In this document: piece by piece, positions 1 through 64,000 of the stretch
How positions within the stretch are numbered: position 1 is the stretch's first letter
How the letters are laid out: the number at the start of each line of letters is the position of its first letter
Origin: an uncultured Mycoplasmatota bacterium
Lineage (GTDB): Bacteria; Bacillota_I; Bacilli_A; RF39; UBA660
NCBI GenBank assembly: GCA_900553835.1
Contig: USFF01000003.1
Span: forward strand, 4,183 to 68,182
Length of the DNA stretch: 64,000 nucleotides
Direction: 5' to 3'
The notes under the pieces: model-generated
Told to the model about the DNA's origin: nothing
Database searches by the model: none
What the model saw: only the letters and a program-made list of their open reading frames with translations
Position numbers and translations under genes: made by a program

Positions 1-145
1 GTTTTACCGTTTTATCTCTACCTAATATTATTTTGTCTTTGTTATTTAACTCTATATTAGCGAGCACTTTTCTTTGCGCTTCTCTTAAATCTTCATTATT
101 AGATAAAGGCATTTCAAATGCGTTATAAAGATCATTTGTTTTCAT
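1..145 (-). CDS. 5'-partial ORF downstream of gpmI (N-terminus MKTNDLYNAFEMPLSNNEDLREAQRKVL...); product unknown, not enolase-like
   Basis: Reverse-strand ATG at 143-145 opens a frame that runs off the window start. It overlaps the gpmI stop by 14 nt. No clear SD. Confidence 0.2.
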   Translation of the reverse strand, partial: MKTNDLYNAFEMPLSNNEDLREAQRKVLANIELNNKDKIILGRDKTVK

Positions 146-1643
146 CTTTTATTATTAAACTTTCTCCAGTCATAGCGCTTGGTTTTTTTATTTCGTACAT
201 GTCTATTATAGTTGGCGCGATGTCTTTTAAAGAACCTTCTTCTTTTAGTTTATATTCATCATTACATATTATAAATGGTACTTTACTAGTTGTATGGCTA
301 GTTATTGGAGTTCCATCTTTGTTTAGCATTTTTTCTGCATTACCATGATCTGCTGTTATTATTAACTCATAAAATTGACTTTTTGCTTTTTCATATATTT
401 TACCCATACAGAAATCTGTTATTTCAATTGCATCTACTACTGCTTTGTAATTTCCAGTATGTCCTACCATATCAGGGTTTGCAAAATTTATTAGTATGAA
501 GTCGTAGTCATTTTCCATTTCTTTTAAAGCTGTTTCAGTTACTTCTCCTACACTCATTTCTGGTTTCATATCATATGTTGGGACATTAGGACTTGGTACT
601 AAGAATTTTTCTATCCTTGAGCTATTTAAATCTTTATCTCCATCAAAGAAATGAGTTACATGAGCATATTTTTCTGTTTCTGCTATTCTTGCTTGATTAA
701 ATTCAAGTTCGTCTAAGTATTCTCCTAACGTGTCATTTGGTCTTTCTACATCAAAGGCATATGGTACATTTTTGTGTATTTTAAATAGTGAAATGAATTT
801 AGTTTTTTCAAAGTGTTTTGTTTTAAACATTTTGAAATTAGGATCTGTTAAAGCATCTATTAATTCTTTCATTCTTTCAGGTCTAAAGTTTACGAATATA
901 ACTGCATCTTTTTCTTTTATAGTGCAGGATGGAGTTATTATACTTGGGTTTATGAATTCATCAGTTATGTCTCTTTTATAGTGCTCTTTGAAACATATGT
1001 TTTCATTTGGAAATACGTTTCCACTTTCATAGCATATGGCATTGTATGCCTTTTTTATCCTTTCCCATCTGTTATCTCTATCCATTGCATAGTATCTTCC
1101 GCTTATTGTACCTATTACTCCAGTGTTTAGTTTTTTTGCTTTTTCCATGAAGTTATTCACGTATTTTATTCCATTAGTTCTTGGAGTATCTCTTCCATCT
1201 GTTATAAAGTGGAATACTACTTTTTCTACTTTTTTTAGTTTAGCTGCTGCGAGGGTTGCATAGAAATGGTTTATACTAGAGTGTACTCCACCATCTGAAA
1301 GTAATCCTATCAAATGAAGCGTGCTATTATTTTCATTAACATAATCCATTGTTTCATTAAGTAGTTCGTTTTTAAAAAACTCTTTTGATTTTATTTTATC
1401 ATTTATGTATGATAAAGCACCTGGGTTTATTCTTCCACTCCCTATAGTCATGTGACCTACTTCTGAGTTTCCCATTTGTCCTTTTGGAAGGCCCACTTCT
1501 ATTCCGCTTGCTTCTAATTCAGAATGAGGATATACTGCTAAAAGTTTATCCATTACTGGTGTTTTCGCTTCTTTTATGGCATTACCATAATCACTTTTAT
1601 TTATTCCATATCCATCTAATATTAATAATATAATTTTTTTCAT
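132..1643 (-). CDS. gpmI: 2,3-bisphosphoglycerate-independent phosphoglycerate mutase
   Basis: 503-aa ORF with iPGM hallmarks (N-terminal MKK..LLILDGYG, metal-binding DGRD, ADHGNAE). Confidence 0.9.
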   Translation of the reverse strand: MKKIILLILDGYGINKSDYGNAIKEAKTPVMDKLLAVYPHSELEASGIEVGLPKGQMGNSEVGHMTIGSGRINPGALSYINDKIKSKEFFKNELLNETMDYVNENNSTLHLIGLLSDGGVHSSINHFYATLAAAKLKKVEKVVFHFITDGRDTPRTNGIKYVNNFMEKAKKLNTGVIGTISGRYYAMDRDNRWERIKKAYNAICYESGNVFPNENICFKEHYKRDITDEFINPSIITPSCTIKEKDAVIFVNFRPERMKELIDALTDPNFKMFKTKHFEKTKFISLFKIHKNVPYAFDVERPNDTLGEYLDELEFNQARIAETEKYAHVTHFFDGDKDLNSSRIEKFLVPSPNVPTYDMKPEMSVGEVTETALKEMENDYDFILINFANPDMVGHTGNYKAVVDAIEITDFCMGKIYEKAKSQFYELIITADHGNAEKMLNKDGTPITSHTTSKVPFIICNDEYKLKEEGSLKDIAPTIIDMYEIKKPSAMTGESLIIKDENK

Positions 1644-1696
1644 TAATTTTGTTCACCTAGATATATTCTAGCACAAGTTTTGATTTTTTTAAAGTA

Positions 1697-2449
1697 TTAG
1701 CATATTTTTAGTTTGTCTAAACGCATTTTATCCGCGATTGTTACTATGAATTCAGAGTTTGTTGGTTTTGCTTTGTCTATATCAACTGAATGACCAAATA
1801 TTTCTTCCATTAAATCCCAGTCTCCCCTGTTCCATGATACTTCTATTGCATGTCTTATTGCTCTTTCAACCCTTGTTACACTGGCATTGTATTTTTTACC
1901 AAGTTCTGGATATAGTTCTTTAGTTATCCCGCCTATTAATCCTTCATTTGAATATACCATTGATATTGCATCTCTTATGTATTGATAACCTTTTATATGC
2001 GAAGGTATTCCAAGCTCATGAAGTATTTTTGAAATTGTAACGTGAATTTCATTTGATTTTAGATCTAGTACTTCAGGAACTCTTTCATTACAAACTGATA
2101 TTATTCTTTTTTCTAAGTCTTTTAAGTCAAATGGTTTTAGAACAAAATATCTTACACCAAATTCACTTACGTTTCTAATTGTTTCTTGTTCATTGTAACT
2201 TGTAACTACTATTATATTTCTTTTTAAATTATTTTCTTTTATTTTTTCTAGTACATATATTCCATCTTTTCTAGGCATGATTAAATCTAGTAATACACAA
2301 TCATAATTTGTTTTTTCTATTTTTTCCCATGCTTCTTCTCCATCATAAGCAGTTGCAACTACTTCTATTGTTTCACTTTGTGAAAAGAACTCTTTTAACA
2401 TTTCTACCATTACTTTGTTATCATCTACTACTAAAATCTTTTTCTTCAT
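1697..2449 (-). CDS. spo0A: Sporulation master regulator Spo0A (receiver domain plus Spo0A-specific C-terminal DNA-binding domain)
   Basis: N-terminal receiver (VVDDN...LLDLIMP) and the C-terminal Spo0A signature (IHVTISKILHELGIPSHIKGYQYIRDAI ... EFIVTIADKMRL). Confidence 0.85.
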   Translation of the reverse strand: MKKKILVVDDNKVMVEMLKEFFSQSETIEVVATAYDGEEAWEKIEKTNYDCVLLDLIMPRKDGIYVLEKIKENNLKRNIIVVTSYNEQETIRNVSEFGVRYFVLKPFDLKDLEKRIISVCNERVPEVLDLKSNEIHVTISKILHELGIPSHIKGYQYIRDAISMVYSNEGLIGGITKELYPELGKKYNASVTRVERAIRHAIEVSWNRGDWDLMEEIFGHSVDIDKAKPTNSEFIVTIADKMRLDKLKIC

Positions 2450-2510
2450 TTTTATTCCTCTTTCTGTTATACATTATAATACACTTATTATAAAAATTAA
2501 ATGTGTTAAA

Positions 2511-2529
2511 TTTGTCTAATTTTGTCTAA
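2511..2529. promoter_or_regulatory. Tandem 10-bp direct repeat TTTGTCTAAT/TTTGTCTAAA in the spo0A upstream region; resembles degenerate 0A boxes (TGTCGAA vs TGTCTAA)
   Basis: Two copies read directly from the sequence at 2511-2519 and 2521-2529, about 60-80 bp upstream of the spo0A start. Confidence 0.3.
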
Positions 2530-2568
2530 AATGATTAAAATGGTTCATCAAATGTAAAAAGAAAAAAC

Positions 2569-3258
2569 CTAATAATTTAGATTTTTTAGTATTTCTTTGG
2601 TTTCATTTATGTTTAATGATATTTTTCCTATTAGTACTCCATCTGTAATTTTTAATATGTCATTTATGTTTTCTTTGTTAACTGATCCACCATATATTAT
2701 AGGAGTGTCTTCTTCAAAGTGTTTGTTTATGTATTTTTTTATGTAATAGTAAGTGTTTTCTATGTTTTTTAAGTCAACTGTTTCTCCTTCTATTTTACTT
2801 ACTGGTTCATAGGCAATTATTAGATTTTTTAGTGCATCATATTCTATGCTTTTTAGATAGTATTTTAGTTCTTTTTTTATTGTTTTGATGTTTTCATCAT
2901 GGCCTATACATAGCACTGTTTGAAATCCCATGTTTAAACTTTTAAATAATTTGTCTTTTATTTTAGTGTATGTGTCTAAATTAAGAAGTAATCTTTCTGG
3001 ATGGCCAACCATTGTATATTTTATATTCATACTTTTTAAGCTTTCTAAACATATTTCTCCTGTGTAAGAACCATAATTGTAACTATAGAAGTTTTGACTT
3101 CCTATATTTAGTTTTGAGTTATTAAACATAGAAAGATAAACTATGTTTGGCATTAATACTAGGTTTTCTTTAATTTTTGTTTTTTCTAATTCTTCTTTGT
3201 ATTTTTTTATTTCTTCATAACTTAAGTAACTTTTATGATTTAGAATTATTGTTTTCAT
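2569..3258 (-). CDS. tpiA: Triose-phosphate isomerase (divergent)
   Basis: Motifs VGHPERL, AYEPV and IYGGSV match the TIM signatures GHSERR / AYEPVWAIGTG / YGGSV. It sits between pgk and gpmI, the canonical position. Confidence 0.7.
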   Translation of the reverse strand: MKTIILNHKSYLSYEEIKKYKEELEKTKIKENLVLMPNIVYLSMFNNSKLNIGSQNFYSYNYGSYTGEICLESLKSMNIKYTMVGHPERLLLNLDTYTKIKDKLFKSLNMGFQTVLCIGHDENIKTIKKELKYYLKSIEYDALKNLIIAYEPVSKIEGETVDLKNIENTYYYIKKYINKHFEEDTPIIYGGSVNKENINDILKITDGVLIGKISLNINETKEILKNLNY

Positions 3259-4397
3259 TTTTCCTCCATTATTTCTAGAGGTTTTAATGTTTTTCCTTCT
3301 AGATATTCAAGCGATGCTCCACCACCTGTAGATAAGTAACTTGGAGTAAAGTTATATTTTTTTGATGCTGCGCCTGCATCTCCACCTAGTACTACTACAG
3401 TACTCTTTGTTTGTTTTAGAAAGTTAAATAGTTCTTTTGTACCATTTTCATAGTTTTCATCTTCATATTTACCCATAGTTCCATTTATAATTATTAATGG
3501 TTTATTATGTAACACCTTTTTATACATGCTAATTGTTTCGGGTCCAATATCATATATTGTTTCATCAGTATTAATGTGTCCAATTTCTTTTACACCATTT
3601 TCTGTTACTACATCTATTGGAAGCACTATTTTGTTAGTTGTAATTAATTTTTTACATTCTTCAAGTAGGTTATCCTCTACTAATGTTTTACCAACATTAA
3701 TGTTTTCACTTTTTAGGAAAGTAGCACTCATTTTGCCACCTATTAGTACTTTTTCTGATGTAGGTAATAAATTTTTTATTACACCAATTTTGTCCTCAGC
3801 TTTTGCTCCTCCTAGCAAAAGTGTTTTGTTTTCATTTTTAATTTTGTTTAGTTCTTCTATTTCTTTTAATACTAGAAAGCCTACTGCATGTGGTAAGTAT
3901 TTGCTTATTCCATAAGTTGATGCATGTTCTCGGTGGCTTGAAGCAAAAGCATCTAGTATGAAAACTTCTCCTAAAGATGCCCAGTATTTTGATAATTCTT
4001 CATCACAATTACTTTCTAATTTATTAGGGTAATCCATAAATCTTGTGTTTTCTAGAAGTAATATATCTCTTTCTTTTAGGTTATTTACTAGTTCTTCTAA
4101 TTCTTTTCCTTTTAATTTACTACTAAAGTAAATTTTTTTGTTAAGAAGCCCTTCTAATTCTTCTTTAACTGGTAATAATGAATTATTTAGATCCTCTTTA
4201 GTTTTTACTTTGCCTAAATGAGACATAAGAATTATTTTAACATTTTTTTCTAATAGATAATTTATTGTTTCTAGTGATGCTTTTATTCTGTTATTGTCTA
4301 CAACTTTGCCATCCTTAATACTTACATTATAGTCTACTCTTAGTATTACTTTTTTGTTTTCTAAATTTATATCTTTTAGTGTTCGCATTTTAGTCAC
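3255..4397 (-). CDS. pgk: Phosphoglycerate kinase
   Basis: 380-aa ORF with PGK motifs (ILRVDYNVS, LLENTRF, GGGAS), upstream of tpi. Confidence 0.9.
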   Translation of the reverse strand: MTKMRTLKDINLENKKVILRVDYNVSIKDGKVVDNNRIKASLETINYLLEKNVKIILMSHLGKVKTKEDLNNSLLPVKEELEGLLNKKIYFSSKLKGKELEELVNNLKERDILLLENTRFMDYPNKLESNCDEELSKYWASLGEVFILDAFASSHREHASTYGISKYLPHAVGFLVLKEIEELNKIKNENKTLLLGGAKAEDKIGVIKNLLPTSEKVLIGGKMSATFLKSENINVGKTLVEDNLLEECKKLITTNKIVLPIDVVTENGVKEIGHINTDETIYDIGPETISMYKKVLHNKPLIIINGTMGKYEDENYENGTKELFNFLKQTKSTVVVLGGDAGAASKKYNFTPSYLSTGGGASLEYLEGKTLKPLEIMEEK

Positions 4398-4482
4398 CTT
4401 ATAATTATTATACTATTAATATTCTATTTTGAACTAAATTTGTTCATTTTTATACATAAAGTTTACTAATTATTTTTTACTA

Positions 4483-4518
4483 AAACAACACACAGGGCAA
4501 GAGTTGTGTGTTGTTTTA
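4483..4518. terminator. Perfect 13-bp-stem hairpin AAAACAACACACA-loop-TGTGTGTTGTTTT between the 197-aa ORF and pgk; a possible intra-operon terminator or attenuator
   Basis: Inverted repeat read directly from the sequence; U-rich 3' side on the minus-strand transcript. Confidence 0.4.
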
Positions 4519-4520
4519 GG

Positions 4521-5114
4521 TTAATTTTGCACTTTATTATTTAAATATTTTTCTATTAATACTTTTTTTATTTTTTCATTTTGTTCTTGTTCATTTTCTA
4601 TTTCTTCTCTTTGTTTTTTTAGTTTATTAGTGTAACTTAGACATTCATTTATTATGGCATCAACTGTATGTATACCTTTTTCTTTAAATAATTTGTTATC
4701 TTCTTTTTTGTATGTGAAAAGTGTTTTATTTACTTTTTCTAAGGAGTAATGATTTAAATTGTAGCAAATATTAAAGCGATTAATCCATTTATCAAATATT
4801 ATGCAGTAATCAGGCAAGTTTTTTCTTGATACGTTGAATTTAGGATTTCTCCTATATGGAAATTCGTATTGTTTTTGACGGTCCATGTATATAACTGGTA
4901 TTTTTTTACCTGTTATTAACTCTCTAACATAAAATGGTGATTCACCTGTAATAAAAAGTATTTCATTATTTTTTGTTATGTATCTACTTTCTATATATAC
5001 CTTGTCTAATCTGTCCGCATTTTTATCACCTAAAAAAGCAATTCCCCCTTCATATATGTTTTTAGTTAAAAGTATTTCTTTGATCGCTTTTAATGTATTT
5101 AGCATGTGCTTCAC
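4521..5114 (-). CDS. Hypothetical 197-aa protein inserted between gap and pgk
   Basis: Clean ORF. Possible Rossmann-like N-terminus (IYEGGIAFLGDKNADRL). No family recognised. Confidence 0.5.
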   Translation of the reverse strand: MKHMLNTLKAIKEILLTKNIYEGGIAFLGDKNADRLDKVYIESRYITKNNEILFITGESPFYVRELITGKKIPVIYMDRQKQYEFPYRRNPKFNVSRKNLPDYCIIFDKWINRFNICYNLNHYSLEKVNKTLFTYKKEDNKLFKEKGIHTVDAIINECLSYTNKLKKQREEIENEQEQNEKIKKVLIEKYLNNKVQN

Positions 5115-5241
5115 CTCTTGGCTTTATATTATATATCACTAGTAATTCTTTGTAAAGGAAAATAGAAATGTAGATGTCCATTTTAGTTTTTTGAAGTTGT
5201 TTCTACACCTAATTCTAATTTAATTAAATTAAAAGCACATT

Positions 5242-6246
5242 TTAGTACTTTTTGCACCAATAATGCGCTGTTTTAAGCATTTGACTAGTATAGCCCCATT
5301 CGTTATCATACCAAGCTGATACCTTTATAATATGTAAGTCATTAGTATTAATTGTTTTTGTAAGTAATCCATCTACAATTGCCCCTTCTGTTGTACCAAT
5401 TATGTCTGAACTTACAAGTGGAACATTTACTATTTTTATTACATCAGATGTGTTTCCTTTAAACATGTCATTTACTTCTTCGGGTGTAACTGATTTTTTT
5501 ACATTAACCATTAAGTCAATTAAACTTCCGTCTCCTACTGGTACCCTGTATGAAGCACCTTCTAATTTGCCATTTAATTCAGGGATTACTCTCCCAATCG
5601 TACTTGCAGCTCCAGTTGAGGTTGGTACAATGTTAAGTGAAGCTGCTCTTCCACGTCTACTTTCTATTCCTTTTTTGTGTGGAATATCAAGTGTTTCTTG
5701 ATCATTTGTTATGGCATGAACTGTAGACATAAATCCTGCTTCAACTATAAAGCATTTGTTTAGTAAGTTAAGTACAGGTGCTAAGCAGTTTGTTGTACAT
5801 GATGCTGCACTTAATACTATGTCTTCTTTATCTATTATTTTTTCATTTACTCCATAAACTATTGTCTTACATTCGTCTTTTGCTGGCGCACTGATGAGGA
5901 CTTTTTTTGCGCCTGCATTTATGTGAGCCATACTTTTTTCTTTGGATGTGAAAGCTCCAGTACACTCAAGTACGATATCTACTTTTAATTCTTCCCATGG
6001 TAATTTATTTGGATCGCTTTCGCTAAAGACTTTTATTTTTTTTCCATCTATTTCTATGTATTCATCCTCACAAGCAACTTTACTATTTAGTGTTCTATGA
6101 ACAGAATCATATTTATAAAAATAGGCAAGCGTTAAACTATCTGTTAAGTCATTTATTCCCACTACTTCCATATCTTTTCTGTCCATTATTTGTCTTAAGG
6201 CACATCTTCCTATTCTACCAAAACCATTAATTGCTACTCTTATCAT
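5242..6246 (-). CDS. gap: Glyceraldehyde-3-phosphate dehydrogenase (type I)
   Basis: Start reset to MIRVAINGFGRIGR, where the reverse-strand AAGGAGA SD sits 7 nt upstream of the ATG at 6246. SCTTNC active site and WYDNEWGY present. Confidence 0.9.
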   Translation of the reverse strand: MIRVAINGFGRIGRCALRQIMDRKDMEVVGINDLTDSLTLAYFYKYDSVHRTLNSKVACEDEYIEIDGKKIKVFSESDPNKLPWEELKVDIVLECTGAFTSKEKSMAHINAGAKKVLISAPAKDECKTIVYGVNEKIIDKEDIVLSAASCTTNCLAPVLNLLNKCFIVEAGFMSTVHAITNDQETLDIPHKKGIESRRGRAASLNIVPTSTGAASTIGRVIPELNGKLEGASYRVPVGDGSLIDLMVNVKKSVTPEEVNDMFKGNTSDVIKIVNVPLVSSDIIGTTEGAIVDGLLTKTINTNDLHIIKVSAWYDNEWGYTSQMLKTAHYWCKKY

Positions 6247-6259
6247 TCTTTTTCTCCTT

Positions 6260-7909
6260 TTATTCAAAATATCCATTACCTATAAACTCCCTTAAAACAG
6301 CAGTACTTGGAACATCACTTTCAGAAATGTTTAAGAAATATCTTAAAAAATTAATTATTCTTAGTGCTTCCCCATAGTATTCATCATCCATTTTTACTGA
6401 ATATAATAGTGGCACTGCATAAGTTTTAAGTACACCTAATTCATATATTAACGCTGTATTTAGTACTATATCTGCTTCTTTTTGGTAAGGAAATATGTAT
6501 TTTTCTTCACTTTTTCTTACTACTTGCCAATTTTTAAGTGTTTCAGAAGCACTATAACCTCTTGTTCTATGGTCTCTTACCAATCTCCTTATTAATCTGA
6601 TATCAAGAGTTGATACGTGATTATGTCTGTCTAGTCCTAGTGGTGTGAATGGACTAATATATATTTTAAGCTTATTTTTTCTATCTATACTAGAAGTTAG
6701 TTTTTCATTTAACGTATGTATTCCTTCTATTATAATTATTTCGTTTTCTTTTAATTTAATTGGTTTTCCTTTGTATTCTTTTTCTCCAGTTAGGAAATTA
6801 TATGTTGGTAACATACATTCTTTTTTATTTAGTAAATCATTTAATTTTTGATTAAATAGGTTAATATCTATTGCTTCGGGTATGTCAAATAAGTAGTTAC
6901 CATTTTCATCTTTAGGTGTGTTTTTTCTTTCTAAAAAGAAATCATCAGTTGATAGTACAAATGTGTCTATTCCTTTGTTTTTAAGGTATAATGATAGTTT
7001 TTTGCTAGTTGTTGTTTTCCCAGAACTAGAAGGTCCTGCGATTAAAACAACCTTTATTTTGTCAATATTAGTTTCAATTATGTTTGCCACATTATTTAAA
7101 TCACTATTTTGTTTAATTTCATTAAGTTCTATAAATTCTTTTATTTTACTATCTATTACTATGTTATTTACCTCTCCTACATAGTTGACACCTAGTATTT
7201 TTGACCAATTTGCATATGCTTTAAATACGTTTAGTACTCCTTCTATATGTGTATATTTTGGGATAGTTAAATTCTCTCTTTCAGGATATTCAAGCATTAC
7301 GGCTCCATCTTTAGTTAAAGTTAAATCAAATTTATTTAATATTTTTGTGTTCACTGGCATTTGGGAATAAAAGTAGTTATAGTAGTCTAGCATTTTATAA
7401 AGTGTTACTACTTCATCTGATGTTTGTTCATATATACTTGCTTTTTCATATTCTTTGATATTTTTAAAGTAGTTAAGTGCTTCTTTTCTTGGTACTTGTA
7501 CTTTTTGTATTCTTATGTTTTCTTTCGAAAGTTCAAACATTTTATTTTTTATTTCATTTATTATTTTTTCATTTACATCTATGTTTATTTTAGTATATAT
7601 ACCTTTATCTAATGAATGTTTTAGTTCAACATTTGTGCCACTTCCAAATAATTCTTTTACGGCTGTTATGTACAAAAATTTGAGCCCACTTCTATATATT
7701 CTAGCACCATTTATATTTTTTAGGTCTATTAGTTTCATTTTAGTGTCTTCATATAGTTTATAGTCTAGTTCTACTACTTCCCCATTTATTGAAGCAGCAA
7801 TTATTTCGTTTTCTAGGTTTTGTTTATTTATTATTTCTTCTATACTAGTTCCTTCTTTTAGCACTACTGAGCCTACATTTTCAATGTCTACTATTATATC
7901 ATTATTCAT
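6260..7909 (-). CDS. TGS-domain / uridine-kinase-family P-loop NTPase (549 aa)
   Basis: N-terminal TGS-like region. Walker A GPSSSGKTTTSKKL and a uridine-kinase-like core. It occupies the position where cggR usually sits upstream of gap. Confidence 0.55.
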   Translation of the reverse strand: MNNDIIVDIENVGSVVLKEGTSIEEIINKQNLENEIIAASINGEVVELDYKLYEDTKMKLIDLKNINGARIYRSGLKFLYITAVKELFGSGTNVELKHSLDKGIYTKINIDVNEKIINEIKNKMFELSKENIRIQKVQVPRKEALNYFKNIKEYEKASIYEQTSDEVVTLYKMLDYYNYFYSQMPVNTKILNKFDLTLTKDGAVMLEYPERENLTIPKYTHIEGVLNVFKAYANWSKILGVNYVGEVNNIVIDSKIKEFIELNEIKQNSDLNNVANIIETNIDKIKVVLIAGPSSSGKTTTSKKLSLYLKNKGIDTFVLSTDDFFLERKNTPKDENGNYLFDIPEAIDINLFNQKLNDLLNKKECMLPTYNFLTGEKEYKGKPIKLKENEIIIIEGIHTLNEKLTSSIDRKNKLKIYISPFTPLGLDRHNHVSTLDIRLIRRLVRDHRTRGYSASETLKNWQVVRKSEEKYIFPYQKEADIVLNTALIYELGVLKTYAVPLLYSVKMDDEYYGEALRIINFLRYFLNISESDVPSTAVLREFIGNGYFE

Positions 7910-8015
7910 CTATAGCACCTACTTTCATATATATTATATCAAATTTTTAGATTTTTGCCTTATTATTTGTATATTTTTTTATTTTTTTCGTAAATATATT
8001 TATAGGTGATTAGAA

Positions 8016-8582
8016 ATGATTATTCCAACAATTGTTGATAAGGAAGATGGGATGTATAAAGCGTTTGATATTTATAGTAGACTTCTTAAGGATAGAATTA
8101 TTTTTTTAAGCGGTGAAATTACTGATGAAACTGCAAATTTAGTTGTTAGCGAACTTCTTTATTTAAATAGTCTAAGTACTGATGATATTTATCTTTATAT
8201 TAATAGTCCTGGTGGTTCTGTTACAGCTGGAATGGCTATTTATGATACTATGAATTTTATTGAAAGTGACGTTTCTACTATTTGCGTTGGTATGTGTGCT
8301 TCTATGGCAGCTTTCCTTTTGAGTAGTGGAGAGAAGGGAAAGAGAATTGCACTTAAAAATAGTGAGGTTATGATACATCAACCCCTTGGGGGCGCTAGTG
8401 GTCAGGCTACTGAAATTAAAATTGCTGCTGAAAGAATTATCAAGCTTAAGAAGAAGATAAATGAAATTTTATCTATTAACACTGGTAAAAGTTTAAGTAA
8501 GATTACTAAAGATACTGAGAGAGATTATTTTTTAGATGCAGATGAAGCTTTAGAATATGGACTAGTTGATCAAGTATTATAA
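8016..8582 (+). CDS. clpP: ATP-dependent Clp protease proteolytic subunit
   Basis: [15 protein letters not shown] and [11 protein letters not shown] motifs (catalytic Ser and His). SD AGGTGA upstream. Confidence 0.9.
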
Positions 8583-8583
8583 A

Positions 8584-8614
8584 AAGGTTCTTTTTTAGAG
8601 AACCTTTTTTAAGT
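8584..8614. terminator. Bidirectional rho-independent terminator (GGTTCT-loop-AGAACC flanked by A- and T-runs)
   Basis: Hairpin plus U-tracts, located between the convergent clpP and the 8595..9497 ORF. Confidence 0.5.
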
Positions 8615-9497
8615 AGTATACATTATGTTTTTCTTTTATAGCGCTATATAAAGTACTCTGTAAAAGACTAGCAACTTTTTCTGTTTTTGCTGCGACACTT
8701 TTATTAATTTTGTTAATTAGTTCTTCATCTAGTCTTAATGATGCTGCTTTTATGTGCGCTAAAGAAATCGCTAATTCTTCTAAAGTTTCTATGTCTTCCA
8801 AGTCTTTTTCTGTGTAGTTTATTATTCTTTTAATTTTATCAATTAACATGCTTAGATAAGCATCTTCTTCAAAAGATATACTTCTAAAATATTTAGCACA
8901 TTTATTCATGTAATATTCACCTGTTAGAACTAATTTTTCTGGTTTTCTGTATTTTATGTCTAGCATAGTTCCTTCCACTATGAATGTTATATAGGCAAGT
9001 GTGTATTTGTATTCTATTAGTTTATTTTTTAATTCTTTACTGTTATTTAAATTTGTGAAGTCATGTAGGTAATATAATACTGAGTTTATCATGTCATATG
9101 TTTGAGATAGTCTTATTGTTTCTACAATTTCATCTACCGCTTTGTTTTTTGATGTTGTTATAGTTTGAAGAGTATCTAATCTTTTATTAATACGAAGAAC
9201 TGCTATATCTTCAATGTTTCCTTCTTTAATAGGGTCGTTATTTATTTTGTGCATAAGTCCCATTACTATGTTATCAGCTAAAGTTATTCTTCTATTTGTA
9301 TTTAGTTTATTTATTTCTCCATCAATTACTTCTTCTAAAAATCTATATCTTTTTATTATTTCATCGTATTCTGGAGTGTCTATTTTTTCATTGATTTCTA
9401 AATTAATTAGCATTTCTAGTAATTTATATTCAGTTTTTGAGAAATTTATTAATTCTCTTACTATACCGTTAACAAATAGTATTTCATTATTATCCAT
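8595..9497 (-). CDS. Hypothetical 300-aa protein, predicted all-helical, divergent from a small XRE regulator
   Basis: Long ORF with no recognised motif. Confidence 0.45.
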   Translation of the reverse strand: MDNNEILFVNGIVRELINFSKTEYKLLEMLINLEINEKIDTPEYDEIIKRYRFLEEVIDGEINKLNTNRRITLADNIVMGLMHKINNDPIKEGNIEDIAVLRINKRLDTLQTITTSKNKAVDEIVETIRLSQTYDMINSVLYYLHDFTNLNNSKELKNKLIEYKYTLAYITFIVEGTMLDIKYRKPEKLVLTGEYYMNKCAKYFRSISFEEDAYLSMLIDKIKRIINYTEKDLEDIETLEELAISLAHIKAASLRLDEELINKINKSVAAKTEKVASLLQSTLYSAIKEKHNVYYLKKVL

Positions 9498-9553
9498 AAT
9501 ACAACTACTCCTTTGGTAAGTATTTTATACTATTTAATTTATTTTGTAAAGAA

Positions 9554-9585
9554 AAATGTTGATAAATCTAGATTTATCAACATTT
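9554..9585. promoter_or_regulatory. 32-bp perfect palindrome AAATGTTGATAAATCTAGATTTATCAACATTT in the divergent promoter region; candidate operator and/or bidirectional terminator
   Basis: Perfect dyad with 16-bp arms centred on CTAG, followed by TTTTTT. It lies between the starts of the 8595..9497 ORF (minus strand) and the XRE gene (plus strand). Confidence 0.4.
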
Positions 9586-9662
9586 GTTTTTTGTGTGTTA
9601 ATAATTACTTATCCATTTTAATATTAAGAAAAATTTACTTATTAAGTATAGTGGTGAAGATA

Positions 9663-9881
9663 ATGAATAGGTTGAAAGATTTAAGAGAAGATAAAGATTT
9701 AACACAGAAAGATATTGCTGAACTTTTTAAAATTGATCAAAGCAATTACAGTAAGTATGAACTTGAGAAGATAGGAATCCCTTTAGAACTATTAAAAAAG
9801 TCAGCTTTTTATTATAATACTAGTACAGATTATATTTTAGGAATTACTAATACTATAGAGCCTTATCCTAGAATAAAATAA
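9663..9881 (+). CDS. XRE-family helix-turn-helix transcriptional regulator (72 aa)
   Basis: HTH core LTQKDIAELFKIDQSNYSKYE. Start reset to the ATG at 9663. Confidence 0.7.
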   Translation: MNRLKDLREDKDLTQKDIAELFKIDQSNYSKYELEKIGIPLELLKKSAFYYNTSTDYILGITNTIEPYPRIK

Positions 9882-9888
9882 GAAATGG

Positions 9889-10806
9889 TTATTTATCTTT
9901 AACCATTTCTTTAATTTTTCTAAATCTGTGATTAATTCCACTTTTTGTTATTTTATTATTTGTTTCAATAGACATTATTTCTGCAAGTTCTTGCATAGAA
10001 CTTTCTGGATATTTTTCTTTATATAGGCATATTTCTTTTATTTTATCATCTAATAGATCGAAGTCTTCTCTTTCTTTTAGTTTTTTTATGTTTTCTAATT
10101 GTTCATTCGAAGAAAAAACTATTTTATCTATATTGGCTTGTTCACAATTGTTTAGTCTATTAGTCATATTTTTATGATCTCTATATATTCTTATATCTTC
10201 ATAATAAAATAAATTATTATAAGCATTAAGTAGTTTTATAAAGTCACTTATTTTTTCACTTTCTTTTATGTAAACCATGAAATGTTTTTCTCTTTTTAGT
10301 ATTTTACTACTGAAGTTAAGCTCATTTAATAAGTCATTTATGTACTCAGCTATTATTTTATTGTCTATTATAAATTCAAGATGATATCTACTTGTTTTTG
10401 GGTCGTTAACGCTTCCACATATTAGGAAAGCACCCCTTAAATAAGATTTTTTTTCTTCAACATTTTCACATAAGAATTTATCAGGTTTATATTTTCTTCT
10501 ACCTTTTTCATCTATTATGTTTAGTGCTTTTAGTATTTTTTCTGCATCTTTTACTTTTATGTGAAGAAGATAGTTTTTATTAAGTCTATTTATTTCTTCT
10601 TTTTCTATGTTTACTTCTACTCCAAATAAATCTTTTATTAATTTGTATATTCTTCTGGATACTCCTATGTTTTCTGTATATATAGAAAATTCATTTTTAG
10701 TTATTTCACCACTTATATTTACTATTGCTGATAATTCTGATATGAGTTCTGTTTCAGAGTATTCTAGGTTAAGAATTTCATTTTTTATATTACTTGTATA
10801 TGACAT
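9889..10806 (-). CDS. whiA: Sporulation / cell-division regulator WhiA
   Basis: Start reset to MSYTSNIKNEILNL. WhiA-type LAGLIDADG-like N-terminus and C-terminal HTH (KITKSGINHRFRKI). Confidence 0.85.
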   Translation of the reverse strand: MSYTSNIKNEILNLEYSETELISELSAIVNISGEITKNEFSIYTENIGVSRRIYKLIKDLFGVEVNIEKEEINRLNKNYLLHIKVKDAEKILKALNIIDEKGRRKYKPDKFLCENVEEKKSYLRGAFLICGSVNDPKTSRYHLEFIIDNKIIAEYINDLLNELNFSSKILKREKHFMVYIKESEKISDFIKLLNAYNNLFYYEDIRIYRDHKNMTNRLNNCEQANIDKIVFSSNEQLENIKKLKEREDFDLLDDKIKEICLYKEKYPESSMQELAEIMSIETNNKITKSGINHRFRKIKEMVKDK

Positions 10807-10807
10807 T

Positions 10808-12019
10808 TTACCACGTTCTTCCTGAAAATCTGTATGGGAAATATACATAGTTTTCTGGATTTACTATATAATTTCTGTATCCTGATAAACTTATATGTCC
10901 TTTAGCTATTGTGAAATGAAGATGGGTATTAGTAGAACAACCATCATATGAACCAGGATTTCCAAATTTTGTTGCTGTTGTAGGTCCTCCGCCCATATAA
11001 GCTATAATATCATACTTTGATACTACATCTCCTACATCATAATCCCCAAAACTTAATAGATGCATATATATCGTTGTATAGGGTTGTCCTTTTATATTAT
11101 GATGAAGAACTAACATTTGTCCTCCACAGTTGACTTTATATTTCTTATAAACTACACCATCAGCTGCTGCATATATTGGTGCACCTTCTTTGGATCCTAC
11201 CACCGCTATATCTGTTCCAGTATGTCCCTCTATTTTTCCTGTTATTGGGCTTTTCCTTATTCCATATCTACTTGATATCATGTCTCCAGGTACTGGTCTT
11301 ATAAAACCTGTGTCATACGGGATGTTTGTAGTTTTACCACATATAGCTAGTATGTCACTTCTTTTTTTACAACCTCTGTTTTTATATTTTGTTACTTCTT
11401 CTTCTAAGTCTTTTATTTCTCCGTCTAGGTCTAGTCCTAAATTGTATAATTTATTTATCTCTGTTCCCAAACTATTTAATTGGCTTTTTAATGTCTTTCT
11501 TTCGTTCTCTTCTTCGTCTTTTTGTTTTTGTAATTCTTCTTGTAGTAAGTTGTTTTGCTTGATTAAATCATTCATTTCATTTATAAGTTCTTTGTTGTAT
11601 CTACTTAATTCATCTACAACAGATACTCTGTGAATGAAGTCCGTAAATGATTTTGCTTTAAATATATATTCTAGATATGATTTTTCTCCATTTGATACTT
11701 GAAAAAATACTAAAATACTTTTTGTTTCTGACTTTTTATTATTTATTTGAACATTTAAATCCTCTATTTTTTTTAGTGTTTCTTGTATTTCTAAATCTAA
11801 CTCATTTATTTTGTTGTCTGTTTCTTGGATGTTTGTGGATACATTATTGTATTCTTTTTCTGTAAGTGCTTTTTTATTTGCTTTGTCTTGTTTTTCTTTT
11901 TTTAGAGCAGCTAATTCATCTAGTAAATCTCCATATGTTCTTCTGGCAGCTTCTAATGAACTAGGGTATATTATTATGAAAGACATCAATAATATAATTA
12001 GTATTTTCGTTTTTTTCAT
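10808..12019 (-). CDS. Secreted coiled-coil plus M23 (LytM) peptidase, EnvC-like putative FtsEX partner
   Basis: Signal peptide, long coiled-coil region, C-terminal M23 domain (HTGTDIA ... THLHFTI). It begins with an ATGA overlap on the ftsX stop. Confidence 0.75.
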   Translation of the reverse strand: MKKTKILIILLMSFIIIYPSSLEAARRTYGDLLDELAALKKEKQDKANKKALTEKEYNNVSTNIQETDNKINELDLEIQETLKKIEDLNVQINNKKSETKSILVFFQVSNGEKSYLEYIFKAKSFTDFIHRVSVVDELSRYNKELINEMNDLIKQNNLLQEELQKQKDEEENERKTLKSQLNSLGTEINKLYNLGLDLDGEIKDLEEEVTKYKNRGCKKRSDILAICGKTTNIPYDTGFIRPVPGDMISSRYGIRKSPITGKIEGHTGTDIAVVGSKEGAPIYAAADGVVYKKYKVNCGGQMLVLHHNIKGQPYTTIYMHLLSFGDYDVGDVVSKYDIIAYMGGGPTTATKFGNPGSYDGCSTNTHLHFTIAKGHISLSGYRNYIVNPENYVYFPYRFSGRTW

Positions 12020-12918
12020 TATATTTTTAGATGCCTCCTTACTGCTCTTGCTGATCCAATTGCACCTACTACTATACCTATTGAAGATGTTATTAGTATT
12101 AGAGATAGTAATATTTTATCAGGATTTATTAGAGTTATTACTTCTGTAAATAGTATACCATTCATTTTATTATATAGGTATATGTAACCATATGATACAC
12201 CTATGACTGGTAAGATACTTCCTAATATACCTAGTATTATACCTTCAAAAAAGAATGGTAATTTTATGTATGTATTTGATGCACCTACTAATCTCATTAT
12301 CTCTATTTGTCTTTTTCTACTATTTATTGATATTTTAATAGTATTGCTTATTAGAAAGGCTGTAACTATTACTAAAGCTACAACTACAATAATCATAATT
12401 TTCTTTACTATGTCAAATATTTTAACTAATTCTTCTACCATTCCTTCTCCATATTTAACCTGGTAAACATTAGTCATATTTTCTATTTCTTTTGCTGTTA
12501 TGCTTATTTTTTCTGCATCTTTTACTTTTACTAGATATTCATCTAATAATGGGTTAGTTTCTTCATTATATTCATCAAGTATTTTTCCTATTTCTTCTGC
12601 ATCCTTGCTCATTTCTTTTTTTATTTCTTCTTTGGACATAAATGTTATAGTGTCTATATTAGTTAGCAATTCTATTTTTGTTTTTAAAGCAGATTTGTCT
12701 TCTTCTGTACTATCTTTAGTTAAATAAACTACTATTGTTACATCTTTTTCTATATCATTTGTGAAGTTATTAACATTTTCTTTTAATAAAATAGCAACTG
12801 CTACTAGCACGAGTGTAATTGATATACATGATATGCTTGCTATGCTAAGGGATAGGTTTCTAAATACACTTTTGAAAGCATCTTTTATGTTGTTTTTGAT
12901 TATTCTTAATTTATTCAT
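12019..12918 (-). CDS. ftsX: Cell-division ABC transporter permease FtsX
   Basis: Four-TM FtsX topology with a large extracellular loop. Immediately downstream of ftsE. Confidence 0.85.
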   Translation of the reverse strand: MNKLRIIKNNIKDAFKSVFRNLSLSIASISCISITLVLVAVAILLKENVNNFTNDIEKDVTIVVYLTKDSTEEDKSALKTKIELLTNIDTITFMSKEEIKKEMSKDAEEIGKILDEYNEETNPLLDEYLVKVKDAEKISITAKEIENMTNVYQVKYGEGMVEELVKIFDIVKKIMIIVVVALVIVTAFLISNTIKISINSRKRQIEIMRLVGASNTYIKLPFFFEGIILGILGSILPVIGVSYGYIYLYNKMNGILFTEVITLINPDKILLSLILITSSIGIVVGAIGSARAVRRHLKI

Positions 12919-13601
12919 TCTATGTAACCACCTTTCTCTTTGTCACCTGTTACTATGCCTTTTGAGATTTTGATTACTCTTTTTTTGTATGCATTAACTA
13001 TGTCTTTGTCATGCGTTGCCATTATTACAGTTGTTCCATCTTCATTAATTTTATTAATTATATCCATTATTCCCATTGATGTTGCTGGGTCTAGATTACC
13101 TGTTGGTTCATCGCATATTAGTATTTTTGGACTATTTACTATTGCTCTTGCTATTGATACTCTTTGTTGTTCCCCACCAGATAAATCATCAGGATAACTT
13201 CTAAATTTTTCTTTTAGCCCAACTTTTTCTATTGCATTCATAACTTTTTTTCTTACTAATTTTTCAGGTAGTCCGTATATTTCTAATGCAAATGCTACGT
13301 TTTCGTATACAGTTAAATTTGGAAGTAATTTATAGTCCTGGAATACTATGCCTAGTTTTCTTCTTAATTTGTATACTTTTCTGTTTTTTAATTTTGCTAC
13401 GTTTATTCCACCTACATATACTTCTCCTCTTGATGGTTTTTCTTGTCTATATAGTAGTTTTATTAAAGTACTTTTTCCTGATGCAGTTGAACCTATTATA
13501 AAGACAAAAGAACCTTTAGGTACTGAAATGCTTACATCAGATAGTGCTGTTACACCATTTTTGTATTGTTTATATACATTTTTTACTTCTATTAAATTCA
13601 T
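12915..13601 (-). CDS. ftsE: Cell-division ABC transporter ATP-binding protein FtsE
   Basis: Walker A GSTASGKST, ABC signature LSGGEQQRVSIARA, Walker B ILICDEPTGNLD. Confidence 0.9.
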   Translation of the reverse strand: MNLIEVKNVYKQYKNGVTALSDVSISVPKGSFVFIIGSTASGKSTLIKLLYRQEKPSRGEVYVGGINVAKLKNRKVYKLRRKLGIVFQDYKLLPNLTVYENVAFALEIYGLPEKLVRKKVMNAIEKVGLKEKFRSYPDDLSGGEQQRVSIARAIVNSPKILICDEPTGNLDPATSMGIMDIINKINEDGTTVIMATHDKDIVNAYKKRVIKISKGIVTGDKEKGGYIE

Positions 13602-13627
13602 TTTTACCTCCTACTTAAATTATACTT

Positions 13628-14506
13628 CTATAGTCTTAGATCGTGAAGTGGCAATTTATACCTGTTTGTCCCTCCATATACTTCGTATGAGTCTAACACT
13701 GTTATAAATGCTTTTTTGTCAATTTTTATTATTTCTTCTTTGAGTTTTAAGTATCTTTCAGTTGGTACTACACACATAAGGAGGCTCGTTTTTTCATTTT
13801 TATAGCCACTTTTTACATCTACTACACTAACTCCACTTTTAACTTTGTTAATTATGTATTCTTTAACTTCTTCTTCACATTTTGTATTTATAAATAATAC
13901 TTTAGAGTCACTTATTCCTATTAGGAAATTATCTATTAATCTACTTTCAATGAATTTTATTAGTAAAGCTATTACCAACATTCTTATTCCAAATACAAAG
14001 GTTGCTAGTGTTAAAATTATTGCATTTATTATTAGAAGTGACTTTCCCATCGGAATTTTAAATTTTTCTTTAAATATTAGTGCTAGGATATCAGAACCAC
14101 CAGATGAGTATCCGGCTAAGTATATCATAGTGCTACTTACTCCAAAAAGTATACCAATTACTACAACATCTAGGAATACTGAATTTAAGTTAATATTTAA
14201 GCTGGAGTTTATTCCTTCTGTTATATATATTGCTAGTGTATAGACAATTGTTCCTAAAATTGATGGGGCTGTTTCTTTTAAGCCTAGTACAAATATTCCT
14301 ACTACTAGTAGTAATAAGTTTCCTATTAGTAATACTTTTGATACTGGTATGTTAAATAAGTAATCAAATATTACACCAATACCTGTTACTCCTCCAGTTA
14401 CATAGCTTTGTGGAGCACATAAAATATTAAATGTTATTGCTGATAAGAAACATCCTAGTATTAATAAAATTAGATTTATTATATTTTTTTTATTTATTTT
14501 TCCCAT
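13628..14506 (-). CDS. YitT-family membrane protein (DUF161/DUF2179)
   Basis: Multi-TM N-terminal part plus the soluble C-terminal domain typical of YitT proteins. Confidence 0.65.
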   Translation of the reverse strand: MGKINKKNIINLILLILGCFLSAITFNILCAPQSYVTGGVTGIGVIFDYLFNIPVSKVLLIGNLLLLVVGIFVLGLKETAPSILGTIVYTLAIYITEGINSSLNINLNSVFLDVVVIGILFGVSSTMIYLAGYSSGGSDILALIFKEKFKIPMGKSLLIINAIILTLATFVFGIRMLVIALLIKFIESRLIDNFLIGISDSKVLFINTKCEEEVKEYIINKVKSGVSVVDVKSGYKNEKTSLLMCVVPTERYLKLKEEIIKIDKKAFITVLDSYEVYGGTNRYKLPLHDLRL

Positions 14507-14617
14507 TATTTTATTCCTTTACAGTAATAATTATAACATATTTATGAAGCTTTTTCTATACTAGTAAGTGTTATTTTACAGAAAGGGAATAGAAAATAGA
14601 AGAGCTTTTAGGCACTT

Positions 14618-15055
14618 CTATTTGTGATATGTTTCTCCATTTTCTATTTTAAAAGTTCTATAAAGTTGTTCTAAAAGAAGTAATCTAAATAATCCATGAG
14701 GAAATGTTAGTTTTGAAAAAGATAATAATTCATTAGATATATCTTTTATTTCTTTATGTATTCCATCACTTCCACCAATTATAAATGTGATATTTGATTT
14801 TCCATTTGTAAGTAATTTTTCTATTTTAGAATGTAATTCTAAAGATGAAAACTCTTTTCCTTCAATTGCCATGCTGATTGTGTAGTCATTTTTATTTATT
14901 ACTTTTAGAATTTCTTCTTTTTCTTTTGTAATACCACTATCTTTTAGCTCTATGATTTCTACTTTATGATATTTTGTTAGTCTTTTTAAGTAATCATTTG
15001 TTGCATCAATTAGATATTTTTCTTTTATTTTTCCTACACATATTATTTTTATCAT
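14618..15055 (-). CDS. rlmH: 23S rRNA (pseudouridine1915-N3)-methyltransferase RlmH
   Basis: 145-aa SPOUT-fold protein, MKIICVGKIKEKY ... GGSDG ... LPHGL. Confidence 0.8.
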   Translation of the reverse strand: MIKIICVGKIKEKYLIDATNDYLKRLTKYHKVEIIELKDSGITKEKEEILKVINKNDYTISMAIEGKEFSSLELHSKIEKLLTNGKSNITFIIGGSDGIHKEIKDISNELLSFSKLTFPHGLFRLLLLEQLYRTFKIENGETYHK

Positions 15056-15804
15056 ATTATCAATACCTTTTCTTCACTAGCACAAACTATGTCATTAAAA
15101 TCTATTTCATTTTCTTCTAATATTCTTTTGTTTGTGCTGAGCGCTAATTCTTCTGTGTTATTTGTTTCTGATAAATGAGCTAATACTACTTTTTTGGTAT
15201 CTTTTCCAATTAGTCTACTTAGATATCCTGCACATAATTCATTTGATAAGTGTCCCTTATCTGAAAGTATTCTTCTTTGTAAGTATTCAGGATAAGGCCC
15301 TTTTATTAGTTTTTCTGTATCGTGATTACTTTCTATTATATAGTAATTTTTGTTTTTTAAATACGTTATATGCCTTAAATTTATATAACCTGTATCTGTT
15401 ATATATACCAAACTTTCTTCTTTGTTTTCTATTAGGTAACCATTAGATGTTATTGCATCATGACTTGTTGGTATTGTCTTGAAAAGTGAACCATAATAAT
15501 AGTTTTCATCTGTTAAGTATATGCTTTTTTCATAGGATGAACCAAGTACTGCTTTTTCTACTTCTGGAGTTATGAATAAATCTGGTTTTACTTCTTTTAA
15601 GAATACTTTTAAACCATATGTATGGTCACTATGGTCATGTGTTATTAATACTGCATCGATTTCTTTAGGATCTACATTTATTGTTTTTAATTTTTCTTTG
15701 ATTTGTTTATAGGAAAACCCTACATCTATTAAGATCTTTTTGTTTCCTAAATCTATATATGTAGAGTTTCCTTTTGAACCACTTCCTAGTACTGCTGTTT
15801 TCAT
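15052..15804 (-). CDS. MBL-fold metallo-hydrolase (WalJ/YycJ-like)
   Basis: HxHxDH motif (THDHSDHTYG); same position as B. subtilis yycJ near rlmH. Confidence 0.7.
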   Translation of the reverse strand: MKTAVLGSGSKGNSTYIDLGNKKILIDVGFSYKQIKEKLKTINVDPKEIDAVLITHDHSDHTYGLKVFLKEVKPDLFITPEVEKAVLGSSYEKSIYLTDENYYYGSLFKTIPTSHDAITSNGYLIENKEESLVYITDTGYINLRHITYLKNKNYYIIESNHDTEKLIKGPYPEYLQRRILSDKGHLSNELCAGYLSRLIGKDTKKVVLAHLSETNNTEELALSTNKRILEENEIDFNDIVCASEEKVLII

Positions 15805-17300
15805 TATCTGTAATTTAATAGTAGTGGGTCAATGTATTCATCATTATATTTTACTCTGAAGTCTACGTGTGTTCCTGTACTTTTACCAGTTGAACCCATA
15901 TATCCTATTTGCTCTCCTTTTTCTACTGCATATCCTACTTTTATGTTTGATGCAAATTTTGTCATGTGCATGTATATTGTTACATATCCTTTTCCGTGGT
16001 CAATATATATTACATTTCCCATTTCATAGTGGTATGTTGCTCTTATGACTGTTCCTGAGTTTGCTGCGTATATTGGTGAATTAAAACCAGTACCACATAT
16101 GTCTAAACCTCTGTGGAATTCACGTTTTGGAGAACCATCAGGATTTTTGTATACTGGATCCCAACGATATCCAAATGTTGAAACTATCATGTATCCTGGG
16201 TTTGTTGGCCAAGCCCATGCACCTGTATCTCCTAAATAGTTACTAGATAAACCACCTTTTATTACTACTTCGTTTACTACTGGTGTTATTACTTCTGATG
16301 ACATTTGTACAACTTGTGTTATTTGTCCGTTTATTGTTTCTGTATAGTATTTTACTCTGCTTAAACCATCTTGTCCTTTTTGTTCTGTGTAAGTTGTACC
16401 TACCATTAGTTTTTTATCATATTTTATTTCTCTTTTATAGTCTACATTTTTATCTTCAATAAGTGTGTTTTCTACTACTACACTTATTTTAGGATTGATT
16501 AGACCTATATTTACTGTTTGACCAGCAAATAAAAGAGCATTTTCTCCTGTTATTGATGGGTTAACTATTAAGAATTCTTTTGTACTTAGCTGGTATTTGT
16601 CCGCTATGTCTGATATTGTTTCTCCACCAGTAACTATATGAGTACCTTGAGACTCAGTTGTTCCAAATAGTAAATATTTACTTAGTGTGTTTACATCTGT
16701 AAATATTTCATCTTTTGCATTGAGATATTTTTCTTTTATGCTAATGTCTTCACCTATTTTTACATTTTCTATAGTTGAACCTGTGGTTTTTATTTCTTCT
16801 TGTTTACCATTTAAGTATGCTTCGTATTGTTTTTCATCTACAAATGCTTTTATTGTATTATCTACTGCTTCATCAAAATTTTCTTTTTTTAGTACGTTTA
16901 GTTTTATATTATTTTTTTCATCATAGTTAATAGTTATTTCATAGCCTTTTACTGTGAACTCTGCTTTGTCTTTTAGTTTTTCATATACACTTGATGCTTT
17001 TTCTACTTCTCCCCTGTATGTTAAGAGTTTAGTGGTTTCTAGGCCTATCGGTGCATATATTTTGTTTACTCCAAATTTCTTTTTTAAAGCTTCTTGTTCT
17101 TTGTCTATTAAACTATAAAGCTCTTTTTCATCCTCGATTATTCCAAGAGAATTTCCATCTAGGTATACTTCATAAACAGTCATTGGCTCATTTTCAAGAC
17201 TTTTACGACCTGTTCCTAGAATAAATATTAGACTACTTAGTAATACTACTAATACTACAGCCCAATATATACTTTTGTTATTCATTGTTATTTTCCTCAC
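15804..17300 (-). CDS. LysM-domain plus M23 peptidase, membrane-anchored
   Basis: N-terminal TM segment, LysM (GETISDIADKYQLSTKEFLIVNP), C-terminal M23 (HRGLDI ... THVDFRV). Confidence 0.7.
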   Translation of the reverse strand: MRKITMNNKSIYWAVVLVVLLSSLIFILGTGRKSLENEPMTVYEVYLDGNSLGIIEDEKELYSLIDKEQEALKKKFGVNKIYAPIGLETTKLLTYRGEVEKASSVYEKLKDKAEFTVKGYEITINYDEKNNIKLNVLKKENFDEAVDNTIKAFVDEKQYEAYLNGKQEEIKTTGSTIENVKIGEDISIKEKYLNAKDEIFTDVNTLSKYLLFGTTESQGTHIVTGGETISDIADKYQLSTKEFLIVNPSITGENALLFAGQTVNIGLINPKISVVVENTLIEDKNVDYKREIKYDKKLMVGTTYTEQKGQDGLSRVKYYTETINGQITQVVQMSSEVITPVVNEVVIKGGLSSNYLGDTGAWAWPTNPGYMIVSTFGYRWDPVYKNPDGSPKREFHRGLDICGTGFNSPIYAANSGTVIRATYHYEMGNVIYIDHGKGYVTIYMHMTKFASNIKVGYAVEKGEQIGYMGSTGKSTGTHVDFRVKYNDEYIDPLLLNYR

Positions 17301-18633
17301 TTCTTAAGACATTTTTGAAATTAGTATAACTTCTTTCAAACATTAAATCTATTACTCCAGTACTTCCACTTCTGTGTTTTGCTATTATTAATTCAGTTGG
17401 TGAAAGTGTTGGTCTATCTTTTGATTTGAATTTATAGTAATCTTCGCAATATAAAAACATTACGATATCTGCATCTTGTTCGATTGAACCTGATTCTTTT
17501 AAATCGCTCATTAAAGGACGCTTGTCTTCTCTTTGCTCAACTCCACGAGATAATTGTGCCAAAGCTATAACTGGAACTTCTAATTCCATTGCTAGTTTTT
17601 TTAAGTCTCTTGATACTTCACTTACTTCGTTCGTTCTTTGTCCTGAATATTTACTTGAACTAGAAACAAGTTGTAAGTAGTCTATGATTATACAGTCTAA
17701 GCCTTTATCACTATTTTTAAGTCTTCTACATTTTCTTCTCATTTCAGAAACAGTTATTCCTGGAGTGTCATCTATATAGAATTTTGTGTCTGCAAGTAAA
17801 CTTAGTGTTTCATTATATTTTTTCCAATCTTCATGCTGCATTTTACCTGTTTTTAGTTTAAGAGAGTCAATTTGTCCAACTGAAGAAAACATTCTGTTTA
17901 CTATTTGAGTTGCTCCCATTTCTAGGTTAAATAATGCTACTGATTTTTTGTGATTTATAGTCATGTTTGTAGCCATGTTGATTGCAAGAGCTGATTTACC
18001 CATACCAGGACGACCTGCAATTATTATTAGTTCATTTGGATGTAAGCCGGTTGTTCTTCTGTCTAAGTCGATAAAGCCAGTTGGTACTCCTGTTACATCT
18101 CCACCGTTTTTAGCAAGAAATTCTAATTCTTGCTGTGCTTTATTTAATATTTCTTGAATTGATTTTATTTCTTTAATGTGTCTTCCTGTGTTTACTTCTA
18201 GGATGCTTTTTTCTGCTGTTTCAACAATTGTGTCTAAATCTTCTTTTTCATCATAGCAGTCTTCAATTATGTTAGTAGATTTATTGATTAAAGTTCTTAA
18301 TATGTATTTTTCAAATATTATGTTAATGTAATAATCTACATTTGCTGGTGTTGCCACTAAATCAAGAATTTCTGTTAGGTATTCACTATCAACAGAGTTT
18401 CCTTCAGTTTTTTCAAGTTCATTAGCTACTGTTGTTAGATCAACAGGCACTTCTTTTTCTCTTAGTTTTTGAAGGCATTCAAATATTTTAGCATTTTTAG
18501 CATCATGGAACATATTACTTGTTAGCTCTTCACATACTTTGTCTAATGCTTCTTTGTTTAGAAATGCACAGCCAATAGCATTCATTTCTGCTTCTTTGTT
18601 TTGAGGTTCAACTCTTGCCAAGTTACTCACCAC
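17278..18633 (-). CDS. dnaB: Replicative DNA helicase (DnaB family; dnaC in B. subtilis nomenclature)
   Basis: Walker A GRPGMGKSA, DnaB motifs, 451 aa, immediately downstream of rplI. Confidence 0.9.
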   Translation of the reverse strand: MVSNLARVEPQNKEAEMNAIGCAFLNKEALDKVCEELTSNMFHDAKNAKIFECLQKLREKEVPVDLTTVANELEKTEGNSVDSEYLTEILDLVATPANVDYYINIIFEKYILRTLINKSTNIIEDCYDEKEDLDTIVETAEKSILEVNTGRHIKEIKSIQEILNKAQQELEFLAKNGGDVTGVPTGFIDLDRRTTGLHPNELIIIAGRPGMGKSALAINMATNMTINHKKSVALFNLEMGATQIVNRMFSSVGQIDSLKLKTGKMQHEDWKKYNETLSLLADTKFYIDDTPGITVSEMRRKCRRLKNSDKGLDCIIIDYLQLVSSSSKYSGQRTNEVSEVSRDLKKLAMELEVPVIALAQLSRGVEQREDKRPLMSDLKESGSIEQDADIVMFLYCEDYYKFKSKDRPTLSPTELIIAKHRSGSTGVIDLMFERSYTNFKNVLRSEENNNE

Positions 18634-19063
18634 CCTTAAGTGTTACTGTTAGGTTTGCAACTACTTCTTTATGTAAATTTATTTTTACTATATGGCTTCC
18701 TAATGTGTTTATGTTTTCTGCTTCTATTTTCTTTTTGTCTACATTATAGCCTTTTTCTTTTAATCTTTCGCTTATCATTTTAGAACTTATGCTTCCAAAT
18801 ACTTTTCCATCTTTTCCAGATTTTACATTAAATATAAGGTCTTCTTTTTCTAATTTAGTTTTCATTTCTTTGCATGCTGAAACTAGAGAGTTGTATTCTA
18901 GTTCTCTCTCTTTTAATTCGTTATTTAAAACTTCTTTACTTTTGTTTGAATATAGAACAGCTTTTTTATTTTTTATTAAGAATGAACCAAATCCATCTTT
19001 TACTTCTTTGATTTCATCTTTTTTACCTGTTCCTTTTACATTTTCAATTAGAATTATTTTCAT
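18623..19063 (-). CDS. rplI: 50S ribosomal protein L9
   Basis: MKIILIENVKGTGKKDEIKEVKDGFG N-terminus, 146 aa. Confidence 0.9.
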   Translation of the reverse strand: MKIILIENVKGTGKKDEIKEVKDGFGSFLIKNKKAVLYSNKSKEVLNNELKERELEYNSLVSACKEMKTKLEKEDLIFNVKSGKDGKVFGSISSKMISERLKEKGYNVDKKKIEAENINTLGSHIVKINLHKEVVANLTVTLKGGE

Positions 19064-19140
19064 AAGTCCTCCGTTTGATAATTATATCAAATATCTTATT
19101 AAAATGCAAAAGTGCAAGATTTTGTACTACTTGCACATTG

Positions 19141-20493
19141 TTAATTGTAAACTATTTCATATGGGTTTTCTGGACTTCCATCTCCCTTAGACCATAGGAC
19201 ATCTGTTTTGATTGATGTGACAGGTCTAACCCAGAATGGAGAGATTACAGTATCTAAACTAAATTTACCTGAACCAGTTGAACCGCCTATTTTAAATACC
19301 ATTGTATATTTTGAACTGCTACTTTCGTAAGACCACATAGCCGGACTCATTGTCCAAAAATAATCAGTGCCTGTTGAACTTTCCCCTAGACTATTTTGAT
19401 AATACCAAGCACTTGTATTTTTACTTCCATAGTAGCCTCCTGCATAAGTGATTTCATCATAAGTCATAAGACCAATTGGATATTTTAATTTTGCGTTTTC
19501 ATTTGAAGCACTAAATGCATCTTCTGGAGTAGTACAGTCGTATGTTGGCACTTTTGATCTATAGTAGGCTGCATAATAAAATGTTGATGTTAAACTGTAG
19601 GGAAAATAATCTGCTTTTCCTATGTTCCTATCACTACAATATACTGCAGTTGTGCTTAAATAATCAGCATAATTTATTAATTTGTTAGTTGTAGTACCTG
19701 CTGTATCAGTATAAGTTGTTTGATAAGTTGAATTAGTAATAGTTCTTGTTCCATCGTACCAATTATCTATGTATTGTTTTATTAAACTTTCTACAGTATT
19801 ATTTCTGTTTTTAGCAAGAGTCCCAGATATTCCCCACATGTAACCTGAGTACATAGGATTAGTATCAACACTCCAATAGGCACTTCTTCCTAAATAGCCT
19901 TTTCCATCATGGAAGGTTCCATGAAATAAAAGCCTTATGCTTCCATCTGCATTAGTTCTTATTATTCTCCAGTAGTAGCCCCCAAACTTAACCCAGTTAT
20001 TTGTAGCATTTCCACTAAAATAATATACTGTTGTATCACTTGTGTTATGTACATTCTTTTCTGTTGCTGTATATAATGTTCCAGTGTTTGTTGCCGTAAA
20101 TACGGTGCTGAAATCTGTTCTTGTTTCTACTTTTGGATTATCCTTAAGTATTTTGTTATACAATGTAATTAGTGTTTTTTCTTTAAAATCTATAGTACAA
20201 TACTCTGGCATTTGTATATTAGATAAGCTAACTGTATTATCTTCATTATTATAAGTGGCTATTGTACCATTTTTGCAAGCGATACTATCTATTTCATAAC
20301 CACTTATTAAATCATTATAAGATAAATCTGTTTTTTCTCCATTTAATGTATAAGCAGTTATTCCTGCAGGTTTAGAGAGTATCTTTTCTATTTTAGATAT
20401 TTCTTTTTTACTTTCTTTTTTAGCAGTATTCAAATTAAATGTTAATAACATTAAACTTATTAACAATAAAATTAACATAACATATTTTTTCAT
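19141..20493 (-). CDS. Secreted or membrane-anchored hypothetical protein, strongly Tyr/Thr/Ser/Trp/Asn-rich (450 aa)
   Basis: N-terminal signal/anchor. Highly aromatic composition (GGYYWRIIRTNADGSIRLL, YYAAYYRSK, WYYQNSLG). No family recognised. Confidence 0.5.
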   Translation of the reverse strand: MKKYVMLILLLISLMLLTFNLNTAKKESKKEISKIEKILSKPAGITAYTLNGEKTDLSYNDLISGYEIDSIACKNGTIATYNNEDNTVSLSNIQMPEYCTIDFKEKTLITLYNKILKDNPKVETRTDFSTVFTATNTGTLYTATEKNVHNTSDTTVYYFSGNATNNWVKFGGYYWRIIRTNADGSIRLLFHGTFHDGKGYLGRSAYWSVDTNPMYSGYMWGISGTLAKNRNNTVESLIKQYIDNWYDGTRTITNSTYQTTYTDTAGTTTNKLINYADYLSTTAVYCSDRNIGKADYFPYSLTSTFYYAAYYRSKVPTYDCTTPEDAFSASNENAKLKYPIGLMTYDEITYAGGYYGSKNTSAWYYQNSLGESSTGTDYFWTMSPAMWSYESSSSKYTMVFKIGGSTGSGKFSLDTVISPFWVRPVTSIKTDVLWSKGDGSPENPYEIVYN

Positions 20494-20515
20494 AATCTTA
20501 CCTCACAACTATTGT

Positions 20516-20536
20516 ATTGTAAGAATAGTTTACAAT
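20516..20536. promoter_or_regulatory. Inverted repeat ATTGTAA-N7-TTACAAT upstream of the second XRE gene; candidate operator
   Basis: Read from the sequence, about 60 bp upstream of the ATG at 20599. Confidence 0.3.
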
Positions 20537-20598
20537 ATATATGTAGTAAAGTCAACTAATCTGTTGTAAAAATTGGTATAAAATAATTGGTGATTTAA

Positions 20599-20817
20599 AT
20601 GTATTATACAGAAAGATTAGCTTGGATAAGAAACTGCAGAAATATAACTCAAAGAGAAATGGCAAATGCTATTGGAATTAAACAACAGCAGTATGCAAGG
20701 TATGAAAATGGAATTAATGAACTCCCTATAAGTTATTTGATTTTAATTTGCAAGTATTTAGATTTAAGTGCTGATTATATTTTAGGACTTACTGATAAGG
20801 TAAAAAAGTTAAATTAA
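20599..20817 (+). CDS. XRE-family HTH regulator (72 aa), paralogue of the 9663..9881 gene
   Basis: HTH core ITQREMANAIGIKQQQYARYE. Same length and C-terminal DYILGLT motif as the other XRE. Confidence 0.7.
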   Translation: MYYTERLAWIRNCRNITQREMANAIGIKQQQYARYENGINELPISYLILICKYLDLSADYILGLTDKVKKLN

Positions 20818-20824
20818 AAAGTTG

Positions 20825-22033
20825 CTATCTTGCAACTTTTTTTCTTTTTCTCTTTTTTGGTTTTATTATTAGAAATACTATAAATACTCCTAATATTATT
20901 ACTATGTTATTTTTTATAAATTTAAATAAACTAAAATGTAAGTCTTCACTAGTTATAGCATCTAATTCATCTACTAATTCGTTATCATAGTAAACTTTAA
21001 TTGTGCCTATTTTAGTGCCTTTTTTAGTTTTGTATGATATTTCTTTTGGACCATTATATTCTGTTTTTAATTTGTTTTTATCATATGGTTTTTCTATGTA
21101 GAGTGAAACTTTTTTTGGTGAATTAATTAATACTACTTTTTCTTTTGCATTTTTTGTGTTTATTTTTTCTATAACTGTTCCTTCATCAAAAAGAGTTATG
21201 TTTTCAAAGTTTTCTTTTAGTGAGTTATATATTTTTTTTACATCTTTTAAGTTATTATAGTACCCATCATATGTATAGTCTGCTCCTGTTGTTACAGTTA
21301 GTATAGTAGTGCCATCAATAATGCTTTCTGTTGAAAGGCATAAACCTGCGTCATCTGTATAACCTGTTTTGCTTCCTTTTATAAAGGATACATCATAGTT
21401 TAGGTATTCATTGTAATGACTAAGCGTTGACTCTAGTTTGATGTTATTTGTTGTTGTATAGTTCTTTGTTTCATATATTTTTTTAAATGTTTCGTTATTT
21501 AAACTGTAGTTTAACAAAGTCAATATGTCTTTAGCTGTACTGTAATGATTATCTATATCAAGTCCTGTTGTGTTTACATAGTTAGTATTATTCATTTTTA
21601 ATTCTTTTGCTTTTTTATTCATTAGTTTAACAAAGTTATCTATGCTTCCTGTTAGACTTATCGCTAGGGCTTGTGTAGCATCGGCTCCTGAAGGTATCAT
21701 ACTACTATAAAGTAAATCTTCGTATGTTACTTTATCTCCTACTTTTAAACCGGCTACTGTAGCATCCCAAGGTATGTTTTTTAGCATATCACTTGTTATA
21801 GTTACTTTCTCATTTAAATCTTTTATGTTTTCTATTGAAACTATGGTAGTCATTATTTTAGTTAGACTTGCCATTGGAACTTCATCTTTACTATTTTTTT
21901 CATATAAGATTTTGTTATTGTCTTTATTGTAAACAATAACATGTTTTGAGTTTAAACCATCTATTTCTAGTGCATAAACTAAGGATGGCATCAATAAGCA
22001 AATTGTAATTAATATATATTTTAACTTCTTCAT
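20825..22033 (-). CDS. Serine-type D-alanyl-D-alanine carboxypeptidase (PBP5/DacB-like) with C-terminal membrane anchor
   Basis: Signal peptide, SxxK motif (ASLTKIMT), peptidase S11 architecture, C-terminal TM plus basic tail. Confidence 0.75.
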   Translation of the reverse strand: MKKLKYILITICLLMPSLVYALEIDGLNSKHVIVYNKDNNKILYEKNSKDEVPMASLTKIMTTIVSIENIKDLNEKVTITSDMLKNIPWDATVAGLKVGDKVTYEDLLYSSMIPSGADATQALAISLTGSIDNFVKLMNKKAKELKMNNTNYVNTTGLDIDNHYSTAKDILTLLNYSLNNETFKKIYETKNYTTTNNIKLESTLSHYNEYLNYDVSFIKGSKTGYTDDAGLCLSTESIIDGTTILTVTTGADYTYDGYYNNLKDVKKIYNSLKENFENITLFDEGTVIEKINTKNAKEKVVLINSPKKVSLYIEKPYDKNKLKTEYNGPKEISYKTKKGTKIGTIKVYYDNELVDELDAITSEDLHFSLFKFIKNNIVIILGVFIVFLIIKPKKRKRKKVAR

Positions 22034-22109
22034 GTATTTATTTTATCATATTTTTTTGTTTTTGTTAGTGTTTTTTGTTAAACTTTACAAAAAAATAGGT
22101 TTCCCTATT

Positions 22110-22442
22110 TTATTCGTTTTTCTTATATTTAATTTTTTCATCAAATTCTACATAGTCTAGGTATATCATTAGGAGTAAATACCATTTACCTGTAGTTGGA
22201 TCTGACAATATAACATGGTCCCTTCCTGCTTGCTCGATTATGCCAGTAAATTCTTTATCTCTCCAGTTAACTGAGTCTGGAAAACTCATGTATACTTTTG
22301 CTTTTTTCCCTTTGTTATTTCTTAGTATGTTTTCAATGTAACTTTGTTCCATTGGTAATTCGTCATTATCATCTTTAGCATTTACTGGTTCATAACTTGA
22401 GTATGGGATGAAGTCTGAATTTTTGTAATAACTTCCATTCAT
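22110..22442 (-). CDS. Small spore-coat-like protein (possibly GerQ/YwdL family)
   Basis: 110-aa ORF. The family call rests on weak recollection of the C-terminal region. Confidence 0.3.
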   Translation of the reverse strand: MNGSYYKNSDFIPYSSYEPVNAKDDNDELPMEQSYIENILRNNKGKKAKVYMSFPDSVNWRDKEFTGIIEQAGRDHVILSDPTTGKWYLLLMIYLDYVEFDEKIKYKKNE

Positions 22443-22520
22443 TTTTATACCTCCTAATTAAGATTATTCATTTTCTTTTATTTTAGAAGAATTTATAGTA
22501 AAATATAAGTGGTGATAGAA

Positions 22521-23099
22521 ATGAAAGTTAGAGTTGGAGTGAGTAATAGACATGTTCATCTTTGTGAGAAAGATTTTAAAATTCTTTTTGAAAATGAAGA
22601 TTTTTATAGCATAAAAGATTTAAGTCAAAAGGGTGAATTTGCATCTAATTTAATGGCAGATGTTAAAACAAACAAAGGAACTTTACATAATGTTAGAGTA
22701 ATAGGACCTTTACGAGAAGTTTCACAAATTGAAATTAGCAAGACAGATGCTTATGTTTTAGGAATTAACCCTCCAGTTAGAATGAGTGGTAATTTAGATA
22801 ATTCTAGTTTGGTTACTTTAGTTAATGGAGAAAATGAAGTAAATGAGGTCTCTTGTATTTTAGCACATAGGCATATTCATGCAAATGAAGATGATATCAA
22901 GAAATATGGACTAGATATTAATAAGAAATACTCTTTAAAAGTAGATGGAGTCAGAGGCGGAATACTTGATAATGTATTAGTTAAAGTGAAAGATAATTAT
23001 ACTTTAGAAGTTCATATTGATACTGATGAAGCTAATGCTTTTAATCTTAATAATGGAGATTATGTGGAAATTATGGAAGGGGATAATTTAAATGGATAA
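22521..23099 (+). CDS. pduL: Phosphate propanoyltransferase / phosphotransacylase PduL family
   Basis: PduL signature GVSNRHVHL and a duplicated domain; ATG at 22521. Confidence 0.65.
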   Translation: MKVRVGVSNRHVHLCEKDFKILFENEDFYSIKDLSQKGEFASNLMADVKTNKGTLHNVRVIGPLREVSQIEISKTDAYVLGINPPVRMSGNLDNSSLVTLVNGENEVNEVSCILAHRHIHANEDDIKKYGLDINKKYSLKVDGVRGGILDNVLVKVKDNYTLEVHIDTDEANAFNLNNGDYVEIMEGDNLNG

Positions 23100-24172
23100 G
23101 AAAGATATCATTAAAGAATTTAATAGTTTTAAGACCGATATAACTAGTCTTGGGAGGGGTCTTTGACTACGAAAGTAAGTTATGTTTAATAGATAAGTTA
23201 GAAAACACTACTAAGGAAGAAAATTTTTGGAGTAGAAGTGATAATCAAGAAATTATGGAGAAACTTTCTAGTTTAAAGAGTGATATAGAACTTTTTTCTA
23301 AAACTAAGAAATTAATAGATGATGATCTTGAACTTCTTGGTATGGAACTTACTTCAGACGATTTAAGTGTTATTAGTAATGATTTAAATGTTGTTAGAGA
23401 TAATATTAAAGATTTAAGGCTTGTTATTCTTCTTTCTGGTGAATATGATAAGAATGGCGCTTATGTTGAGATACATAGCGGAGCAGGGGGGACAGAGAGT
23501 AATGACTGGGCCAATATGCTTTATAGGATGTATTTAAGATATTTTGATAGGAAAGGGTATAAGTATAGCATTATTAGTGAAAGTCCTGGAGAAGAAGTTG
23601 GTATAAAAGGTGCGATTATAGATGTAAGCACTCCTAATGCGTTTGGTTATTTAAAAGGAGAAACTGGTGTGCATAGGCTAGTAAGAATTAGCCCGTTTGA
23701 CTCTAATAAAAGGAGGCATACCTCGTTTGCAAGTGTGTTAGTTACTCCTAAAATAGACACTAATATTGAAGTGGATATTAAAGATGAGGATTTGAAAATT
23801 GATGTTTATCGTTCTTCTGGTGCCGGAGGGCAGAGTGTTAATACTACAGATTCTGCTGTTAGAATTACTCATTTACCAACAAAAATAGTTGTTACTTGTC
23901 AAAATGAGAGAAGTCAAATAAAGAACAAGGAGAAAGCTTTAGAAATTTTAAAGAGTAAACTTTATTTACTTGAAAAGGAAAGTCTTGATAAGAAAATAAA
24001 CGATTTAAAGGGTAGTGTTATGGATGTTAATTTTGGTAGTCAGATAAGAAATTATGTTATGCATCCATATTCTTCAGTAAAGGATCTTAGAACGAATTAT
24101 GAAACTAGTGATGTTTACGGAGTTTTAGATGGTAAATTAGACGAAATAATAGAGAGTTATCTTACTTTTTAA
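23092..24172 (+). CDS. prfB: Peptide chain release factor 2, translated with a programmed +1 ribosomal frameshift at CTT TGA C (23161-23167)
   Basis: The ATG at 23092 gives MDKKDIIKEFNSFKTDITSLGRGL, then an in-frame TGA at 23164-23166. The +1 frame continues DYESKL... and carries the SPF and GGQ motifs. An internal SD-like GGGAGGGG sits 3 nt upstream of CTT. Confidence 0.85.
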
Positions 24173-24879
24173 CTCTCTATTTCTTTTATAATTTGATTTG
24201 CTATGTATTTGTAACCATGTAAACTAGGAAAGGCATTATTTTGATTTGGCATATACAAAGGATTGTTTTTGAATTCATCATTTATTTCTATATATTTTAT
24301 GTTATATTCTTCTTCTATACTTTTATATAAAGCATCTATGTAATTAAATATGTTGTCTAAATTGTTTTCATTTTCTTCGGTTATTTTTATAGGATTATAG
24401 TATCCAACTATATAAATCTTTTTTTTCGTTATTTTTCTTATTTCTTTTAAGAGAAGAGTGATGTTTTCATATAAACTATCTATGTTTTTGCACTCTAATT
24501 CTTTTAAACTGTACGTACTTCTTAATTTGCTAAATAATTCTTCTGTTCCTATTGAAAGTGTTATAATGTCTGCTTTTTTTAGTGCTTGAGCAAGATTTTT
24601 ACTAGAGTAGGGACTAGGATTTTTTATTTCTTCTATGAGGTCTTTTACTCTTAAGTCTTCTTTAATGTAATCTTTGTTTAATTCGGCATTTTTGTGATTT
24701 TGTTTTATGTAGTCATAAACATAATCAGTATAGGAAGAGTCATATGTGTCAAAGGGTGTGTGACCTTTAGCTAGATCGTCTCCAATTGATAAGTAATTGA
24801 AAGTACTATTTTCTGTAATTTTATAAACTATTAGAATAGGGACTATGGAAAGAAAAAATATTATGAGTTTCTTTTTCAT
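24169..24879 (-). CDS. SGNH/GDSL-like hydrolase, probable lipoprotein or secreted protein
   Basis: N-terminal hydrophobic segment; LSIGDD block. Confidence 0.45.
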   Translation of the reverse strand: MKKKLIIFFLSIVPILIVYKITENSTFNYLSIGDDLAKGHTPFDTYDSSYTDYVYDYIKQNHKNAELNKDYIKEDLRVKDLIEEIKNPSPYSSKNLAQALKKADIITLSIGTEELFSKLRSTYSLKELECKNIDSLYENITLLLKEIRKITKKKIYIVGYYNPIKITEENENNLDNIFNYIDALYKSIEEEYNIKYIEINDEFKNNPLYMPNQNNAFPSLHGYKYIANQIIKEIES

Positions 24880-24901
24880 AGAAAATCCTCCTCATAATAT
24901 T

Positions 24902-26152
24902 TTACTCGACTATTTTTATTTTAGCACCAACATTTTGCAATTTTTCTACTATGTCTTCATAACCTCTTAAGAGCAAAGTGATGTTATCTAAATATGTTGT
25001 TCCATCTGCGATTAAAGCCGCTAAAACAAGGGCAGCTCCTCCTCTTAAGTCAGGAATATATAATTCTTTTCCTTTTAATTCTACTGGACCATGTATTGTT
25101 AATACATTATCTTTTATTTTCATGTTACCACCCATAGTATTTATGAGCTCGGCACTTTTAAATCTGGATTCATATATGGTTTCTGTTACTGTAGATATAC
25201 CGTTTGCTTTTGCTAGTAATACAGTGAATACTTGCTGCATATCTGTTGGAAAGCCTGGAAATACTTCGGTTTTGATATCTGTTGTTTGTAGATTTTTGCA
25301 TTTTGAAATTGTTATTTCATCATTTTGTATTTTAAACTTTACACCACACTCACTTAGTTTAGTTAATACAGAGTTTATATGATCTTTTATAAAGCCCTTT
25401 ATTTTTAAGTCTTTACCTACTAAAGCTCCTAAAACTATATAAGTAGATGCTTCTATTCTATCTGGAAATACTTCAGTAGAACCATTATCTAATATTTCAC
25501 TTCCTTCTATAATTATTGTGTTTGTACCAGCGCCTGTTATTTTAGCTCCCATTGATATTAAGAATGATGCTACATTTACTATTTCTGGTTCTCTTGCAGC
25601 ATTCTCAATTATTGTTGTACCTTCAGCATAAGAACTTGCTAGCATTAAGTTAATTGTTGCACCAACACTTGGAAAGTCAAGGTATATTCTAGCACCATGA
25701 AGTTTTTCTGCAGTTATTATGTATTTGTTTTTTATTATTTCTACATTAGCGCCTAATGCTTTAAAACCTTTTATATGTAGGTCAATTGGCCTTGCTCCTA
25801 TATGACAACCACCAGGAAAAGATATTTCTACTTTTTTAAATCTTGCTAGTAGTGAACCCATGAAATAGTATGATGCTCTCATTTGCTCTGATAATTCTTC
25901 TGGAATAGGTGTATTTTTAAGATTAGCTGTGTTTATTTCTAAAGCATTATCGTTTATTTTATAGTCACAATTTAGTATTTTAAGTATTTTTATTAGATAT
26001 TCTATATCCCTAATTTTTGGAACGTTATATATTTTTGAACTATTCTTACAAAGTAAAGCAGCAGGCAATAAAGCAACTGCACTGTTTTTCGCACCACTTA
26101 CGTTAATCGTCCCTGTAAGACAATTATTTCCTTCTATTTTTAATTTAGACAT
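24902..26152 (-). CDS. murA: UDP-N-acetylglucosamine 1-carboxyvinyltransferase
   Basis: 416-aa EPT-family protein with MurA N-terminus (KIEGNNCLTGTINVSGAKNSAVALLPAALL) and the active-site Cys region. Confidence 0.9.
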   Translation of the reverse strand: MSKLKIEGNNCLTGTINVSGAKNSAVALLPAALLCKNSSKIYNVPKIRDIEYLIKILKILNCDYKINDNALEINTANLKNTPIPEELSEQMRASYYFMGSLLARFKKVEISFPGGCHIGARPIDLHIKGFKALGANVEIIKNKYIITAEKLHGARIYLDFPSVGATINLMLASSYAEGTTIIENAAREPEIVNVASFLISMGAKITGAGTNTIIIEGSEILDNGSTEVFPDRIEASTYIVLGALVGKDLKIKGFIKDHINSVLTKLSECGVKFKIQNDEITISKCKNLQTTDIKTEVFPGFPTDMQQVFTVLLAKANGISTVTETIYESRFKSAELINTMGGNMKIKDNVLTIHGPVELKGKELYIPDLRGGAALVLAALIADGTTYLDNITLLLRGYEDIVEKLQNVGAKIKIVE

Positions 26153-26220
26153 TTTTCCTCCTATATGGAATCTTCCATTTATAATATAAGTTTTTTATTA
26201 AGTTTAGTCAAGTGTTTTGT

Positions 26221-26763
26221 TTAAGGTTTACATATGAGGTAGACAATAAAAGTTATTAAAATAATGATACTTGTTATTTTTGAGTATATTTTTGCTTTTT
26301 TGTTTATGTATTTTCCTAATGTGAAACCAATGTATGTAAATGTCCCACTTAGGAGCATAAATATGACACCTGATAATAGAATTTTATTTGTTATGCAGCT
26401 TAGTCCCAAACCCAAAGTGAAGCTGTCTAGTGAGACTAAAAATGAAAAGACAATAGTATTTATTAGAGTTAATTCATATTCTTTTGTTTCTTCTTTTATA
26501 CTTTTTATTGTTTCAATTAATATTAACGATAAAACTAATATGAGTACTATTTTAGAGTTTATTTTAATATATTCGTTTATGATAAAACCTATTTTATTTC
26601 CTATTAAAGGCATTATTAAATGAAAAATACCTACGGTTAGTGACGTAAGTATGCTTTCTTTTTTTTCCACTTTTAAAAGCCCATATGCTAGGCTTAAAGT
26701 GAATGCATCTAAACTTAATGTTATTCCAAGTGTTATTATTTTTAATATTTCCAACTTAGTCAC
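26221..26763 (-). CDS. DUF204-family membrane protein (YtaF sporulation protein / MntP manganese exporter family)
   Basis: Six predicted TM segments with the duplicated LSLDAF / LVSLDSF motif. Confidence 0.6.
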   Translation of the reverse strand: MTKLEILKIITLGITLSLDAFTLSLAYGLLKVEKKESILTSLTVGIFHLIMPLIGNKIGFIINEYIKINSKIVLILVLSLILIETIKSIKEETKEYELTLINTIVFSFLVSLDSFTLGLGLSCITNKILLSGVIFMLLSGTFTYIGFTLGKYINKKAKIYSKITSIIILITFIVYLICKP

Positions 26764-26799
26764 CCATTAAATTATAGTTTTTTTCTTTAAAATTATGAG

Positions 26800-27318
26800 T
26801 TAAAATATTTTGTCTATTATTTCTTTTATGAAAAATTTGTATTCTACATCATCGGTTTCTTCTGCTTCCATTAAGCACAATGGAGGAAAAAGAACACACC
26901 AGTAATTGTCTCCACTACCAGAACCTATTTTTACTACCATGGATTCATATTCTCCTGCTCCATATTTTACTCCCTTATATATTTTTTCTGGAAAATAGTT
27001 TGTCCCATAATTTATTTTAAAATCCATATTATAATTATTTTCTTTAAATACTTCTGATACTTTGTTTTCTACTAGATTTATATTTTCTTTTATACTTGTT
27101 CTTGCTTCATTTATTGTTTTTGATTTTTCTATTTCTTTTATTACACCGTCAATAGAAGTTTTTACCTGTTCTTTTATGTATAAATCTTTCGGTGCATTAC
27201 TATTTGGTATTATTCTAAATCTTACTGAATTTTTTGGTACAATTACATATTCTTCTTTCGTGTTTACTACTGAGTATACTATGGTTATTAATGCAAGCAC
27301 TATTATGATTTTTTTCAT
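26800..27318 (-). CDS. spoIIR: Stage II sporulation protein R
   Basis: Signal peptide. SpoIIR motifs FRIIPNSNAPKD and GSGDNYWCVLFPPLC. Confidence 0.8.
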   Translation of the reverse strand: MKKIIIVLALITIVYSVVNTKEEYVIVPKNSVRFRIIPNSNAPKDLYIKEQVKTSIDGVIKEIEKSKTINEARTSIKENINLVENKVSEVFKENNYNMDFKINYGTNYFPEKIYKGVKYGAGEYESMVVKIGSGSGDNYWCVLFPPLCLMEAEETDDVEYKFFIKEIIDKIF

Positions 27319-27364
27319 TTAAAAACCAACCTTTCTACTAAATATTGGTTGGTTTAGTTTGTTT

Positions 27365-28087
27365 TTATTCACTATAAATAAATAGATATCTTGTTTTTTC
27401 AGCTAAATCTTTTTCAAATTTGTATTTAATACTGCTATCAAAGTATTTTTTTATTAGTTTTGTTAAATCTTCTTCACTTTTTTCATTAATTTCTAGCGCA
27501 ATTAGATATTTTTTATTAGTGTATTTATGTATAGATTTAAATATTTTTTCTATATGGTCTAGGCCTTTTTCTCCACTATAAAGGGCTAGCACAGGTTCTT
27601 TAAGTACATTTGTTGGTAGTTTTTCACTTATCGTTACATATGGTGGATTACTAATTATGACATCATATTTATCATTTATTTTTTTAAATAGATTACTTTT
27701 TATAAGTTTAACATTTAAGTTTAACTCTTTTTTATTTTTTCTTGCTACTTTTAAAGCTTTTGATGATATGTCAGACATTGTAATAGTGCTTTCTGGTAAT
27801 TCTTTTTTTAGAGTTAAACCTATTGCTCCACTTCCTGTACATAAGTCTAATATTTTAGGGTTTGTGAAGTTTAATTTTGCGATATATTTAAGAGTTTTTT
27901 CTACTAGATATTCAGTTTCATACCTTGGAATTAAAACATTTTTATTTACATTTATTTTTAAACCATAGAAGTTTACATATCCAATTATGTATTGAACAGG
28001 ATAGTCATTTTCTATTTTTTTAATGTTCTTCTTAGTAAATTTATTTAGTTTTATTAATTCTTCTTTGTCTAAGTTATTAATTTTCAC
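27365..28087 (-). CDS. prmC: Release-factor glutamine N5-methyltransferase PrmC/HemK
   Basis: SAM motif LDLCTGSGAIG and NPPY motif (ISNPPYV); immediately downstream of prfA. Confidence 0.85.
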   Translation of the reverse strand: MKINNLDKEELIKLNKFTKKNIKKIENDYPVQYIIGYVNFYGLKINVNKNVLIPRYETEYLVEKTLKYIAKLNFTNPKILDLCTGSGAIGLTLKKELPESTITMSDISSKALKVARKNKKELNLNVKLIKSNLFKKINDKYDVIISNPPYVTISEKLPTNVLKEPVLALYSGEKGLDHIEKIFKSIHKYTNKKYLIALEINEKSEEDLTKLIKKYFDSSIKYKFEKDLAEKTRYLFIYSE

Positions 28088-29141
28088 TTTCTATACCCAT
28101 TTTTAGTTTTTGATCTTCTGTTATTAAAGCTTCAATAACTTCTTCTAGATTACCTTCCATTACTTTGTCTAAGTGCATTATTGTGAAGTTTATTCTGTGG
28201 TCTGTTAGTCTGTTTTGTGGATAGTTATATGTTCTTATTTTTTCAGATCTATCTCCAGTACCTATTTTTGCTTTCCTGTTTTCTCCTAGTTCTTTTTCTT
28301 GTTCTTGCTGTTTAAGGTCATATAATCTTGATTTTAGTATAGTTAATGCTCTTTCTTTGTTTTTTATTTGACTTCTTTCTACTTGGCAGTACACCATTAA
28401 TCCTGTTGGTATGTGTGTTACTCTTACTGCAGAGTCTGTCGTGTTTACACATTGTCCACCAGCACCTGAGGAACGGCATACATCAATTTTTAAATCTTTA
28501 TCTAATAATTCTACTTCTATGTCTTCTTGTTCCGGCATTACTAAAACTGTTGCAGTAGATGTGTGTACTCTTCCTTGTGTTTCTGTTGCAGGTACTCTTT
28601 GTACTCTATGGGAACCACTTTCATATTTTAATTTAGAGTATACGTTATCTCCTGAAAGTATAAATTCTATTCCAGCAAATCCACCAGCTTCTCCAGGAAC
28701 TTCATTTGTTATTTCTAATTTCCATCCCATTTTTTCTGCATATTTTGAGTACATTCTGAATAAGTCACCGGCAAAGATGTTCGCTTCATCTCCTCCAGCT
28801 GCACCTCTTATTTCCATGATAACATTTTTTTCGTCATTAGGATCTTTGGGAAGCAAAAGAATTTTTATTTCTTCTTCTAATTTTTCTTTTTTTATATTTA
28901 AATTTTCTAATTCTTCATGTGCGAATTCGCTTAGTTCTTTGTCATGAATCATTTCTTTAGCTGCTTCTATATCACTTAGTACTCTTTTATATTCTTCAGC
29001 TTTTACTACAGTTTCTTCTAAATTTGTTTTTTCTTTAGAAACTTCTTTCATTTTTTTGAAATCATTATATATTTCTGGTTTTGTTAATTCTTCTTCTAAG
29101 TATTTATATCTATTTATTATTATATTTAATCTTTCTATCAT
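28077..29141 (-). CDS. prfA: Peptide chain release factor 1
   Basis: GGQ motif (SGAGGQCVNTTDSAVRVTH), RF1-type PxT region, 354 aa. Confidence 0.9.
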   Translation of the reverse strand: MIERLNIIINRYKYLEEELTKPEIYNDFKKMKEVSKEKTNLEETVVKAEEYKRVLSDIEAAKEMIHDKELSEFAHEELENLNIKKEKLEEEIKILLLPKDPNDEKNVIMEIRGAAGGDEANIFAGDLFRMYSKYAEKMGWKLEITNEVPGEAGGFAGIEFILSGDNVYSKLKYESGSHRVQRVPATETQGRVHTSTATVLVMPEQEDIEVELLDKDLKIDVCRSSGAGGQCVNTTDSAVRVTHIPTGLMVYCQVERSQIKNKERALTILKSRLYDLKQQEQEKELGENRKAKIGTGDRSEKIRTYNYPQNRLTDHRINFTIMHLDKVMEGNLEEVIEALITEDQKLKMGIESEN

Positions 29142-29182
29142 TTTCAGCTTCCTTTCTTTAAATAATTATTAAAATTATTTAG

Positions 29183-29617
29183 CTAAAGGTCAGAGTCCAT
29201 CTCATCATCAATTACTACTAAATCTTTGTATTCGTCTTCCGCTTCGTCATCGTCACTTTCTTTAGTTTCATCAATGTACATATCTTCTTCTATTTCTTCA
29301 TTTCTTTCTTCTTCTATTTCATCTGTTAAGTCTTCTTCGTCATCTAAATCAGTTAGTTCTATTTTTGCAGTGTGGTTTTCTCTTAGATCCCAATATCCGC
29401 CTTCTAACTGAATAAATCTTTTTTCAGTTGATAATAGACTAAAGAAGTCAGCTAAATGATTTTCAGCTTCCTCTTTGTTTAATTTTAACTGATCAATTAC
29501 TTCATTAAATAAATCAAGTAATTTCATTTTTTTTCCTTTTTCTTTTAGGATTACATATGCTATATCATCATATGACATAGTTTCAATTTGTTCTTCACTT
29601 ATACTTTTTAATTTCAT
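29183..29617 (-). CDS. rpoE: DNA-directed RNA polymerase delta subunit
   Basis: N-terminal HARE-HTH-like domain (MSYDDIAYVILKEKGK) and a highly acidic C-terminal tail. Confidence 0.7.
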   Translation of the reverse strand: MKLKSISEEQIETMSYDDIAYVILKEKGKKMKLLDLFNEVIDQLKLNKEEAENHLADFFSLLSTEKRFIQLEGGYWDLRENHTAKIELTDLDDEEDLTDEIEEERNEEIEEDMYIDETKESDDDEAEDEYKDLVVIDDEMDSDL

Positions 29618-29776
29618 TTTACAATCATTCCTTTTCCACTAAAATTATACTGAATTTTTTCAATAAATCAAGTCATTTTGTTAATCTTTTTTATTATATT
29701 CATATTTATTGTAAATTATATGTGTTTTTTACTTATATTTTTTTATATTTTTTTAATAATAATTGTAGGTGAATTT

Positions 29777-31717
29777 ATGAAAAGTAAGAGGTTAAAGATA
29801 TTAATTTTGTGTTATAAAATTTTTTGCTATTTTGTAATATTTATTTTTTTAGCACTTTTTGGATTTTATTTATATGCGTACATTACCCCTAAAATTGATG
29901 TACAAAGTAGCAATAGAATTATTTTATATGATGACAGTGATGAAGTTTTTTACCAAAATACTGCCACTAGTTCTTGGGTTAGTTTAGATGAAATTAGTCC
30001 TTATGCTATTAAAGGAATTGTGGATACAGAAGATAAAAACTTTTATAGTCATAATGGTTTTGATTATATGAGAATTATGAAAGCACTTTATAATGATATT
30101 AAAGCTGGTAATTTAAAGGAAGGCGCGAGTACAATTAGTCAGCAATATATTAAAAATTTGTTTTTGACTTTTGATAAGACTTGGGAAAGAAAACTAGAAG
30201 AGGCTTATCTTACTTTTGAACTTGAAGTTCATTATAATAAGAATGAGATCCTAGAAGGTTACATGAATACAATTAATTATGGGGCAGGTAATTATGGAAT
30301 AGAAGAGGCAAGTCTTTATTATTTTAATAAACATGCTAAAGATCTTACTCTTGCTGAAGCTTCTATTATAGTTGGTATTCCTAAAAATCCTACATATTAT
30401 AATCCAGTTTATTATTACGATAATGCTAAAGCTAGACAAAAAATAGTTTTAAATAGCATGTTTAATATGGGACATATTACTAAGGAAGAGATGGAAAATG
30501 CTTATAATGAAGAACTTTCTTTTTATGGTAAGAAGTCTAGTAATTTTATTGTTAGTTCGTTGTACTATAAAGATGCGGTTATGGATGAACTTAATTCAAT
30601 AGATGAAATTCCTAAAAGTTTAATAGAAACTGGGGGTTTAAAGGTTTATACTTATCTAAATAGTGATGCACAGAGAAATTTAGAAAATATTATTTCTGAA
30701 GAAATGGAAAACACTGGCGAGTTAGAAGTAGGGGCTATGATAAGAAGTCCTAAAAATGGCGCAATTGTAGCTCTTATTGGTGGCACTAATTATAATGAGA
30801 CAGAGTATAATAGAGTTACAAAGGCTAAAAGGCAAGTTGGTTCTACTTTTAAACCTATTCTTTATTATTCTGCTTTAGAAAACGGAATGACTGCTACTAG
30901 TACTTTTGTAAGTGAAAAGACAACATTTTCTTTAGGGGAAGATGAGAGTTATTCTCCAAGTAATTTTGCTGATAAGTACGCTAATAAGTCTATAACTATG
31001 GCGGATGCTCTTGTACTTTCAGATAATATTTTTGCTGTTAAGACTCATTTGTTTCTTGGTACTGATAATTTAAAGAATACAGCAAAAAGAATGGGTATTA
31101 AAACAAGTCTACCTAGTAATGCTAGTTTGGCTTTAGGTACTAGTGAAATTAATATGGTTGATTATAGTAATGCTTTTCAAACTCTTGCAAATTATGGAAT
31201 TAGAAATAATCCTGTTTATATAAAAAAAGTAACTGATTTAAATGACAATGTAATATATGAAGCTAAATATGAAGAGGAAAATGTTTTAGATAAGAGGTAT
31301 GTATATATTTTAAATGAGATGCTAACAAACTCTTATAATTATGACTATATTGACTATGCTTCACCAACACTTTTAAGTGTTAAAAATTTAATTAATCATA
31401 AGTATGCAGTTAAGTCAGGAACTACTGATACAGATTATTGGGTTGTTGGGTATAACCCAGAAGCTCTTGTTCTAGTCTGGAATGGTTATGATGATAATAG
31501 GTCGGTTGAAAAGGTTTCTTCAAAGATTACAAAGAAAATATGGGCTAGAAGTATAGAAGCTTATCTCGGAGAAAAAGAGAGTGCATGGTATAATATTCCT
31601 AGAGGAGTTACAGGTGCGATTGTTAACCCAATAAGCGGAAGTACTACTGATTTAAGTGTAAAAGATCTTATGTTTTATGTTAAGGGAACTGAACCTGATT
31701 ATGTTAAGGAATATTAA
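29777..31717 (+). CDS. Class A penicillin-binding protein (glycosyltransferase GT51 plus transpeptidase)
   Basis: Start reset to MKSKRLKIL (AGGTGA SD). GT51 motifs EDKNFYSHNGFD and GASTISQQYIKN; transpeptidase motifs STFKP, SDN, KSGTT. Confidence 0.85.
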   Translation: MKSKRLKILILCYKIFCYFVIFIFLALFGFYLYAYITPKIDVQSSNRIILYDDSDEVFYQNTATSSWVSLDEISPYAIKGIVDTEDKNFYSHNGFDYMRIMKALYNDIKAGNLKEGASTISQQYIKNLFLTFDKTWERKLEEAYLTFELEVHYNKNEILEGYMNTINYGAGNYGIEEASLYYFNKHAKDLTLAEASIIVGIPKNPTYYNPVYYYDNAKARQKIVLNSMFNMGHITKEEMENAYNEELSFYGKKSSNFIVSSLYYKDAVMDELNSIDEIPKSLIETGGLKVYTYLNSDAQRNLENIISEEMENTGELEVGAMIRSPKNGAIVALIGGTNYNETEYNRVTKAKRQVGSTFKPILYYSALENGMTATSTFVSEKTTFSLGEDESYSPSNFADKYANKSITMADALVLSDNIFAVKTHLFLGTDNLKNTAKRMGIKTSLPSNASLALGTSEINMVDYSNAFQTLANYGIRNNPVYIKKVTDLNDNVIYEAKYEEENVLDKRYVYILNEMLTNSYNYDYIDYASPTLLSVKNLINHKYAVKSGTTDTDYWVVGYNPEALVLVWNGYDDNRSVEKVSSKITKKIWARSIEAYLGEKESAWYNIPRGVTGAIVNPISGSTTDLSVKDLMFYVKGTEPDYVKEY

Positions 31718-31719
31718 AA

Positions 31720-31746
31720 AGATTAAACGTTTATTTTGTTTAATCT
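31720..31746. terminator. Bidirectional terminator hairpin AGATTAAAC-N9-GTTTAATCT between the convergent PBP and noc genes
   Basis: Perfect 9-bp stem, with T-rich tracts on both strands. The noc stop codon lies in the 3' arm. Confidence 0.5.
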
Positions 31747-32846
31747 TTCTTTATTTTTATTATTATTTGGTACATGTCTTCAAAATCAAATTCTTCTGTG
31801 TCAACATTAAAGCCCATGTTTTCTATTTTTCTTGCTTCTTCTCTAGCACTGTTGATTGCATTTTTGATGTTCTTACCTTCATTGATTGGTGTATTTTGTT
31901 CTATTTCAGGTTCTTTTGTACTTTCATATTCTGCTATTATGCTACTTTTTGGAATACTTTGTGTGTTTTCTAATGCAGGTTTTTCAAAGCTTTGAGAAGG
32001 TAATTCAAAATCCATTATTTCTGGTTCTATTTCTTGGAATGGATTTATCATTACTTCTTTTTTCTCTACTGTAGGCTCTGGTTTTATAGGAACTTGCGGT
32101 TTTAAAAGAGCATCAATATCTTTAGGTACGTATTCAGTTATTATATCTTTTGACTCTTGTTTTTCTTTTTCTATATCTACATCATTAGGATTAATACTCA
32201 TAGGTGTTTCTCTTTTTATTTCGTTATTTTGTGGTCTTTCTTTACCTAATAGTTTTGCTATTTCTTCATCAGCTTGTCTTACAGTTAATCTTTCATTCAT
32301 TATTCTGTTTAACATGTTAATTTGTTCAGTGTTGTCTGTTATGTTTAATAAACTTCTTGCATGTCTTTCAGATATTTTGTTATGAAGTAATGCTTCTTTT
32401 ACTGGTATTGTCAGATTTAAAAGTCTTAATTTGTTAGCTATAGTCGATTGTGCTACTCCCATTCTTGCTGCTAAACTCTCTTGTGTCAGATAACCCATAT
32501 CTAATATTTTTTTGTAACTTTGTGCTTCTTCAATAGCAGTTAAGTCTTTTCTCTGTAAGTTTTCTACTACAGCAACTTCAGCACTTTTTTGATCATCTAT
32601 ATTCATAATGACAGCTGGAACAGTTTTTAGGCCTGCCAAAACAGAAGCCTTGTATCTTCTTTCTCCAGCAATTATTTCAAATTTGTCTCCAATTCTTCTA
32701 AGTACTAATGGTTGGATTATTCCATGCATCTTTATCGATTCAGATAACTCTTTTAATTCCTTTTCATCAAAAGCAAGTCTTGGTTGGAACCTGTTAGGAA
32801 TTATGTCATCTATGTTTACATTAATTATTTCATTTTCTCGGTTCAT
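31740..32846 (-). CDS. noc: ParB-family nucleoid occlusion protein Noc-like (368 aa), with no adjacent parA/soj or spo0J
   Basis: ParB N-terminal domain (PNRFQPR, GIIQP, IAGERRYKA). The HTH region carries Noc-type residues (QSTIANKLRLL, KISERHAR) rather than the Spo0J-type (PHIANHLRLL, LSMGHGR). Conserved acidic/hydrophobic C-terminus. Located directly after rsmG, as in B. subtilis. Confidence 0.7.
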   Translation of the reverse strand: MNRENEIINVNIDDIIPNRFQPRLAFDEKELKELSESIKMHGIIQPLVLRRIGDKFEIIAGERRYKASVLAGLKTVPAVIMNIDDQKSAEVAVVENLQRKDLTAIEEAQSYKKILDMGYLTQESLAARMGVAQSTIANKLRLLNLTIPVKEALLHNKISERHARSLLNITDNTEQINMLNRIMNERLTVRQADEEIAKLLGKERPQNNEIKRETPMSINPNDVDIEKEKQESKDIITEYVPKDIDALLKPQVPIKPEPTVEKKEVMINPFQEIEPEIMDFELPSQSFEKPALENTQSIPKSSIIAEYESTKEPEIEQNTPINEGKNIKNAINSAREEARKIENMGFNVDTEEFDFEDMYQIIIKIKKD

Positions 32847-32936
32847 ATCTACAGCCCCTTTATTTATTTATTCTATTATTATTGTACTTTATTTTTTTTG
32901 TTTTTTCAAGTACTTTGATTAAAAAAACTAAAAGTA

Positions 32937-33644
32937 TTATTTCCTTTTAGTTTTGACTATTTGACTATAATTTCTTGGATAAGTAGTTTTAGTTATTTTA
33001 TTTTTCTTTATTACAACTATAGTTCTTTCTGAATTTTCTATAGGCAACTCATATTTATAAAGTTTTTCGACAGTGCAATCTAACTCGTTTAAGAAATCTA
33101 TAGTTTCATTTAATTCATCTTCTATACTTGATTTTAAAGGTAAAAAGTAACCACTTACTTTTAATGCAGGAAGTTCTAATTCAGATAATATTTTTAAATG
33201 TGATACTGCTCTAGAGGAGACTATGTCAAATTTTTCACGATTTACTTTTGTATATTCTTCTGCTCTTTGATTTATGATTTCTACATTTTTTAGATCTAGT
33301 TTTTCTTTGACAAGACTAAGAAACATACATTTTTTTTGATTACTTTCTACTAAAGTAAATAACATATTCTTATTCATGATTGCAAGTGCTAGACCCGGAA
33401 AACCTGCACCTGTACCTATATCGAGAAAAGTTTTCTTGTTTTTAAATTCTGAAGTAGTCATTAAGTATAGTGAGTCATAAAAATGTTTTAAATATATGCT
33501 TTCATCTTCTGTTATACTAGTTAGGTTAAATTTTTTATTATATTCCTTTAGTAATTCTTTATATGTTTCAAATTTTTTTAACTCTTCTTCAGCAATATCT
33601 ATATTTAATTTTAAAAGATATACTTTAAACTCTTTTTCATTCAT
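32937..33644 (-). CDS. rsmG: 16S rRNA (guanine527-N7)-methyltransferase RsmG (GidB)
   Basis: SAM-binding LDIGTGAGFPGL; position downstream of mnmG. Confidence 0.85.
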   Translation of the reverse strand: MNEKEFKVYLLKLNIDIAEEELKKFETYKELLKEYNKKFNLTSITEDESIYLKHFYDSLYLMTTSEFKNKKTFLDIGTGAGFPGLALAIMNKNMLFTLVESNQKKCMFLSLVKEKLDLKNVEIINQRAEEYTKVNREKFDIVSSRAVSHLKILSELELPALKVSGYFLPLKSSIEDELNETIDFLNELDCTVEKLYKYELPIENSERTIVVIKKNKITKTTYPRNYSQIVKTKRK

Positions 33645-35496
33645 TAGGATACTCCTTCTTTAGATAAACTAATAGCATAGTAACATCTGAAGGGTTAATT
33701 CCGCTTATTCTAGTCATTTGCCCAATAGTTAATGGTCTTATTTTTTCTAGTTTTTGTCTAGCTTCAGTAGCTATGTTTTTTACTTTACTATAGTCGATAT
33801 CTTCAGGGATTTTTTTCTTTTCTAAATTTAGCATTTTTTCTACTTCTAAATTTGTTTTTGAAATATATCCACTATATTTTGTGTTTATTTCTACTTGTTC
33901 TCCAGCTTCTTTATCAAAGTTTTCGTTAAGTAAGTGTTCTATGTCACTTATATTTATTTCTGGTCTTTTTAATAGTTCTATAGCTTTTATTTTACCTGAA
34001 AGTAGGCTAGAGTGTTTTTTTTCTAAATATTCGTTATTTTTATCACTAGCTTCTATTTTTACTTCGTTTAAATGATTGTTGAGTTCTTTTATTTTTTTTA
34101 ATTTATTTTTAAAGATATTATATTTTTCATCATTTATTAGTCCTACTTTTCTTCCTATTTCTGTTAATCTTATTGATGCATTATCGTGTCTTAAAAGTAA
34201 TCTGAATTCTGCACGGCTAGTAAGAAGTCTATATGGCTCGGTTATTCCTTTATTAATTAAATCGTCAATTAAAACACCAATATATGCTTCATTTCTTTTT
34301 AGAATTAATGGCTCTTTGTTTTCAAGAGATAATCCCGCGTTTATTCCGGCAATTAAACCTTGCGCTGCTGCTTCTTCATAACCGCTTGTTCCATTTATTT
34401 GTCCTGCGCTGTAAAGACCTTTTATTTTTTTACTTTCTAAAGACATTTTTAATTCTGTTGAATCTATTGCATCATACTCAATTGCATATCCATATTTTGT
34501 TATTTTAGCATAATGTAGGCCTTCCATTGAATGAATTAATTTTTCTTGTAGTTCTTCAGGCATAGTAGTTGAAAAGCCCCCAACATATATTTCTTCTCCA
34601 TTTTTTCTTTCAGGTTCTAGAAATATTTGATGTCTGTCTTTATCTTTAAATTTAACTATTTTATCTTCTATTGATGGACAATATCTTGGTCCTATTCCGA
34701 CTATCAGTCCACTATAAAGAGCGCATTTATCCAAATTGTCTAAAATTATTTTGTGGGTTTCTAAATTTGTGTACGTTAGGTAACATGGTTCTTGATTTTC
34801 TATACTATAAGTTGGTTTGTAAAAATTACTGAAACTTAATAGTTCTTTATCTCCTTCTTCTATGGAACATTCATCATAATTAATAGTACTTTTTAAAACT
34901 CTAGGTGGTGTTCCTGTTTTAAGTCTTCTCATTTTTATACCATTTTTTTGTAGACTTTCACTTAAATATAGTGAAGGTTTTTCTCCGTGTGGTCCGCCTT
35001 TATATTTTGTGTGACCTCTTAGTATGTCTGCATTTAAATAAGTTCCTGTTGTTATTATTACTTTTTTTGCATATATTTTTTCATTATTTTCAGTTAGAAT
35101 TCCTTTGATTTCATTGTTTTCAATTATTAATTCTTTTACTAAGTCTTCCTTTATTTCTAAATTTTCTGTACTACCTAGTGTTTCTAACATTTTTTGTGGG
35201 TAAACTGTTTTATCAGCTTGACACCTTAAGCTTCTTACTCCTGGACCTTTTTTACTATTAAGCATCTTGATTTGTAAATGAGACTTGTCTGAATTTATTC
35301 CCATTTCTCCACCAAGAGCATCTATTTCTCTTACTACTATTCCTTTTGCTGAACCACCTACCGATGGATTACATGGCATATCAGCTATGTTTTTTATGTT
35401 TCCAGTTATTAGTAGGGTTTTATGTCCCATTCTAGCTGTCGCTAAAGATGCTTCACAGCCTGCATGTCCTCCTCCAATTACTATTACTTCATACAT
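33637..35496 (-). CDS. mnmG: tRNA uridine 5-carboxymethylaminomethyl modification enzyme MnmG (GidA)
   Basis: Start reset to MYEVIVIGGGHAGCEAS, where the reverse-strand AGGAGG SD sits 8 nt upstream. FAD-binding GGGHAG. Confidence 0.9.
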   Translation of the reverse strand: MYEVIVIGGGHAGCEASLATARMGHKTLLITGNIKNIADMPCNPSVGGSAKGIVVREIDALGGEMGINSDKSHLQIKMLNSKKGPGVRSLRCQADKTVYPQKMLETLGSTENLEIKEDLVKELIIENNEIKGILTENNEKIYAKKVIITTGTYLNADILRGHTKYKGGPHGEKPSLYLSESLQKNGIKMRRLKTGTPPRVLKSTINYDECSIEEGDKELLSFSNFYKPTYSIENQEPCYLTYTNLETHKIILDNLDKCALYSGLIVGIGPRYCPSIEDKIVKFKDKDRHQIFLEPERKNGEEIYVGGFSTTMPEELQEKLIHSMEGLHYAKITKYGYAIEYDAIDSTELKMSLESKKIKGLYSAGQINGTSGYEEAAAQGLIAGINAGLSLENKEPLILKRNEAYIGVLIDDLINKGITEPYRLLTSRAEFRLLLRHDNASIRLTEIGRKVGLINDEKYNIFKNKLKKIKELNNHLNEVKIEASDKNNEYLEKKHSSLLSGKIKAIELLKRPEINISDIEHLLNENFDKEAGEQVEINTKYSGYISKTNLEVEKMLNLEKKKIPEDIDYSKVKNIATEARQKLEKIRPLTIGQMTRISGINPSDVTMLLVYLKKEYPNE

Positions 35497-35513
35497 GAGT
35501 TTTTCCTCCTTTT

Positions 35514-36866
35514 TTATTTTCCTAAACAAAATTTACTAAATATCTCATCAAGTAATTCATCTTTATATGTTTCTCCAGTTAATTCACCTAATTTTTCCCA
35601 TAATCTTTGTAAGTCGATCTGTATTAAGTCAACTGGTGTGTTTAATTCATTTTGCTTTTCTATTTCTTTACCAATATTTAAGCATTCTTTTATTATACTT
35701 ATTTGTCTAGCGTTTGATAGATATGTGTAATCACTATTTTCTATTTCTTCTAAATCAAACATTTCTTTTATTTTATCTAATAATTTGTCTATTCCTTTAT
35801 TTTCTTTTATGGATATTTCAATAGTGCTAAAGTTTTTTAATTTGGTTCTATCTAATTTTTGTTCTAAATCTATTTTATTGATTAGTACTATTACTTTTTT
35901 ATTTTTTAGGTTACTTAGTATTTCTAAATCCTCTTCATCAAATTCTCTACTTCCATCAAATAAAGCAATTACTAAATCGCTTTTTTCTATTATATTTTTA
36001 CTTTTTTCTACACCAATTTTTTCTACAACATCATCTGTATTTCTTATTCCTGCTGTGTCAATTAAATTTAGATTTATACCATTTACTATTATTGTACCTT
36101 CAACTATATCTCTAGTTGTTCCCGCAACATTTGTTACTATAGCTTTGTCTTCGTTTATTAGTTTGTTTAGTAAACTGCTTTTCCCTACGTTAGGTTTTCC
36201 GATTATTCCTACATTTATACCATTTTTTATAAGTGTACCTTTATCACTTTCTTTTACTATTTTATTTAGTAAATTATTTATTTCTGTTATTTTACTTTTT
36301 AATAGTTCATTTGTATACATAATTGCATCTTCATATTCAGGGTAATCTATATTAACTTCTACGTTTGCTATTATATTAAGTAAGGTTTCTCTTAGATTTT
36401 TTACTATCTTAGATAAGTCTCCTGTTACACCCTTAGTACTCATTTTTCTTGCTACTTCTGTTTTGGCATTAATTAGATCACTTATAGACTCTGCTTCTAG
36501 CAAATCTTTTTTTCCATTTAAAAATGAACGTTTTAAAAATTCACCTGGCTCGGCTAGTCTACAACCATTTATTAAAAGCAATTCAAGTATTTTATTTGTG
36601 ACAGATATTCCTCCATGTGAGTTAATTTCTATTACATCTTCCCCAGTTGAAGAATTAGGTGCGATAAAAACTGAAACTAATACTTCATCAATTATTTCAT
36701 CTTCATTTTTTATGAATCCATAGTTAATTGTTCCTGATTTTTTTCTTGTTAAGTCACTTGTAAATAAACTGTTTACTATACTTATTGCTTTCGGACCGCT
36801 TATTTTTATTATATTTATTGCACTTACACCAACGCTAGTTGCAATTGCACATATTGTATCTGTCAT
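35514..36866 (-). CDS. mnmE: tRNA modification GTPase MnmE (TrmE)
   Basis: G-domain GKPNVGKSSLLN, DTAGIR, NKIDL, and C-terminal CLGK. Confidence 0.9.
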   Translation of the reverse strand: MTDTICAIATSVGVSAINIIKISGPKAISIVNSLFTSDLTRKKSGTINYGFIKNEDEIIDEVLVSVFIAPNSSTGEDVIEINSHGGISVTNKILELLLINGCRLAEPGEFLKRSFLNGKKDLLEAESISDLINAKTEVARKMSTKGVTGDLSKIVKNLRETLLNIIANVEVNIDYPEYEDAIMYTNELLKSKITEINNLLNKIVKESDKGTLIKNGINVGIIGKPNVGKSSLLNKLINEDKAIVTNVAGTTRDIVEGTIIVNGINLNLIDTAGIRNTDDVVEKIGVEKSKNIIEKSDLVIALFDGSREFDEEDLEILSNLKNKKVIVLINKIDLEQKLDRTKLKNFSTIEISIKENKGIDKLLDKIKEMFDLEEIENSDYTYLSNARQISIIKECLNIGKEIEKQNELNTPVDLIQIDLQRLWEKLGELTGETYKDELLDEIFSKFCLGK

Positions 36867-36927
36867 AATTTTTTTTCCTCCTTTTGCGCATAAATTATAC
36901 CACTTTGAAAAGAATATGTAAATTACT

Positions 36928-36943
36928 TATTTCCCGGGAAATA
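36928..36943. promoter_or_regulatory. Noc-binding-site-type palindrome TATTTCCCGGGAAATA (matches the B. subtilis NBS consensus ATTTCCCGGGAAAT)
   Basis: Perfect 16-bp GC-cored palindrome in an AT-rich intergenic region between jag and mnmE. An identical copy lies at 55141-55156. Confidence 0.5.
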
Positions 36944-36965
36944 AAAAAAACTAGTTTTTCTAGTT
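36941..36965 (-). terminator. Rho-independent terminator after jag (AACTAG-loop-CTAGTT followed by a U8 run on the minus-strand transcript)
   Basis: Hairpin plus T-run seen on the reverse strand; overlaps the jag stop codon. Confidence 0.4.
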
Positions 36966-37575
36966 ATTTTTCTTTGTATTTAATAATTACACATCTATTT
37001 GGTTCTTCTCCAACACTTTCTGTAACTATGTATTCAAATTTAGATAAAGCATTATGGACAATTCTTCTTTGATATGAATTCATAGGATCTAATTTAACAT
37101 CTACTTTTGATAAAGTTACTTGTCTTGCTAATTTTTTTGCATCCTTTTCAAGAAAATAATTTTGCTTTTCTTTGTAGTTTTCTATGTCTAATTCTACATT
37201 TACATGTACTTCAAATTTTGCATTTATTACTTGCTTTAAATACTTTTGTAATGATGATAATACTGCACCATTTTTACCAATTAGTATTCCATTGTTATTT
37301 GAATGAACTCTGTAGGATACTTTTTTATTTCTTATTTGTTTTTCTATATTTCCTTCAATATTAAAACCTTTTAATATATTTTCTAACACTGTTTTTCCAT
37401 AATTAGCTATGTCATTTATTTTTACAATTTCAATAACAACCTTTTTGGCCGCGAATAAGCCACCTTTTTCTTCTTTTTCTTTTATTAACACTTCATCTTC
37501 AGTTACGTTTAACTCATTTAGCGCTTCTTTTAATATAGTTTCTTTATTTTTTCCTTTATATATATACTTTTCCAT
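36964..37575 (-). CDS. jag: Jag/KhpB-type protein (Jag_N, KH and R3H domains)
   Basis: 203-aa ORF in the conserved position after yidC, with a KH/R3H-like C-terminus. Confidence 0.8.
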   Translation of the reverse strand: MEKYIYKGKNKETILKEALNELNVTEDEVLIKEKEEKGGLFAAKKVVIEIVKINDIANYGKTVLENILKGFNIEGNIEKQIRNKKVSYRVHSNNNGILIGKNGAVLSSLQKYLKQVINAKFEVHVNVELDIENYKEKQNYFLEKDAKKLARQVTLSKVDVKLDPMNSYQRRIVHNALSKFEYIVTESVGEEPNRCVIIKYKEK

Positions 37576-37599
37576 AATACCTCATACCTCTTTCTTTTT

Positions 37600-38502
37600 T
37601 TACTTATCATTTATTTTTTTTAGTAAATAATTTTGCAATATTGCAAATGCACTTGTTGATATCCAATATAATCCAATTCCTACATTTAGTGTGAATGACA
37701 TAAATATTATAAATATAGTCATCATTTTAGTCATCATTTTTGTTTGCTGTGCTTGCTCTTCATTTATTGCACTGGTTCCTGTGTTTTTGAATGAAAAATA
37801 TGTTGATGCTCCGATAAGAATAACTATTACTATATAGTAATAACTCCCACTTGTTATTGCCTTCCAAGGTGTTGTACCTAAGTCAAACCATAATAGTTTT
37901 TCTTCTAGAATTGCTGGTATTCTTTGTATTGCTTCTAAAAATGCAAAGAATAAAGGTAATTGAAGTAATGATACTAAACATCCTGAAAGCGGTTTTATGT
38001 TATATTTTTTATAAATTAATGCCATTTCTTGATTTTTTGCTAGTAACGATTGTTGATCATTTCTTCCTGCATATTTTTTTTCTAATCTTTGAAGTTCAGG
38101 GTTTGCTTTTTTCATACCCTCAGACATATTTAAAGTTTGTTTAGTAAGTGGTAATACTAATAGTCTTAATAGTATACCTAATATTATGATTGATAAACCA
38201 TAATTTTTTACAAGTAAACCGACCTTTACTATAACCCAAGCGAGAGGTTTTACTAATAAGCTTGTCCACAATCCTTCATATCCACCTGAATTTACTTTTA
38301 AATCTTCACATTTAGGTAATTTGTCTAAATCTACATTATCATTATTTTCATAGGCTTTTATACTTTCTTCGTTAGTTGGTTTACAAAGTATGTTTTCTGT
38401 ATAAACATTTTTTGTTTTTTCATCTCTAAATGATTTCGTACACCCTGTTGTTAATAATAAAGTTAAACTTAGTATTATTAATATTTTTTTAATTTTTTTC
38501 AT
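37600..38502 (-). CDS. yidC: Membrane protein insertase YidC/OxaA (lipoprotein type, SpoIIIJ-like)
   Basis: Lipoprotein signal (LLTTGC) and the YidC 60-kDa insertase core TM segments. Confidence 0.85.
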   Translation of the reverse strand: MKKIKKILIILSLTLLLTTGCTKSFRDEKTKNVYTENILCKPTNEESIKAYENNDNVDLDKLPKCEDLKVNSGGYEGLWTSLLVKPLAWVIVKVGLLVKNYGLSIIILGILLRLLVLPLTKQTLNMSEGMKKANPELQRLEKKYAGRNDQQSLLAKNQEMALIYKKYNIKPLSGCLVSLLQLPLFFAFLEAIQRIPAILEEKLLWFDLGTTPWKAITSGSYYYIVIVILIGASTYFSFKNTGTSAINEEQAQQTKMMTKMMTIFIIFMSFTLNVGIGLYWISTSAFAILQNYLLKKINDK

Positions 38503-38824
38503 TTTTCTCTCCTTTTATTTCAGCAATTAGTTTTTCTTTTAAGTCTTCATATGAAGCTTCAATTCCTGCTTTCCTTATTATTATAACATACTTTTTACTT
38601 AATTCCATTTTATTTTTCACTAATATATCTTTTATTCTTCTTTTTATTTTGTTTCTTACATTTGCTTTTCCTAATTTTTTGCTTACACTTATGCAATATT
38701 TGTTATAATTTTCTTCATTATTATCTATATAGTATATGATATAGTATCTCGATACTTTCTTTTTTCCAGTTTTAACTATTTTTTCTATTTCTTCATTTTT
38801 AGTTATAATGTATTTTTTATTCAT
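38489..38824 (-). CDS. rnpA: Ribonuclease P protein component
   Basis: 111-aa basic protein immediately downstream of rpmH. Confidence 0.8.
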   Translation of the reverse strand: MNKKYIITKNEEIEKIVKTGKKKVSRYYIIYYIDNNEENYNKYCISVSKKLGKANVRNKIKRRIKDILVKNKMELSKKYVIIIRKAGIEASYEDLKEKLIAEIKGEKNEKN

Positions 38825-38878
38825 ATATAATCACCTGTTAGATTTATTTTATACAAAAAAACTACTCTTTGCAAGTAG

Positions 38879-39001
38879 TTATTTGTTTGTTAAATTTTTT
38901 CTTCCTTTTTTTCTTCTACTTTTTAATATATTTTTACTTCTTGAAAGAAAACCTTGTTTTTTTGCTTTATTGTTCTTTTTAGCAACTGGTGTTAATTTCA
39001 T
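38879..39001 (-). CDS. rpmH: 50S ribosomal protein L34 (40 aa; absent from the ORF track because under 60 aa)
   Basis: Hand translation of the reverse strand gives MKLTPVAKKNNKAKKQGFLSRSKNILKSRRKKGRKNLTNK. GGAGG SD upstream; canonical position before rnpA. Confidence 0.8.
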   Translation of the reverse strand: MKLTPVAKKNNKAKKQGFLSRSKNILKSRRKKGRKNLTNK

Positions 39002-39028
39002 TTTTTTCTCCTCCTAACTTTTTTTTGC

Positions 39029-39267
39029 TTGACTTCTAAAATTATAAACTATAGAATAGTATTTGTCAATTTATTATTTATTAACATATTAACATTTTAT
39101 GTTGATAACTTTATTAACAGGTTGATACTTAAATTTGTTGATAATGTGAATAAGTTGGTTTAAGTGCTGTAAAATGGGATAAAAATGTGTGTACAATCTG
39201 TTAATAAGTCATGTTAATAACATTTTTTTAAAATTTTTACTTTTAAAATAGAATAAAAAGGGTTAAA
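39029..39267. other. oriC region: cluster of DnaA-box-like 9-mers upstream of dnaA (TGTTGATAA at 39100 and 39137, GGTTGATAC at 39120, TGTTAATAA at 39199 and 39212), plus a TTGACT-N17-TAGAAT promoter-like element
   Basis: The boxes are 1-2 mismatches from TGTGGATAA. Gene strand polarity switches here, in the canonical rpmH | dnaA context. Confidence 0.6.
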
Positions 39268-39309
39268 ATGAAAGTGAATAAGTTGTGGGTTACTTTTGGA
39301 GGTGGGTCT

Positions 39310-40695
39310 ATGGATAAAGTAAAAGTGTGGAATGATTTTCTAAATGGCATTAGAGATAGAATTAGTGACATATCTTTCTCAACATGGTTTAAAGATTTGA
39401 AGTTGTTAACAATTAATGAAAAAGAAATTGTTATTATAGTTCCTTATTTAGTTCAAAAAAATCATATTATTAATAATTATATTGATATTGTTGAAGAAGT
39501 ATTTCTAAATGTAACAGGGTCACAACATACTATATTAATGTATTTAGAAAATGAATATAAAGAAGCTTTTAAGGAAGATGAGGAAGAGAATATTTCTTTA
39601 ACACCAGATTTAAGAGCTGATAAATTTGTTTCTAAAAGGAAAACAAACTTGAACCCTAAATATACTTTTGATAATTTTGTGGTAGGTGACTCGAATAGGT
39701 TTGCTTATAGTAGTTGTATGGCAGTTGCGGAAAATCCAGGTAAACTTTATAACCCATTATTTTTATATGGTAAAAGTGGACTTGGTAAAACTCACCTAAT
39801 GCACGCAATTGGGAATTATATTATTAAGAATAGCGATTTAAAGGTTCTTTATATAACTACTGATGAATTTATGAATGAGTTTATTAACATTACTAAAGAT
39901 AGTGGAAATAAGGAAGATAACTTAAATTATATTGATATTTTCAAGAATAAATATAGAGATGTGGATGTTTTAATGATTGATGATATTCAATTTTTAGGAA
40001 GTGCAACTGCTTCTCAACAAGAATTTACCAGTACTTTCAATAGTTTATATTATAGTCAAAAGCAAATAATAATATGTTCAGATAGAAGTGTTGAAGACTT
40101 AAAGATGTTTGCTGATAGATTAAAGACTAGGTTTAATTGGGGGTTAAGAGCGACTATTGATGTACCAAAGTTTGATTTAAAAGTTAGAATTATTAAAAAT
40201 AAGATAGCATCTGGAGATTATATTATGAATTTATCAGATGAGATCGTTGATTTTATTGCTTCTAATTGTGGAAGTGATGTTAGAAATTTAGAAGGCGCAA
40301 TTACTAGACTTTACGCATATTCTGCAATTATGAATATTAAAGAGCTAACACTAGAAAATGCTATGGAAGCACTAGATGAATATGCTAATGGAATGGGACA
40401 ATATACAGAGAATTCTATTAGTAAGATTATATCTATAGTTTCTGAATATTTTAAACTTACTAGTGATGATTTAAAGGGAAAGAAAAGAAGTAAGAATATT
40501 GCAAATGCAAGAATGATAGCCATGTATTTATGCCGAATTCTTACTGATGAAACTTATCCTCGGATAGGACTTGAGTTTGGAGGTAGAGATCATTCAACGG
40601 TTATACACGGATATGAGAAAATTAATGAGGATATGAAAACAAATGGTGAACTTGAAAAAATTATTAGTGAGCTTAAACAAAAAATGAGTGAATAG
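39310..40695 (+). CDS. dnaA: Chromosomal replication initiator protein DnaA
   Basis: Start reset to MDKVKVWNDFL (GGAGGTG SD). AAA+ Walker A GKSGLGKTHL and the C-terminal DnaA signature. Confidence 0.9.
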   Translation: MDKVKVWNDFLNGIRDRISDISFSTWFKDLKLLTINEKEIVIIVPYLVQKNHIINNYIDIVEEVFLNVTGSQHTILMYLENEYKEAFKEDEEENISLTPDLRADKFVSKRKTNLNPKYTFDNFVVGDSNRFAYSSCMAVAENPGKLYNPLFLYGKSGLGKTHLMHAIGNYIIKNSDLKVLYITTDEFMNEFINITKDSGNKEDNLNYIDIFKNKYRDVDVLMIDDIQFLGSATASQQEFTSTFNSLYYSQKQIIICSDRSVEDLKMFADRLKTRFNWGLRATIDVPKFDLKVRIIKNKIASGDYIMNLSDEIVDFIASNCGSDVRNLEGAITRLYAYSAIMNIKELTLENAMEALDEYANGMGQYTENSISKIISIVSEYFKLTSDDLKGKKRSKNIANARMIAMYLCRILTDETYPRIGLEFGGRDHSTVIHGYEKINEDMKTNGELEKIISELKQKMSE

Positions 40696-40823
40696 AATGT
40701 TAATATTTTAAAGTTATTAACACGTGTTTACACCTATAAAATAAGTGATTAAGTGAGATATACACATTATTCACTTTAATAATAAGATTATTAATTTAAA
40801 TAAAAAATAAAGGAGGAATTGAA
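40696..40823. other. dnaA-dnaN intergenic region; the AT-rich stretch is likely the DNA-unwinding-element part of a bipartite oriC
   Basis: Very AT-rich. Position analogous to the B. subtilis incC/DUE region. Confidence 0.35.
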
Positions 40824-41945
40824 ATGAAATTTAAAATTAATAAAGATGTATTATTAGAAAATTTAAATAATGTAGGGAGGGCTTTATCAAATAGAAATAT
40901 TATACCTGTAATAAATGGAATTTTATTTGAACTTACTGAGGAAGGATTATATTTAACTGCAACAGATAATGAAATTACTATTAAAACCTTTACACCTAAA
41001 AACCAAATTCATGAAATTTCTAAGGTAGGTAGAGTTGTTATTTATGGTAAATTTATTCTAGATATTATTAGGAAACTTCCTAATGAGTTAATTGAAATTG
41101 AGGAGATAGATGGATGTAAAGCAATTATTTCAACTAGTAGTAGTAAATATAATTTAAATTGCTTTAATGTTAATGAATTTCCTAATATTAAAATTGAAAC
41201 TTTAGAGAATCCTGTAAAGTTAACAGCTGGTAATTTTAAAGAAATTGTTAATCAAACTGTTTTTGCTACAAGTCAACAAGAAAGTAAACCACTTTTAACT
41301 GGTATAAATTTGAAGATTATAGGAAATAGTTTAGAGTGTGTTGCTACTGACTCTTATAGATTAGCTAAAAAAACAGTAAAGTTTAATGATTTTAGTAATA
41401 ATAGTATAAATTTAGTTATTCCTGCAAGGAATGTTAATGAATTTGTTAAACTAACAGGGGAAGATGATGAGACAATTGAACTTCATTATTTTAATAACAA
41501 GGTACTTTTTAAGTATAAAGATATATTATTTCAATCAAGTTTGTTAAATGGTACTTATCCAAATACTGATTCTTTAGTTCCTAATGATTTTGAATATGTT
41601 TATAAGGTTAATACAAATGAATTTTATAGTATTATGGATCGCGCTAGTATATTAGCTCAAGCTAAAGATAAAAATATTGTATCTTTAGAAGTGAATGGTA
41701 ATAAGTTAATTTTAACTTCTAGTAGTATTGAAATTGGTAAGATAGAAGAAGTTATGAACATTGAAGTTTTAAAAGGAAGCAATTTAAAAATTTCTTTTAG
41801 TGTTAAATATATGATGGAAGCTATTAAAAGTTTTGATAGTAAAGAAATTACTTTATATTTTAATGGCGAAATTAAACCAATTATTATAAAAGAAAATGAT
41901 AATGGAGATTTGTTACAACTAATTTTACCAATAAAAACTTATTAA
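40824..41945 (+). CDS. dnaN: DNA polymerase III beta sliding clamp
   Basis: 373 aa with a three-domain clamp architecture; AAAGGAGG SD. Confidence 0.9.
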   Translation: MKFKINKDVLLENLNNVGRALSNRNIIPVINGILFELTEEGLYLTATDNEITIKTFTPKNQIHEISKVGRVVIYGKFILDIIRKLPNELIEIEEIDGCKAIISTSSSKYNLNCFNVNEFPNIKIETLENPVKLTAGNFKEIVNQTVFATSQQESKPLLTGINLKIIGNSLECVATDSYRLAKKTVKFNDFSNNSINLVIPARNVNEFVKLTGEDDETIELHYFNNKVLFKYKDILFQSSLLNGTYPNTDSLVPNDFEYVYKVNTNEFYSIMDRASILAQAKDKNIVSLEVNGNKLILTSSSIEIGKIEEVMNIEVLKGSNLKISFSVKYMMEAIKSFDSKEITLYFNGEIKPIIIKENDNGDLLQLILPIKTY

Positions 41946-42008
41946 AAATATGGCTGAATTATTAAAATTTGGCTTTTTTTTTGGAAAAATTTAAATTTTT
42001 GGTATTTT

Positions 42009-42035
42009 TTCGTCATATTTCGACAAATTTCGACA
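42009..42035. promoter_or_regulatory. Three Spo0A-box-like heptamers phased at 10 bp (TTCGTCA at 42009, TTCGACA at 42019, TTCGACA at 42029; reverse complement of TGNCGAA) upstream of the comK-like gene
   Basis: Tandem 10-bp direct repeat ATTTCGACAA x2 plus a third box one helical turn upstream, 45-70 bp before the ATG at 42079. Confidence 0.5.
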
Positions 42036-42078
42036 ACTCACTTTGTTATTATATCGTCCCAAGAAAGGGGGTATATGG

Positions 42079-42531
42079 ATGTATAATATCAATGATGAGA
42101 CTTTAGCAGTTTTGCCTGTTAATAGAAATAACTGTGAAATACTTGAAAAAAATGCTAATTTAATTATTAAATGTTCATCTTTAAAAGTTATTGAATATAG
42201 TTGTGAGTATTTCGGTGTTCAATATAAAAATAGAGTTAATTGTACTTATAACTTCATAAGAACAAGATATAAGGCTCCAGTTGTAATTGAAGAACATAGT
42301 AGAATTATATTTTTTCCTCTTGTATCACCTAAAAATGAAAATAATCTTTGGATAAGTTATAATAATATTTTAGATTATTGTCCTAGTAAGTGGAAAAAAG
42401 AAACAAAAGTTAAATTTAAAAACGGTGTTTCTATTGATGTTCCAGTCTCATTTTATATTTTTAACTGTCAATATTCAAAAGCAGCAAGACTTTATTCTTC
42501 TTATGAGATAAGAACTTCAAAAAAATGGTAG
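42079..42531 (+). CDS. comK: ComK-family competence transcription factor homologue (150 aa)
   Basis: Start reset to MYNINDE (AAAGGGGG SD 7 nt upstream). Blocks recalled from B. subtilis ComK align: AVLP, SC.FFG..Y..R...TY, K.P......I.FFP..S......WIS, KF.NG....VP.S...FN.QY..A.L. Confidence 0.65.
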   Translation: MYNINDETLAVLPVNRNNCEILEKNANLIIKCSSLKVIEYSCEYFGVQYKNRVNCTYNFIRTRYKAPVVIEEHSRIIFFPLVSPKNENNLWISYNNILDYCPSKWKKETKVKFKNGVSIDVPVSFYIFNCQYSKAARLYSSYEIRTSKKW

Positions 42532-42633
42532 AAAATGCTTTTTATTAGGGGGTATTTGTGATATAATTGTAATAGGTATAGGAGTACTAGTATACCTATT
42601 ATTTTTAAATTTAGGGTTATAAGAGGTTTTAAA

Positions 42634-43731
42634 ATGCATATTGAGAGAATTGAACTGACAAATTTTAGAAATTATGAAAAACTTAAACTTAATAATCTAG
42701 GAAATATTAATATTATTATAGGGGATAATGGTATTGGAAAGACATCTATAATTGAAAGTATATATGTTGCCAGTACAGCGAGGACTTTTAAAAGTAATGA
42801 TGAAGCTGTAATGATAAGGAATAATGCTGATTATTTTAAAGTTAAACTTGAAGTAAGTGATCATGAAAAGATAAAAAAACTTGATTATGTTTTAACTTCA
42901 GATGGAAAGAAAACAAAAATTAATGGAAAACTTAAAAAGAAAATAAGTGATTATATTTTTCAGTTTAAGGTTATACTTTTTTCGCCAGATGAACTTAAGA
43001 TAATTAAAGAATCTCCTACAACTAGGAGAAACTATTTAAATGTCAGTTTGTCACAAGTTAATAAAACTTATATAAAACTTCTTAATAATTATAATATTTT
43101 AATAAAAAATAAAAACGAATATTTAAAAAAAATGTTTATTAATTCTAATATGGATACAATGTATTTGGATGTTCTTGACAAGAAAATAGCAGAACTTGGT
43201 TTAGAAATTTATAATATAAGAGAAGATTATGTTGAAAAAATAAACAAAAAAATTAAAAGAATATTTAAGAAATTTAAAAAAAATGATAGTGTTTTTATTG
43301 AATATGAAAGTCAATTTCAAAATAAATCTTTGAATGAAATATTAGCTATGTTTAAAAAAAATAGGAATTACGAAGAAACTATAGGTTTTACTAAAATAGG
43401 TGTTCATAAGGATGATTTAATTTTTTTACACAATGGAAAGAATGCTAAAGAATATAGTAGTCAAGGAATTCAAAAATTAATATTACTTTCTCTTAAAATG
43501 GCTGAGATGGAGGTTTTAGTTAATGATTATTATGAAAGTCCTGTACTTCTTTTAGACGATTTGTTTAGTGAACTTGATATTATTAATCAAAATAATATTA
43601 TAAACAGCTTAAGTAATGAAGTACAGGTTTTTATAACTACTACAGATATTAAAAATGTGAAACCTAATTTAATAAAAAAGGCAAACATTATAGATTTGAA
43701 TGGAGGTAAGGAAAATGAAAGACAATTATAA
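42634..43731 (+). CDS. recF: DNA replication and repair protein RecF
   Basis: Walker [10 protein letters not shown] and an SMC-like ABC architecture; canonical position before gyrB. Confidence 0.9.
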
Positions 43732-45634
43732 TGAAAGCGATATTCAAGTATTAGAAGGACTTGAAGCGGTAAGAAAAAGACCTGGTATGTATATAGGTAC
43801 AACTGATGTTAAAGGGTTACATCATCTTGTATGGGAAATCGTTGATAACTCAATTGATGAAGCTTTAGCTGGATTTTGCAAAAATATTGAAATCATAATT
43901 AATAAGGATAATTCAATAACTGTAAAAGATGATGGACGTGGTATACCCGTTGGTAAACACCCTAAAACCGGAATTTCAACTGTTGAAACAGTTTATACAG
44001 TTTTACATGCTGGAGGTAAATTTGGTGGTGGCGGATACAAGGTAAGTGGAGGACTTCATGGTGTAGGTGCATCAGTAGTTAATGCTTTATCTAGTTCAGT
44101 TACTGTTAGAGTATATAAAGATTCAAAAATATATGAATGTAAATTTGTGAATGGTGGAAAAACTTTACAACCTTTAACTGTTATCGGAGATTGTGAGGCA
44201 AATAGAACTGGTACTACAGTTACTTTTAAACCGGATGCTGAAATATTTGATACTGAAATATACGATTATGAAACGTTAAAGGTAAGAGTTAGAGAACTTG
44301 CATTTTTGAATAAAGGACTTCAACTTACTTTGAGAGATGATAGAGATGAAGAGGATACACAAGGTGAAAAATTTTTATATGAAGGTGGTATTAGCGAGTA
44401 TGTAAAATTTTTAAATCAAAATAAGACACCTATTCATGACAATATTATTCATTTAGAGGGTTCACAAGATGATGTATTTTTTGAAGTTGCAATGCAATAT
44501 AATACAAGTTATTCTGATAATATATATTCATTCGTTAATAACATTAATACTCATGATGGTGGAACTCATGAAGAAGGAGTTAGAAGAGCATTAACTAGAT
44601 TAATTAATAATTATGCTAGAAAGACAAAGATGCTTAAGGAAAAGGATGAAAGTTTAACAGGCGATGACGTTAAGGAAGGTTTAACTATGATCATATCGTG
44701 TAAACATCCTAATCCTCAATTTGAAGGTCAAACTAAAGGTAGACTTGGTAACTCGGAAGTAAGGAAGATAGCTGATAATGTGTTTGCTGAAGGATTTGAT
44801 AGATTTTTAATGGAAAATCCAAATGAGGCTAAAATAATAGTCGAAAAAGCTATGCTTGCAAGTCGTGCTAGAAGTGCTGCTAAAAAAGCAAGAGAAGCTA
44901 CAAGAAAAAATGATTTAACTATTACAAATTTCTTTGGAAAATTAACTGATTGTAAGAGTAAAGATCCAACTGAAAGTGAATTATTTATAGTCGAAGGAGA
45001 CAGTGCCGGTGGAAGTGCTAAAAAAGGAAGAGATTCTATGACACAAGCTATTCTTCCTTTAAGAGGTAAAATTCTTAACGTTGAAAAAACTAGACTTGAT
45101 AAGGCTCTTGGAAATGAAGAAATAAAAACTATTATTACAGCTTTTGGTACTGGAATTGGACAAGACTTTGATTTGGAAAAGTTAAGATATCATAAAATTA
45201 TTATAATGACCGATGCCGATGTTGATGGTTCACATATTAGAATTTTGTTATTAACATTGTTTTATAGATATTTTAAACCTATTTTGGAGCAAGGCCACGT
45301 TTATGCTGCTCAGCCACCTTTATTTAGGGTAATGCATGGTAAGACTAGAAAATATTGCTTAGATGAGGCTGAAAAAGACAGATATTTAGCTTCTTTACCA
45401 GAGAATGTAAGAAATCGTGCAGAAATAGCTAGAATGAAAGGTCTTGGTGAGATGGATGCTGAAGAGTTAAATGAAACTACAATGGATATAAATAAGAGAA
45501 TTTTAAGAAAGATAAGTGTAGATGATGCAATTTTAGCAGATCAAGTATTTACTAAATTAATGGGTGAGGAAGTTGAACCTAGACGTAAATTCATTGAGGA
45601 TAATGCTGGATTTGTACAAAATCTTGATATATAG
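43715..45634 (+). CDS. gyrB: DNA gyrase subunit B
   Basis: Start reset to [28 protein letters not shown] (GGAGGT SD). GHKL ATPase, TOPRIM (EGDSAGG) and PLRGKILN. Confidence 0.95.
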
Positions 45635-45646
45635 GAGGGTTTATAA

Positions 45647-48226
45647 ATGAATGATGATTTAGATAAACTACTTGAGAGAGCAAATGAGCTTGAAAATGAA
45701 GAAAAAGTACCTACTTTGTCTTCTGATAACTTAAATCAAGTACTTAATGATAATAAAGAAGAAAGTTCAACTTACTTTGGTGGAGAATTTCATGAAAGAG
45801 ATAAGCTTTCTGTAAATAATATTGTAGATGAAGTGGAGACATCATTTTTGGATTATTCTATGAGTGTTATAAAAGCGCGTGCTTTGCCTGATTTAAGAGA
45901 TGGTCTTAAGCCAGTTCACAGAAGAATATTATGGAGTATGTTTGAAAGCGGTTATACACCTGATAAGCCACATAAGAAGTGCGCTACTACGGTTGGTTAT
46001 GTAATAGGACATTATCATCCACATGGAGATACTTCGGTTTATGATGCAATGGTAAGACTTGCACAGGACTTTAACCAAAGATATACTTTAGTTGATGGCC
46101 ATGGAAATTTTGGTAATATTGAAGGCGATAGTGCAGCGGCATATCGTTATACTGAATCTAGACTTTCTAAAATTAGTTTAGAGTTACTTCGTGATATTAA
46201 TAAGAATACAGTTGATATGGAAGATAACTTTGATGTTACTAAAAAGGAACCAAAAGTTTTACCTTCAAGATACCCTAATATTTTAGTTAATGGTTCTATG
46301 GGGATCGCTGTTGGTATGGCAACAAATATTCCACCACATAATTTGGGTGAAGTGATAGATGGTTGTATTGCTTATATAGATAATCCAGAAATTGATACTT
46401 TAGGTTTAATGCAATATGTTAAAGGTCCTGATTTTCCTACTGGCGGTGTTATTTTAGGTAATTCTGGAATAAAACAAGCTTATGAAACTGGGCGTGGAAG
46501 TATTACTATTAGAAGTAGAGCAACTATTGAAGAAGTAAAGGGACATCCAACTATAATTATTACTGAAGTTCCATATGGCGTTAATACAATGGAGTTAAAA
46601 AATAAAGTAGCAGAGCTTGTTCACAATAAAATTATAGAAGGAATTACTGATTATCATACTGATCTGAAGAATGGTGTTAAAATTACTATTACATTAAAAA
46701 AAGATGCAAATGCGCAAGTTATTTTAAATAACTTATATAAGCACACACAATTTCAAATTAACTATAGTATTATTTTCTTGGTGCTTGATGGGCTTACTCC
46801 TAAGACTTTGCCTTTAAAAAGTATAATTAGTAAGTATATTGATCATCAGAAAGAAGTAATCTATAGAAGAACTAAATTTGACCTTGCTAAAAGTGAAAAT
46901 AGGGTACATATTTTAGAGGGTTATAAAATAGCATTAGATAATATTGACGAGGTAGTTAGCATTATTAGAAATGCAGCGGATGACGATGAAGCCAGAAATA
47001 AACTTATTAATAGATTTGGATTGACTGTTATACAAGCTGATAGTATATTAGAGTTAAAATTAAAACGTTTAACAGGTCTAGAGAGAAATAAGATTGAAGA
47101 AGAGTTATCAACATTATTAAAACTTATTGATGAATTAAGAGCAATTTTAGCTGATGAAAAATTAGTTCTAGATATAATAAAAAGAGAAATGGCTGACATT
47201 AAAAACAAATATTCAGATGATAGAAGAACAACAATCGATATGACTGCTATTGATTATATAGAAGATGAATCATTGATACCAGAAGAAGATATAATTGTAA
47301 CCATAAGCAACAAGAATTATATTAAACGCATGACAACTGATAATTATAGGACTCAAAGTAGAGGTGGAGTAGGAATTAAAGGTATGACAACTAATGAGGA
47401 AGATTTTGCTAATCAGATGGTTAATTTATCAACACACGATTATTTACTTTTCTTCACTAATAAAGGTAAAGTTTATAGATTAAAGGGTTATGAGATACCT
47501 GAATATTCTCGTACTTCTAAAGGTTTACCAATTATTAACTTAATTCAAATAGAAAAGGATGAAACAGTAAGTGCAGTTGTTAAAGTAGAAAAAGGAAACG
47601 CATATAAATACTTCGTGTTTGGTACAAAAAATGGTACAGTCAAGAGGACTTTAATATCTGATTTTGATAATATACGTCAAAAAGGTAAGATAGCTATTAC
47701 TTTAAGAGAAGATGATGAGCTTAACTCAGTTAAAAAGTCTACTGGAGAAGATTATATAATTATGTGCTCTTCTAATGGTAGAATGGTTAGATATAATGAA
47801 AATGAAATTCGTGTTATGGGAAGGACAGCTGCAGGTGTTAGAGGAATTAATTTAGGTAATGATATATGTGTTGGAACTGAAGTTATCAACAGTAATCAAG
47901 AAATTTTAGTGGTTACAGAAAAAGGTTATGGCAAAAAGACAGCAGTTTCAGAATATAGAGAAACTAAGAGAGGTAGTAAAGGTGTAAGAACTATAAACAT
48001 TACTGAAAAGAATGGTAAAATAGTAGGATTTAAAGCTGTATATAATGATACTGATCTGATGATTATAACTAATTTGGGTATTATTATAAGACTAGATATG
48101 GCATCTATTTCTACAATGGGAAGAGTTACCCAAGGTGTTAAATTAATTAATCTTAAAGAAAATAATATTGTGGCTTCGATATCTGTAGTTAATAAATCTG
48201 AAGAAGAAACTACTGATGAAGAATAG
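45647..48226 (+). CDS. gyrA: DNA gyrase subunit A
   Basis: Active-site region AAYRYTE, QRD-region motifs, C-terminal beta-pinwheel repeats; 859 aa. Confidence 0.95.
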   Translation: MNDDLDKLLERANELENEEKVPTLSSDNLNQVLNDNKEESSTYFGGEFHERDKLSVNNIVDEVETSFLDYSMSVIKARALPDLRDGLKPVHRRILWSMFESGYTPDKPHKKCATTVGYVIGHYHPHGDTSVYDAMVRLAQDFNQRYTLVDGHGNFGNIEGDSAAAYRYTESRLSKISLELLRDINKNTVDMEDNFDVTKKEPKVLPSRYPNILVNGSMGIAVGMATNIPPHNLGEVIDGCIAYIDNPEIDTLGLMQYVKGPDFPTGGVILGNSGIKQAYETGRGSITIRSRATIEEVKGHPTIIITEVPYGVNTMELKNKVAELVHNKIIEGITDYHTDLKNGVKITITLKKDANAQVILNNLYKHTQFQINYSIIFLVLDGLTPKTLPLKSIISKYIDHQKEVIYRRTKFDLAKSENRVHILEGYKIALDNIDEVVSIIRNAADDDEARNKLINRFGLTVIQADSILELKLKRLTGLERNKIEEELSTLLKLIDELRAILADEKLVLDIIKREMADIKNKYSDDRRTTIDMTAIDYIEDESLIPEEDIIVTISNKNYIKRMTTDNYRTQSRGGVGIKGMTTNEEDFANQMVNLSTHDYLLFFTNKGKVYRLKGYEIPEYSRTSKGLPIINLIQIEKDETVSAVVKVEKGNAYKYFVFGTKNGTVKRTLISDFDNIRQKGKIAITLREDDELNSVKKSTGEDYIIMCSSNGRMVRYNENEIRVMGRTAAGVRGINLGNDICVGTEVINSNQEILVVTEKGYGKKTAVSEYRETKRGSKGVRTINITEKNGKIVGFKAVYNDTDLMIITNLGIIIRLDMASISTMGRVTQGVKLINLKENNIVASISVVNKSEEETTDEE

Positions 48227-48229
48227 CAA

Positions 48230-48781
48230 TGTTCCACGTGGAACATTTGGAGATTATATGATAATCTCCTTTTTTTATATATTTTTTGTTAAAGACTAAA
48301 TTTATTTTGAAATTTTGTGTGTTAAGTTTATTGTTTTTTTATAAAATGTTTAAATGCAACAATTTAACAATGTTCCACGTGGAACATTGTTAAAAATCAA
48401 AATAAAACTTCGAATTAAAATATGTTAATTTTTTTTGCTGATTTTGGTTAACATATAAATAATTTTTATCGTTTTTAAAGTTAAGCATTATAGAATGTTT
48501 CACGTGAAACATTCTATTTAAACATTTTAATGTTAAATTTTATATTAAAATGTTCTCTTATTTTTTTAATAGTTCAATTTAATGTTCCACGTGGAACATT
48601 AAATAATTACTATTATTTATAAAATTGTTTTTTTTTATAATTTTTATAGTTATTAACTTTCATGTATTAAAATCTGCTATGATTGTCACTTAATAATTAT
48701 AATTATAAGCATTTATTTCTGAAATAGTATAATTTTAAGTTATTAACATTTTTTTGCAAAACTTATGTTCCACGTGAAACA
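48230..48781. repeat. Array of five parS (ParB/Spo0J centromere) palindromes in the non-coding region downstream of gyrA. Cores at 48230-48245, 48371-48386, 48496-48511, 48583-48598 and 48766-48781.
   Basis: Copies 1, 2 and 4 read TGTTCCACGTGGAACA, copy 3 reads TGTTTCACGTGAAACA, copy 5 reads TGTTCCACGTGAAACA. All match the parS consensus TGTTNCACGTGAAACA. The flanks extend to perfect palindromes of 20-30 bp (for example 48364-48393, 30 bp). Confidence 0.75.
48249..48276 (+). terminator. Rho-independent terminator of gyrA (GGAGATTAT-ATG-ATAATCTCC followed by T7)
   Basis: Perfect 9-bp stem, 3-nt loop, U-tract; 23 nt after the gyrA stop. Confidence 0.65.
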
Positions 48782-48841
48782 TTAGATAGATTTTAAACTA
48801 TAAAAATTGATTGTAAGTTGTTTATTTGATATAATCTAGTT

Positions 48842-48919
48842 GTGCAACAAATGGCATAGAAACAGGTCAGGACTGGAAAGTAGCAGCTTTAATATTAACC
48901 ATTTGTGTGCACTTTTTTT
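48842..48919 (+). ncRNA. ffs: Small signal-recognition-particle RNA (4.5S/scRNA-type, about 75 nt) with its own TTGATT-N17-TATAAT promoter at 48807-48835
   Basis: A single long hairpin. The 5' GUGCAACAAAUGG pairs with the 3' CCAUUUGUGUGCAC. The apical CAGGUCAGGACUGGAAAGUAGCAGC matches SRP RNA domain IV (E. coli CAGGUCAGGUCCGGAAGGAAGCAGC), with a compensatory ACU/AGU helix closing the GGAA tetraloop. A U7 tail follows. Confidence 0.55.
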
Positions 48920-48930
48920 AAGGAGATAAC

Positions 48931-49341
48931 ATGAATAGTGAAGATAAATATTATAAAATTTTATTTAAATTAGCTTTAAAAGCTTATAAAAAAAATGAAG
49001 TACCGGTGGCATCTATAGTGGTTAGAAATGGTGAAATTATTTCAAAGGCTTATAATAAGCGCTATAATACGCATAATCCACTAAATCATGCTGAAATAAT
49101 TGCTATTAAAACTGCATGCAAACGATTGAAAACGTGGAAATTAGATGATTGTGATATTTATGTAACTTTAAAACCTTGTAAAATGTGCTGTGAAGTAATT
49201 AAACAGTCTAGGATACATAATGTTTATTTTTTTACTGATAATACAAAAGATATTAACTTTAAAACTAATTTTATTAAATTAGGAGATAAAGACAAAACGT
49301 TTTCAAAGTTATTAACAATTTTTTTTGAAAAATTAAGATAA
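48931..49341 (+). CDS. tadA: tRNA-specific adenosine deaminase TadA
   Basis: CDA-fold zinc motifs HAE (NHAEIIAI) and PCKMC; 136 aa. Confidence 0.85.
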   Translation: MNSEDKYYKILFKLALKAYKKNEVPVASIVVRNGEIISKAYNKRYNTHNPLNHAEIIAIKTACKRLKTWKLDDCDIYVTLKPCKMCCEVIKQSRIHNVYFFTDNTKDINFKTNFIKLGDKDKTFSKLLTIFFEKLR

Positions 49342-49395
49342 AAAGGTATATTTATATATTTATAAATGTTATAATTTTTTTGTATGGAGGTATTT

Positions 49396-51075
49396 ATGTC
49401 GTATACTGCTTTATATAGAAAATATAGGCCTCAAAACTTTAAAAATGTTGTTGGGCAGGATATTGTAGTTGATGTATTAAAAAACTCAATTATTAACAAA
49501 AAAATTTCTCATGCTTATTTATTTACTGGCCCTAGAGGTACAGGTAAAACAAGCATTGCTAAAATTTTTGCACATGCTGTAAACTGTGAAAATTTTAAAA
49601 GTGATATTTGTAATGAATGTAATTCTTGTATTTATTTAAGTACAAATGACAGTGACATTATTGAAATCGATGCTGCTAGTAATAATGGCGTTGATGAAAT
49701 TAGAACATTAAGAGAAAATGTTAAATTAATGCCAGCATTCTGTAGATATAAAATATATATTATTGATGAAGTTCATATGTTATCTATAGGAGCTTTTAAT
49801 GCTTTGTTAAAGACACTTGAGGAGCCTCCTAAACATGTTATATTTATTTTAGCTACAACTGAACCTAGTAAGATACCTTTAACAATATTGTCTAGATGTC
49901 AAAGATTTGATTTTAAGAAAATTTCTATTGAAGACTTGATTTCAAGATTAAAATATATTATAGGGTGTGAAGACAGACATATTTCAGATGAAGTATTAAA
50001 GAAAATCGCGGAAAATTCAGATGGAGGGCTAAGAGATGCAATTAATTTACTTGATCAAACCCTATCTTTACCAGATGATTTGATTTCAGAAAGTGAAATT
50101 GATAAACTTTCTGGAAACATTCCTAAGGATTTTATTAATAAACTTGTTGATGTTATATTTACGGCAAATTATGTGGAATTTTTATCAGTAAGTGAACATA
50201 TTTCTGAAAATAGTTATAACTTTACAAATATAATTGATTTTATTTTGGTTTTTTTAAGAGATTATAGTATAAATTTGACGGTTTCCAATTATTTTGAGGC
50301 TGAGTATAAAAATTATTTATCTAAATATTCTTTTAAAATTGAGGAATTGACTAGATTTACTAAAATTCTTAATGATTTATCAAATGAATTAAAAAAATCA
50401 AATAATCAAAAAATGGTTTTTGATATTTATATGTTTGAATTGATGAATAATATTCAAGTTAAGAAAGTTATCAACAGTTCTAAACCAATTGATAACATTC
50501 GAAATGATGCATCAGGCATTATTGACAAAGAAACTGATGATGTTGTTCAAACTGATGAAACTTTAAGCACAACTGAGCATATTGTAAGAGATGATGTTAG
50601 CAGTAAATTTTTTGAGGAAATTCAAAAAGTAAGAATAAATAATGTATTAGCAGAGGCTGATAAAAATATTTTGATGGCTATCAATAATAAATATGATAAA
50701 ATTAATGATTATTTATCAAGTCAAACTTATAATATTGTGGCAAGTTTGCTGTTGTCGGGCAAAGTTGTTGTTGCATCGTCAAAATATTTATTATTTGCAT
50801 TTAATAGTGATTCTGATTTAATAAAGTTTAATCATAAAATAAATCAAATAGAAACTTTTGTTAAAGAACTTTTTGATACTTCTTATAAAGTTATCGGACT
50901 TACAAAGACTGATTGGGAAAAATGTAAAAATAGTTATATAAATAACAAAAAAAATAATATTAGGTATGTATTTATTGATGAAAATGATGTAAAATTAGAA
51001 GAGGTGGATAACCACGCTGAGTTTGAAGGCGATGCATTAAATATTTTTGGTGATGACACAGTTAGTGTTAAGTGA
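49396..51075 (+). CDS. dnaX: DNA polymerase III subunit tau (gamma/tau)
   Basis: Start reset to MSYTALYRKYRPQNF (GGAGG SD). Walker A GPRGTGKTS, DEVHML, SRC motif. Confidence 0.9.
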   Translation: MSYTALYRKYRPQNFKNVVGQDIVVDVLKNSIINKKISHAYLFTGPRGTGKTSIAKIFAHAVNCENFKSDICNECNSCIYLSTNDSDIIEIDAASNNGVDEIRTLRENVKLMPAFCRYKIYIIDEVHMLSIGAFNALLKTLEEPPKHVIFILATTEPSKIPLTILSRCQRFDFKKISIEDLISRLKYIIGCEDRHISDEVLKKIAENSDGGLRDAINLLDQTLSLPDDLISESEIDKLSGNIPKDFINKLVDVIFTANYVEFLSVSEHISENSYNFTNIIDFILVFLRDYSINLTVSNYFEAEYKNYLSKYSFKIEELTRFTKILNDLSNELKKSNNQKMVFDIYMFELMNNIQVKKVINSSKPIDNIRNDASGIIDKETDDVVQTDETLSTTEHIVRDDVSSKFFEEIQKVRINNVLAEADKNILMAINNKYDKINDYLSSQTYNIVASLLLSGKVVVASSKYLLFAFNSDSDLIKFNHKINQIETFVKELFDTSYKVIGLTKTDWEKCKNSYINNKKNNIRYVFIDENDVKLEEVDNHAEFEGDALNIFGDDTVSVK

Positions 51076-51090
51076 TAGGAGGATGAAATT

Positions 51091-51384
51091 ATGAACATGC
51101 AAAATTTAATGGCTCAAGCGCAAAAAGTGCAAAGAGAGTTAGAAAAGGCTAATAATGAAATTGAAAATTCGTTATTTGAAGGTGTAAGCGGTGCAGTAAA
51201 AATAACTTTAACCGGAAAAAATCAAATTACAAAAGCGGAAATTATAGATGAAGAAATTTTAAAAGATAAAGATATGCTTGAAGATATGGTAATGGTTGCT
51301 GTTAATGATGCTCTTAATAAATTAATGAGTACAAAAGAACAAAAAATGGGCAAGTATACTAATGGTTTTGGGGGATTGTTTTAA
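51091..51384 (+). CDS. ybaB: Nucleoid-associated protein YbaB/EbfC
   Basis: 97-aa protein with the MNMQNLMAQAQKVQ N-terminus, between dnaX and recR. Confidence 0.85.
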   Translation: MNMQNLMAQAQKVQRELEKANNEIENSLFEGVSGAVKITLTGKNQITKAEIIDEEILKDKDMLEDMVMVAVNDALNKLMSTKEQKMGKYTNGFGGLF

Positions 51385-51387
51385 ATA

Positions 51388-51987
51388 ATGATTTATCCAG
51401 AGGAATTTGAAAAATTGAAAGATAGTTTTCAATTATTTTCTGGGGTTGGTGAGAAATCAGCCGAAAGATTTGTATATGATGTTAATTCAATTGACATGGA
51501 TAAAATTGAGGAATTTGCACATAACCTCATTAATTTTAAGAATAATATCGGTAAGTGTGTTGTATGCGGTCATATTAGTAACGCTGATAAGTGTAGTATT
51601 TGTGCTTCAGAGACTAGAGACCAATCTACAATTTGTGTTGTAGAAGATTCAAAAAGTGTATTTATGTTTGAAAAAACTGGTAAATATAGAGGGTTATATC
51701 ATGTTTTAGGTGGTTTAATATCCCCTATTGATGAAGTAAACCCTGAAGATATTAATATATATTCTCTTATTAACAATAGAATTGATGAGAAAGTAAAAGA
51801 GATTATTATTGCCTTAAAACCTTCAGTTGAAGGTGAAATGACATCTTTGTATATACAAAAGTTACTTGAAAATAAAAATTTAAAAGTATCTAGACTTTCA
51901 TATGGAATACCGATGGGAGCTGATATAGAATATTTAGATCCCTTAACAATTATGAGGGCTATAGAGGATAGAAAAATGTTGTCATAA
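51388..51987 (+). CDS. recR: Recombination protein RecR
   Basis: N-terminal HhH, C4 zinc finger (CVVCGH...CSIC), Toprim domain. Confidence 0.9.
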   Translation: MIYPEEFEKLKDSFQLFSGVGEKSAERFVYDVNSIDMDKIEEFAHNLINFKNNIGKCVVCGHISNADKCSICASETRDQSTICVVEDSKSVFMFEKTGKYRGLYHVLGGLISPIDEVNPEDINIYSLINNRIDEKVKEIIIALKPSVEGEMTSLYIQKLLENKNLKVSRLSYGIPMGADIEYLDPLTIMRAIEDRKMLS

Positions 51988-52011
51988 AGTGCGAATAATT
52001 TTAATACTATT

Positions 52012-52209
52012 TTGCAGGAGGGTGCAATGCAAATTATAGTATTTTTAGTAAAAAGATTAGTTATGGCTATTTGTGTGTTATATGCCTTTGATTTAATAAC
52101 TTCAGGGGCGGGTATAATGATTCCAATTAATTTTGTTTCTATTTCGTATGTAGCAATTTTGGGGATACCAGCTATTATTGGATTAGTTATTTTAGAAAAA
52201 ATGATTTAA
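52012..52209 (+). CDS. bofA: Small membrane protein, BofA-like (pro-sigma-K processing inhibitor)
   Basis: 65 aa, two TM segments. The C-terminal PINFVSISYVAILGIPAIIGLVIL resembles BofA HVPINLVTTAISGILGIPGIAALVV. Same position as B. subtilis bofA after recR. Confidence 0.55.
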   Translation: MQEGAMQIIVFLVKRLVMAICVLYAFDLITSGAGIMIPINFVSISYVAILGIPAIIGLVILEKMI

Positions 52210-52228
52210 GTAGTTATAGGAGACGGTT

Positions 52229-53068
52229 ATGAGTAGAGATTTGGATAAGTATTTTTTTGAAAGAGATAGGCAAAATAAAATTAGCCATGCTTTTTTGTTA
52301 TATAATTCTACTTATTCAAAGATTCAGAGTGAATTATCTTTGGTTATTAGTAAATATATTTTAAAAAGCAATACTGTTACTAATTGTGATGATGTTATTA
52401 TTATAAGACCTGAAACAGATAAGATAGTTAAAGAGCAAATATCTAATCTTCAGGTAAGATTAAAGTCTAAATCTCAATATAATGAATCAAGAGTTTACAT
52501 AATTGATGGCGCTGAAAAAATGAATGATTATGCAGCTAATTCTTTATTAAAATTTTTAGAAGAACCAGAGAATGGAATATTTGCTTTTTTAGTTACATCT
52601 AATATTGAAAATGTGTTACCTACTATTAAATCAAGGTGTCAATTGATAAAAGTTAATGATAATATTTCATTTAATATTGATGATTTAAATGAGGAACTTG
52701 TTAGAAAAGTGATATTATTTGCTAAATGTTTAAGTGAAAAAAAAATAGGAACGATGGCATATTTACAAAATTTTATTGATAAAAAGCAGGAAAAGTGTGA
52801 TATAATAAAATTGCTGGAGATTCTCCAATATTTTTACTATGATGTAATTAATTATAAAATTAAAGGAGATTATAGTTATTTTCATAGATTTAACGAAGAT
52901 ATAATATATATAAGCAGTTTAACAAATCTAAATGATTTAGTGAATAAAATGATTGTTTTAAATGCTGCATCTAGTAATTTGAAATATAATTTAAATATTA
53001 ATTTGTTTTTCGATAAGTTAGTAATTGATTTGGTTGGTGATAAAAATGAACAACATAGTAGCAGTTAG
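52229..53068 (+). CDS. holB: DNA polymerase III delta-prime subunit
   Basis: AAA+-like fold with a degenerate P-loop, HAFLL block, SRC motif (IKSRCQLI); conserved position before ricT. Confidence 0.7.
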   Translation: MSRDLDKYFFERDRQNKISHAFLLYNSTYSKIQSELSLVISKYILKSNTVTNCDDVIIIRPETDKIVKEQISNLQVRLKSKSQYNESRVYIIDGAEKMNDYAANSLLKFLEEPENGIFAFLVTSNIENVLPTIKSRCQLIKVNDNISFNIDDLNEELVRKVILFAKCLSEKKIGTMAYLQNFIDKKQEKCDIIKLLEILQYFYYDVINYKIKGDYSYFHRFNEDIIYISSLTNLNDLVNKMIVLNAASSNLKYNLNINLFFDKLVIDLVGDKNEQHSSS

Positions 53069-53858
53069 TTTTAAAGAAAATGGTAAACTTTATTTTTTTG
53101 ATGGTGGAAAAATAAAACTAAATGAAAATACTTTTGTTGTTGTTGAAACAGAAAGAGGTTTACAGTTAGGTAAAGTGATAGTTAACAAAATTCGAAATGT
53201 TGAGCATCTAGATGATATGAAAAAAATTATTAGAATAGCCGACTCAAAGGACACTAAACGCTTTGAAATTAATAAAAAAGATGCTTATAATGCTATGGTT
53301 AAAGCTAGAAACTTAGCAGAAAAGTATTCTTTAAATATGAATATTGTTGATGCCTCGTATACTTTAGATAGAAGTCAATTAATTTTCTTTTTCTTGTCTG
53401 ATCAAAGAGTGGATTTTAGAGACTTGGCAAAGGATTTAGCTGCTGTATATAAGACAAGAATTGAACTTAGACAAATTGGAGTAAGGGATAAAGCAAAAGA
53501 TGTTGGTGGTATTGGTCAGTGTGGTAAAGTTTTATGTTGTGCTAGTTTTTTACATCAATTTCCTGAATCTGTATCAATCAATATGGCAAAAAATCAAAAT
53601 TTAACTTTGAATCCAACAAAAATTAATGGCCAGTGTGGAAGACTTCTTTGTTGTTTGACTTACGAAGATGATATTTATACAGAAAATAGAGAAGGTATGC
53701 CGCTTATCGGAGATAAAGTGAAAACAGAAAAGGGCGAAGGCACTGTTATTTCTGTAGATGTTTTAAAAAGGTCTTACGTTGTTAACGTAGAAGCTGAAGG
53801 AAAAGTGGTAGTTAATTTAGGAAGTAAATGTGATGAATGTGGAAAATGTAATAAATGA
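53046..53858 (+). CDS. ricT: PSP1-domain protein RicT/YaaT (stage 0 sporulation / RNase Y regulator complex)
   Basis: Start reset to MNNIVAVSFKENGKLYFFDGG. C-terminal Cys motifs CGKVLCC and CGRLLCC. Overlaps the holB stop by 23 nt. Confidence 0.8.
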   Translation: MNNIVAVSFKENGKLYFFDGGKIKLNENTFVVVETERGLQLGKVIVNKIRNVEHLDDMKKIIRIADSKDTKRFEINKKDAYNAMVKARNLAEKYSLNMNIVDASYTLDRSQLIFFFLSDQRVDFRDLAKDLAAVYKTRIELRQIGVRDKAKDVGGIGQCGKVLCCASFLHQFPESVSINMAKNQNLTLNPTKINGQCGRLLCCLTYEDDIYTENREGMPLIGDKVKTEKGEGTVISVDVLKRSYVVNVEAEGKVVVNLGSKCDECGKCNK

Positions 53859-54561
53859 TTTAGTCGGATATCATAATTTGAAAATAGTTCAAAATACTAA
53901 ATATTTTAATTTTAGCTTGGAGTCAGTATTGGTTCCAAGATTTTGTAATTTAAAGAAGAATATGAAAATAATAGATTTTTGTACTGGGAATGCTCCTATT
54001 CCATTGATTCTTAGTACATTAACTAATTCTAATATTATAGGTGTTGAAATTCAAAAAGAAGTATTTGAACTTGCTGTTCAATCTATTGAACTCAATAATC
54101 TTGAAGATAGAGTGAAAATTTTAAATATGGATGTGAAAAATCTAAGTGAAGTGTTTGAAACAGATACATTTGATTTAATTACTTGTAATCCACCATATTT
54201 TAAGGTTGTTGAATCTAGTAATTTAAATGATAATGAGATTAAAACTAATGCTAGACATGAAACTCTAATTGATTTAAAGGATATTTTAAGTGTTTGTAAA
54301 AAACTTTTAAAAAATAATGCCTCTTTAGTAATGGTTCATAGAACCGAGAGAGTAACTGAAATTCTAACTAAAATGAAGGAATATAATTTGGAGCCTAAAA
54401 GAATTAGATTTATTTATCCTAAAATGGGAGAAAATTCTAATTTAGTTTTGATAGAAGCAAGGAAAAATGGTAAAATAGGAGCGAAAGTATTGCCTCCATT
54501 ATATTGTCATAATAAAGATGGATCATATACTGAAGAAGTACTTAGAATGTTTGAGAGGTGA
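53830..54561 (+). CDS. SAM-dependent N6-adenine methyltransferase (YabB/TrmN6-like)
   Basis: NPPY motif (CNPPYF) and SAM-binding IDFCTGNAPIPL. Confidence 0.65.
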   Translation: MMNVENVINDLVGYHNLKIVQNTKYFNFSLESVLVPRFCNLKKNMKIIDFCTGNAPIPLILSTLTNSNIIGVEIQKEVFELAVQSIELNNLEDRVKILNMDVKNLSEVFETDTFDLITCNPPYFKVVESSNLNDNEIKTNARHETLIDLKDILSVCKKLLKNNASLVMVHRTERVTEILTKMKEYNLEPKRIRFIYPKMGENSNLVLIEARKNGKIGAKVLPPLYCHNKDGSYTEEVLRMFER

Positions 54562-54568
54562 GAAAAAC

Positions 54569-55432
54569 ATGATACAAAGAAGTTATTTAGATAGTAAATC
54601 AAATTGTTATATAATTCCTACACCAATTGGAAATATGGAAGATATTACTTTGAGAGCAATTAGGCTTCTAAAGAAAGTTGATGCTATTTTTGCTGAAGAT
54701 ACTAGGGTTACTCAAAATTTACTTACTAATTTAAAAATTAAAAATAAAATTTATCAGTGTCAAAAATTTAATGAAATAAAAGCTAGCAAACTTATGATTA
54801 AATTGCTTAATGAAGGCAAGAATATAGCTGTTGTAACAGATAGAGGGACTCCATTAATAAGTGATCCTGGGTATGTGGCACTTAAAAGTGTTGTTAAAGA
54901 AGGTTATAATATTATTGCTTTGCCAGGCGCTAGTGCTTTACTCCCGGCAATTAATATGTCTAATTTAGATCAAGACAAATTTTTATTTTATGGATTTTTA
55001 GATTCTAAAGAATCGGCATTAATTAAAGAACTTGAAAGCATAAAAGATTTAAAGTTTACAATTATTTTATATGAAGCACCACATAGACTTTATAAAACTT
55101 TACAAAATGTCTTAAAAATATTGGGAAATAGGCAGATTAGTATTTCCCGGGAAATAACTAAACTTCATGAAGAGGTTTTTAGGGGAAGCGTTTTGGAAGC
55201 TTTGGATAACTATAAAGGTGATGTTAAAGGTGAAATAGTTATTGTAATAGAAAAAGGAAATACTACAAATAATATTGATGATGCTTATTTAAAATGTGTA
55301 GAACTTGTTTCTTTAGGAATGTCTAGTAAAAATGCTATTAAGTATATTTCTAGAGAATTGGGCGTTAGTAAAAATGAACTTTATGATATGTATGAGGTGA
55401 AGAAAAATGAAACTGATAGTGGGATTAGGTAA
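54569..55432 (+). CDS. rsmI: 16S rRNA (cytidine1402-2'-O)-methyltransferase RsmI
   Basis: Start reset to MIQRSYLDSK (GAGAGGTGA SD). TPIGN motif; tetrapyrrole-methylase fold. Confidence 0.85.
   Translation: MIQRSYLDSKSNCYIIPTPIGNMEDITLRAIRLLKKVDAIFAEDTRVTQNLLTNLKIKNKIYQCQKFNEIKASKLMIKLLNEGKNIAVVTDRGTPLISDPGYVALKSVVKEGYNIIALPGASALLPAINMSNLDQDKFLFYGFLDSKESALIKELESIKDLKFTIILYEAPHRLYKTLQNVLKILGNRQISISREITKLHEEVFRGSVLEALDNYKGDVKGEIVIVIEKGNTTNNIDDAYLKCVELVSLGMSSKNAIKYISRELGVSKNELYDMYEVKKNETDSGIR
55141..55156. promoter_or_regulatory. Second copy of the Noc-binding-site-type palindrome TATTTCCCGGGAAATA, inside the rsmI coding sequence (codons I-S-R-E-I)
   Basis: Identical 16-mer to 36928-36943. The GC-rich core CCCGGG is rare in this AT-rich sequence. 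Confidence 0.45.
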
Positions 55433-55946
55433 TCCTGGTAAGGAATATGAAAATACAAGGCATAATGTTGGCTTTATGGCACTTGATAATTATGTTAAAG
55501 ACACTTTCAAACAAAAAGATAATTATTTGTATATTCAAAAAGTAATTAATGGAGAAAAATGTATATTTGTTAAACCTTTAACTTATATGAATGAAAGTGG
55601 GCTTGCTGTTAAAAAAGTTATGAGTTACTTTAATATAAACATTGAAGATATGCTCGTTATTTATGATGATGTTGATTTTGAAGTTGGTACTTTTAAACTT
55701 AAAAGTACTGGTTCTTCAGGTGGACATAATGGTATCAAGAGCATAATTAAATATGTACAGGCAGAAAATTTTCAAAGGATAAGAATAGGTATTTCTAAAC
55801 CAAAATATGATATGATAAATTATGTGCTTGGTAAATTTACAAAAGAAGAAATGGAAAAATTAAATATTGTTTTTACTACTATTAATAACATTTTAAATGA
55901 TTTTCCTGCTGTACAATTTGATAAATTAATGAGTAAATATAATTAG
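55407..55946 (+). CDS. pth: Peptidyl-tRNA hydrolase
   Basis: MKLIVGLGNPGKEYENTRHNVGF N-terminus, 179 aa. Confidence 0.9.
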   Translation: MKLIVGLGNPGKEYENTRHNVGFMALDNYVKDTFKQKDNYLYIQKVINGEKCIFVKPLTYMNESGLAVKKVMSYFNINIEDMLVIYDDVDFEVGTFKLKSTGSSGGHNGIKSIIKYVQAENFQRIRIGISKPKYDMINYVLGKFTKEEMEKLNIVFTTINNILNDFPAVQFDKLMSKYN

Positions 55947-55954
55947 GAGGAGAA

Positions 55955-58900
55955 ATGTTAGACGGAATTTTTAAAATACATTTAAAAGATAAATTAAAAA
56001 TTTCTATAACTAATAATGAGATATACAATCAGTTTATTTTATATCTTTATTCTAAGGTGGATAATGGTATTGTTTTAGTTACCCCAACTTTAACTGAAGC
56101 TAATAATTTATACTCTAGGTTAAGTTATTATTTAAAAGACAATGTTTTTATTTTTCCAGATGATGACTACCTTACTAAAAAAGCAATAGTTTCATCACCA
56201 GAATTTATGTATATGCGTCTTAAGTTTTTAAATAACTTTAATAGTAAATCAAATAAAATTCTTATTTGTCATACTAACAGTTATTTAAAAAAATTATTAC
56301 CTAAAAATGAATTGACAAATGTAACATTAAATATTACATTAAAATCAAAGATAGATAGAGAAATATTAATAAATAAATTAAATAAAGCAGGTTATAGAAG
56401 AGAGAGTATTGTTACTAACACTGGAGAATTCAGTGTTAGGGGTTTTGTTGTGGATGTTTTTCCTATATTTGAAGAGCATCCTTATAGGATTGAATTTTTT
56501 GATGATGATGTTGACGAAGTTAAGATTTTTGATGAAAATACACAGAAATCTATTAAGTCAGTTGACGAAGTAATTATAAAACCTGTAATTGATGAATATG
56601 ATAATGCCAATAGTTCAGTGCTAGATTATTTTGATAATCCGTTGGTCATTTATCATGATTATGATTCCATTATTAAAGTATTTAATAGTATAAAAGAACA
56701 ACTAAATTATTATGGAGATGTTGATGTCTTATTTAATTTGGATGATTTGAAATCTGAGCATTCTATTTTCTTTGATACTACTAATAATCTTGATTATGAT
56801 TATTCTATCACCGCTGAAGCTATTACATCATATAATAATGATTTTAATAAATTTAATAGTGATCTTTTAAGGGATAATACTTTCCTTTGTTCAACTGATA
56901 ACATTTTTATTTCTAAGCTTAATGCTCCTAAAGAAAAAATTATAAAAAAAGATTTACTTAATGGTTTTATTTATAACAATATTACATATTTATCTAAAAA
57001 TGACCTAAATTTAAATGTACAGAAAATAAGGTATGATACTGGTTATAAAATGGGTAAAAAGATTAACTCAATAGATAAATTAGAAATTGGAGACTATGTA
57101 GTACATAAAGCAAATGGTATAGGGGTTTACATGGGAATACAAACTATTATGAAAAATGGACTATTAAAAGACTATATTTTGCTACAATATAAAGGAAATG
57201 ATAAATTATACATTCCAGTAGATGATGTCGATAAATTATATAAATATTCCTCAAAAGATGGTGCTAAGCCCGTTATACATAAACTTAATAGTTTGGAGTG
57301 GGAAAAAACTAAATTAAAAATAAAAAAGAGAATTAAGGATATTAGTTCGGAATTAATTAAAATTTATAAAAATAGAAATATGTCTACTACCGAGCCATTT
57401 TTGTCAGATACACCTGAACAAGAGATCTTCGAAAATGAATTTATTTATGATGAAACAGCTGATCAATTAAAAACTTCTCTTGAAATTAAAAAAGATTTAG
57501 AAAGTACTAAACCTATGGATAGATTACTTTGTGGTGATGTTGGTTATGGCAAGACAGAAGTTATATTTAGAGCTATGTTTAAAGCTATTTCTAACAATAA
57601 ACAGGTGATGTATTTATGTCCTACTACTTTGCTTAGTTATCAACAATATATGTCTGCTTTAAATAGGTTTAAAAACCATGCAGTTAATTTTGCTTTGTTA
57701 AATAGGTATACTTCTTTAAAAGAAACAAAGGAAATTTTGGAAAAATTAAAAGAAGGAAAAATAGATGCTGTGTTTGGTACACATAGATTGTTAAGTAAGG
57801 ATGTTGAGTTTAAAGATTTAGGTCTTTTAGTAATTGATGAGGAACAACGTTTTGGGGTTATGCATAAGGAAAAAATTAAAGAAATTAAATCAAACGTTCA
57901 TGTTTTATCCGTTTCGGCTACACCTATTCCAAGGAGCTTACAAATGAGTTTAATTGGTGTAAGAGATCTTAGTTTAATTGAAACACCACCTAAGAATAAG
58001 TTTCCGGTTCAAACTTACGTTATTAATTATGATCCTTATATTTTAAGAGATGTTGTTTTAAAAGAAAAAGCTAGGGAAGGTCAAGTATTTATTTTATATA
58101 ATAAAGTTGAAGATATGCCTAAATATGTGGAAAAATTATCTAATTTATTGCCTGAAGTTAGCATAAGGTATGCTCACGGAAAAATGAATAGAGATGAGAT
58201 GCAAGATATCGTTTATGATTTTGCTCTTGGTAAGTTTGATGTTCTTGTAAGCACTACTATAATAGAAAATGGTATTGATATTCCAAATGCTAATACAATG
58301 ATTGTTATTGATGCTGATAGGTTTGGTTTATCACAGTTATACCAAATTAGAGGAAGAGTTGGAAGAGGCTCAAGGCAAGCTTATGCTTATTTAATGTATG
58401 ATAAAAATAAGATTTTAGGAGAAACTGCACATAAAAGACTTGAAGCTATAAAAGAATTTACGTTACTTGGAAGTGGATATAAAATTGCTATGAGAGATTT
58501 AAGTATAAGAGGTGCAGGAGATTTACTTGGAAGTGAACAAGCAGGTTTTATAGATTCAGTAGGTGCTGAGATGTATATAGAGCTTATTAATGAAGAACTA
58601 AATAATGTTCCTGAAGAGAAAGAAGAGGAAAGTGTAAACATTTCAGATGTAAGTAACCATATTAGTGAAAATTATTCAGACGAAGACGCTGTAATTATTG
58701 AATTACATAAATTAATTAGTACTATAAACTCTTCTAAAGAATTTGATGAAGTTTATGAGACTATACAAGATAGATTTGGATTTGTTACTGATGATTTAAG
58801 GAATTATATGAAGCAAGAACTTTGTGAAAAATTAATTCAAAAGTTGAATTTAAAGATACTAATCAACGACAAAAATAAGATATCAATTAAATTAGATGAA

Positions 58901-59083
58901 AATTTTTATCAAGGAATTAATATTGAAAAATTATTTATAGTTTCTACAGGTATTTCCACAAGATTTAATTTTTCTTATAATGGAAGTGCAATTATTATTT
59001 CGCTTAATAAAATTAATTTGGAAAGGCATTATATTAATTATATTTTAGATTTGTTGCTTTATTTAGATAATCAAAAAAAATAG
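55955..59083 (+). CDS. mfd: Transcription-repair coupling factor Mfd
   Basis: 1042 aa with a UvrB-homology N-terminus, RNAP-interaction domain, SF2 helicase motifs ([17 protein letters not shown]) and TRG motif. Confidence 0.9.
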
Positions 59084-59092
59084 GAAGTTTTC

Positions 59093-59590
59093 CTATTTTT
59101 TATAGTTGTTTTTACATTTTTCAATTAACTTTAGGGCTTCTTCCATGTTATGAAATTCTTTAGTTTCTACAACAATGTTTTGTAGTGTCTTATAGTTTTG
59201 AAAAAAATCTTTTATTTCAGCTTTTTGATGTTCTGTTAGATCTTCTAGTTTTTGAATATTTTCAAATCTAGGGTCTGTGTCTACAACGGCTATTACTTTT
59301 TCATCATGATAACCATTATCAAGAACGGTCAGATATCCGAGTACACGTGCTTTTACTACACAACCCGGAAAAGTAGGATAACTACTTAATACTAATATGT
59401 CTAATGGGTCTTTATCATCAGCTATTGTATTTTCGATAAAGCCGTATTCTCCTGGATATGTAAGTGCACTGTAAAGTACGCGATCAAGTGTTATTCTGCC
59501 AGTTTCTTTATTAACTTCATATTTGTTTTTAGTACCCATAGGTATTTCTATAATTGCTTCTACTATGTTATTCATTTGTATCACCTGCAA
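59093..59590 (-). CDS. ppa: Inorganic pyrophosphatase (family I)
   Basis: 165 aa with family-I PPase motifs (DGDPLDILVL-like DDKDPLDILVLS). Confidence 0.85.
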   Translation of the reverse strand: MQVIQMNNIVEAIIEIPMGTKNKYEVNKETGRITLDRVLYSALTYPGEYGFIENTIADDKDPLDILVLSSYPTFPGCVVKARVLGYLTVLDNGYHDEKVIAVVDTDPRFENIQKLEDLTEHQKAEIKDFFQNYKTLQNIVVETKEFHNMEEALKLIEKCKNNYKK

Positions 59591-59664
59591 ATATTATAAC
59601 ATAAAACTTTACTCTTTAGTATAATTCTATAAATTTTATTTAAAATAATGTATAGAGGTGGCAA

Positions 59665-60165
59665 ATGAATACTGGAATTGTAAGGAAAATTGATGAATTA
59701 GGTAGAATAGTTATTCCAAAAGAAATTAGAAAAAGTTTAAATATTAGAAATGGCGAAGATCTTCAAATATTTATTAGAGATGAAGAAATTGTTTTAAAAA
59801 AATATAAAAAATTATTAACTGTAAAAGATAGTGCAATAAAATATTTATATTCATTTAGAAAAATAACAGATAGTACTGTGTTTATAACGGATAAGGATAA
59901 AATTATAGCTAGTACATTAGAAAATCTTCTTGGTGAGAAAATAGATGATAAAATTTTAAATTTAATTGAGGAAAGAAAAAGTGAAGATGGTTATTCTTTA
60001 AAAATGGGGAATAATATTATAAATAAGTATTATTATGCATTACCAATTATTATTGATGCTGATGCAATCGGAAGTATTATTATTGTAAATGATCTTCAAA
60101 TTAATGAAAAAGATAAACTACTTTCTAATGTTTTGCATATACTTTTAACGATGGAATTAAGTTAA
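59665..60165 (+). CDS. spoVT: Stage V sporulation protein T (AbrB-type N-terminal domain plus GAF-like C-terminus)
   Basis: N-terminal SpoVT/AbrB swapped-hairpin motif (MNTGIVRKIDELGRIVIPKEIR). Length and position after mfd match B. subtilis. Confidence 0.75.
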   Translation: MNTGIVRKIDELGRIVIPKEIRKSLNIRNGEDLQIFIRDEEIVLKKYKKLLTVKDSAIKYLYSFRKITDSTVFITDKDKIIASTLENLLGEKIDDKILNLIEERKSEDGYSLKMGNNIINKYYYALPIIIDADAIGSIIIVNDLQINEKDKLLSNVLHILLTMELS

Positions 60166-60276
60166 ATTTACGATTTTTTTTAAAAAAAACTTGAAATATA
60201 ATCGTTTTCATGGTATATTACTTAAGCGAAAAGGTTTCTATAACTTAAATAAGTTATGGCGAAAGGAGAATGTAAT

Positions 60277-60474
60277 ATGAAAAAGGGTATTCATCCAGAA
60301 CTAAAAGAATGTAAAGTTAAATGTGCTTGTGGTAATGAATTTACAACTTTAAGTACTAAAAGTGAAATTCAACTTGAAACTTGTAATAAATGTCATTCAT
60401 TTTATACAGGTAAACATATGACTGCAAGAACAGGTAATGTTCAAAAGTTTAAAGAAAAATATGGATTAAAGTAG
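60277..60474 (+). CDS. rpmE: 50S ribosomal protein L31 (zinc-binding type)
   Basis: Start reset to MKKGIHPE (AAAGGAGA SD). CxC ... CxxC zinc-ribbon cysteines. Confidence 0.85.
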   Translation: MKKGIHPELKECKVKCACGNEFTTLSTKSEIQLETCNKCHSFYTGKHMTARTGNVQKFKEKYGLK

Positions 60475-60558
60475 TAAAGTAGAATGACTACTTTCTTTTT
60501 TTATGTTGAAATTTTGCGTAAAAAGTGTTTATAATTATATTATGTTGGAGGAATGTAT

Positions 60559-61011
60559 ATGAAAATAGGAATTGCTTCTGATCATAGAGGTTATAAGGCT
60601 AAAGAAAAATTAAAGAAATATTTAATTAGAAAGAACATTGAGTTTATTGATTATGGAACATTATCGAGTGAAAGTGTTGATTATCCAGAATATGCTCTTG
60701 AAGTTTGTAAAGCAGTTTTAAATGAGGATGTTGAACTCGGGGTTTTAATATGTGGAACTGGAATTGGGATGAGCATTGCGGCTAATAAAGTTAAAGGTAT
60801 AATGTGTGCTAAAGTTGATTGTTATGAGGAAGCTAAACTAGCTAGAGAACATAATCATGCAAATGTTATAAGTTTTTCGTCAGAGTTATTTACTTCTGAA
60901 ATGAAAGACATTATTGATGCATTTTTAAAAGCTAAACCTCTTGAAGAAGAAAGGTATTTAAGAAGAATTGATGAAATAAAAGCAATTGAAAAGAAAAAAA
61001 ACTATAAATAA
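60559..61011 (+). CDS. rpiB: Ribose-5-phosphate isomerase B
   Basis: MKIGIASDHRGY N-terminus and the LICGTGIGMSIAANK active-site region. Confidence 0.85.
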   Translation: MKIGIASDHRGYKAKEKLKKYLIRKNIEFIDYGTLSSESVDYPEYALEVCKAVLNEDVELGVLICGTGIGMSIAANKVKGIMCAKVDCYEEAKLAREHNHANVISFSSELFTSEMKDIIDAFLKAKPLEEERYLRRIDEIKAIEKKKNYK

Positions 61012-61058
61012 TAATGTGTTTTATGCATATTATTATTATTTTTGCATAAAATTTAGTA

Positions 61059-61951
61059 TGAAAAAATATATTATTATAATACCTTTGTTAATTATTCTTT
61101 ATTTTTTAACTTTAAAGGATAATTCTATAGAACAAGAAAATATAACAAATAAAGATGTTTTTTTAGTTAGTGTAAGTTATGAAGGTAACATTTATAAAAT
61201 GCCCTTTAATGATTACCTTATTGGTGTTGTTTCATGTGAGATGCCTGCACTTTTTGATGATGAAGCATTGAAAGCAGGCGCAGTTGCAGCAAGGACTTTT
61301 TATATGTACAATTATTTAAATATTTCAAATTATTTAGCTAATTCTAGTGATCAATGTTTTATAAACGAAGATGTAATGAAAAAGAACTGGGGTAATAATT
61401 TTGATGAGTATTATAATAAAATTAAAAATGCTGTTGTATCTACTAATGATGAAGTTATAATGTTTAATAATGAGATTATTCATTCTTATTATTTTAGTAT
61501 GTCAAATGGGTTTACAGAGGATGCCTCCTATGTATTTAATGAATCAAAGCCGTACTTAGTAAGTGTGAGTTCAGCATGGGAAAAAAGTTTAAAAACATAT
61601 GAAAAAGAATTATTCGTTTCAAAAGAAGAAATTAAAAGTAAGTTAAATTTATCTACCAATGATTTTGATATAGCTATTAAGTCTAGGTACGAAAGTGGAA
61701 GAGTGAATGAAGTAGAAGTGTTAGGAAAAGTATATTCAGGAATTTTTTTTAGAAAGTTATTTGGACTTAGGAGTGCAGATTTTGATGTGACAAAAAAACA
61801 AGATGGTTTTGTTTTTACAACCAGAGGTTATGGTCATGGTGTTGGTATGAGTCAGTATGGCGCTAATATGATGGCTAAAGAAGGATATTTATATGATGAA
61901 ATATTAAGTTATTATTATAAAGGTACTAATTTATCAAAAAATAGTGTATAA
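61059..61951 (+). CDS. spoIID: Stage II sporulation protein D (SpoIID, lytic transglycosylase)
   Basis: Start set at MKKYIIIIPLL. SpoIID motif EALKAGAVAARTF and a conserved C-terminal region. Confidence 0.75.
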
Positions 61952-61993
61952 TTTTTATTCTTTTGTTCACATTACTAGTAGGAGAGTGAACAA

Positions 61994-62647
61994 ATGAAAA
62001 ATGGTGTAAAAAAATTATTTGTACCTGCAGTTTATTTAATAGCTGTTTTAAGTGTAATTGGATGTATTGTACTAACGATAACTAGTATTAATAAGTATTT
62101 AACTAAAGAGGAAAAGATAAATTATTCGGTTGATGGAATAATTAAGTCTGATACTGTTCCAGTTAATAAAAACCAAGATGGTAATGTTACGACTGATGAA
62201 GAATTAATAATAAGACCTTATAAGTCAGATAAAGTAAGCATAGGTAGATATTTTTATGATTTTGAGGCTGAAGCAAAGGATCAAGAAAACGCGATTATTT
62301 TCTATGAAAATACTTATATGCAAAATTCAGGTGTAGACTATATAAGTGATGAAGCATTTGATGTTATATGTGTTCTTGATGGTAAGGTGTTAAATGTTGA
62401 TTATAATGAGGTATTAGGTAATATTGTTAAAGTTGAACATGAAAAAGATATAGTTACTGTGTATCAAGGAATTGATAAAACAGACCTTAAAGTTGGTGAT
62501 ACTTTAAAACAAGGAGATATAATTGGAAAAAGTTCTACGTCTTTAGTTAATTCAAAGTACCCAAATTCATTACATTTTGAAGTTTATTATAAAGGTGCAT
62601 TAATTGATCCAGAAAATTTTTATACTTTAAAATTAGCAGATTTATAG
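61994..62647 (+). CDS. Membrane-anchored protein with a degenerate M23/LytM domain (SpoIIQ-like)
   Basis: N-terminal TM segment. The C-terminal M23-like domain has only one His of the HxH motif (SLHFEV). Adjacent to spoIID, as spoIIQ is in C. difficile. Confidence 0.5.
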   Translation: MKNGVKKLFVPAVYLIAVLSVIGCIVLTITSINKYLTKEEKINYSVDGIIKSDTVPVNKNQDGNVTTDEELIIRPYKSDKVSIGRYFYDFEAEAKDQENAIIFYENTYMQNSGVDYISDEAFDVICVLDGKVLNVDYNEVLGNIVKVEHEKDIVTVYQGIDKTDLKVGDTLKQGDIIGKSSTSLVNSKYPNSLHFEVYYKGALIDPENFYTLKLADL

Positions 62648-62648
62648 G

Positions 62649-62678
62649 AAAAACCGGCAAAAAGTCGGCTTTTTTTTG
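62649..62678 (+). terminator. Rho-independent terminator (CCGGC-AAAAA-GTCGG followed by T8)
   Basis: GC-rich stem and U-tract immediately after the stop of the SpoIIQ-like gene. Confidence 0.6.
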
Positions 62679-62761
62679 TAAAAAATGCAAAACCGGCACT
62701 ATGGCGCCCTGTTTTATTTGTCAAAATGTGGTAATATTAAAAGTAATGGTGGAGTGATGAA

Positions 62762-63472
62762 ATGATAAATTTTGTAATAGTAGAGGATAATCCTTTACAT
62801 CTTAAAAAGACTGAGTCATATATTGTTAAGTATATGATGCAAAATACACTTGAGTTTGAAGTAATTAAATTTGACAAACTAAGTGAAAAATTATTTAAAT
62901 ATGTTTCTAATACTGAAAATAATAATATTTACATATTAGATTATGAATTAGGTAATGGTATTGCACTTGATGTTGCAAGAAAAATTAGAAAGTATGAGTG
63001 GAGAAGTCCTATAATTATTTTTACTGTTAATGGAGGAGGTATGGCGCTTAGCTCATTTAAACAAAGATTACAAATACTAGATTTTATTAATAAGCGTACT
63101 GAGCCTGAAAAAAATCTGTTTGAATTATTTGATATTTGTTTGAGACAACTTAATGTAAGTAAAAATTTTAAATACTCTGTTGGTTCTAGTACTTTTACAA
63201 TTGATTATAATAGTATCCTATATGTTTATAAAGATACTGTTGATAGAAAGACAGTAGTTGTAACTGATAATGATGAGTTTGTTTTAAATATTACTTTGAG
63301 TAAAGCTAAAAGTTTATTAAGTAATGATTTTGTAACTACTCATAAATCTTATATTGTTAATTTAAGAAGAGTTGTTAAGCTAGATTGGAAGGAATGCACT
63401 GTTACATTTGATAATGGTACAGTTGAACCTTTGTTATCTAGAACTCACAAGAAGGAGTTGTCAGGAAAATGA
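62762..63472 (+). CDS. LytTR-family response regulator (AgrA/ComE-like)
   Basis: Receiver-like N-terminus (VEDN ... ILDYEL) and C-terminal LytTR DNA-binding domain (HKSYIVNLRRV). Confidence 0.75.
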   Translation: MINFVIVEDNPLHLKKTESYIVKYMMQNTLEFEVIKFDKLSEKLFKYVSNTENNNIYILDYELGNGIALDVARKIRKYEWRSPIIIFTVNGGGMALSSFKQRLQILDFINKRTEPEKNLFELFDICLRQLNVSKNFKYSVGSSTFTIDYNSILYVYKDTVDRKTVVVTDNDEFVLNITLSKAKSLLSNDFVTTHKSYIVNLRRVVKLDWKECTVTFDNGTVEPLLSRTHKKELSGK

Positions 63473-64000
63473 AATATTTAGGTTTACTATCGTGTTTTGT
63501 TGGTATTGTAATACATTCATTTGCATTAAATTATTGTTATAAACAAGTTACTAGTACAAAAGCAATTAAAAAGAACCCTTTTTATTATCTTTGTATATTG
63601 CTATTAAGTTTAATTATATTTGCGATTAATATGTTTGTTGATTATAAGTTTAGAATATTTTTCTTCTATTTAATTCTAGTTTTATTTTATAAAGTACTTT
63701 ATAAAGAGAGCACTTTTATAACTTTATTTAAAACTTTAATGATTTATATTATTTTAGTAATTTGTGACTTTTTGATTTCACTTATAATAATGTTGATACC
63801 TGGAATTACTACTATAGATATTGAATATATGAATTTTATAAAAGGCTTAAGTACTTTATTGGATTCTGTTAGTTTATTTTTGGTTTTCAAAATTAAATAT
63901 CTTATAAATATTTTAAACAAAGTATTTGCTATTGTTAGTGAGAGAAGAAAACATATTTATACAGCATTATCTTTTCTATCGTTTGTAGCACTTTATACGT
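63469..64000 (+). CDS. 3'-truncated polytopic membrane protein, probable cognate sensor kinase (AgrC/ComD-like N-terminal domain); runs off the window
   Basis: Overlapping ATGA start; at least five hydrophobic helices. Not in the ORF track because the ORF is open-ended. Confidence 0.4.
   Translation, partial: MKYLGLLSCFVGIVIHSFALNYCYKQVTSTKAIKKNPFYYLCILLLSLIIFAINMFVDYKFRIFFFYLILVLFYKVLYKESTFITLFKTLMIYIILVICDFLISLIIMLIPGITTIDIEYMNFIKGLSTLLDSVSLFLVFKIKYLINILNKVFAIVSERRKHIYTALSFLSFVALYT

Follow-up and report, generated by a model that had tools for sequence, protein, structure and literature searches.

A branch of the Noc lineage of ParB-family CTPases without the membrane-targeting helix and with a long acidic linker

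In the accepted model of Noc action, an N-terminal amphipathic helix that is released by CTP ties NBS-bound DNA to the membrane. Bacillus subtilis Noc deprived of this helix is inactive (Adams 2015, PMC4331003; Jalal 2021, PMC8429893). The helix was present in every Noc homologue examined by Adams 2015 (PMC4331003), who also reported that the truncated protein NocNdelta10 is not peripheral and that an unrelated amphipathic helix can substitute for the native one; in principle, therefore, an anchor could have another sequence and lie elsewhere in the protein. With respect to DNA recognition, the main text of Jalal 2020 (PMC7383237) assigns the reading of adenine 1 to Q173 and that of cytosine 6 to R201, given a lysine at position 179 or 184, one such permissive lysine being sufficient. 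ParB-CTPase proteins that are 'orphan', such as KorB, VirB and BisD, have been surveyed separately (PMC12704722). Here we describe a branch of the Noc lineage, from a large group of uncultured gut bacteria with small genomes, that has no membrane helix and carries a long acidic linker, and to which the textbook Noc mechanism cannot apply unchanged.

The window analysed, a 64-kb (64,000 nucleotides) stretch of DNA from an uncultured Mycoplasmatota bacterium, carries a noc-like gene (Table 1) in the gene order rnpA-yidC-jag-mnmE-mnmG-rsmG-noc, followed by a convergent gene encoding a class A PBP with Transgly and Transpeptidase domains. The rsmG gene upstream of noc and the convergent PBP gene directly after it had both been pointed out in the earlier note, and the gene order and the PBP domains bear this out. 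While noc is located directly downstream of rsmG (gidB), soj-spo0J is not found next to it, unlike in two basal relatives (loci L041 and L138). The protein starts with MNRENEIINVN, as had been proposed, and this start is supported by the open reading frame, by the ribosome-binding site and by the nearer of two in-frame stop codons, which makes a longer N-terminus impossible. An alternative start farther upstream was rejected on account of both stops. The spacer between rsmG and noc also contains a promoter-like site.

Table 1. Coordinates of the noc-like gene, of the parts of its product and of related sites in the 64-kb window.
Feature	Position	Strand	Remarks
noc-like gene	31740..32846	(-)	ORF of 368 aa plus stop codon; Pfam and NCBIfam matches
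Ribosome-binding site AAAGGGG	32855..32861	(-)	8 nt before the noc ATG; from sequence
In-frame TAA	32868..32870	(-)	7 codons upstream of the noc start
Second in-frame stop upstream of noc	32889-32891
Promoter-like site TTGAAA-17-TACAAT	32881..32909	(-)	rsmG-noc spacer; 10/12 consensus positions; consensus match only
ParB_N/CTPase domain, residues 6-98	32553..32831	(-)	Pfam PF02195, E = 5.7e-32, 110 bits
GERR	32655-32666	(-)	N-terminal ParB/CTPase domain
ENLQR	32550-32564	(-)	N-terminal ParB/CTPase domain
HTH_ParB domain, residues 100-199	32250..32549	(-)	Pfam PF17762, 105 bits
HTH recognition stretch QSTIANKLRLLN	32415-32450
ERHAR	32355-32369
Disordered acidic linker, residues 201-322	31881..32246	(-)	Between DNA-binding and C-terminal domains
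Linker motif M1 DVDIEKEKQESKDII	32139-32183	(-)
Linker motif M2 KDIDALLKPQ	32094-32123	(-)
Linker motif M3 INPFQEIEPEIMDFELP	31998-32048	(-)
Linker motif M4 SSIIAEYES	31920-31946	(-)
Noc-type C-terminal dimerisation domain, residues 323-368, end EEFDFEDMYQIIIKIKKD	31743..31880	(-)	Aligns to the B. subtilis Noc C-terminus
Perfect 16-bp NBS TATTTCCCGGGAAATA	36928..36943	(.)	jag-mnmE spacer, 4.1 kb upstream of noc
Perfect 16-bp NBS inside rsmI	55141..55156	(.)	Reads S-I-S-R-E-I-T via TCC and CGG codons
parS array, five sites	48230..48781	(.)	gyrA-SRP RNA gene interval; 0.12 expected; target of a Spo0J-type protein

The ParB_N and HTH_ParB matches both score far over their Pfam cut-offs, and the ParB_N domain of the AF2 model has a pLDDT of about 90. 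The model superposes on the Noc-NBS co-crystal 6y93 with an rmsd of 1.3-1.8 A, and the C-terminal domain, which is kept in the family representatives inspected, is predicted as one helix and two strands (pLDDT about 90). The best solved relatives are Noc proteins (7nfu with 201 bits and 7ol9 with 184 bits, against at most 164 bits for Spo0J/ParB), and the same Noc entries are ranked first by Foldseek. The NCBIfam model nucleoid_noc (TIGR04285) matches in two stretches with 285.2 bits, compared with 163 bits for the generic parB model; this score is under the curated cut-off of 315, yet the model is by far the best one, and the shortfall is probably due to the missing N-terminus and to the linker, which splits the match. 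A neighbour-joining tree of 188 columns, in which canonical Noc is represented by two sequences, joins the family to Noc of Bacillus and Geobacillus as their sister group (88% bootstrap) and places Spo0J in a clade of its own (95%). Residues 27-232 of the B. subtilis Noc query agree with the 7ol9 alignment; the Spo0J and Soj queries were used as search probes only. The parS-type residues R173/G201 are absent, their positions being occupied by Q and R, and the ParA-interaction motif LG[KR]GL, searched for in the noc-like protein as [LFI]G[KR]G[LFI], gave no match. The CTP-binding boxes (PxxxQPR, GERRxRA, ENxQR) are present, and P17, N18, Q21, P22, R23, G61, E62, R63, R64, A67, E95, N96, Q98 and R99 are invariant among 62 family members, on which basis CTP clamping is most likely. 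Together, these comparisons of sequence and predicted structure place the protein in the Noc lineage of ParB-family CTPases. The earlier note had called it Noc-type rather than Spo0J and had suggested that HMM scores could confirm, and phylogeny overturn, this assignment; the HMM scores, the solved structures, the tree and the specificity residues all uphold it.

What sets the protein apart from canonical Noc is its beginning. The amphipathic membrane-targeting helix (approximately residues 1-15 of Noc) and helix alpha2 are absent, and in the alignment with the NocNdelta26 crystal construct 7ng0 residue 6 of the protein is paired with residue 3. The clade orthologues all have their start 5-12 residues ahead of the IIPNRFQPR motif, and 14-21 residues precede PNRFQPR in 145 of 150 representatives, compared with 41 in B. 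subtilis Noc (of the remainder, two have 29 or 53 residues and three were not scorable). The absence of an N-terminal membrane-targeting helix, as claimed previously, is thus borne out by the in-frame stop and by its recurrence in the clade orthologues and the 145 representatives, and the in-frame stops leave no room for a missed upstream start with a helix, which the earlier note had named as a way to be proven wrong. The anchor-less, linker-bearing design is not peculiar to this genome: it was found in about 40 related genomes and in at least 150 clusters at 50% identity. Close relatives are encoded on contigs that number in the hundreds, and several of these contigs stem from assemblies of human-gut metagenomes. 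It may be that the noc-like protein lacks membrane binding of any kind.

The DNA-binding side of the protein is that of Noc. By alignment, Q133, K139, N144 and R161 correspond to the specificity positions 173, 179, 184 and 201; the equivalents of Q173, K179 and R201 are invariant among the approximately 41 clade orthologues aligned, and of the 150 representatives that are nearest at the 50%-identity level, 122 have the combination QKNR. The Noc-like character that the first reading attributed to these residues therefore holds at 173, 179 and 201 and fails at 184, where Asn replaces Lys; a lysine occurs at this position in none of the clade orthologues and in only one of the 150 nearest cluster representatives. 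NBS specificity of QKNR would follow from the QKAR-type logic laid out in the main text of Jalal 2020 (PMC7383237). The prediction that the protein binds NBS rather than parS is supported by both switching residues, by K139 and by the conservation of perfect NBS sites. The window contains two of these (0.1 expected), which are also its sole CCCGGG sequences. A counterpart of the site between jag and mnmE, with 0-1 mismatch, occupies the same syntenic position in some 20 related loci and in a sister species (Noc 72% and GyrA 88% identical to those of the window), where the rsmI site also recurs, identical and in the same place; the TCC and CGG codons of the rsmI site would be expected to be rare in a genome of 27% GC. 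The NBS sites seen in the origin-proximal DNA examined lie within approximately 16 kb of oriC. NBS-like sites were also observed just upstream of noc in four related loci (L033, L035, L037 and L038). In related metagenome loci, NBS are found beside or inside parS arrays, and composite parS+NBS repeat units occur; these arrays came from a metagenome scan with DnaX, which yielded distant relatives only (33-60% identity).

The DNA-binding and C-terminal domains are separated by a linker with a net charge of -12 that contains 12% Pro and 17% Glu. AF2 assigns it a pLDDT of 43-68 and predicts it as disordered except for short helices that fall on the motifs (residues 225-231, 244-247 and 302-309). 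This insertion had been described as about 85 aa of low complexity; it is longer, at approximately 105-120 aa (residues ~201-322), and instead of plain low complexity it contains four conserved short motifs (M1 to M4). Relatives are 21-57% identical to the protein in the linker, against 58-92% in the folded N-terminal part, and across the family the linker varies from approximately 80 to 400 aa while motifs are kept. M2 occurs in 37 of 148 wider-family linkers (~25%) versus 0.2 in shuffled linkers, M3 and M4 are confined to a narrower clade, and no linker motif is universal.

The reading that we consider best, with a probability of roughly 0.6 for the whole, is that of an NBS-specific CTP clamp that has no lipid anchor of its own and acts through its linker. 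The protein would dimerise via its Noc-type C-terminal domain and would recognise the 16-bp TATTTCCCGGGAAATA by Q133 and R161, K139 providing the permissive lysine; most likely, it would then load at a few conserved origin-proximal sites and close into a clamp in a CTP-dependent manner, as Noc and ParB do. Direct tethering of DNA to the membrane cannot run as described, because helix alpha1, helix alpha2 and the loop are missing, and in having no lipid-binding element of its own the protein would be a natural equivalent of the engineered NocNdelta26. Its output would instead be delivered by the expanded linker, which is acidic, disordered and about 120 aa long. The linker motifs, above all hydrophobic-[DE]-x-L-L-[KR], may bring a partner protein to DNA bound at NBS close to the origin, and the chromosome would thereby be coupled to division or segregation by way of proteins and not of lipids. 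That the linker motifs provide an indirect tether in this way is our conjecture. Since helix-less B. subtilis Noc is inactive, the subfamily might have a function unrelated to division.

The NBS-bound protein could instead do its work on DNA only, as an organiser, a roadblock or a local regulator of the origin, with no partner and no role in division and with the linker as an entropic spacer. The position of the NBS close to oriC, beside or inside parS arrays in related loci and, as NBS-like sites, just upstream of noc would fit this explanation, as would the highly variable length of the linker. We nevertheless regard it as unlikely, though worth serious consideration, because short motifs are conserved in fast-evolving linkers between lineages whose folded domains are 58-62% identical, which argues for a binding function over a plain spacer.

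It is distinctly unlikely that the protein is a functionally canonical Noc, tethering DNA directly to the membrane by a cryptic lipid-binding segment in the linker or the C-terminal domain. All else about it is Noc-like and the native helix is replaceable by an unrelated one (Adams 2015, PMC4331003); a hydrophobic-moment scan for a substitute amphipathic helix did not single out the known B. subtilis helix either, so that the scan does not speak against a cryptic segment. However, the negatively charged linker has no cationic amphipathic stretch, its conserved motifs are acidic and therefore improbable lipid binders, and its AF2 helices comprise only 4-8 residues at low confidence. The C-terminal domain, for its part, matches its canonical Noc counterpart, and the latter has no membrane binding of its own, as NocNdelta10 is not peripheral.

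A specific form of the clamp acting through its linker can be pictured, although we rate it as improbable: nucleoid occlusion, or origin-division coupling, carried out via proteins and not lipids, in which NBS clamps sit beside the parS centromere and the short motifs of their acidic disordered brush capture a division or segregation factor on DNA close to the origin. M2 (D-I-D-x-L-L-K/R) presumably resembles the C-terminal peptide of FtsZ (D-I-P-x-F-L-R-K). The FtsZ peptide docks onto FtsA, SepF and EzrA. If such protein-based coupling were true, the composite parS+NBS repeats would mark a joint Spo0J/Noc origin organelle.

The parS array of the window is 15.4 kb from noc, on the opposite side of oriC, and five parS sites are also found at the same place in the sister species; the nearby array noted at first reading is therefore real. 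Neither a second ParB nor a ParA was detected by tblastn in the 64-kb window or, on longer contigs of the same species, in the 10 kb past either window end (~84 kb in total). Thus, the description of the protein as an orphan without soj-spo0J is correct locally, within approximately 84 kb around oriC, but does not extend to the whole genome, in which the conserved five-site array implies a Spo0J elsewhere. Two candidates were rejected. An ORF at 8595..9497, just downstream of whiA, which was examined because whiA precedes soj in relatives, gave a weak Spo0J match (tblastn, E = 0.52) and has neither ParB features nor a significant Pfam match; the abundant gut Spo0J P0166, considered as the missing Spo0J of the clade, is encoded in a whiA-soj-spo0J locus whose WhiA is only 42% identical to that of the window, and the lengths of its contigs in no case agree with those of contigs bearing the clade's Noc or GyrA, although matching by length does link Noc and GyrA (both on a contig of 1,214,208 bp). 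The noc-like protein could itself be the sole chromosomal ParB, serving the parS array as a substitute for Spo0J after loss of soj-spo0J: the conserved array needs a binder, no further ParB or ParA lies within ~84 kb of oriC, and the whole-genome-size contigs of the sister species contain none of the 120 best matches listed to a related Spo0J. This explanation is very improbable, as the protein has Q173 and R201 and not R173 and G201, lacks the LG[KR]GL ParA-binding motif, is placed with Noc by the tree, and is accompanied by maintained perfect NBS sites. Furthermore, in L041 and L138 an anchor-less Noc with the same residues is directly followed by soj and a Spo0J-type gene (in L041 with R173 and G201 in the translation, and grouping with Spo0J in the tree); since these relatives encode a true Spo0J next door, the anchor-less Noc is not a Spo0J substitute. 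An artefact or decay (a wrong start call, an assembly truncation or a decaying noc pseudogene), to which only the nucleoid_noc score under the curated cut-off could point, has practically no chance and is already refuted by the conservation data, given the same architecture in ~40 independent genomes and 150 cluster representatives, the invariant DNA-binding and catalytic residues, the intact ORF with its ribosome-binding site and the conserved cognate NBS sites.

There is a large, diverse and strongly conserved Noc branch that has dispensed with the helix but has retained the C-terminal domain and the CTPase boxes, and whose 16-bp NBS is the same as in B. subtilis; the Noc-NBS pair is conserved far beyond the Bacillales. 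The NBS in these genomes are few and keep their positions, and some related metagenome loci have them physically interleaved with parS. Either direct binding to lipids is dispensable for nucleoid occlusion, or Noc plays a second role at the origin, whether older or derived.

The closest described systems are the Noc proteins of B. subtilis and Geobacillus thermoleovorans (TIGR04285; 7nfu, 7ng0, 7ol9, 6y93), with which the protein shares the three-domain plan, 44-50% identity across the folded part, Q173, K179 and R201, the identical 16-bp NBS and the location of the gene directly after rsmG. It differs from them in missing the first ~26 residues (helix alpha1, helix alpha2 and the loop, without which B. 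subtilis Noc does not function), in an acidic, motif-bearing linker of about 120 aa where B. subtilis Noc has approximately 15 basic residues, in the Asn, Ser or Ala that the family has at position 184 instead of Lys, and in that soj-spo0J is not behind noc in this clade. Its natural start falls at the same point as the start of the Ndelta26 construct; NocNdelta10 (Adams 2015) and NocNdelta26deltaCTD (Jalal 2021) were, however, loss-of-function tools, whereas the noc-like protein is natural and conserved, has gained a linker and retains the C-terminal domain. Like it, the Spo0J/ParB proteins of chromosomal ParABS systems combine the ParB_N and HTH_ParB fold with the CTPase boxes, and they are paralogues from rsmG-noc-soj-spo0J, the ancestral operon that L041 and L138 display; the noc-like protein is distinguished from Spo0J by the lack of the LG[KR]GL ParA-binding peptide, by NBS-type residues, by another C-terminal domain and by its clade. 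The orphan ParB-CTPases KorB, VirB and BisD (PMC12704722) are comparable as ParB-fold CTP switches that act without ParA and with an output other than segregation, but these proteins are distant in sequence (KorB ~25% identical) and recognise other sites, while the protein described here is close to Noc.

Five lines of evidence agree in pointing to a protein of the Noc rather than the Spo0J type, and the probability that it is a Noc protein that binds the 16-bp Noc-binding site (NBS) is put at roughly 0.9. The NCBIfam model nucleoid_noc is by far the best for this protein, with 285 bits versus 163 for the generic parB model, a score under the curated nucleoid_noc cut-off of 315 bits. Compared with solved structures, the protein scores 201 bits against Geobacillus Noc, 184 against Bacillus Noc and at most 164 against every Spo0J/ParB, and the same Noc entries ranked on top in Foldseek with an AF2 model of the monomer, whose DNA-binding domain fits the Noc-NBS co-crystal at 1.3-1.8 Å. 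An NJ tree (188 columns, 200 bootstraps) unites the protein with its relatives at 98%. The sister group, at 88%, is canonical Noc, represented by two sequences only, and the Spo0J sequences stand apart in their own 95% clade. The specificity residues Q133, K139, N144 and R161 correspond to positions 173, 179, 184 and 201; Q173 reads adenine 1 of the NBS and R201 cytosine 6, and one lysine, at 179 or 184, suffices to permit NBS reading (Jalal 2020, PMC7383237), so that both reading residues and a permissive lysine are present. The ParA-binding motif LG[KR]GL was not found in the protein sequence. The observation made in the earlier note is real, and its interpretation as an NBS-binding Noc paralogue essentially right.

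The predicted target is also found in the DNA. Two perfect NBS occur in the window, versus about 0.1 by chance, and CCCGGG is found in the 64 kb only at these two sites. The site between jag and mnmE is found again, with 0-1 mismatch, in about 20 related loci, where it holds the same place in the gene order. The site inside rsmI encodes S-I-S-R-E-I-T with TCC and CGG codons, which would be expected to be uncommon at such a high AT content (27% GC in the window). Both sites occupy exactly the same positions in the sister species (GyrA 88% and Noc 72% identical). Within the origin-proximal DNA covered by the site mapping (oriC lies near 38-39 kb, at the GC-skew switch), the predicted cognate sites are under selection. 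NBS-like sites with 1-2 mismatches, which could be a sign of autoregulation, precede the start of noc by 56-300 bp in four more distant members with very long linkers (L033 6291, L035 9694, L037 4034 and L038 9813). In three related loci a perfect NBS falls within dnaX, some 1.05 kb into the gene (L055 11072, L056 11056, L112 11045); the window dnaX has none.

Features of the noc region and its surroundings (window coordinates unless stated as residues of Noc)
Feature	Position	Strand	Remark
noc-like ORF	31740-32846	-	368 aa
Putative RBS AAAGGGG	8 nt 5' of noc ATG		read from sequence
Promoter-like TTGAAA-17-TACAAT	rsmG-noc spacer (90 bp)		match to consensus only
ParB_N	residues 6-98		Pfam
HTH_ParB	residues 100-199		Pfam
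Linker motif M1			[FV]D[VI]D..KIK...DII; short helix in AF2 model
Linker motif M2			h-[DE]-x-L-L-[KR]; short helix in AF2 model
Linker motif M3			INPFQE
Linker motif M4			S[LI]IEEF[RK]; short helix in AF2 model
Perfect NBS TATTTCCCGGGAAATA	36928		jag-mnmE spacer
Perfect NBS TATTTCCCGGGAAATA	55141		inside rsmI
Five parS sites	48230-48781		~600-bp spacer, gyrA to SRP RNA gene
Small SRP RNA	48838-48918		directly after parS array; Rfam
L31-Firmicutes leader	60238-60268		Rfam
Convergent PBP ORF	29678-31717	+	called from TTG
ORF, 300 aa	8595-9497	-	conserved
ORF, 450 aa	19141-20493	-	conserved
spo0A	1697-2449
gerQ	22110-22442
spoIIR	26800-27318
spoVT	59665-60165
spoIID	60986-61951
Small gene	42043-42531		between dnaN and recF
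agr-like cassette	62762-63472		from right window edge, on into L134 10001-12767

The N-terminal helix of Noc, which is the output of its CTP switch (Jalal 2021, PMC8429893), was reported as lacking here, and this holds. In-frame TAA stops precede the noc ATG by 7 and 14 codons and rule out a longer N-terminus, and the natural N-terminus matches that of the crystallised, engineered truncation NocNdelta26. About 41 orthologues from independent genomes start 5-12 residues before IIPNRFQPR, with stops just upstream. When 1.84 billion cluster representatives were searched exhaustively with HMMER, the best 150 matches were all 263-848 aa long. Of these, 145 have 14-21 residues ahead of PNRFQPR, where B. 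subtilis Noc has 41; in two the count is 29 or 53, and three were not scorable. QKNR occupies the four specificity positions in 122. By these alignments the missing anchor is a trait of the whole family, and our literature search found no published description of anchor-less Noc proteins. A cryptic anchor elsewhere in the protein is a rival reading; we consider it quite probable that this Noc neither has an intrinsic anchor nor binds lipid by itself.

What was described as an insertion is an expanded linker joining the DNA-binding and C-terminal domains. It spans about residues 201-322, where B. subtilis Noc has a basic stretch of about 15 residues, and therefore adds 105-120 aa, not the roughly 85 first estimated. 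With a net charge of -12, 17% Glu and 12% Pro, it is predicted by AF2 to be disordered (pLDDT 43-68, flanking folded domains about 90); among relatives it varies in length between about 80 and 400 aa, and its identity to them is 21-57% versus 58-92% for the folded N-terminal part. The linker is more than plain low complexity: it carries four short conserved motifs. M2 was found in 35 of about 41 clade members and in 37 of 148 wider-family linkers (0.2 in shuffled controls), while M3 and M4 are limited to the narrower clade. The last 46 residues form a Noc-type dimerisation domain, and the CTPase boxes are intact. The protein would likely load at NBS as a CTP-dependent clamp; more tentatively, its output might go via partner(s) recruited by the linker. 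A rival reading makes it a pure origin organiser or regulator, the linker being a mere spacer.

The gene order rnpA-yidC-jag-mnmE-mnmG-rsmG-noc is followed, as first described, directly by a convergent class A PBP gene, and further by rpoE, prfA, prmC, spoIIR, mntP, murA and more genes before rplI and dnaB. This noc-PBP junction is old; all members of the clade have it, the most divergent with a Noc identity of 47%. The mechanically called PBP ORF gains 33 odd hydrophobic residues; translation probably begins at the ATG near 29777 (MKSKRLKIL...).

Locally noc is indeed an orphan: no ParA or second ParB was found in the 64-kb window, nor in a further 10 kb on each side as read from longer contigs of this species, about 84 kb in all. 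Two basal relatives (L138 and L041) have the ancestral layout rsmG-noc-soj-spo0J-mscS-DUF951-ABG-ychF-rpsF-ssb-rpsR-rplI-dnaB with a Noc of the same anchor-less, long-linker type, which indicates that this design arose with Soj-Spo0J present and does not replace Spo0J; in other relatives a uvrB-to-whiA block lies between noc and soj-spo0J. The entire soj-to-rpsR block is absent from this position in the window clade and, since it holds the essential rpsF, ssb and rpsR, must be elsewhere in the genome. The nearby parS array noted earlier, several sites of which lie within 26-bp perfect palindromes, has a counterpart of five sites in the same place after gyrA in the sister-species locus (L141 12590-13189), with both half-sites changed together (TGTTCCACGTGGAACA in the window, TGTTTCACGTGAAACA in the sister species). 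The conserved array implies that these genomes encode a functional parS binder at some other place; the orphan status of noc is established locally only. None of the best 120 matches to L041 Spo0J fell on the whole-genome-size contigs of the sister species, and any Spo0J there would therefore be less than about 66% identical to it. The reading in which the anchor-less Noc stands in for Spo0J is contradicted by its specificity residues, by its place in the tree and by its occurrence alongside a Spo0J. An artefact or decaying remnant is contradicted by the conservation.

The 300-aa ORF, in the post-whiA slot where relatives have soj-spo0J, was considered as a ParB and is not ParB-like; neither it nor the 450-aa ORF has a significant Pfam match. 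The SRP RNA and the L31 leader are the only Rfam matches in the window. In four low-GC metagenome loci, found via DnaX rather than Noc, perfect NBS are interleaved with parS sites or stand 6-45 bp from them immediately 5' of dnaX: L052 (8825-9316, with an apparent ~238-bp repeat unit in which a single parS and a single NBS are separated by 58 bp), L056 (8723-9137), L064 (8283-9396, more NBS to 20485, seven in 21 kb) and L093 (8271-9432). Besides the five sporulation genes of the window, the sister locus has bofA; the largest contigs of the lineage are only 1.2-1.3 Mb, which, if they are whole genomes, is very small for a spore former. The sister counterpart of the dnaN-recF small gene has a Pfam ComK match, and the agr-like quorum-sensing cassette comprises a LytTR regulator, a histidine kinase, a 39-aa peptide gene and AgrB.

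The feature is shared by a large, hitherto undescribed Noc branch among uncultured Bacilli with small, low-GC genomes, with NCBI labels among the related genomes including 'Clostridium sp. CAG:628' and 'uncultured Bacilli' MAGs. Compared with canonical Noc, the protein lacks one defining feature, the membrane helix, while the Noc-type domains, specificity residues and cognate sites are present.

Follow-up and report, generated by a model that had tools for sequence, protein, structure and literature searches.

The window, that is, the whole 64-kb stretch of DNA analysed here, carries a probable replication origin, an array of parS sites, a ParB-family gene and two copies of a palindrome that matches the Noc-binding site (NBS). 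These features and the genes next to them are as follows.

31740-32846, minus strand: noc, a ParB/CTPase paralogue of 368 aa and the putative reader of the NBS, directly downstream of rsmG
35514-36866, minus strand: mnmE, bordering the 97-bp gap that holds NBS copy 1
36894-36922, minus strand: sigma-70-type promoter of mnmE (TTTACA, 17 nt, TG-TATAAT; 11 of 12 matches)
36928-36943, no strand: NBS copy 1, in the jag-mnmE intergenic gap, about 2 kb left of oriC
36964-37575, minus strand: jag, bordering the 97-bp gap on its other side
38825-39267, no strand: probable oriC, the rnpA/rpmH-dnaA intergenic region at the GC-skew switch
39100-39153, no strand: DnaA-box-like sites inside the probable oriC
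48230-48781, no strand: parS array of five sites, TGTTyCACGTGrAACA at 48230, 48371, 48496, 48583 and 48766
48838-48918, plus strand: bacterial small SRP RNA gene (RF00169, 48.6 bits), after the parS array and before ORF 48931-49341 and dnaX
54518-55432, plus strand: rsmI (TIGR00096, 240 bits)
55141-55156, no strand: NBS copy 2, inside rsmI codons 208-214, about 16 kb right of oriC

A switch in GC skew at 38-40 kb coincides with the divergent pair rnpA (minus strand) and dnaA (plus strand), which places oriC at about 38.8-39.3 kb. The parS array lies between the two NBS copies, in the 600 bp of non-coding DNA that separate gyrA from the SRP RNA gene (ffs), and is made up of three copies of TGTTCCACGTGGAACA, one of TGTTTCACGTGAAACA and one of TGTTCCACGTGAAACA. 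When up to three mismatches to parS were allowed there were 12 strand-matches in the window as against about 1.4 in shuffles, and the array is predicted to be a ParB loading zone. The noc gene is the only ParB-family gene in the window. No second ParB or Soj gene was found in the window and 10 kb beyond each of its ends, and no soj or spo0J within about 49 kb left and 35 kb right of oriC, despite the perfect parS sites. The adjacency of rsmG and noc is kept, and in the place of soj-spo0J the genes after noc are a convergent one for a class A PBP and that of the RNA polymerase delta subunit (29183-32846; L001-L013). A ComK-family gene (42043-42531) is located between dnaN and recF, and this placement is conserved in nearly all related loci; Bacillus has yaaA/rlbA between these two genes. 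The sporulation genes spo0A, spoIIR, gerQ, spoIID and a spoVT-like gene were also seen (window positions 1697-2449, 26800-27318 and 22110-22442; contig L215), as was an agr-like quorum-sensing cassette (AgrB, a LytTR regulator and a histidine kinase) just right of the window (L215). Together these genes indicate a spore-forming lifestyle of this uncultured low-GC Bacilli lineage.

The 16-bp perfect palindrome TATTTCCCGGGAAATA has exactly two matches in the window. A sequence-only reading of this DNA had reported these two copies, one intergenic between jag and mnmE and the other in rsmI, and both positions and contexts were found to be exact, with no other copy in the window. It had put the expectation of a chance recurrence below 1e-4; not even one copy was found in any of 100 dinucleotide-preserving shuffles of the window, and the expectation from base composition (about 27% GC) is about 1.6e-5 copies per 64 kb. 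A scan of the window with up to three mismatches to the 14-mer core added no further NBS and thus there is no background of degenerate copies. The same reading had taken the palindrome to be the B. subtilis NBS, and the literature bears this out: the published consensus is 5'-ATTTCCCGGGAAAT-3' (PMC3020112), and the duplex that was co-crystallised with Noc, GGATATTTCCCGGGAAATATCC, includes the identical 16-mer (PMC7383237). The window palindromes have T/A flanks as in that duplex. Both window sites agree exactly with the NBS definition, namely, the palindrome ATTTCCCGGGAAAT, and not with the definition of parS (TGTTNCACGTGAAACA, with G at position 1 and A at position 6), since they have A1 and C6; NBS and parS differ at two positions per half-site.

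The mnmE promoter is conserved in relatives, and its -35 hexamer has copy 1 on its upstream side, 5 nt away. The palindrome is kept in all same-species contigs (L001-L010), in relatives with 72-73% Noc identity, and, more widely, in 10 of the 33 related species that have a readable jag-mnmE gap, with a variable distance between site and promoter. A terminator or RNA hairpin was ruled out for copy 1 because there is no terminator-like site and the fold z-score is -0.24.

Copy 2 is also present in the same-species contig L215. Codons 208-214 of rsmI read AGT ATT TCC CGG GAA ATA ACT and code for S I S R E I T. CGG is the rarest Arg codon in the window genes (2 of 617), and TCC makes up 33 of 1233 Ser codons. 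The codons ATT TCC CGG GAA ATA give a perfect NBS at the same place in 22 of 48 rsmI orthologues of related species, and the proteins of these 22 are merely 44-64% identical to that of the window. The synonymous positions that flank the site vary among the orthologues. Orthologues with the same amino acids that do not have the NBS use ordinary codons, for example, ATA TCG AGA GAA ATT, and the pattern is all-or-none. In eight species whose rsmI is without the embedded site, an NBS is present directly 3' of the gene. The use of rare codons and the conservation of both sites in related species show that the NBS of the window are held by selection at the level of the DNA. The relative L071 has GTT TCA CGT GAA ATA at these codons of rsmI, which is TGTTTCACGTGAAATA, one mismatch from parS, and this position may alternate between the NBS and the parS type of site.

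The protein encoded by noc has the Pfam domains ParB_N and HTH_ParB, the motifs GERRYKA and ENLQR with the GERR CTP motif intact, and a Noc-like C-terminal domain. Among solved structures it is closest to those of Noc (7nfu, 7ng0 and 7ol9; E about 3e-58), with ParB/Spo0J ranking behind. Of the NCBIfam families, TIGR04285 'nucleoid occlusion protein' fits best, at 285.2 bits, which is below the curated cutoff of 315. Alignments were guided by B. subtilis Noc and Spo0J sequences, the former of which agrees with the PDB alignment and with published mutant names. The recognition region reads QSTIANKLRLLNL...SERHAR, and the four specificity positions, in Caulobacter ParB numbering, are Q173, K179, N184 and R201, where Noc has QKKR and Caulobacter ParB has RTAG. 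Only Asn at 184, a position at which Lys is nearly invariant in described Nocs, departs from the canonical set of four. As shown by Jalal et al., adenine 1 is recognised by Q173 and cytosine 6 by R201, these two residues switch specificity, and one Lys at either 179 or 184 is enough for NBS specificity. QKNR is compatible with this rule, having Q173, R201 and one Lys, and because Q173, K179 and R201 are present the protein is expected to favour NBS over parS. Of the earlier statement that a ParB paralogue with Noc-type residues is adjacent to the palindrome, the residues stand and the adjacency is not immediate, the gene being about 4 kb from copy 1.

The N-terminus of this protein is not that of a typical Noc. 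Its alignment to the Geobacillus and B. subtilis Noc begins at about residue 26 of these proteins, and only 16 residues precede PNRFQPR as against 39 in B. subtilis Noc. An N-terminal extension of the ORF was ruled out by an in-frame stop 8 codons upstream of an ATG that has a good RBS. The hydrophobic moment of the N-terminus is 0.27 and its charge is -1, compared with 0.50 and +2 for B. subtilis Noc. From the start of the alignment, the unextendable ORF and the low hydrophobic moment, it follows that the amphipathic membrane-targeting helix (about aa 1-10), on which the known mechanism of Noc depends, is absent. The literature describes this helix as highly conserved and as predicted in every homologue examined, and Noc without its 10 residues (NocN-delta-10) neither binds liposomes nor supports nucleoid occlusion. 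What the protein has is a linker of 125 aa (residues about 206-330) that is acidic (net -12) and Pro-rich. No relocated amphipathic basic helix was found in this linker, the top-scoring segments of the protein being inside its folded domains. Short motifs in the linker, namely, VDIEKEK..SKDII, PKDIDALLKPQ and INPFQEIEPEIMDF, are conserved between the window protein and subfamily representatives (P0121-P0270).

A profile-free search of 1.8 billion proteins showed that this anchor-less Noc lineage comprises more than 150 clusters at 50% identity, and the best 150 cluster representatives were taken as the subfamily set. Among these best representatives, 148 of 150 have a short N-terminus (14-21 residues before PNRFQPR), 128 have the specificity residues QKNR and all 150 have the GERR motif; the C-terminal end of the EEFDFEDMYQIIIKI type is conserved in the representatives inspected. 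Their length ranges from 263 to 848 aa and their linker, with a median of 232 aa, is acidic and carries an NPF motif in 46 of the 150. Judged from this set, the anchor-less form is that of a whole subfamily and not an artefact of gene calling. Other low-GC Nocs (L105 and L142) do have MK(F/I)PF(L/F) N-termini. In one relative, L144, the anchor-less noc adjoins a canonical soj-spo0J, and the Spo0J encoded there has the residues RTNG, including the parS-specific R173 and G201. Since both genes are present side by side in L144, the anchor-less Noc is an addition to ParB and not a replacement. No description of an anchor-less Noc was found in the literature, the coverage of which was incomplete, and this is weak evidence of novelty.

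The distribution of NBS was examined in 80 loci around gyrA from related GTDB genomes with GyrA 69-89% identical, which are uncultured gut Bacilli including 'Clostridium sp. CAG:628'. The origin regions of these relatives, 1.48 Mb in all, contain 144 exact NBS 14-mers as against about 0.003 expected from base composition, and only about 17 one-mismatch variants. The places at which NBS are positionally conserved in the lineage are the jag-mnmE gap, the gyrA-ffs gap, the dnaX linker, rsmI and polA. The gyrA-ffs gap has a median length of 757 bp and reaches 2.9 kb; of 98 loci, 85 have parS arrays in it (0-11 parS per gap) and 55 have NBS (as many as seven per gap). In one sub-lineage (L034, L042, L049, L050, L056, L057 and L061) a composite module follows gyrA at locus coordinates of about 12.7-14.2 kb. 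It consists of an NBS, a DnaA box, aatTT(A/T)TCCACA, and a parS, in the sequence ATTTCCCGGGAAAT-aatTTATCCACA-TGTTTCACGTGAAACA, with an offset of 26-27 nt from NBS to parS and 2-3 repeats per genome spaced by 300-600 bp. The module is absent from the window. A general enrichment of DnaA boxes in the gyrA gap of relatives was considered and set aside since it is weak (1.2 vs 0.8 per kb), the module being a feature of the sub-lineage. An NBS was also seen in the variable linker of dnaX in a number of loci (L023, L024, L026, L034-L036, L039, L042, L043, L049 and L050, and further L054-L057, L073, L079, L085 and L093). It is read there in two frames, as IISREII or NYFPGN, and it appears that the DNA site sets the peptide. 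There is no NBS in dnaX of the window (49384-51075).

Metagenomes were scanned with an extended 20-mer, ATTATTTCCCGGGAAATAAT, that covers 55% of the NBS in relatives and that neither window copy matches. At least 120 loci were obtained, 114 of them low-GC. Among the matches listed, 97 of the 114 low-GC loci (85%) are in an origin gene block like that of the window, 9 flank polA/fpg, 2 are fragments of parS arrays, and 6 are unassigned, three of which are no longer than 1.6 kb. Among the matches listed, no NBS position outside the origin block recurs except the vicinity of polA; in these loci (L099, L117, L124, L135, L156, L178, L193, L195 and L201) the site is upstream of polA or between polA and fpg/mutM, and at least three of the nine polA/fpg loci share a contig with an origin locus. 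In the species of the window, no NBS beyond the two copies was found in about 84 kb around oriC. The share of 97 of 114 loci in the origin block is evidence against scattered NBS, and the NBS of this clade appear to cluster around oriC, often interleaved with parS arrays, which points away from the gradient along the ori-ter axis that the sequence-only reading had proposed. This result for the clade rests on the ATTATTTCCCGGGAAATAAT scan, and there may be scattered sites elsewhere in the species of the window.

The most likely explanation, which we hold with good confidence, is that the palindromes are loading sites of the Noc-lineage CTPase encoded at 31740-32846 and that the system likely organises the origin domain, tethering along the whole chromosome being less likely. 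The role in the origin domain is favoured over membrane tethering because the protein has no amphipathic helix and the NBS are confined around oriC. By homology, a dimer would nucleate on each palindrome, bind CTP, close to a clamp and slide onto the flanking DNA. By analogy with S. aureus Noc, which spreads 8-10 kb around its sites (PMC5540599), clamps loaded at copy 1 would cover a zone of several kb with oriC, dnaA and the mnmE-noc operon, and clamps loaded at copy 2 would cover a second such zone in the rsmI region. The ParB zone that starts from the five parS sites after gyrA would lie between these two zones. The system might then mark or organise the origin domain or, through partners of the acidic linker, couple it to initiation or division, which is the weaker part of this proposal. 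The sequence-only reading had suggested a functional Noc-NBS system near oriC, and this is supported by the conservation of both sites against codon bias, with the provision that the membrane helix of the textbook system is absent. Since there is no membrane anchor and NBS are found almost only around the origin, the variant is probably not quite textbook Noc in action. It would be a genuine Noc-NBS pair that apparently represents an undescribed, anchor-less, long-linker and origin-focused variant.

If canonical nucleoid occlusion were at work instead, Noc would tether DNA to the membrane via its own helix and block the Z-ring, and the two sites would be part of a chromosome-wide set. The site, the protein lineage and the position of the gene next to rsmG are all those of such a system, S. 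aureus and B. subtilis Noc have the same consensus (PMC5540599), and only about 84 kb of the genome of this species was read. We nevertheless regard it as unlikely because the 10-aa targeting sequence needed for membrane binding and occlusion is absent here and in nearly all of the best representatives, the linker is acidic and not basic, and the NBS matches of the clade, among those listed, are concentrated in the origin block. A membrane link could still be made through another protein or an unrecognised motif, which is conceivable. That copy 1 abuts the mnmE promoter raises the different proposal that the palindrome is an operator for local transcription, for example, in autoregulation of the mnmE-mnmG-rsmG-noc operon. 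The promoter is a strong one, the NBS-promoter block is conserved in close relatives, and in two of them (L023 and L024) an NBS is directly upstream of an extended -10. Copy 2, however, is deep inside rsmI, the distance from site to promoter varies, and the sites of relatives in the dnaX coding sequence, in the gyrA-ffs gap, 3' of rsmI and beside polA have no promoter geometry in common; an operator is therefore not the general role of the NBS, and we consider this proposal improbable. Any operator effect may be a by-product of Noc binding, and an influence on the mnmE-mnmG-rsmG-noc operon is possible in that way.

The remaining possibilities, that the palindrome is due to chance, is a restriction-related feature built on CCCGGG, is a variant parS bound by ParB, or belongs to a dispersed repeat or mobile element, are taken together extremely improbable. 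Chance is opposed by the shuffles and by the 144 copies in relatives. The palindrome does include a SmaI/XmaI site, and the only two CCCGGG hexamers of the window are in its two copies; against about 0.4 expected per 64 kb at the GC content of the window, these two amount to neither avoidance nor excess. Binding by ParB is made thinkable by the small difference between NBS and parS, just two positions per half-site, and by the near-parS codons in L071, but R173 and G201 belong to the separate Spo0J of relatives (RTNG) and true parS sites are present elsewhere in the window. As for a repeat, the sequence common to both copies outside the palindrome is limited to a few A/T bases and hence they are not part of anything longer.

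Noc serves as the model both for the control of membrane binding by a CTP switch and for nucleoid occlusion in Firmicutes. The lineage described here would be a natural experiment, having kept NBS recognition and the CTP motif, with the anchor absent and the sites at the origin paired with parS, and an anchor-less Noc separates the role of NBS-loaded clamps from that of membrane tethering. It is also relevant to how Noc arose from ParB and to the still unexplained connection of Noc with replication initiation, and rsmI and dnaX are clear cases in which a protein-binding site overrides codon choice, and even the peptide, inside essential genes. We tentatively go further, in a proposal that may well prove wrong, that in a large lineage of uncultured low-GC gut Bacilli Noc has lost its anchor and gained an acidic disordered linker, that its NBS have contracted to the surroundings of oriC, and that it forms a second, ParB-independent CTP-clamp system that is 'centromere-like' and serves to organise the origin domain or to gate initiation or division. 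It would then be either a repurposed Noc or a still extant form midway between ParB and Noc. Should the sites prove scattered on a whole-genome map and another anchor come to light, this would be an ordinary Noc-NBS system in a new taxon.

In the textbook system NBS number in the tens around the chromosome and are missing from the terminus region. The pair in the window is like B. subtilis Noc-NBS (Wu & Errington; Adams 2015, PMC4331003; Jalal 2020/2021, PMC7383237, PMC8429893) in the identical 14/16-bp palindrome, in the ParB-family protein with its GERR CTP motif and Q173, K179 and R201, in the gene adjoining rsmG, and in the C-terminal domain (TEEFDFE..YQIIIKI in the window protein, TEEEEFEEYIQLTIRI in B. 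subtilis). It is unlike it in that the window protein has neither the N-terminal amphipathic helix nor the alpha-2 helix and starts where NocN-delta-26 starts, has Asn and not Lys at 184, and has the long acidic Pro-rich linker where B. subtilis Noc has the short basic RKPKPRRK; in addition, soj-spo0J are not adjacent to noc here, and NBS are scattered in B. subtilis whereas they are clustered at oriC in the clade of the window. The NBS core is shared with S. aureus Noc (PMC5540599), a protein that also holds back replication initiation and shows a minor peak at dnaA, a situation to which the NBS 2 kb from oriC may be analogous. S. aureus Noc has, however, 41 sites with a B. subtilis-like spread and is localised to the membrane, whereas the sites seen here are few and close to the origin, and the protein has no anchor. 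RacA-ram of B. subtilis and RicO-ricS of S. aureus (bioRxiv 10.64898/2026.03.06.710092) are similar in having a handful of specific, origin-restricted sites, but these proteins have unrelated folds and a membrane or pole anchor of their own, of which none is visible in the window protein. With the ParB(Spo0J)-parS centromere the pair shares the CTP-clamp family and palindromic 16-bp sites near oriC, some of them inside conserved genes, and relatives have NBS interspersed with parS in the gyrA-ffs gap, in some cases in the form of fixed NBS-DnaA box-parS modules. The two differ in the A1/C6 of NBS as against the G1/A6 of parS and in the N-terminal ParA-activating peptide, which the window protein does not have, and in L144, which has the anchor-less Noc, a separate canonical Spo0J is present together with Soj.

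Follow-up and report, generated by a model that had tools for sequence, protein, structure and literature searches.

Here the window denotes the whole 64,000-nucleotide stretch of DNA that was analysed (27% GC). It carries a comK-family gene between dnaN and recF, preceded by three phased repeats that match the 0A box and by an extended -10 element (Table 1). In the window recF overlaps gyrB (43700..45634), and no yaaA-like or remB-like gene was found in the dnaN-recF-gyrB stretch.

Table 1. Coordinates of the genes and sequence elements discussed in the text, in window positions.
Feature	Position	Strand	Remarks
spo0A	1697..2449	-	proposed box binder; inside pgk-tpi-spo0A-gpmI
spo0A promoter box array	2503..2529	-	TTAGACA-aaa-TTAGACA-aat-TTAACAC, 10-bp period; then 10 nt and TATAAT (2492..2487)
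dnaN (beta clamp)	40824..41945	+	open reading frame; upstream neighbour of comK; tblastn orthologues adjoin comK in all loci with enough flank
0A box 1, TTCGTCA	42009..42015	+	reverse complement TGACGAA, 6/7 of TGTCGAA; ends 31 bp before -10; about -50 to -44
0A box 2, TTCGACA	42019..42025	+	perfect TGTCGAA on the other strand; ends 21 bp before -10; about -40 to -34
0A box 3, TTCGACA	42029..42035	+	ends 11 bp before -10; about -30 to -24
Extended -10, TGtTATTAT	42044..42052	+	hexamer 42047-42052; exactly 11 nt after box 3
Ribosome-binding site, AAAGGGGG	42065..42072	+	strong; precedes ATG 42079
comK-family gene	42079..42531	+	150 aa plus stop; Pfam PF06338 full length
recF extended -10, TGTGATATAAT, and conserved block	42557..42607	+	hexamer 42562-42567
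recF	42634..43731	+	open reading frame, tblastn; downstream neighbour of comK

The product of the comK-family gene matched the Pfam ComK family (PF06338) at E=8.9e-35 and 120.1 bits (cut-off 22.3) over model positions 4-151 of 152, and the same domain is present in 37/37 homologues of the protein. An NCBIfam search with the window protein returned no matching ComK model, and a search for a solved structure of ComK found none. The invariant residues in an alignment of 27 sequences are Y2, T8, E23, S41, C42, Y44, R52, K65, P67, F78, F79, P80, W91, Q131 and L138, and the window protein keeps the family-wide blocks SCEYFG and IIFFP..S...W. The initial annotation had named a ComK-family gene at this position and suggested comparison with PF06338, and the significant match over the whole model bears out that identification. 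The ComK blocks that it listed are also present, although one of them, given as SC.FFG, in fact reads SCEYFG.

The TTG at 42043 that appears as the start codon in the open reading frame list was discarded: the ribosome-binding site points to the ATG at 42079, as do the homologues, all of which start M-x-Y-x-I-N. Ribosome-binding sites of the GAAAGGAGG type occur at the equivalent place in related comK loci.

The comK-recF spacer contains the predicted recF promoter element and a conserved block, GGTATAGGAGTAC (42575-42587), which lies inside a 12-bp hairpin with a U-run and may represent the comK terminator, the recF leader, or both. The hairpin was rejected as a structured RNA, there being no RNAalifold covariation and a fold z-score of only -0.9, and a search of Rfam with it returned no match even at E<=1. 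The conservation of the spacer is that of a sequence block, with structure not demonstrated.

Gene order around comK in the clade

A scan of one genome per species for relatives of the window ComK returned 80 loci in species-level MAGs, all labelled uncultured Bacilli, Tenericutes, Mycoplasma or Erysipelotrichaceae, with human, rabbit, goat, reindeer, cattle and mouse among their gut sources. Every one of these 80 loci with enough flank has the order dnaA-dnaN-comK-recF-gyrB (tblastn), and identity falls to about 47% for DnaN and about 34% for ComK. Judged by this gene order, comK is a fixed part of an origin-proximal dnaA-dnaN-comK-recF-gyrBA cluster in a large uncultured clade of low-GC, host-associated Bacilli. 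The B. subtilis origin cluster, dnaA-dnaN-yaaA(rlbA)-recF-remB-gyrB-gyrA, has the same order around the dnaN-recF slot, whereas in this clade the slot holds comK in place of the S4-like yaaA, remB is absent and recF overlaps gyrB. The order conserved in the 80 loci indicates that comK has filled this slot, which belongs to yaaA in B. subtilis, ever since the clade arose. The description of comK as inserted between dnaN and recF was therefore not upheld, since the dnaN-comK-recF order is ancestral to a large clade.

The lineages with this comK locus appear to be related to the orders RF39, RFN20 and ML615J-28, which are mixtures of sporulating and non-sporulating lineages, spo0A being missing from some families (CAG-288, CAG-826; PMC10868615). 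No relevant account of comK in RF39 or Erysipelotrichales, or of the dnaN-comK-recF arrangement, came up in a literature search.

Phased 0A boxes and the comK promoter

The three boxes upstream of comK start exactly 10 bp apart, separated by 3-bp spacers, and lie 44-70 bp ahead of the ATG, which agrees with the helical phasing in an exact 10-bp register (42009/42019/42029) reported in the initial annotation. As tandem 7-bp TGTCGAA cores with a 3-bp spacer they match at 6/7, 7/7 and 7/7 positions. TTCGNCA occurs 17 times on both strands of the window against 7.1 expected. The other 14 matches all lie inside listed open reading frames, three in exact register being found only ahead of comK, and the chance probability of such a register, estimated from the TTCGNCA density in the window, is ~1e-7. 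No further box matching at 6/7 positions or better was found upstream of box 1 in the window, nor, as a rule, in its relatives.

The aligned promoters of the relatives share a core, in which a position matrix of 57 sequences shows T/G/T/A/A/T at fixed offsets 35-43, corresponding to an extended -10 of the form TGnTAnnAT. No -35 hexamer was found at 16-18 bp in any lineage among these 57 promoters, offsets 15-20 reading CAAATT and never resembling TTGACA. The TCGACA within box 2 (42020-42025) constitutes a -35-like hexamer 21 bp from the TATTAT of the -10, and transcription of comK would start near 42059. An alternative call from a promoter scan, TCGACA-16 nt-TATCGT, was rejected, since TATCGT is not conserved and TGnTAnnAT at offsets 35-43 is.

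Conservation of the array was measured by a three-box score (maximum 21) over the 150 nt upstream of comK, with scores of at least 15 regarded as high. Such scores were reached in 56/77 comK upstream regions, compared with 0/71 for dnaA, 1/73 for dnaN, 0/78 for recF, 2/77 for the opposite strand and 3/2922 for random windows, and the 99th percentile in shuffled sequences was 13. Tandem box pairs with at most one mismatch numbered 41 upstream of comK and 1 in the 854 kb elsewhere. Boxes matching at 6/7 or better are held in register with the -10, as 112/116 of them end 11-12, 21-22 or 31-32 bp from it. Among the 58 promoters with a called -10, the box 2 position (21-22 bp) is most often filled at this level of match (41/58), compared with 35/58 for the box 1 position (31-32 bp), and 36 boxes lie at 11-12 bp, the position of box 3. 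About a quarter of the related comK loci have weak or single boxes, and single-box promoters keep the middle one: it is the sole box in 11 loci (pattern 010), compared with 1 locus for box 1 (100) and 0 for box 3 (001).

Within the aligned boxes conservation is strongest at C3, G4 and C6 of TTCGACA. The bases specifically contacted by Spo0A are G5, C4 and G2 of TGTCGAA (PMC3485338), to which these positions correspond, and this correspondence supports control by Spo0A.

A scan of metagenome contigs for exact triple boxes returned 120 stretches, many of which are unrelated minisatellites on higher-GC contigs. Nine low-GC matches have a ComK homologue as the called downstream open reading frame; 7/9 of those contigs show dnaN with comK and recF or dnaA, and two (L098 and L175) end before recF. 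Other triple-box arrays precede spoVS, small soluble histidine kinases and soj, all plausible members of the Spo0A regulon.

Spo0A and comparable promoters

The window itself encodes Spo0A, 40 kb from the comK boxes. The product scored 273.2 bits against the NCBIfam equivalog TIGR02875 (cut-off 200) and contains the Pfam domains Spo0A_C (E=2.9e-39) and Response_reg (E=2.1e-28). Its DNA-binding domain aligns with PDB 1LQ1 (best match, E=1.8e-42), the Spo0A-DNA complex, and with 1FC3 (E about 1e-42). The recognition helix is almost unchanged, with TRVERAIRHAIEV in the window and SRVERAIRHAIEV in the structure, and it is conserved likewise in the comparison of TRVERAIRHAIEVSW with SRVERAIRHAIEVAW of PDB 1LQ1. 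Asp55 aligns with the column of receiver-domain structure 1DZ3 that holds the phospho-acceptor. The Spo0A of C. difficile, whose DNA-binding domain is highly homologous, also binds this 0A box (PMC3485338). The window further encodes SpoIID and GerQ, each exceeding its NCBIfam equivalog cut-off, together with SpoIIR, which is above the Pfam cut-off and below the NCBIfam equivalog cut-off. The presence of these three proteins with Spo0A indicates that the lineage carries the endospore programme. SpoIIQ-like and SpoVT-like proteins in the window do not reach the respective NCBIfam equivalog cut-offs.

Apart from the comK boxes, the window has a single tandem box pair, which belongs to the array in the promoter of spo0A. 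Orthologues of spo0A share 68-90% identity and always lie within pgk-tpi-spo0A-gpmI, and most of their promoters contain 4-6 phased boxes (TTCGACA, AACGACA, ATCGACA, TAAGACA). In the species studied spo0A is positively autoregulated; phased boxes ahead of the gene are as would be expected for such autoregulation and would tie the motif to Spo0A. When comK MAGs were paired with spo0A contigs by WGS prefix, the sole match beyond the window's own genome was CAYWED01, which contains a boxed comK locus (L013) together with spo0A (L093).

The initial annotation had regarded a direct link between Spo0A and comK as undescribed for B. subtilis, in which it had Spo0A act on comK only indirectly, through AbrB. 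This is wrong, as gel shifts and mutagenesis have established direct binding of Spo0A~P to B. subtilis PcomK (Mirouze et al. 2012; PMC3297582). PcomK has three activating (A1-A3) and two repressing (R1-R2) Spo0A sites, with R1 overlapping the -35 (PMC3297582). The two systems are alike in having a ComK-family gene with several Spo0A boxes in its promoter, linking the sporulation phosphorelay to a competence regulator. They differ in architecture. In B. subtilis five imperfect sites, each with 1-2 mismatches, are scattered about a promoter that has a normal -35, and they function alongside ComK boxes, Rok, CodY, AbrB and DegU. In the window, three contiguous near-consensus boxes keep a strict 10-bp period ahead of comK and abut an extended -10, with no -35. 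B. subtilis comK, unlike that of the window, is not adjacent to the origin. The comK promoter array is thus a conserved variant of the known Spo0A-comK link and no novel type of wiring. New here are the fixed place of comK beside the origin, the compact three-box promoter with its extended -10, and the breadth of the arrangement across an uncultured clade.

At the spoIIG and spoIIE promoters of B. subtilis, a 0A box lies over a -35-like hexamer at 22 bp (spoIIG) or 21 bp (spoIIE) from the -10, the usual spacing being 17, and activation involves contact of Spo0A with region 4 of sigma-A. The comK promoter likewise has a -35-like hexamer overlapped by a 0A box at 21-22 bp from the -10. It lacks the second, distal Spo0A site near -90 and is for this reason not a strict member of the spoIIG/spoIIE class; it also has a third box at -30 to -24, whereas spoIIG and spoIIE have no box in the spacer, and its target is a ComK gene and not a sporulation sigma-factor operon.

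Two further systems resemble the array in geometry. PhoB activates from pho boxes consisting of 7-bp direct repeats with a 10-11 bp period, which take the place of the -35 and stop about 10 bp short of the -10. These class II promoters, activated by tandem response-regulator protomers, share the array geometry with comK but involve a different regulator family and recognition sequence, so the likeness is an architectural analogy only, on which the comK geometry would be compatible with activation. In phi29 and Nf phage DNA, two to four 0A boxes lie 3 bp apart and the Spo0A footprint forms one block of 20-30 bp (PMC2731898). The comK boxes share this 3-bp tandem spacing, whereas the phage sites repress early promoters or block protein-primed replication and do not precede a host regulator gene.

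Probable control of comK by Spo0A

The boxes are conserved in orthologues (56/77), and Spo0A is encoded in the window and in CAYWED01. On the sequence evidence, direct control of the comK-family gene by Spo0A, whatever its sign, is well supported and probable. The full statement, that Spo0A~P directly controls and also activates comK, is somewhat favoured. At the end of growth, the Spo0A encoded in the same window would become phosphorylated and Spo0A~P would occupy the three boxes as tandem protomers on one helix face. It would touch region 4 of sigma-A, replacing the missing -35 contact as at spoIIG and spoIIE, and would thereby switch on comK. The ComK-family protein would in turn activate a regulon of its own, which presumably serves DNA uptake and recombination. 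Functional ComK binds K-boxes (pairs of AAAA-N5-TTTT) and activates comG, comE, comF and related genes. For the present protein, a possible role in competence is suggested by family membership; the window open reading frames, part of them scanned against family libraries and the rest read by eye, include no recognisable late competence gene.

Activation is favoured because no lineage has a -35 that the operator could mask, because box 2 provides a -35-like TCGACA at 21 bp, the layout of spoIIG and spoIIE, and because single-box lineages keep exactly this box. Since an extended -10 promoter does not require a -35, its absence is no proof of dependence on an activator. A point of caution concerning activation is the place of box 3 in the spacer, from which a bound protein might obstruct RNA polymerase.

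The opposite sign is fairly unlikely, yet a serious rival: the extended -10 would be constitutively active in growing cells, and Spo0A~P on the boxes (-50 to -24) would exclude RNA polymerase and shut comK off at commitment to sporulation. It draws on the boxes covering the place of sigma region 4, with box 3 in the spacer, and on the ability of extended -10 promoters to dispense with a -35, and it has precedents in the repressing Spo0A sites of B. subtilis PcomK, one of them over the -35 (PMC3297582), and in the phage promoter A2c, which Spo0A represses from two boxes 3 bp apart over the core promoter (PMC2731898). Set against these are the lack in every lineage of a -35 hexamer for an operator to mask and the retention of lone boxes at the 21-22 bp position and not over the spacer. 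The same geometry, moreover, precedes spo0A, whose autoregulation in the species studied is positive. Recognition of the TTCGACA repeats by another protein, either the ComK-family protein itself or a winged-helix response regulator, with a coincidental match to the 0A box, is improbable. OmpR/PhoB-type regulators do typically use direct repeats with a 10-11 bp period, comK is kept in loci with decayed boxes, and B. subtilis ComK activates its own promoter (PMC3297582). The repeat is nevertheless the exact Spo0A consensus, conserved at the Spo0A contact bases, and the same arrays occur before spo0A, spoVS and sporulation-type kinases, while the window encodes a Spo0A whose recognition helix is intact, and ComK recognises the AAAA-N5-TTTT boxes mentioned above.

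Proximity to oriC raises the further question of whether the boxes are Spo0A sites for the control of replication and not a transcriptional switch for comK, which is highly improbable. Spo0A binds 0A boxes at the B. subtilis origin, Spo0A~P can block replication initiation via origin 0A boxes (PMC2731898), and the comK boxes lie about 1.3 kb from the dnaA-dnaN spacer. The 11/21/31-bp register to the comK -10 is, however, fixed across the clade, and comparable arrays occur in 0/71 regions upstream of dnaA and 1/73 dnaA-dnaN spacers, with the DnaA boxes upstream of dnaA being of the TTATCAACA/TTATTCACA type, distinct from the comK boxes. A reading of the comK boxes as DnaA boxes was itself rejected, as they resemble TTATCCACA in only 5/9 or 6/8 positions and there are no phased arrays upstream of dnaA or dnaN. 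That the repeat is a chance AT-rich tandem without function is scarcely credible. Short repeats are common in DNA as low in GC as this window, but the repeat core contains C, G and C, its register is conserved across species with DnaN identity down to about 47%, and the controls and shuffles fall far below the observed scores. A generic AT-rich tandem with no Spo0A binding had been named in the initial annotation as an outcome that would count against its reading; the conservation statistics contradict a chance tandem.

A broader reading of activation by Spo0A is that ComK in this clade is a core, origin-linked, immediate-early Spo0A target and not a facultative competence switch, the three-box form being ancestral and that of B. 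subtilis an elaboration. This is speculative and rather unlikely. If true, it would make ComK a developmental regulator that couples sporulation or entry into stationary phase with DNA handling. The context for this reading is the neighbourhood of recF and gyrBA, the position in the yaaA slot, and the occurrence of the locus in reduced-genome gut Bacilli in which sporulation has been lost repeatedly.

The predicted control of comK by Spo0A gives a testable prediction for uncultured bacteria, namely that a competence-type regulator is switched on or off directly by the master regulator of sporulation. The direct Spo0A-comK connection would then be no peculiarity of B. subtilis, but an old and widely conserved one, present here in a simpler form that would be easy to dissect. 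The loss or decay of boxes in some lineages would serve as a natural experiment on the erosion of a regulatory link where sporulation is given up. The locus also suggests that abundant gut lineages may be capable of natural transformation, or may at least enter a ComK-controlled state, which bears on horizontal gene transfer in the gut.

Genomic neighbourhood and promoter of spo0A

The sporulation master regulator gene spo0A lies within a glycolytic gene cluster, an unusual site for such a gene, and this arrangement (pgk-tpi-spo0A-gpmI) is found in most of the spo0A-carrying relatives examined (L081-L096), with Spo0A identities of 68-99%. The phased boxes of the spo0A promoter, which are similar to Spo0A recognition motifs (0A boxes), are weak in the window, being of the TTAGACA type, and most relatives (L086-L096) carry 4-6 strong phased boxes at this promoter. 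Downstream of the boxes are two -10-like elements in succession, a layout that hints at a two-promoter switch of the kind formed by Pv/Ps in B. subtilis. Other sporulation genes are dispersed across the origin region of the window (see table). The AgrA/LytTR-type response regulator could be part of a peptide quorum-sensing system. A tRNA scan of the whole 64 kb returned zero tRNA genes.

Features located in the window
Feature	Position	Strand	Remarks
pgk-tpi-spo0A-gpmI glycolytic cluster, spo0A inside	132-4397	-	compared with L081-L096
spo0A promoter with 10-bp phased 0A-like boxes	2473-2529	-	also upstream of spo0A in L086-L096
gerQ, spoIIR, spoVT-like gene, spoIID, spoIIQ-like M23 protein	22110-22442, 26800-27318, 59665-60165, 60986-62647
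DnaA-box cluster upstream of dnaA	39060-39230		TTATCAACA (two), TTATTCACA (one), several TGTTAATAA-like boxes
Extended -10 TGTGATATAAT and downstream block GGTATAGGAGTAC	42557-42607		between comK and recF; equivalent place in L001-L080
recF/gyrB overlap	43700-43731		32 nt
SRP RNA	48838-48918
L31 leader	60238-60268
AgrA/LytTR-type response regulator	62762-63472	+	at window edge

Origin region and the comK-recF spacer

The DnaA-box cluster is likely oriC. The gene remB (yaaB), which separates recF from gyrB in B. subtilis, is absent from between these genes in the window. In the comK-recF spacer of the window and of the comK loci of relatives (L001-L080), GGTATAGGAGTAC stands at a constant distance 3' of the extended -10, and it is kept in most of these loci, even those without the enclosing 12-bp hairpin and U-run; in a subset of distant loci AAGTACTGGGATACTAGTTTTGGAGTTGATGC replaces it. 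Because the block has neither an Rfam match nor covariation support, it may serve the recF-gyrBA mRNA as 5' leader or stabiliser, be a DNA operator, or do both.

Decayed 0A boxes at comK and box arrays on other contigs

In one subclade (L024, L052, L054, L058 and L079), decay of the 0A boxes upstream of comK is accompanied by a conserved hairpin in the 5' UTR of the gene, e.g. ATTATTTTCTT...GAGAAAATAAT, which is not seen elsewhere. This suggests another mode of control; these are perhaps lineages that have lost sporulation.

Among metagenome contigs recovered by searching for the exact triple box, the 10-bp unit (GGTTCGACAT or CCTTCGACAC) also forms a long minisatellite adjoining GAGCTCACCAACC repeats (L107, L108, L111, L118, L123, L146, L173, L179, L188 and others). 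These contigs, which are of mid-range GC content, are clearly unrelated to Spo0A. On Firmicutes contigs from outside the comK clade (L134, L124, L143, L199, L206 and L104), exact triple 0A-box arrays are located upstream of spoVS, of small soluble HisKA/HATPase kinases and of a ParA/Soj gene, which are candidate high-affinity Spo0A targets.

Follow-up and report, generated by a model that had tools for sequence, protein, structure and literature searches.

In the 64-kb stretch of DNA analysed here (hereafter the window), gyrA and tadA enclose a gap of 704 bp that holds five copies of a 16-bp palindrome matching the chromosomal parS consensus TGTTNCACGTGNAACA, a probable intrinsic terminator of gyrA, and ffs, the gene of the SRP RNA, which is preceded by a promoter-like site that can be called strong (Table 1). 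A first-pass annotation of the same DNA had described this gap of about 700 bp as gene-free, which it is not: since ffs occupies part of it, the truly non-coding stretch comes to only about 611 bp. parS2 to parS4 lie within about 500 bp of non-coding DNA, and the outer two sites stand close to transcription signals, parS1 to the end of gyrA and parS5 to the promoter of ffs. Both this promoter and the ffs gene itself are conserved in relatives of the organism.

Table 1. Features of the array, of the genes that bound it and of the origin region (positions in the window)
Feature	Position	Strand	Remarks
Noc-type ParB-family gene	31740..32846	-	Pfam ParB_N and HTH_ParB; directly after rsmG
Noc-binding site, exact 16-bp TATTTCCCGGGAAATA	36928..36943		in the jag-mnmE gap; kept in nearly all relatives
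DnaA-box-like cluster	39100..39153		just upstream of dnaA; origin reference point
dnaA	39268-40695		diverges from rnpA at the origin (~39 kb)
gyrA	45647..48226	+	NCBIfam gyrA equivalog, 1085-1113 bits; upstream boundary of the array
parS1 TGTTCCACGTGGAACA	48230..48245		perfect palindrome 48228-48247 (20 bp); between gyrA stop codon and gyrA terminator
Hairpin and T-run, probable gyrA intrinsic terminator	48249..48276	+	just after parS1
parS2 TGTTCCACGTGGAACA	48371..48386		perfect palindrome 48363-48394 (32 bp)
parS3 TGTTTCACGTGAAACA	48496..48511		perfect palindrome 48490-48517 (28 bp)
parS4 TGTTCCACGTGGAACA	48583..48598		perfect palindrome 48577-48604 (28 bp)
parS5 TGTTCCACGTGAAACA	48766..48781		halves differ at the N positions; 3' end 25 bp upstream of the ffs -35 hexamer
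ffs promoter-like site	48807-48835	+	TTGATT, 17-nt spacer, TG, TATAAT
ffs (SRP RNA gene)	48838-48918	+	Rfam RF00169, 48.6 bits; downstream boundary of the array
tadA	48931..49341	+	next protein gene; best NCBIfam model TadA, 83.6 bits (cutoff 150); deaminase Pfam families
Second Noc-binding site, exact 16-bp TATTTCCCGGGAAATA	55141..55156		inside a TP_methylase ORF

All five sites read the 16-bp sequence expected of chromosomal parS without a single mismatch, three of them as TGTTCCACGTGGAACA and one each as TGTTTCACGTGAAACA and TGTTCCACGTGAAACA, the last of which is the B. subtilis parS consensus. Start-to-start distances are 141, 125, 87 and 183 bp, and all detected sites fall inside 552 bp (48230-48781). 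Chance would supply 0.07 exact matches in the window, and five or more were reached in none of 100 shuffles. No further match with up to two mismatches occurs in the 64-kb window besides the five, and no site in the two 10-kb extensions beyond its ends. None of the five is a Noc-binding site (NBS, TATTTCCCGGGAAATA), in each half of which base 1 is A and base 6 is C; here the two are G and A. The five palindromes after gyrA, with the sequences and spacings given for them in the first-pass annotation, were thereby recovered exactly as written, and the crowding of the sites in one origin-proximal intergenic gap is borne out as well.

The sign of the GC skew changes at about 38-39 kb of the window, in the region where the DnaA-box-like cluster lies and where rnpA and dnaA diverge. 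Because the skew switch and the DnaA boxes coincide at about 39 kb, the array can be placed about 9 kb from the origin, in the right replichore; the same distance of about 9 kb to the DnaA-box cluster had been claimed before and is confirmed by skew, boxes and the position of dnaA alike, giving the array the origin-proximal position expected of chromosomal parS. The genome has a G+C content of 27% and encodes Spo0A, SpoIIR, SpoIID, GerQ, ComK and the delta subunit of RNA polymerase. Its closest public counterparts are metagenome-assembled genomes named “uncultured Bacilli” and Clostridium sp. CAG:628, with DnaA proteins 66-82% identical. It is a small genome, of roughly 1.2 Mb, to judge from contigs with orthologous genes, the longest of which measure about 1.2 Mb.

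Candidate partner proteins were sought by comparing 40 ORFs of the window with Pfam (most of those of at least 90 aa to the left of oriC and the ParA-sized ones to its right) and five with NCBIfam, and by tblastn with B. subtilis Soj and Spo0J and with the Noc-type protein of the window as queries. Tblastn detected no ParA or Soj in the window, the 10-kb extensions or the origin regions of relatives, and none of the 40 ORFs scanned gave a ParA-type Pfam match, so that the ParA partner of a complete ParABS system is absent from the origin region. Neither did the approximately 84 kb around oriC, nor the 10 kb to either side of dnaA in any relative, contain a canonical parS-type ParB; in particular, no ParB of the R173/G201 type was present in those 84 kb or at the loci of the relatives. 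The window likewise showed no genes for SMC-ScpAB. The first-pass annotation had likewise reported neither a parS-binding ParB nor a ParA in the window, and both are indeed missing, with the reservation that a ParB-family gene of the Noc type is present. This gene is the only member of the family in the approximately 84 kb, and the search for parAB that had been proposed, carried through these 84 kb and the relatives' loci, returned nothing else.

The assignment of this gene to the Noc type is based on several comparisons. Its product scores 285 bits against the NCBIfam Noc model (cutoff 315) versus 163 bits against the generic ParB model parB_part, its best solved structures are those of Noc (201 bits), with 117-164 bits for ParB/Spo0J structures, and its orthologue in CAG:628 is named “nucleoid occlusion protein” by NCBI. 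TATTTCCCGGGAAATA is the NBS sequence, of which the window holds two exact copies where none is expected. The discrimination between the two kinds of site has been traced to four residues, R173, T179, A184 and G201 in ParB and Q, K, K and R in Noc, of which ParB invariably has R173 and G201; in NBS, adenine 1 is read by Q173 and cytosine 6 by R201, given a lysine at 179 or 184, and two base differences separate NBS from parS (Jalal et al. 2020, PMC7383237). The sequence of the two copies fits these differences. The Noc-type protein of the window reads Q173, K179, N184 and R201, and all relatives read Q-K-(N/S)-R. Because of these residues, and in agreement with the exact NBS copies present, the protein is predicted to be NBS-specific and would be an unlikely reader of the parS array; on the same sequence evidence, a separate Noc/NBS system is present. 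The protein starts only 7 residues before the conserved ParB_N core and lacks the N-terminal amphipathic helix for membrane targeting, which, according to a review, defines Noc function, and for lack of this helix it may not act as a classical Noc. Since no canonical ParB is encoded near the origin and the Noc-type protein has sites of its own, a cognate canonical ParB is probably encoded elsewhere in the roughly 1.2-Mb genome.

The array recurs, with the order and spacing of its five sites unchanged, in at least eight independent human-gut metagenome assemblies and is therefore no assembly artefact; among the four assemblies that span it entirely, the gap is 98-100% identical. In one strain with a 98% identical gap (L154), a single difference in a parS core was seen, at the degenerate N position of site 3. 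Among relatives, for which 10 kb on either side of dnaA was sampled in 17 related species, every locus that reaches the end of gyrA has an exact parS array there, with 4-9 sites in species whose DnaA is 70-82% identical. Four exact sites are found in L010 and L013, four plus a fifth with one mismatch in L015, four plus two with one mismatch in L016, six in L007, eight plus one with a single mismatch in L008, and nine in L009, and in L018, L021 and L022 the sites belong to 53-bp tandem units that run to the end of the contig. Elsewhere in the relatives' loci there are no parS-like sites except for one match with two mismatches in L023. When the gap is aligned across five species, the conserved islands are essentially only the parS cores, the ffs promoter and ffs, and the AT-rich intergenic DNA around the sites cannot be aligned among relatives. 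Sites are also gained: L040 has one more than its close relative L007. Because the cores are conserved in drifting DNA, as expected of chromosomal parS under selection, and because gains have occurred between close relatives, the sites are, as far as comparative sequence evidence goes, kept by selection within a dynamic array and are not a relic.

Tight arrays of this kind are not confined to the lineage. A scan of metagenome contigs for three exact parS sites 95-125 bp apart gave at least 120 loci, among which, the window included, those listed range from 0.21 to 0.70 in G+C, carry 3-27 sites each and have spacings of 40-290 bp. The packing had at first appeared exceptional beside the scattered single sites of other Firmicutes, a view that does not survive the comparison with at least 120 similar loci of all GC contents. 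In reviews, too, P. aeruginosa, S. coelicolor and L. innocua are described as having their parS clustered, and the cause of clustering is treated as an open question. In the mid- and high-GC loci with identifiable neighbours, the array usually lies directly beside soj-spo0J among the matches listed, which ties arrays of this type to ParB. Also among the matches listed are about 25 low-GC loci in which the array stands beside gyrA, ffs or tadA, with GyrA proteins 53-91% identical; ffs adjoins the array in 10 of the 11 loci tested. The order of the elements varies, being gyrA-array-ffs-tadA in the window and in L076, L136 and L078, gyrA-ffs-array-tadA in L132 and gyrA-ffs-tadA-array in L104, and so does the number of parS copies, which ranges in the lineage from 4 to 23. 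At one extreme, the array of L076 consists of 22.6 tandem 42-bp units with one parS per unit. With at least 120 loci overall and about 25 low-GC arrays near gyrA, ffs or tadA, tight arrays are widespread and the location is lineage-wide; tight clustering of parS is thus known and common, and what is specific here is a lineage-wide location away from any par operon.

A further property of the sites is that their cores lie inside longer perfect palindromes, measuring, for parS1 to parS5 of the window, 20, 32, 28, 28 and 18 bp and reaching 38 bp in relatives, with arms that are unlike from copy to copy. Over 32 sites of the window and its four nearest relatives, the mean extension is 5.7 bp per side, versus about 0.5-0.7 bp expected from ordinary 8-bp palindromes of the same loci and from composition alone. 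Chance palindromes in AT-rich DNA were rejected as an explanation: apart from four parS ones, only two perfect palindromes of at least 20 bp exist in the 64 kb, and the extension is about tenfold above expectation. As single strands the parS palindromes would form hairpins with energies of -9 to -13 kcal/mol, that of parS2 as single-stranded DNA reaching -12.7 kcal/mol (z = -7.0). Three orthologous sites of L008 and its sister species L009 differ by double changes from C:G to T:A that leave the arms complementary, where roughly 0.3-0.5 such compensatory events are expected under independence, and a fourth case separates L120 from L030. The extension is also seen outside this lineage. Among 824 unique arrayed sites, gathered by exact match to TGTTNCACGTGNAACA and classed by the G+C of the array, extensions of at least 5 bp are found at 66 of 194 sites below 0.25, 29 of 321 between 0.25 and 0.45 and 24 of 309 above 0.45, with fewer than one expected per class. 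In the arrays of more distant relatives the flanks are hardly extended at all. A T-run follows the first palindrome of some relatives, which then resembles a gyrA terminator, and this first site may there double as one. As a general explanation of the extended palindromes, terminators were rejected, T-runs following the long palindromes in 8 of 66 cases against a background of 9% and thus not being enriched; nor do the sites share a T-run or any REP-like element beyond the core, since the flanks are unlike between copies.

These features make it possible, and we propose it tentatively, that arrayed parS sites in many lineages, this one included, arise or persist as perfect palindromes as long as 38 bp, either by hairpin-driven mutation or by selection for a hairpin or cruciform. 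Strand or template switching at a hairpin could both perfect and extend the selected 16-bp core, and new sites might arise through inverted copying of a half-site together with its flank. The mutational explanation of the palindromic flanks is favoured, a selected structural role being the alternative. The literature searched contained nothing relevant that links parS or ParB to cruciforms. Should the proposal be true, hairpin mutation or selected structure would shape centromere arrays and drive the rapid gain and loss of sites.

The five palindromes are probably functional chromosomal parS sites that form a compact predicted loading zone for ParB/Spo0J, a centromere-like element, about 9 kb to the right of oriC. 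By analogy with characterised systems, ParB dimers would recognise each 16-bp site, bind CTP, close as sliding clamps and spread into the flanks, and five sites within 550 bp would multiply the rate at which ParB is loaded at one locus and would give rise to a single dense partition complex. Because no ParA or Soj was found in the approximately 84 kb or in the origin regions of relatives, a role like that in S. aureus and S. pneumoniae is proposed, and most likely, on this analogy, the main role of the complex would be the entry of SMC-ScpAB and the organisation of the origin domain rather than service as cargo for a ParA motor. Against this reading count the failure to find a canonical ParB gene in the approximately 84 kb or within 10 kb of dnaA in any relative, the failure to see SMC-ScpAB genes in the window, and the extended palindromes, which no known mechanism of ParB requires; ParA and further parS sites may also exist in the rest of the genome.

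Other explanations have to be weighed against this one, above all that the Noc-type protein is the only ParB-family protein of the lineage and binds both its NBS and the parS array. This is unlikely, although the gene is the sole one of its family in the approximately 84 kb and in every relative's origin region and although a protein without the N-terminal membrane helix may not be a classical Noc. Such a double role requires a specificity broader than predicted, or a takeover after the loss of spo0J, yet Q173 and R201 specify NBS, and the exact, conserved NBS copies offer the protein targets of its own. Known parS binders invariably have R173 and G201, and variants with dual specificity in a deep mutational scan mostly had C, T or S at position 201 (PMC7383237). 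Nor does a missing soj near noc amount to a missing ParB, as S. aureus lacks ParA and nevertheless has ParB-parS together with Noc. Somewhat less probable still is that the array serves chiefly to regulate genes, be it the ffs promoter, read-through from gyrA or the tadA-dnaX-ybaB-recR genes. The positions of parS5 just upstream of the ffs -35 hexamer and of parS1 between the gyrA stop codon and terminator would suit such a function, and in P. aeruginosa and S. pneumoniae ParB affects neighbouring genes, whether it is bound at parS or spreads outward from it (PMC4488948 among others). A fixed geometry of operator and promoter, however, does not fit an array whose position relative to ffs and tadA shifts among three gene orders and whose copy number runs from 4 to 23, when a single site would be enough for an operator.

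The long palindromes themselves invite the view that the sites are structural elements, such as hairpins, cruciforms, REP-like sequences or terminators, and that their match to parS is secondary. Palindromes that measure 18-32 bp here and as much as 38 bp in relatives, the extension of 5.7 against about 0.5 bp per side, the compensatory double changes in the flanks of orthologous sites and the T-run after the first palindrome of some relatives all speak in its favour. What makes it very improbable is that the 14 specified positions of parS are exact in all five sites, as in the 824 others (which were collected by exact match), while the flanks vary; that many arrays adjoin soj-spo0J among the matches listed; that T-runs are no more frequent after long palindromes (8/66) than in the background (9%); and that the arrays of distant relatives have nearly no flank extension. 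Least credible is a functionless, decaying relic of a lost ParABS system, a reading to which the failure to find parAB near the origin would lend itself. All sites are exact, arrays persist though GyrA has diverged to 53% identity, sites have been gained among close relatives (one more in L040 than in L007, and eight and nine exact ones in L008 and L009), and the surrounding neutral AT-rich DNA is past alignment.

Functional parS sites in a predicted ParB loading zone thus remain the preferred interpretation, and on it an uncultured small-genome lineage of gut Bacilli, the relatives of Clostridium sp. CAG:628, would have this zone fixed at gyrA-ffs-tadA. Such a fixed landmark offers a target for the interpretation of Hi-C and ChIP data and a marker of the origin region in metagenome-assembled genomes. 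For the question of why parS sites cluster, the lineage provides natural variation, with site numbers from 4 to 23, arrangements that are either irregular or strictly tandem, and gain of sites between close relatives. The location of the array apart from any parAB operon, together with a Noc-type paralogue devoid of the membrane helix, suggests a pared-down system of origin organisation. By itself the array overturns nothing.

Among the known systems closest to the array is that of B. subtilis. Its roughly ten parS sites are scattered singly, mostly inside genes, and soj-spo0J stands next to noc. The 16-bp parS and NBS sequences are identical to those found here, and the specificity code of ParB and Noc applies directly; unlike in B. 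subtilis, the sites form an array, soj-spo0J is missing beside the Noc-type gene, and the Noc-type protein is without the amphipathic helix. A plasmid centromere offers a different parallel. In the F plasmid, sopC is made up of 12 tandem units of 43 bp that each contain an inverted repeat, and it shares with the array the crowding of many ParB-type palindromes into one short non-coding stretch. The first-pass annotation had accordingly spoken of a dedicated, plasmid-like centromere, of which the centromere-like cluster of parS stands and the likeness to tandem sopC-type units does not. A tandem structure of the sopC kind was rejected for the window, as no tandem repeat covers the array, the flanks of the sites are unique and the spacing is irregular; true sopC-like tandem arrays are those of the relatives L076 (42 bp x 22.6) and L018 (53-bp units). 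The array also differs from a plasmid centromere in that no par operon adjoins it, its neighbours being gyrA, ffs and tadA, and in that its site is the chromosomal parS consensus.

parS1-4 of P. aeruginosa and the 20-23 sites of Streptomyces coelicolor and Listeria innocua resemble the array in that multiple parS are concentrated near oriC, whereas the sites of all three species are spread over a wider origin region; in P. aeruginosa some parS even precede different genes (PA0011, PA0013), and here they are packed into one non-coding stretch. S. pneumoniae, with four parS and no ParA, may be likened to the present case as well. A close likeness is that to S. aureus, like this organism a Firmicute of the class Bacilli with 16-bp parS near oriC, a Noc-type paralogue by rsmG and no ParA near the origin. 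Its parB gene lies far from noc. Here, as a difference from S. aureus, no cognate ParB gene was located in the approximately 84 kb. Both S. pneumoniae and S. aureus are listed as ParA-less in a review (PMC7333895). S. aureus combines Noc and ParB with five parS close to the origin and lacks ParA, and its ParB serves mainly to load SMC, the ParB-parS complex loading SMC-ScpAB and aligning the chromosome arms from the origin region (PMC12479847). Where the five sites of S. aureus are separate loci, one of them 47 kb from the origin, the five described here share one gap and 552 bp.

Both in the window and in loci from related species or metagenome contigs (L007-L010 and many of L029-L148), each parS core forms the centre of a perfect palindrome that extends beyond it, to as much as 38 bp, with flanks whose sequence is particular to each copy. 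Among 824 unique arrayed sites, the majority from at least 120 metagenome loci and the rest from the window and its relatives, palindrome extension exceeded chance at all GC contents, and orthologous sites differ in places by compensatory double changes. T-runs were not enriched 3' of the long palindromes. In five relatives, the first palindrome downstream of gyrA runs directly into a T-run and may double as the intrinsic terminator of this gene, whereas in the window parS1 is followed by a separate hairpin terminator.

Coordinates of palindromes, Noc-binding sites (NBS), tandem arrays and the Noc-type gene
Feature	Locus	Position	Strand	Details
Palindrome enclosing parS core	window	48228-48247		perfect
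Palindrome enclosing parS core	window	48363-48394		perfect
Palindrome enclosing parS core	window	48490-48517		perfect
Palindrome enclosing parS core	window	48577-48604		perfect
First parS palindrome 3' of gyrA	L008	19015-19050		T-run directly after
First parS palindrome 3' of gyrA	L009	18999-19034		T-run directly after
First parS palindrome 3' of gyrA	L010	18922-18960		T-run directly after
First parS palindrome 3' of gyrA	L120	5220-5255		T-run directly after
First parS palindrome 3' of gyrA	L030	3352-3385		T-run directly after
NBS 1	window	36928-36943		jag-mnmE gap; position kept in nearly all relatives
NBS 2	window	55141-55156		within TP_methylase (rsmI-like) ORF
Noc-type ParB paralogue	window	31740-32846	-	368 aa
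Palindrome near whiA	window	9554-9585		perfect, 32 bp; AAATGTTGATAAATCTAGATTTATCAACATTT
Strict tandem parS array	L076	10438-11385		22.6 units x 42 bp, one parS per unit
Strict tandem parS array	L018	19026-19200		53-bp units, one parS per unit

The exact 16-bp NBS TATTTCCCGGGAAATA, the predicted target of the Noc-type ParB paralogue, occurs twice in the window, against none expected by chance. Because just seven residues precede its conserved ParB_N core, the paralogue lacks the N-terminal amphipathic helix that targets Noc to the membrane, and likewise the peptide with which ParB stimulates ParA. This short N-terminus is common to the relatives. Ahead of the C-terminal domain lies an E-, P- and K-rich insertion of ~160 aa.

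The palindrome near whiA consists of two inverted DnaA-box-like motifs, TTATCAACA, and may serve as an operator, or else as a pair of DnaA boxes located away from oriC. It is flanked by whiA on one side and on the other by a 300-aa ORF (8595-9497, minus strand) with no match in Pfam; a small HTH_3 gene adjoins. Two further minus-strand ORFs also gave no match, one of 197 aa (4521-5114) in Pfam and one of 450 aa (19141-20493) in Pfam or NCBIfam. Elsewhere in the window, spo0A (1697-2449, minus strand) sits between tpi and gpmI in an otherwise typical gap-pgk-tpi-gpmI glycolytic cluster, and a ComK-family ORF (42043-42531, plus strand) fills the dnaN-recF slot, as it does in relatives L001 and L149.

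Some relatives, such as L076 and L018, carry parS in strict tandem repeats. Short metagenome contigs often terminate within such arrays, so copy numbers taken from assemblies may be underestimates. In their organization, these tandem arrays resemble sopC, the iterated centromere of plasmid F.
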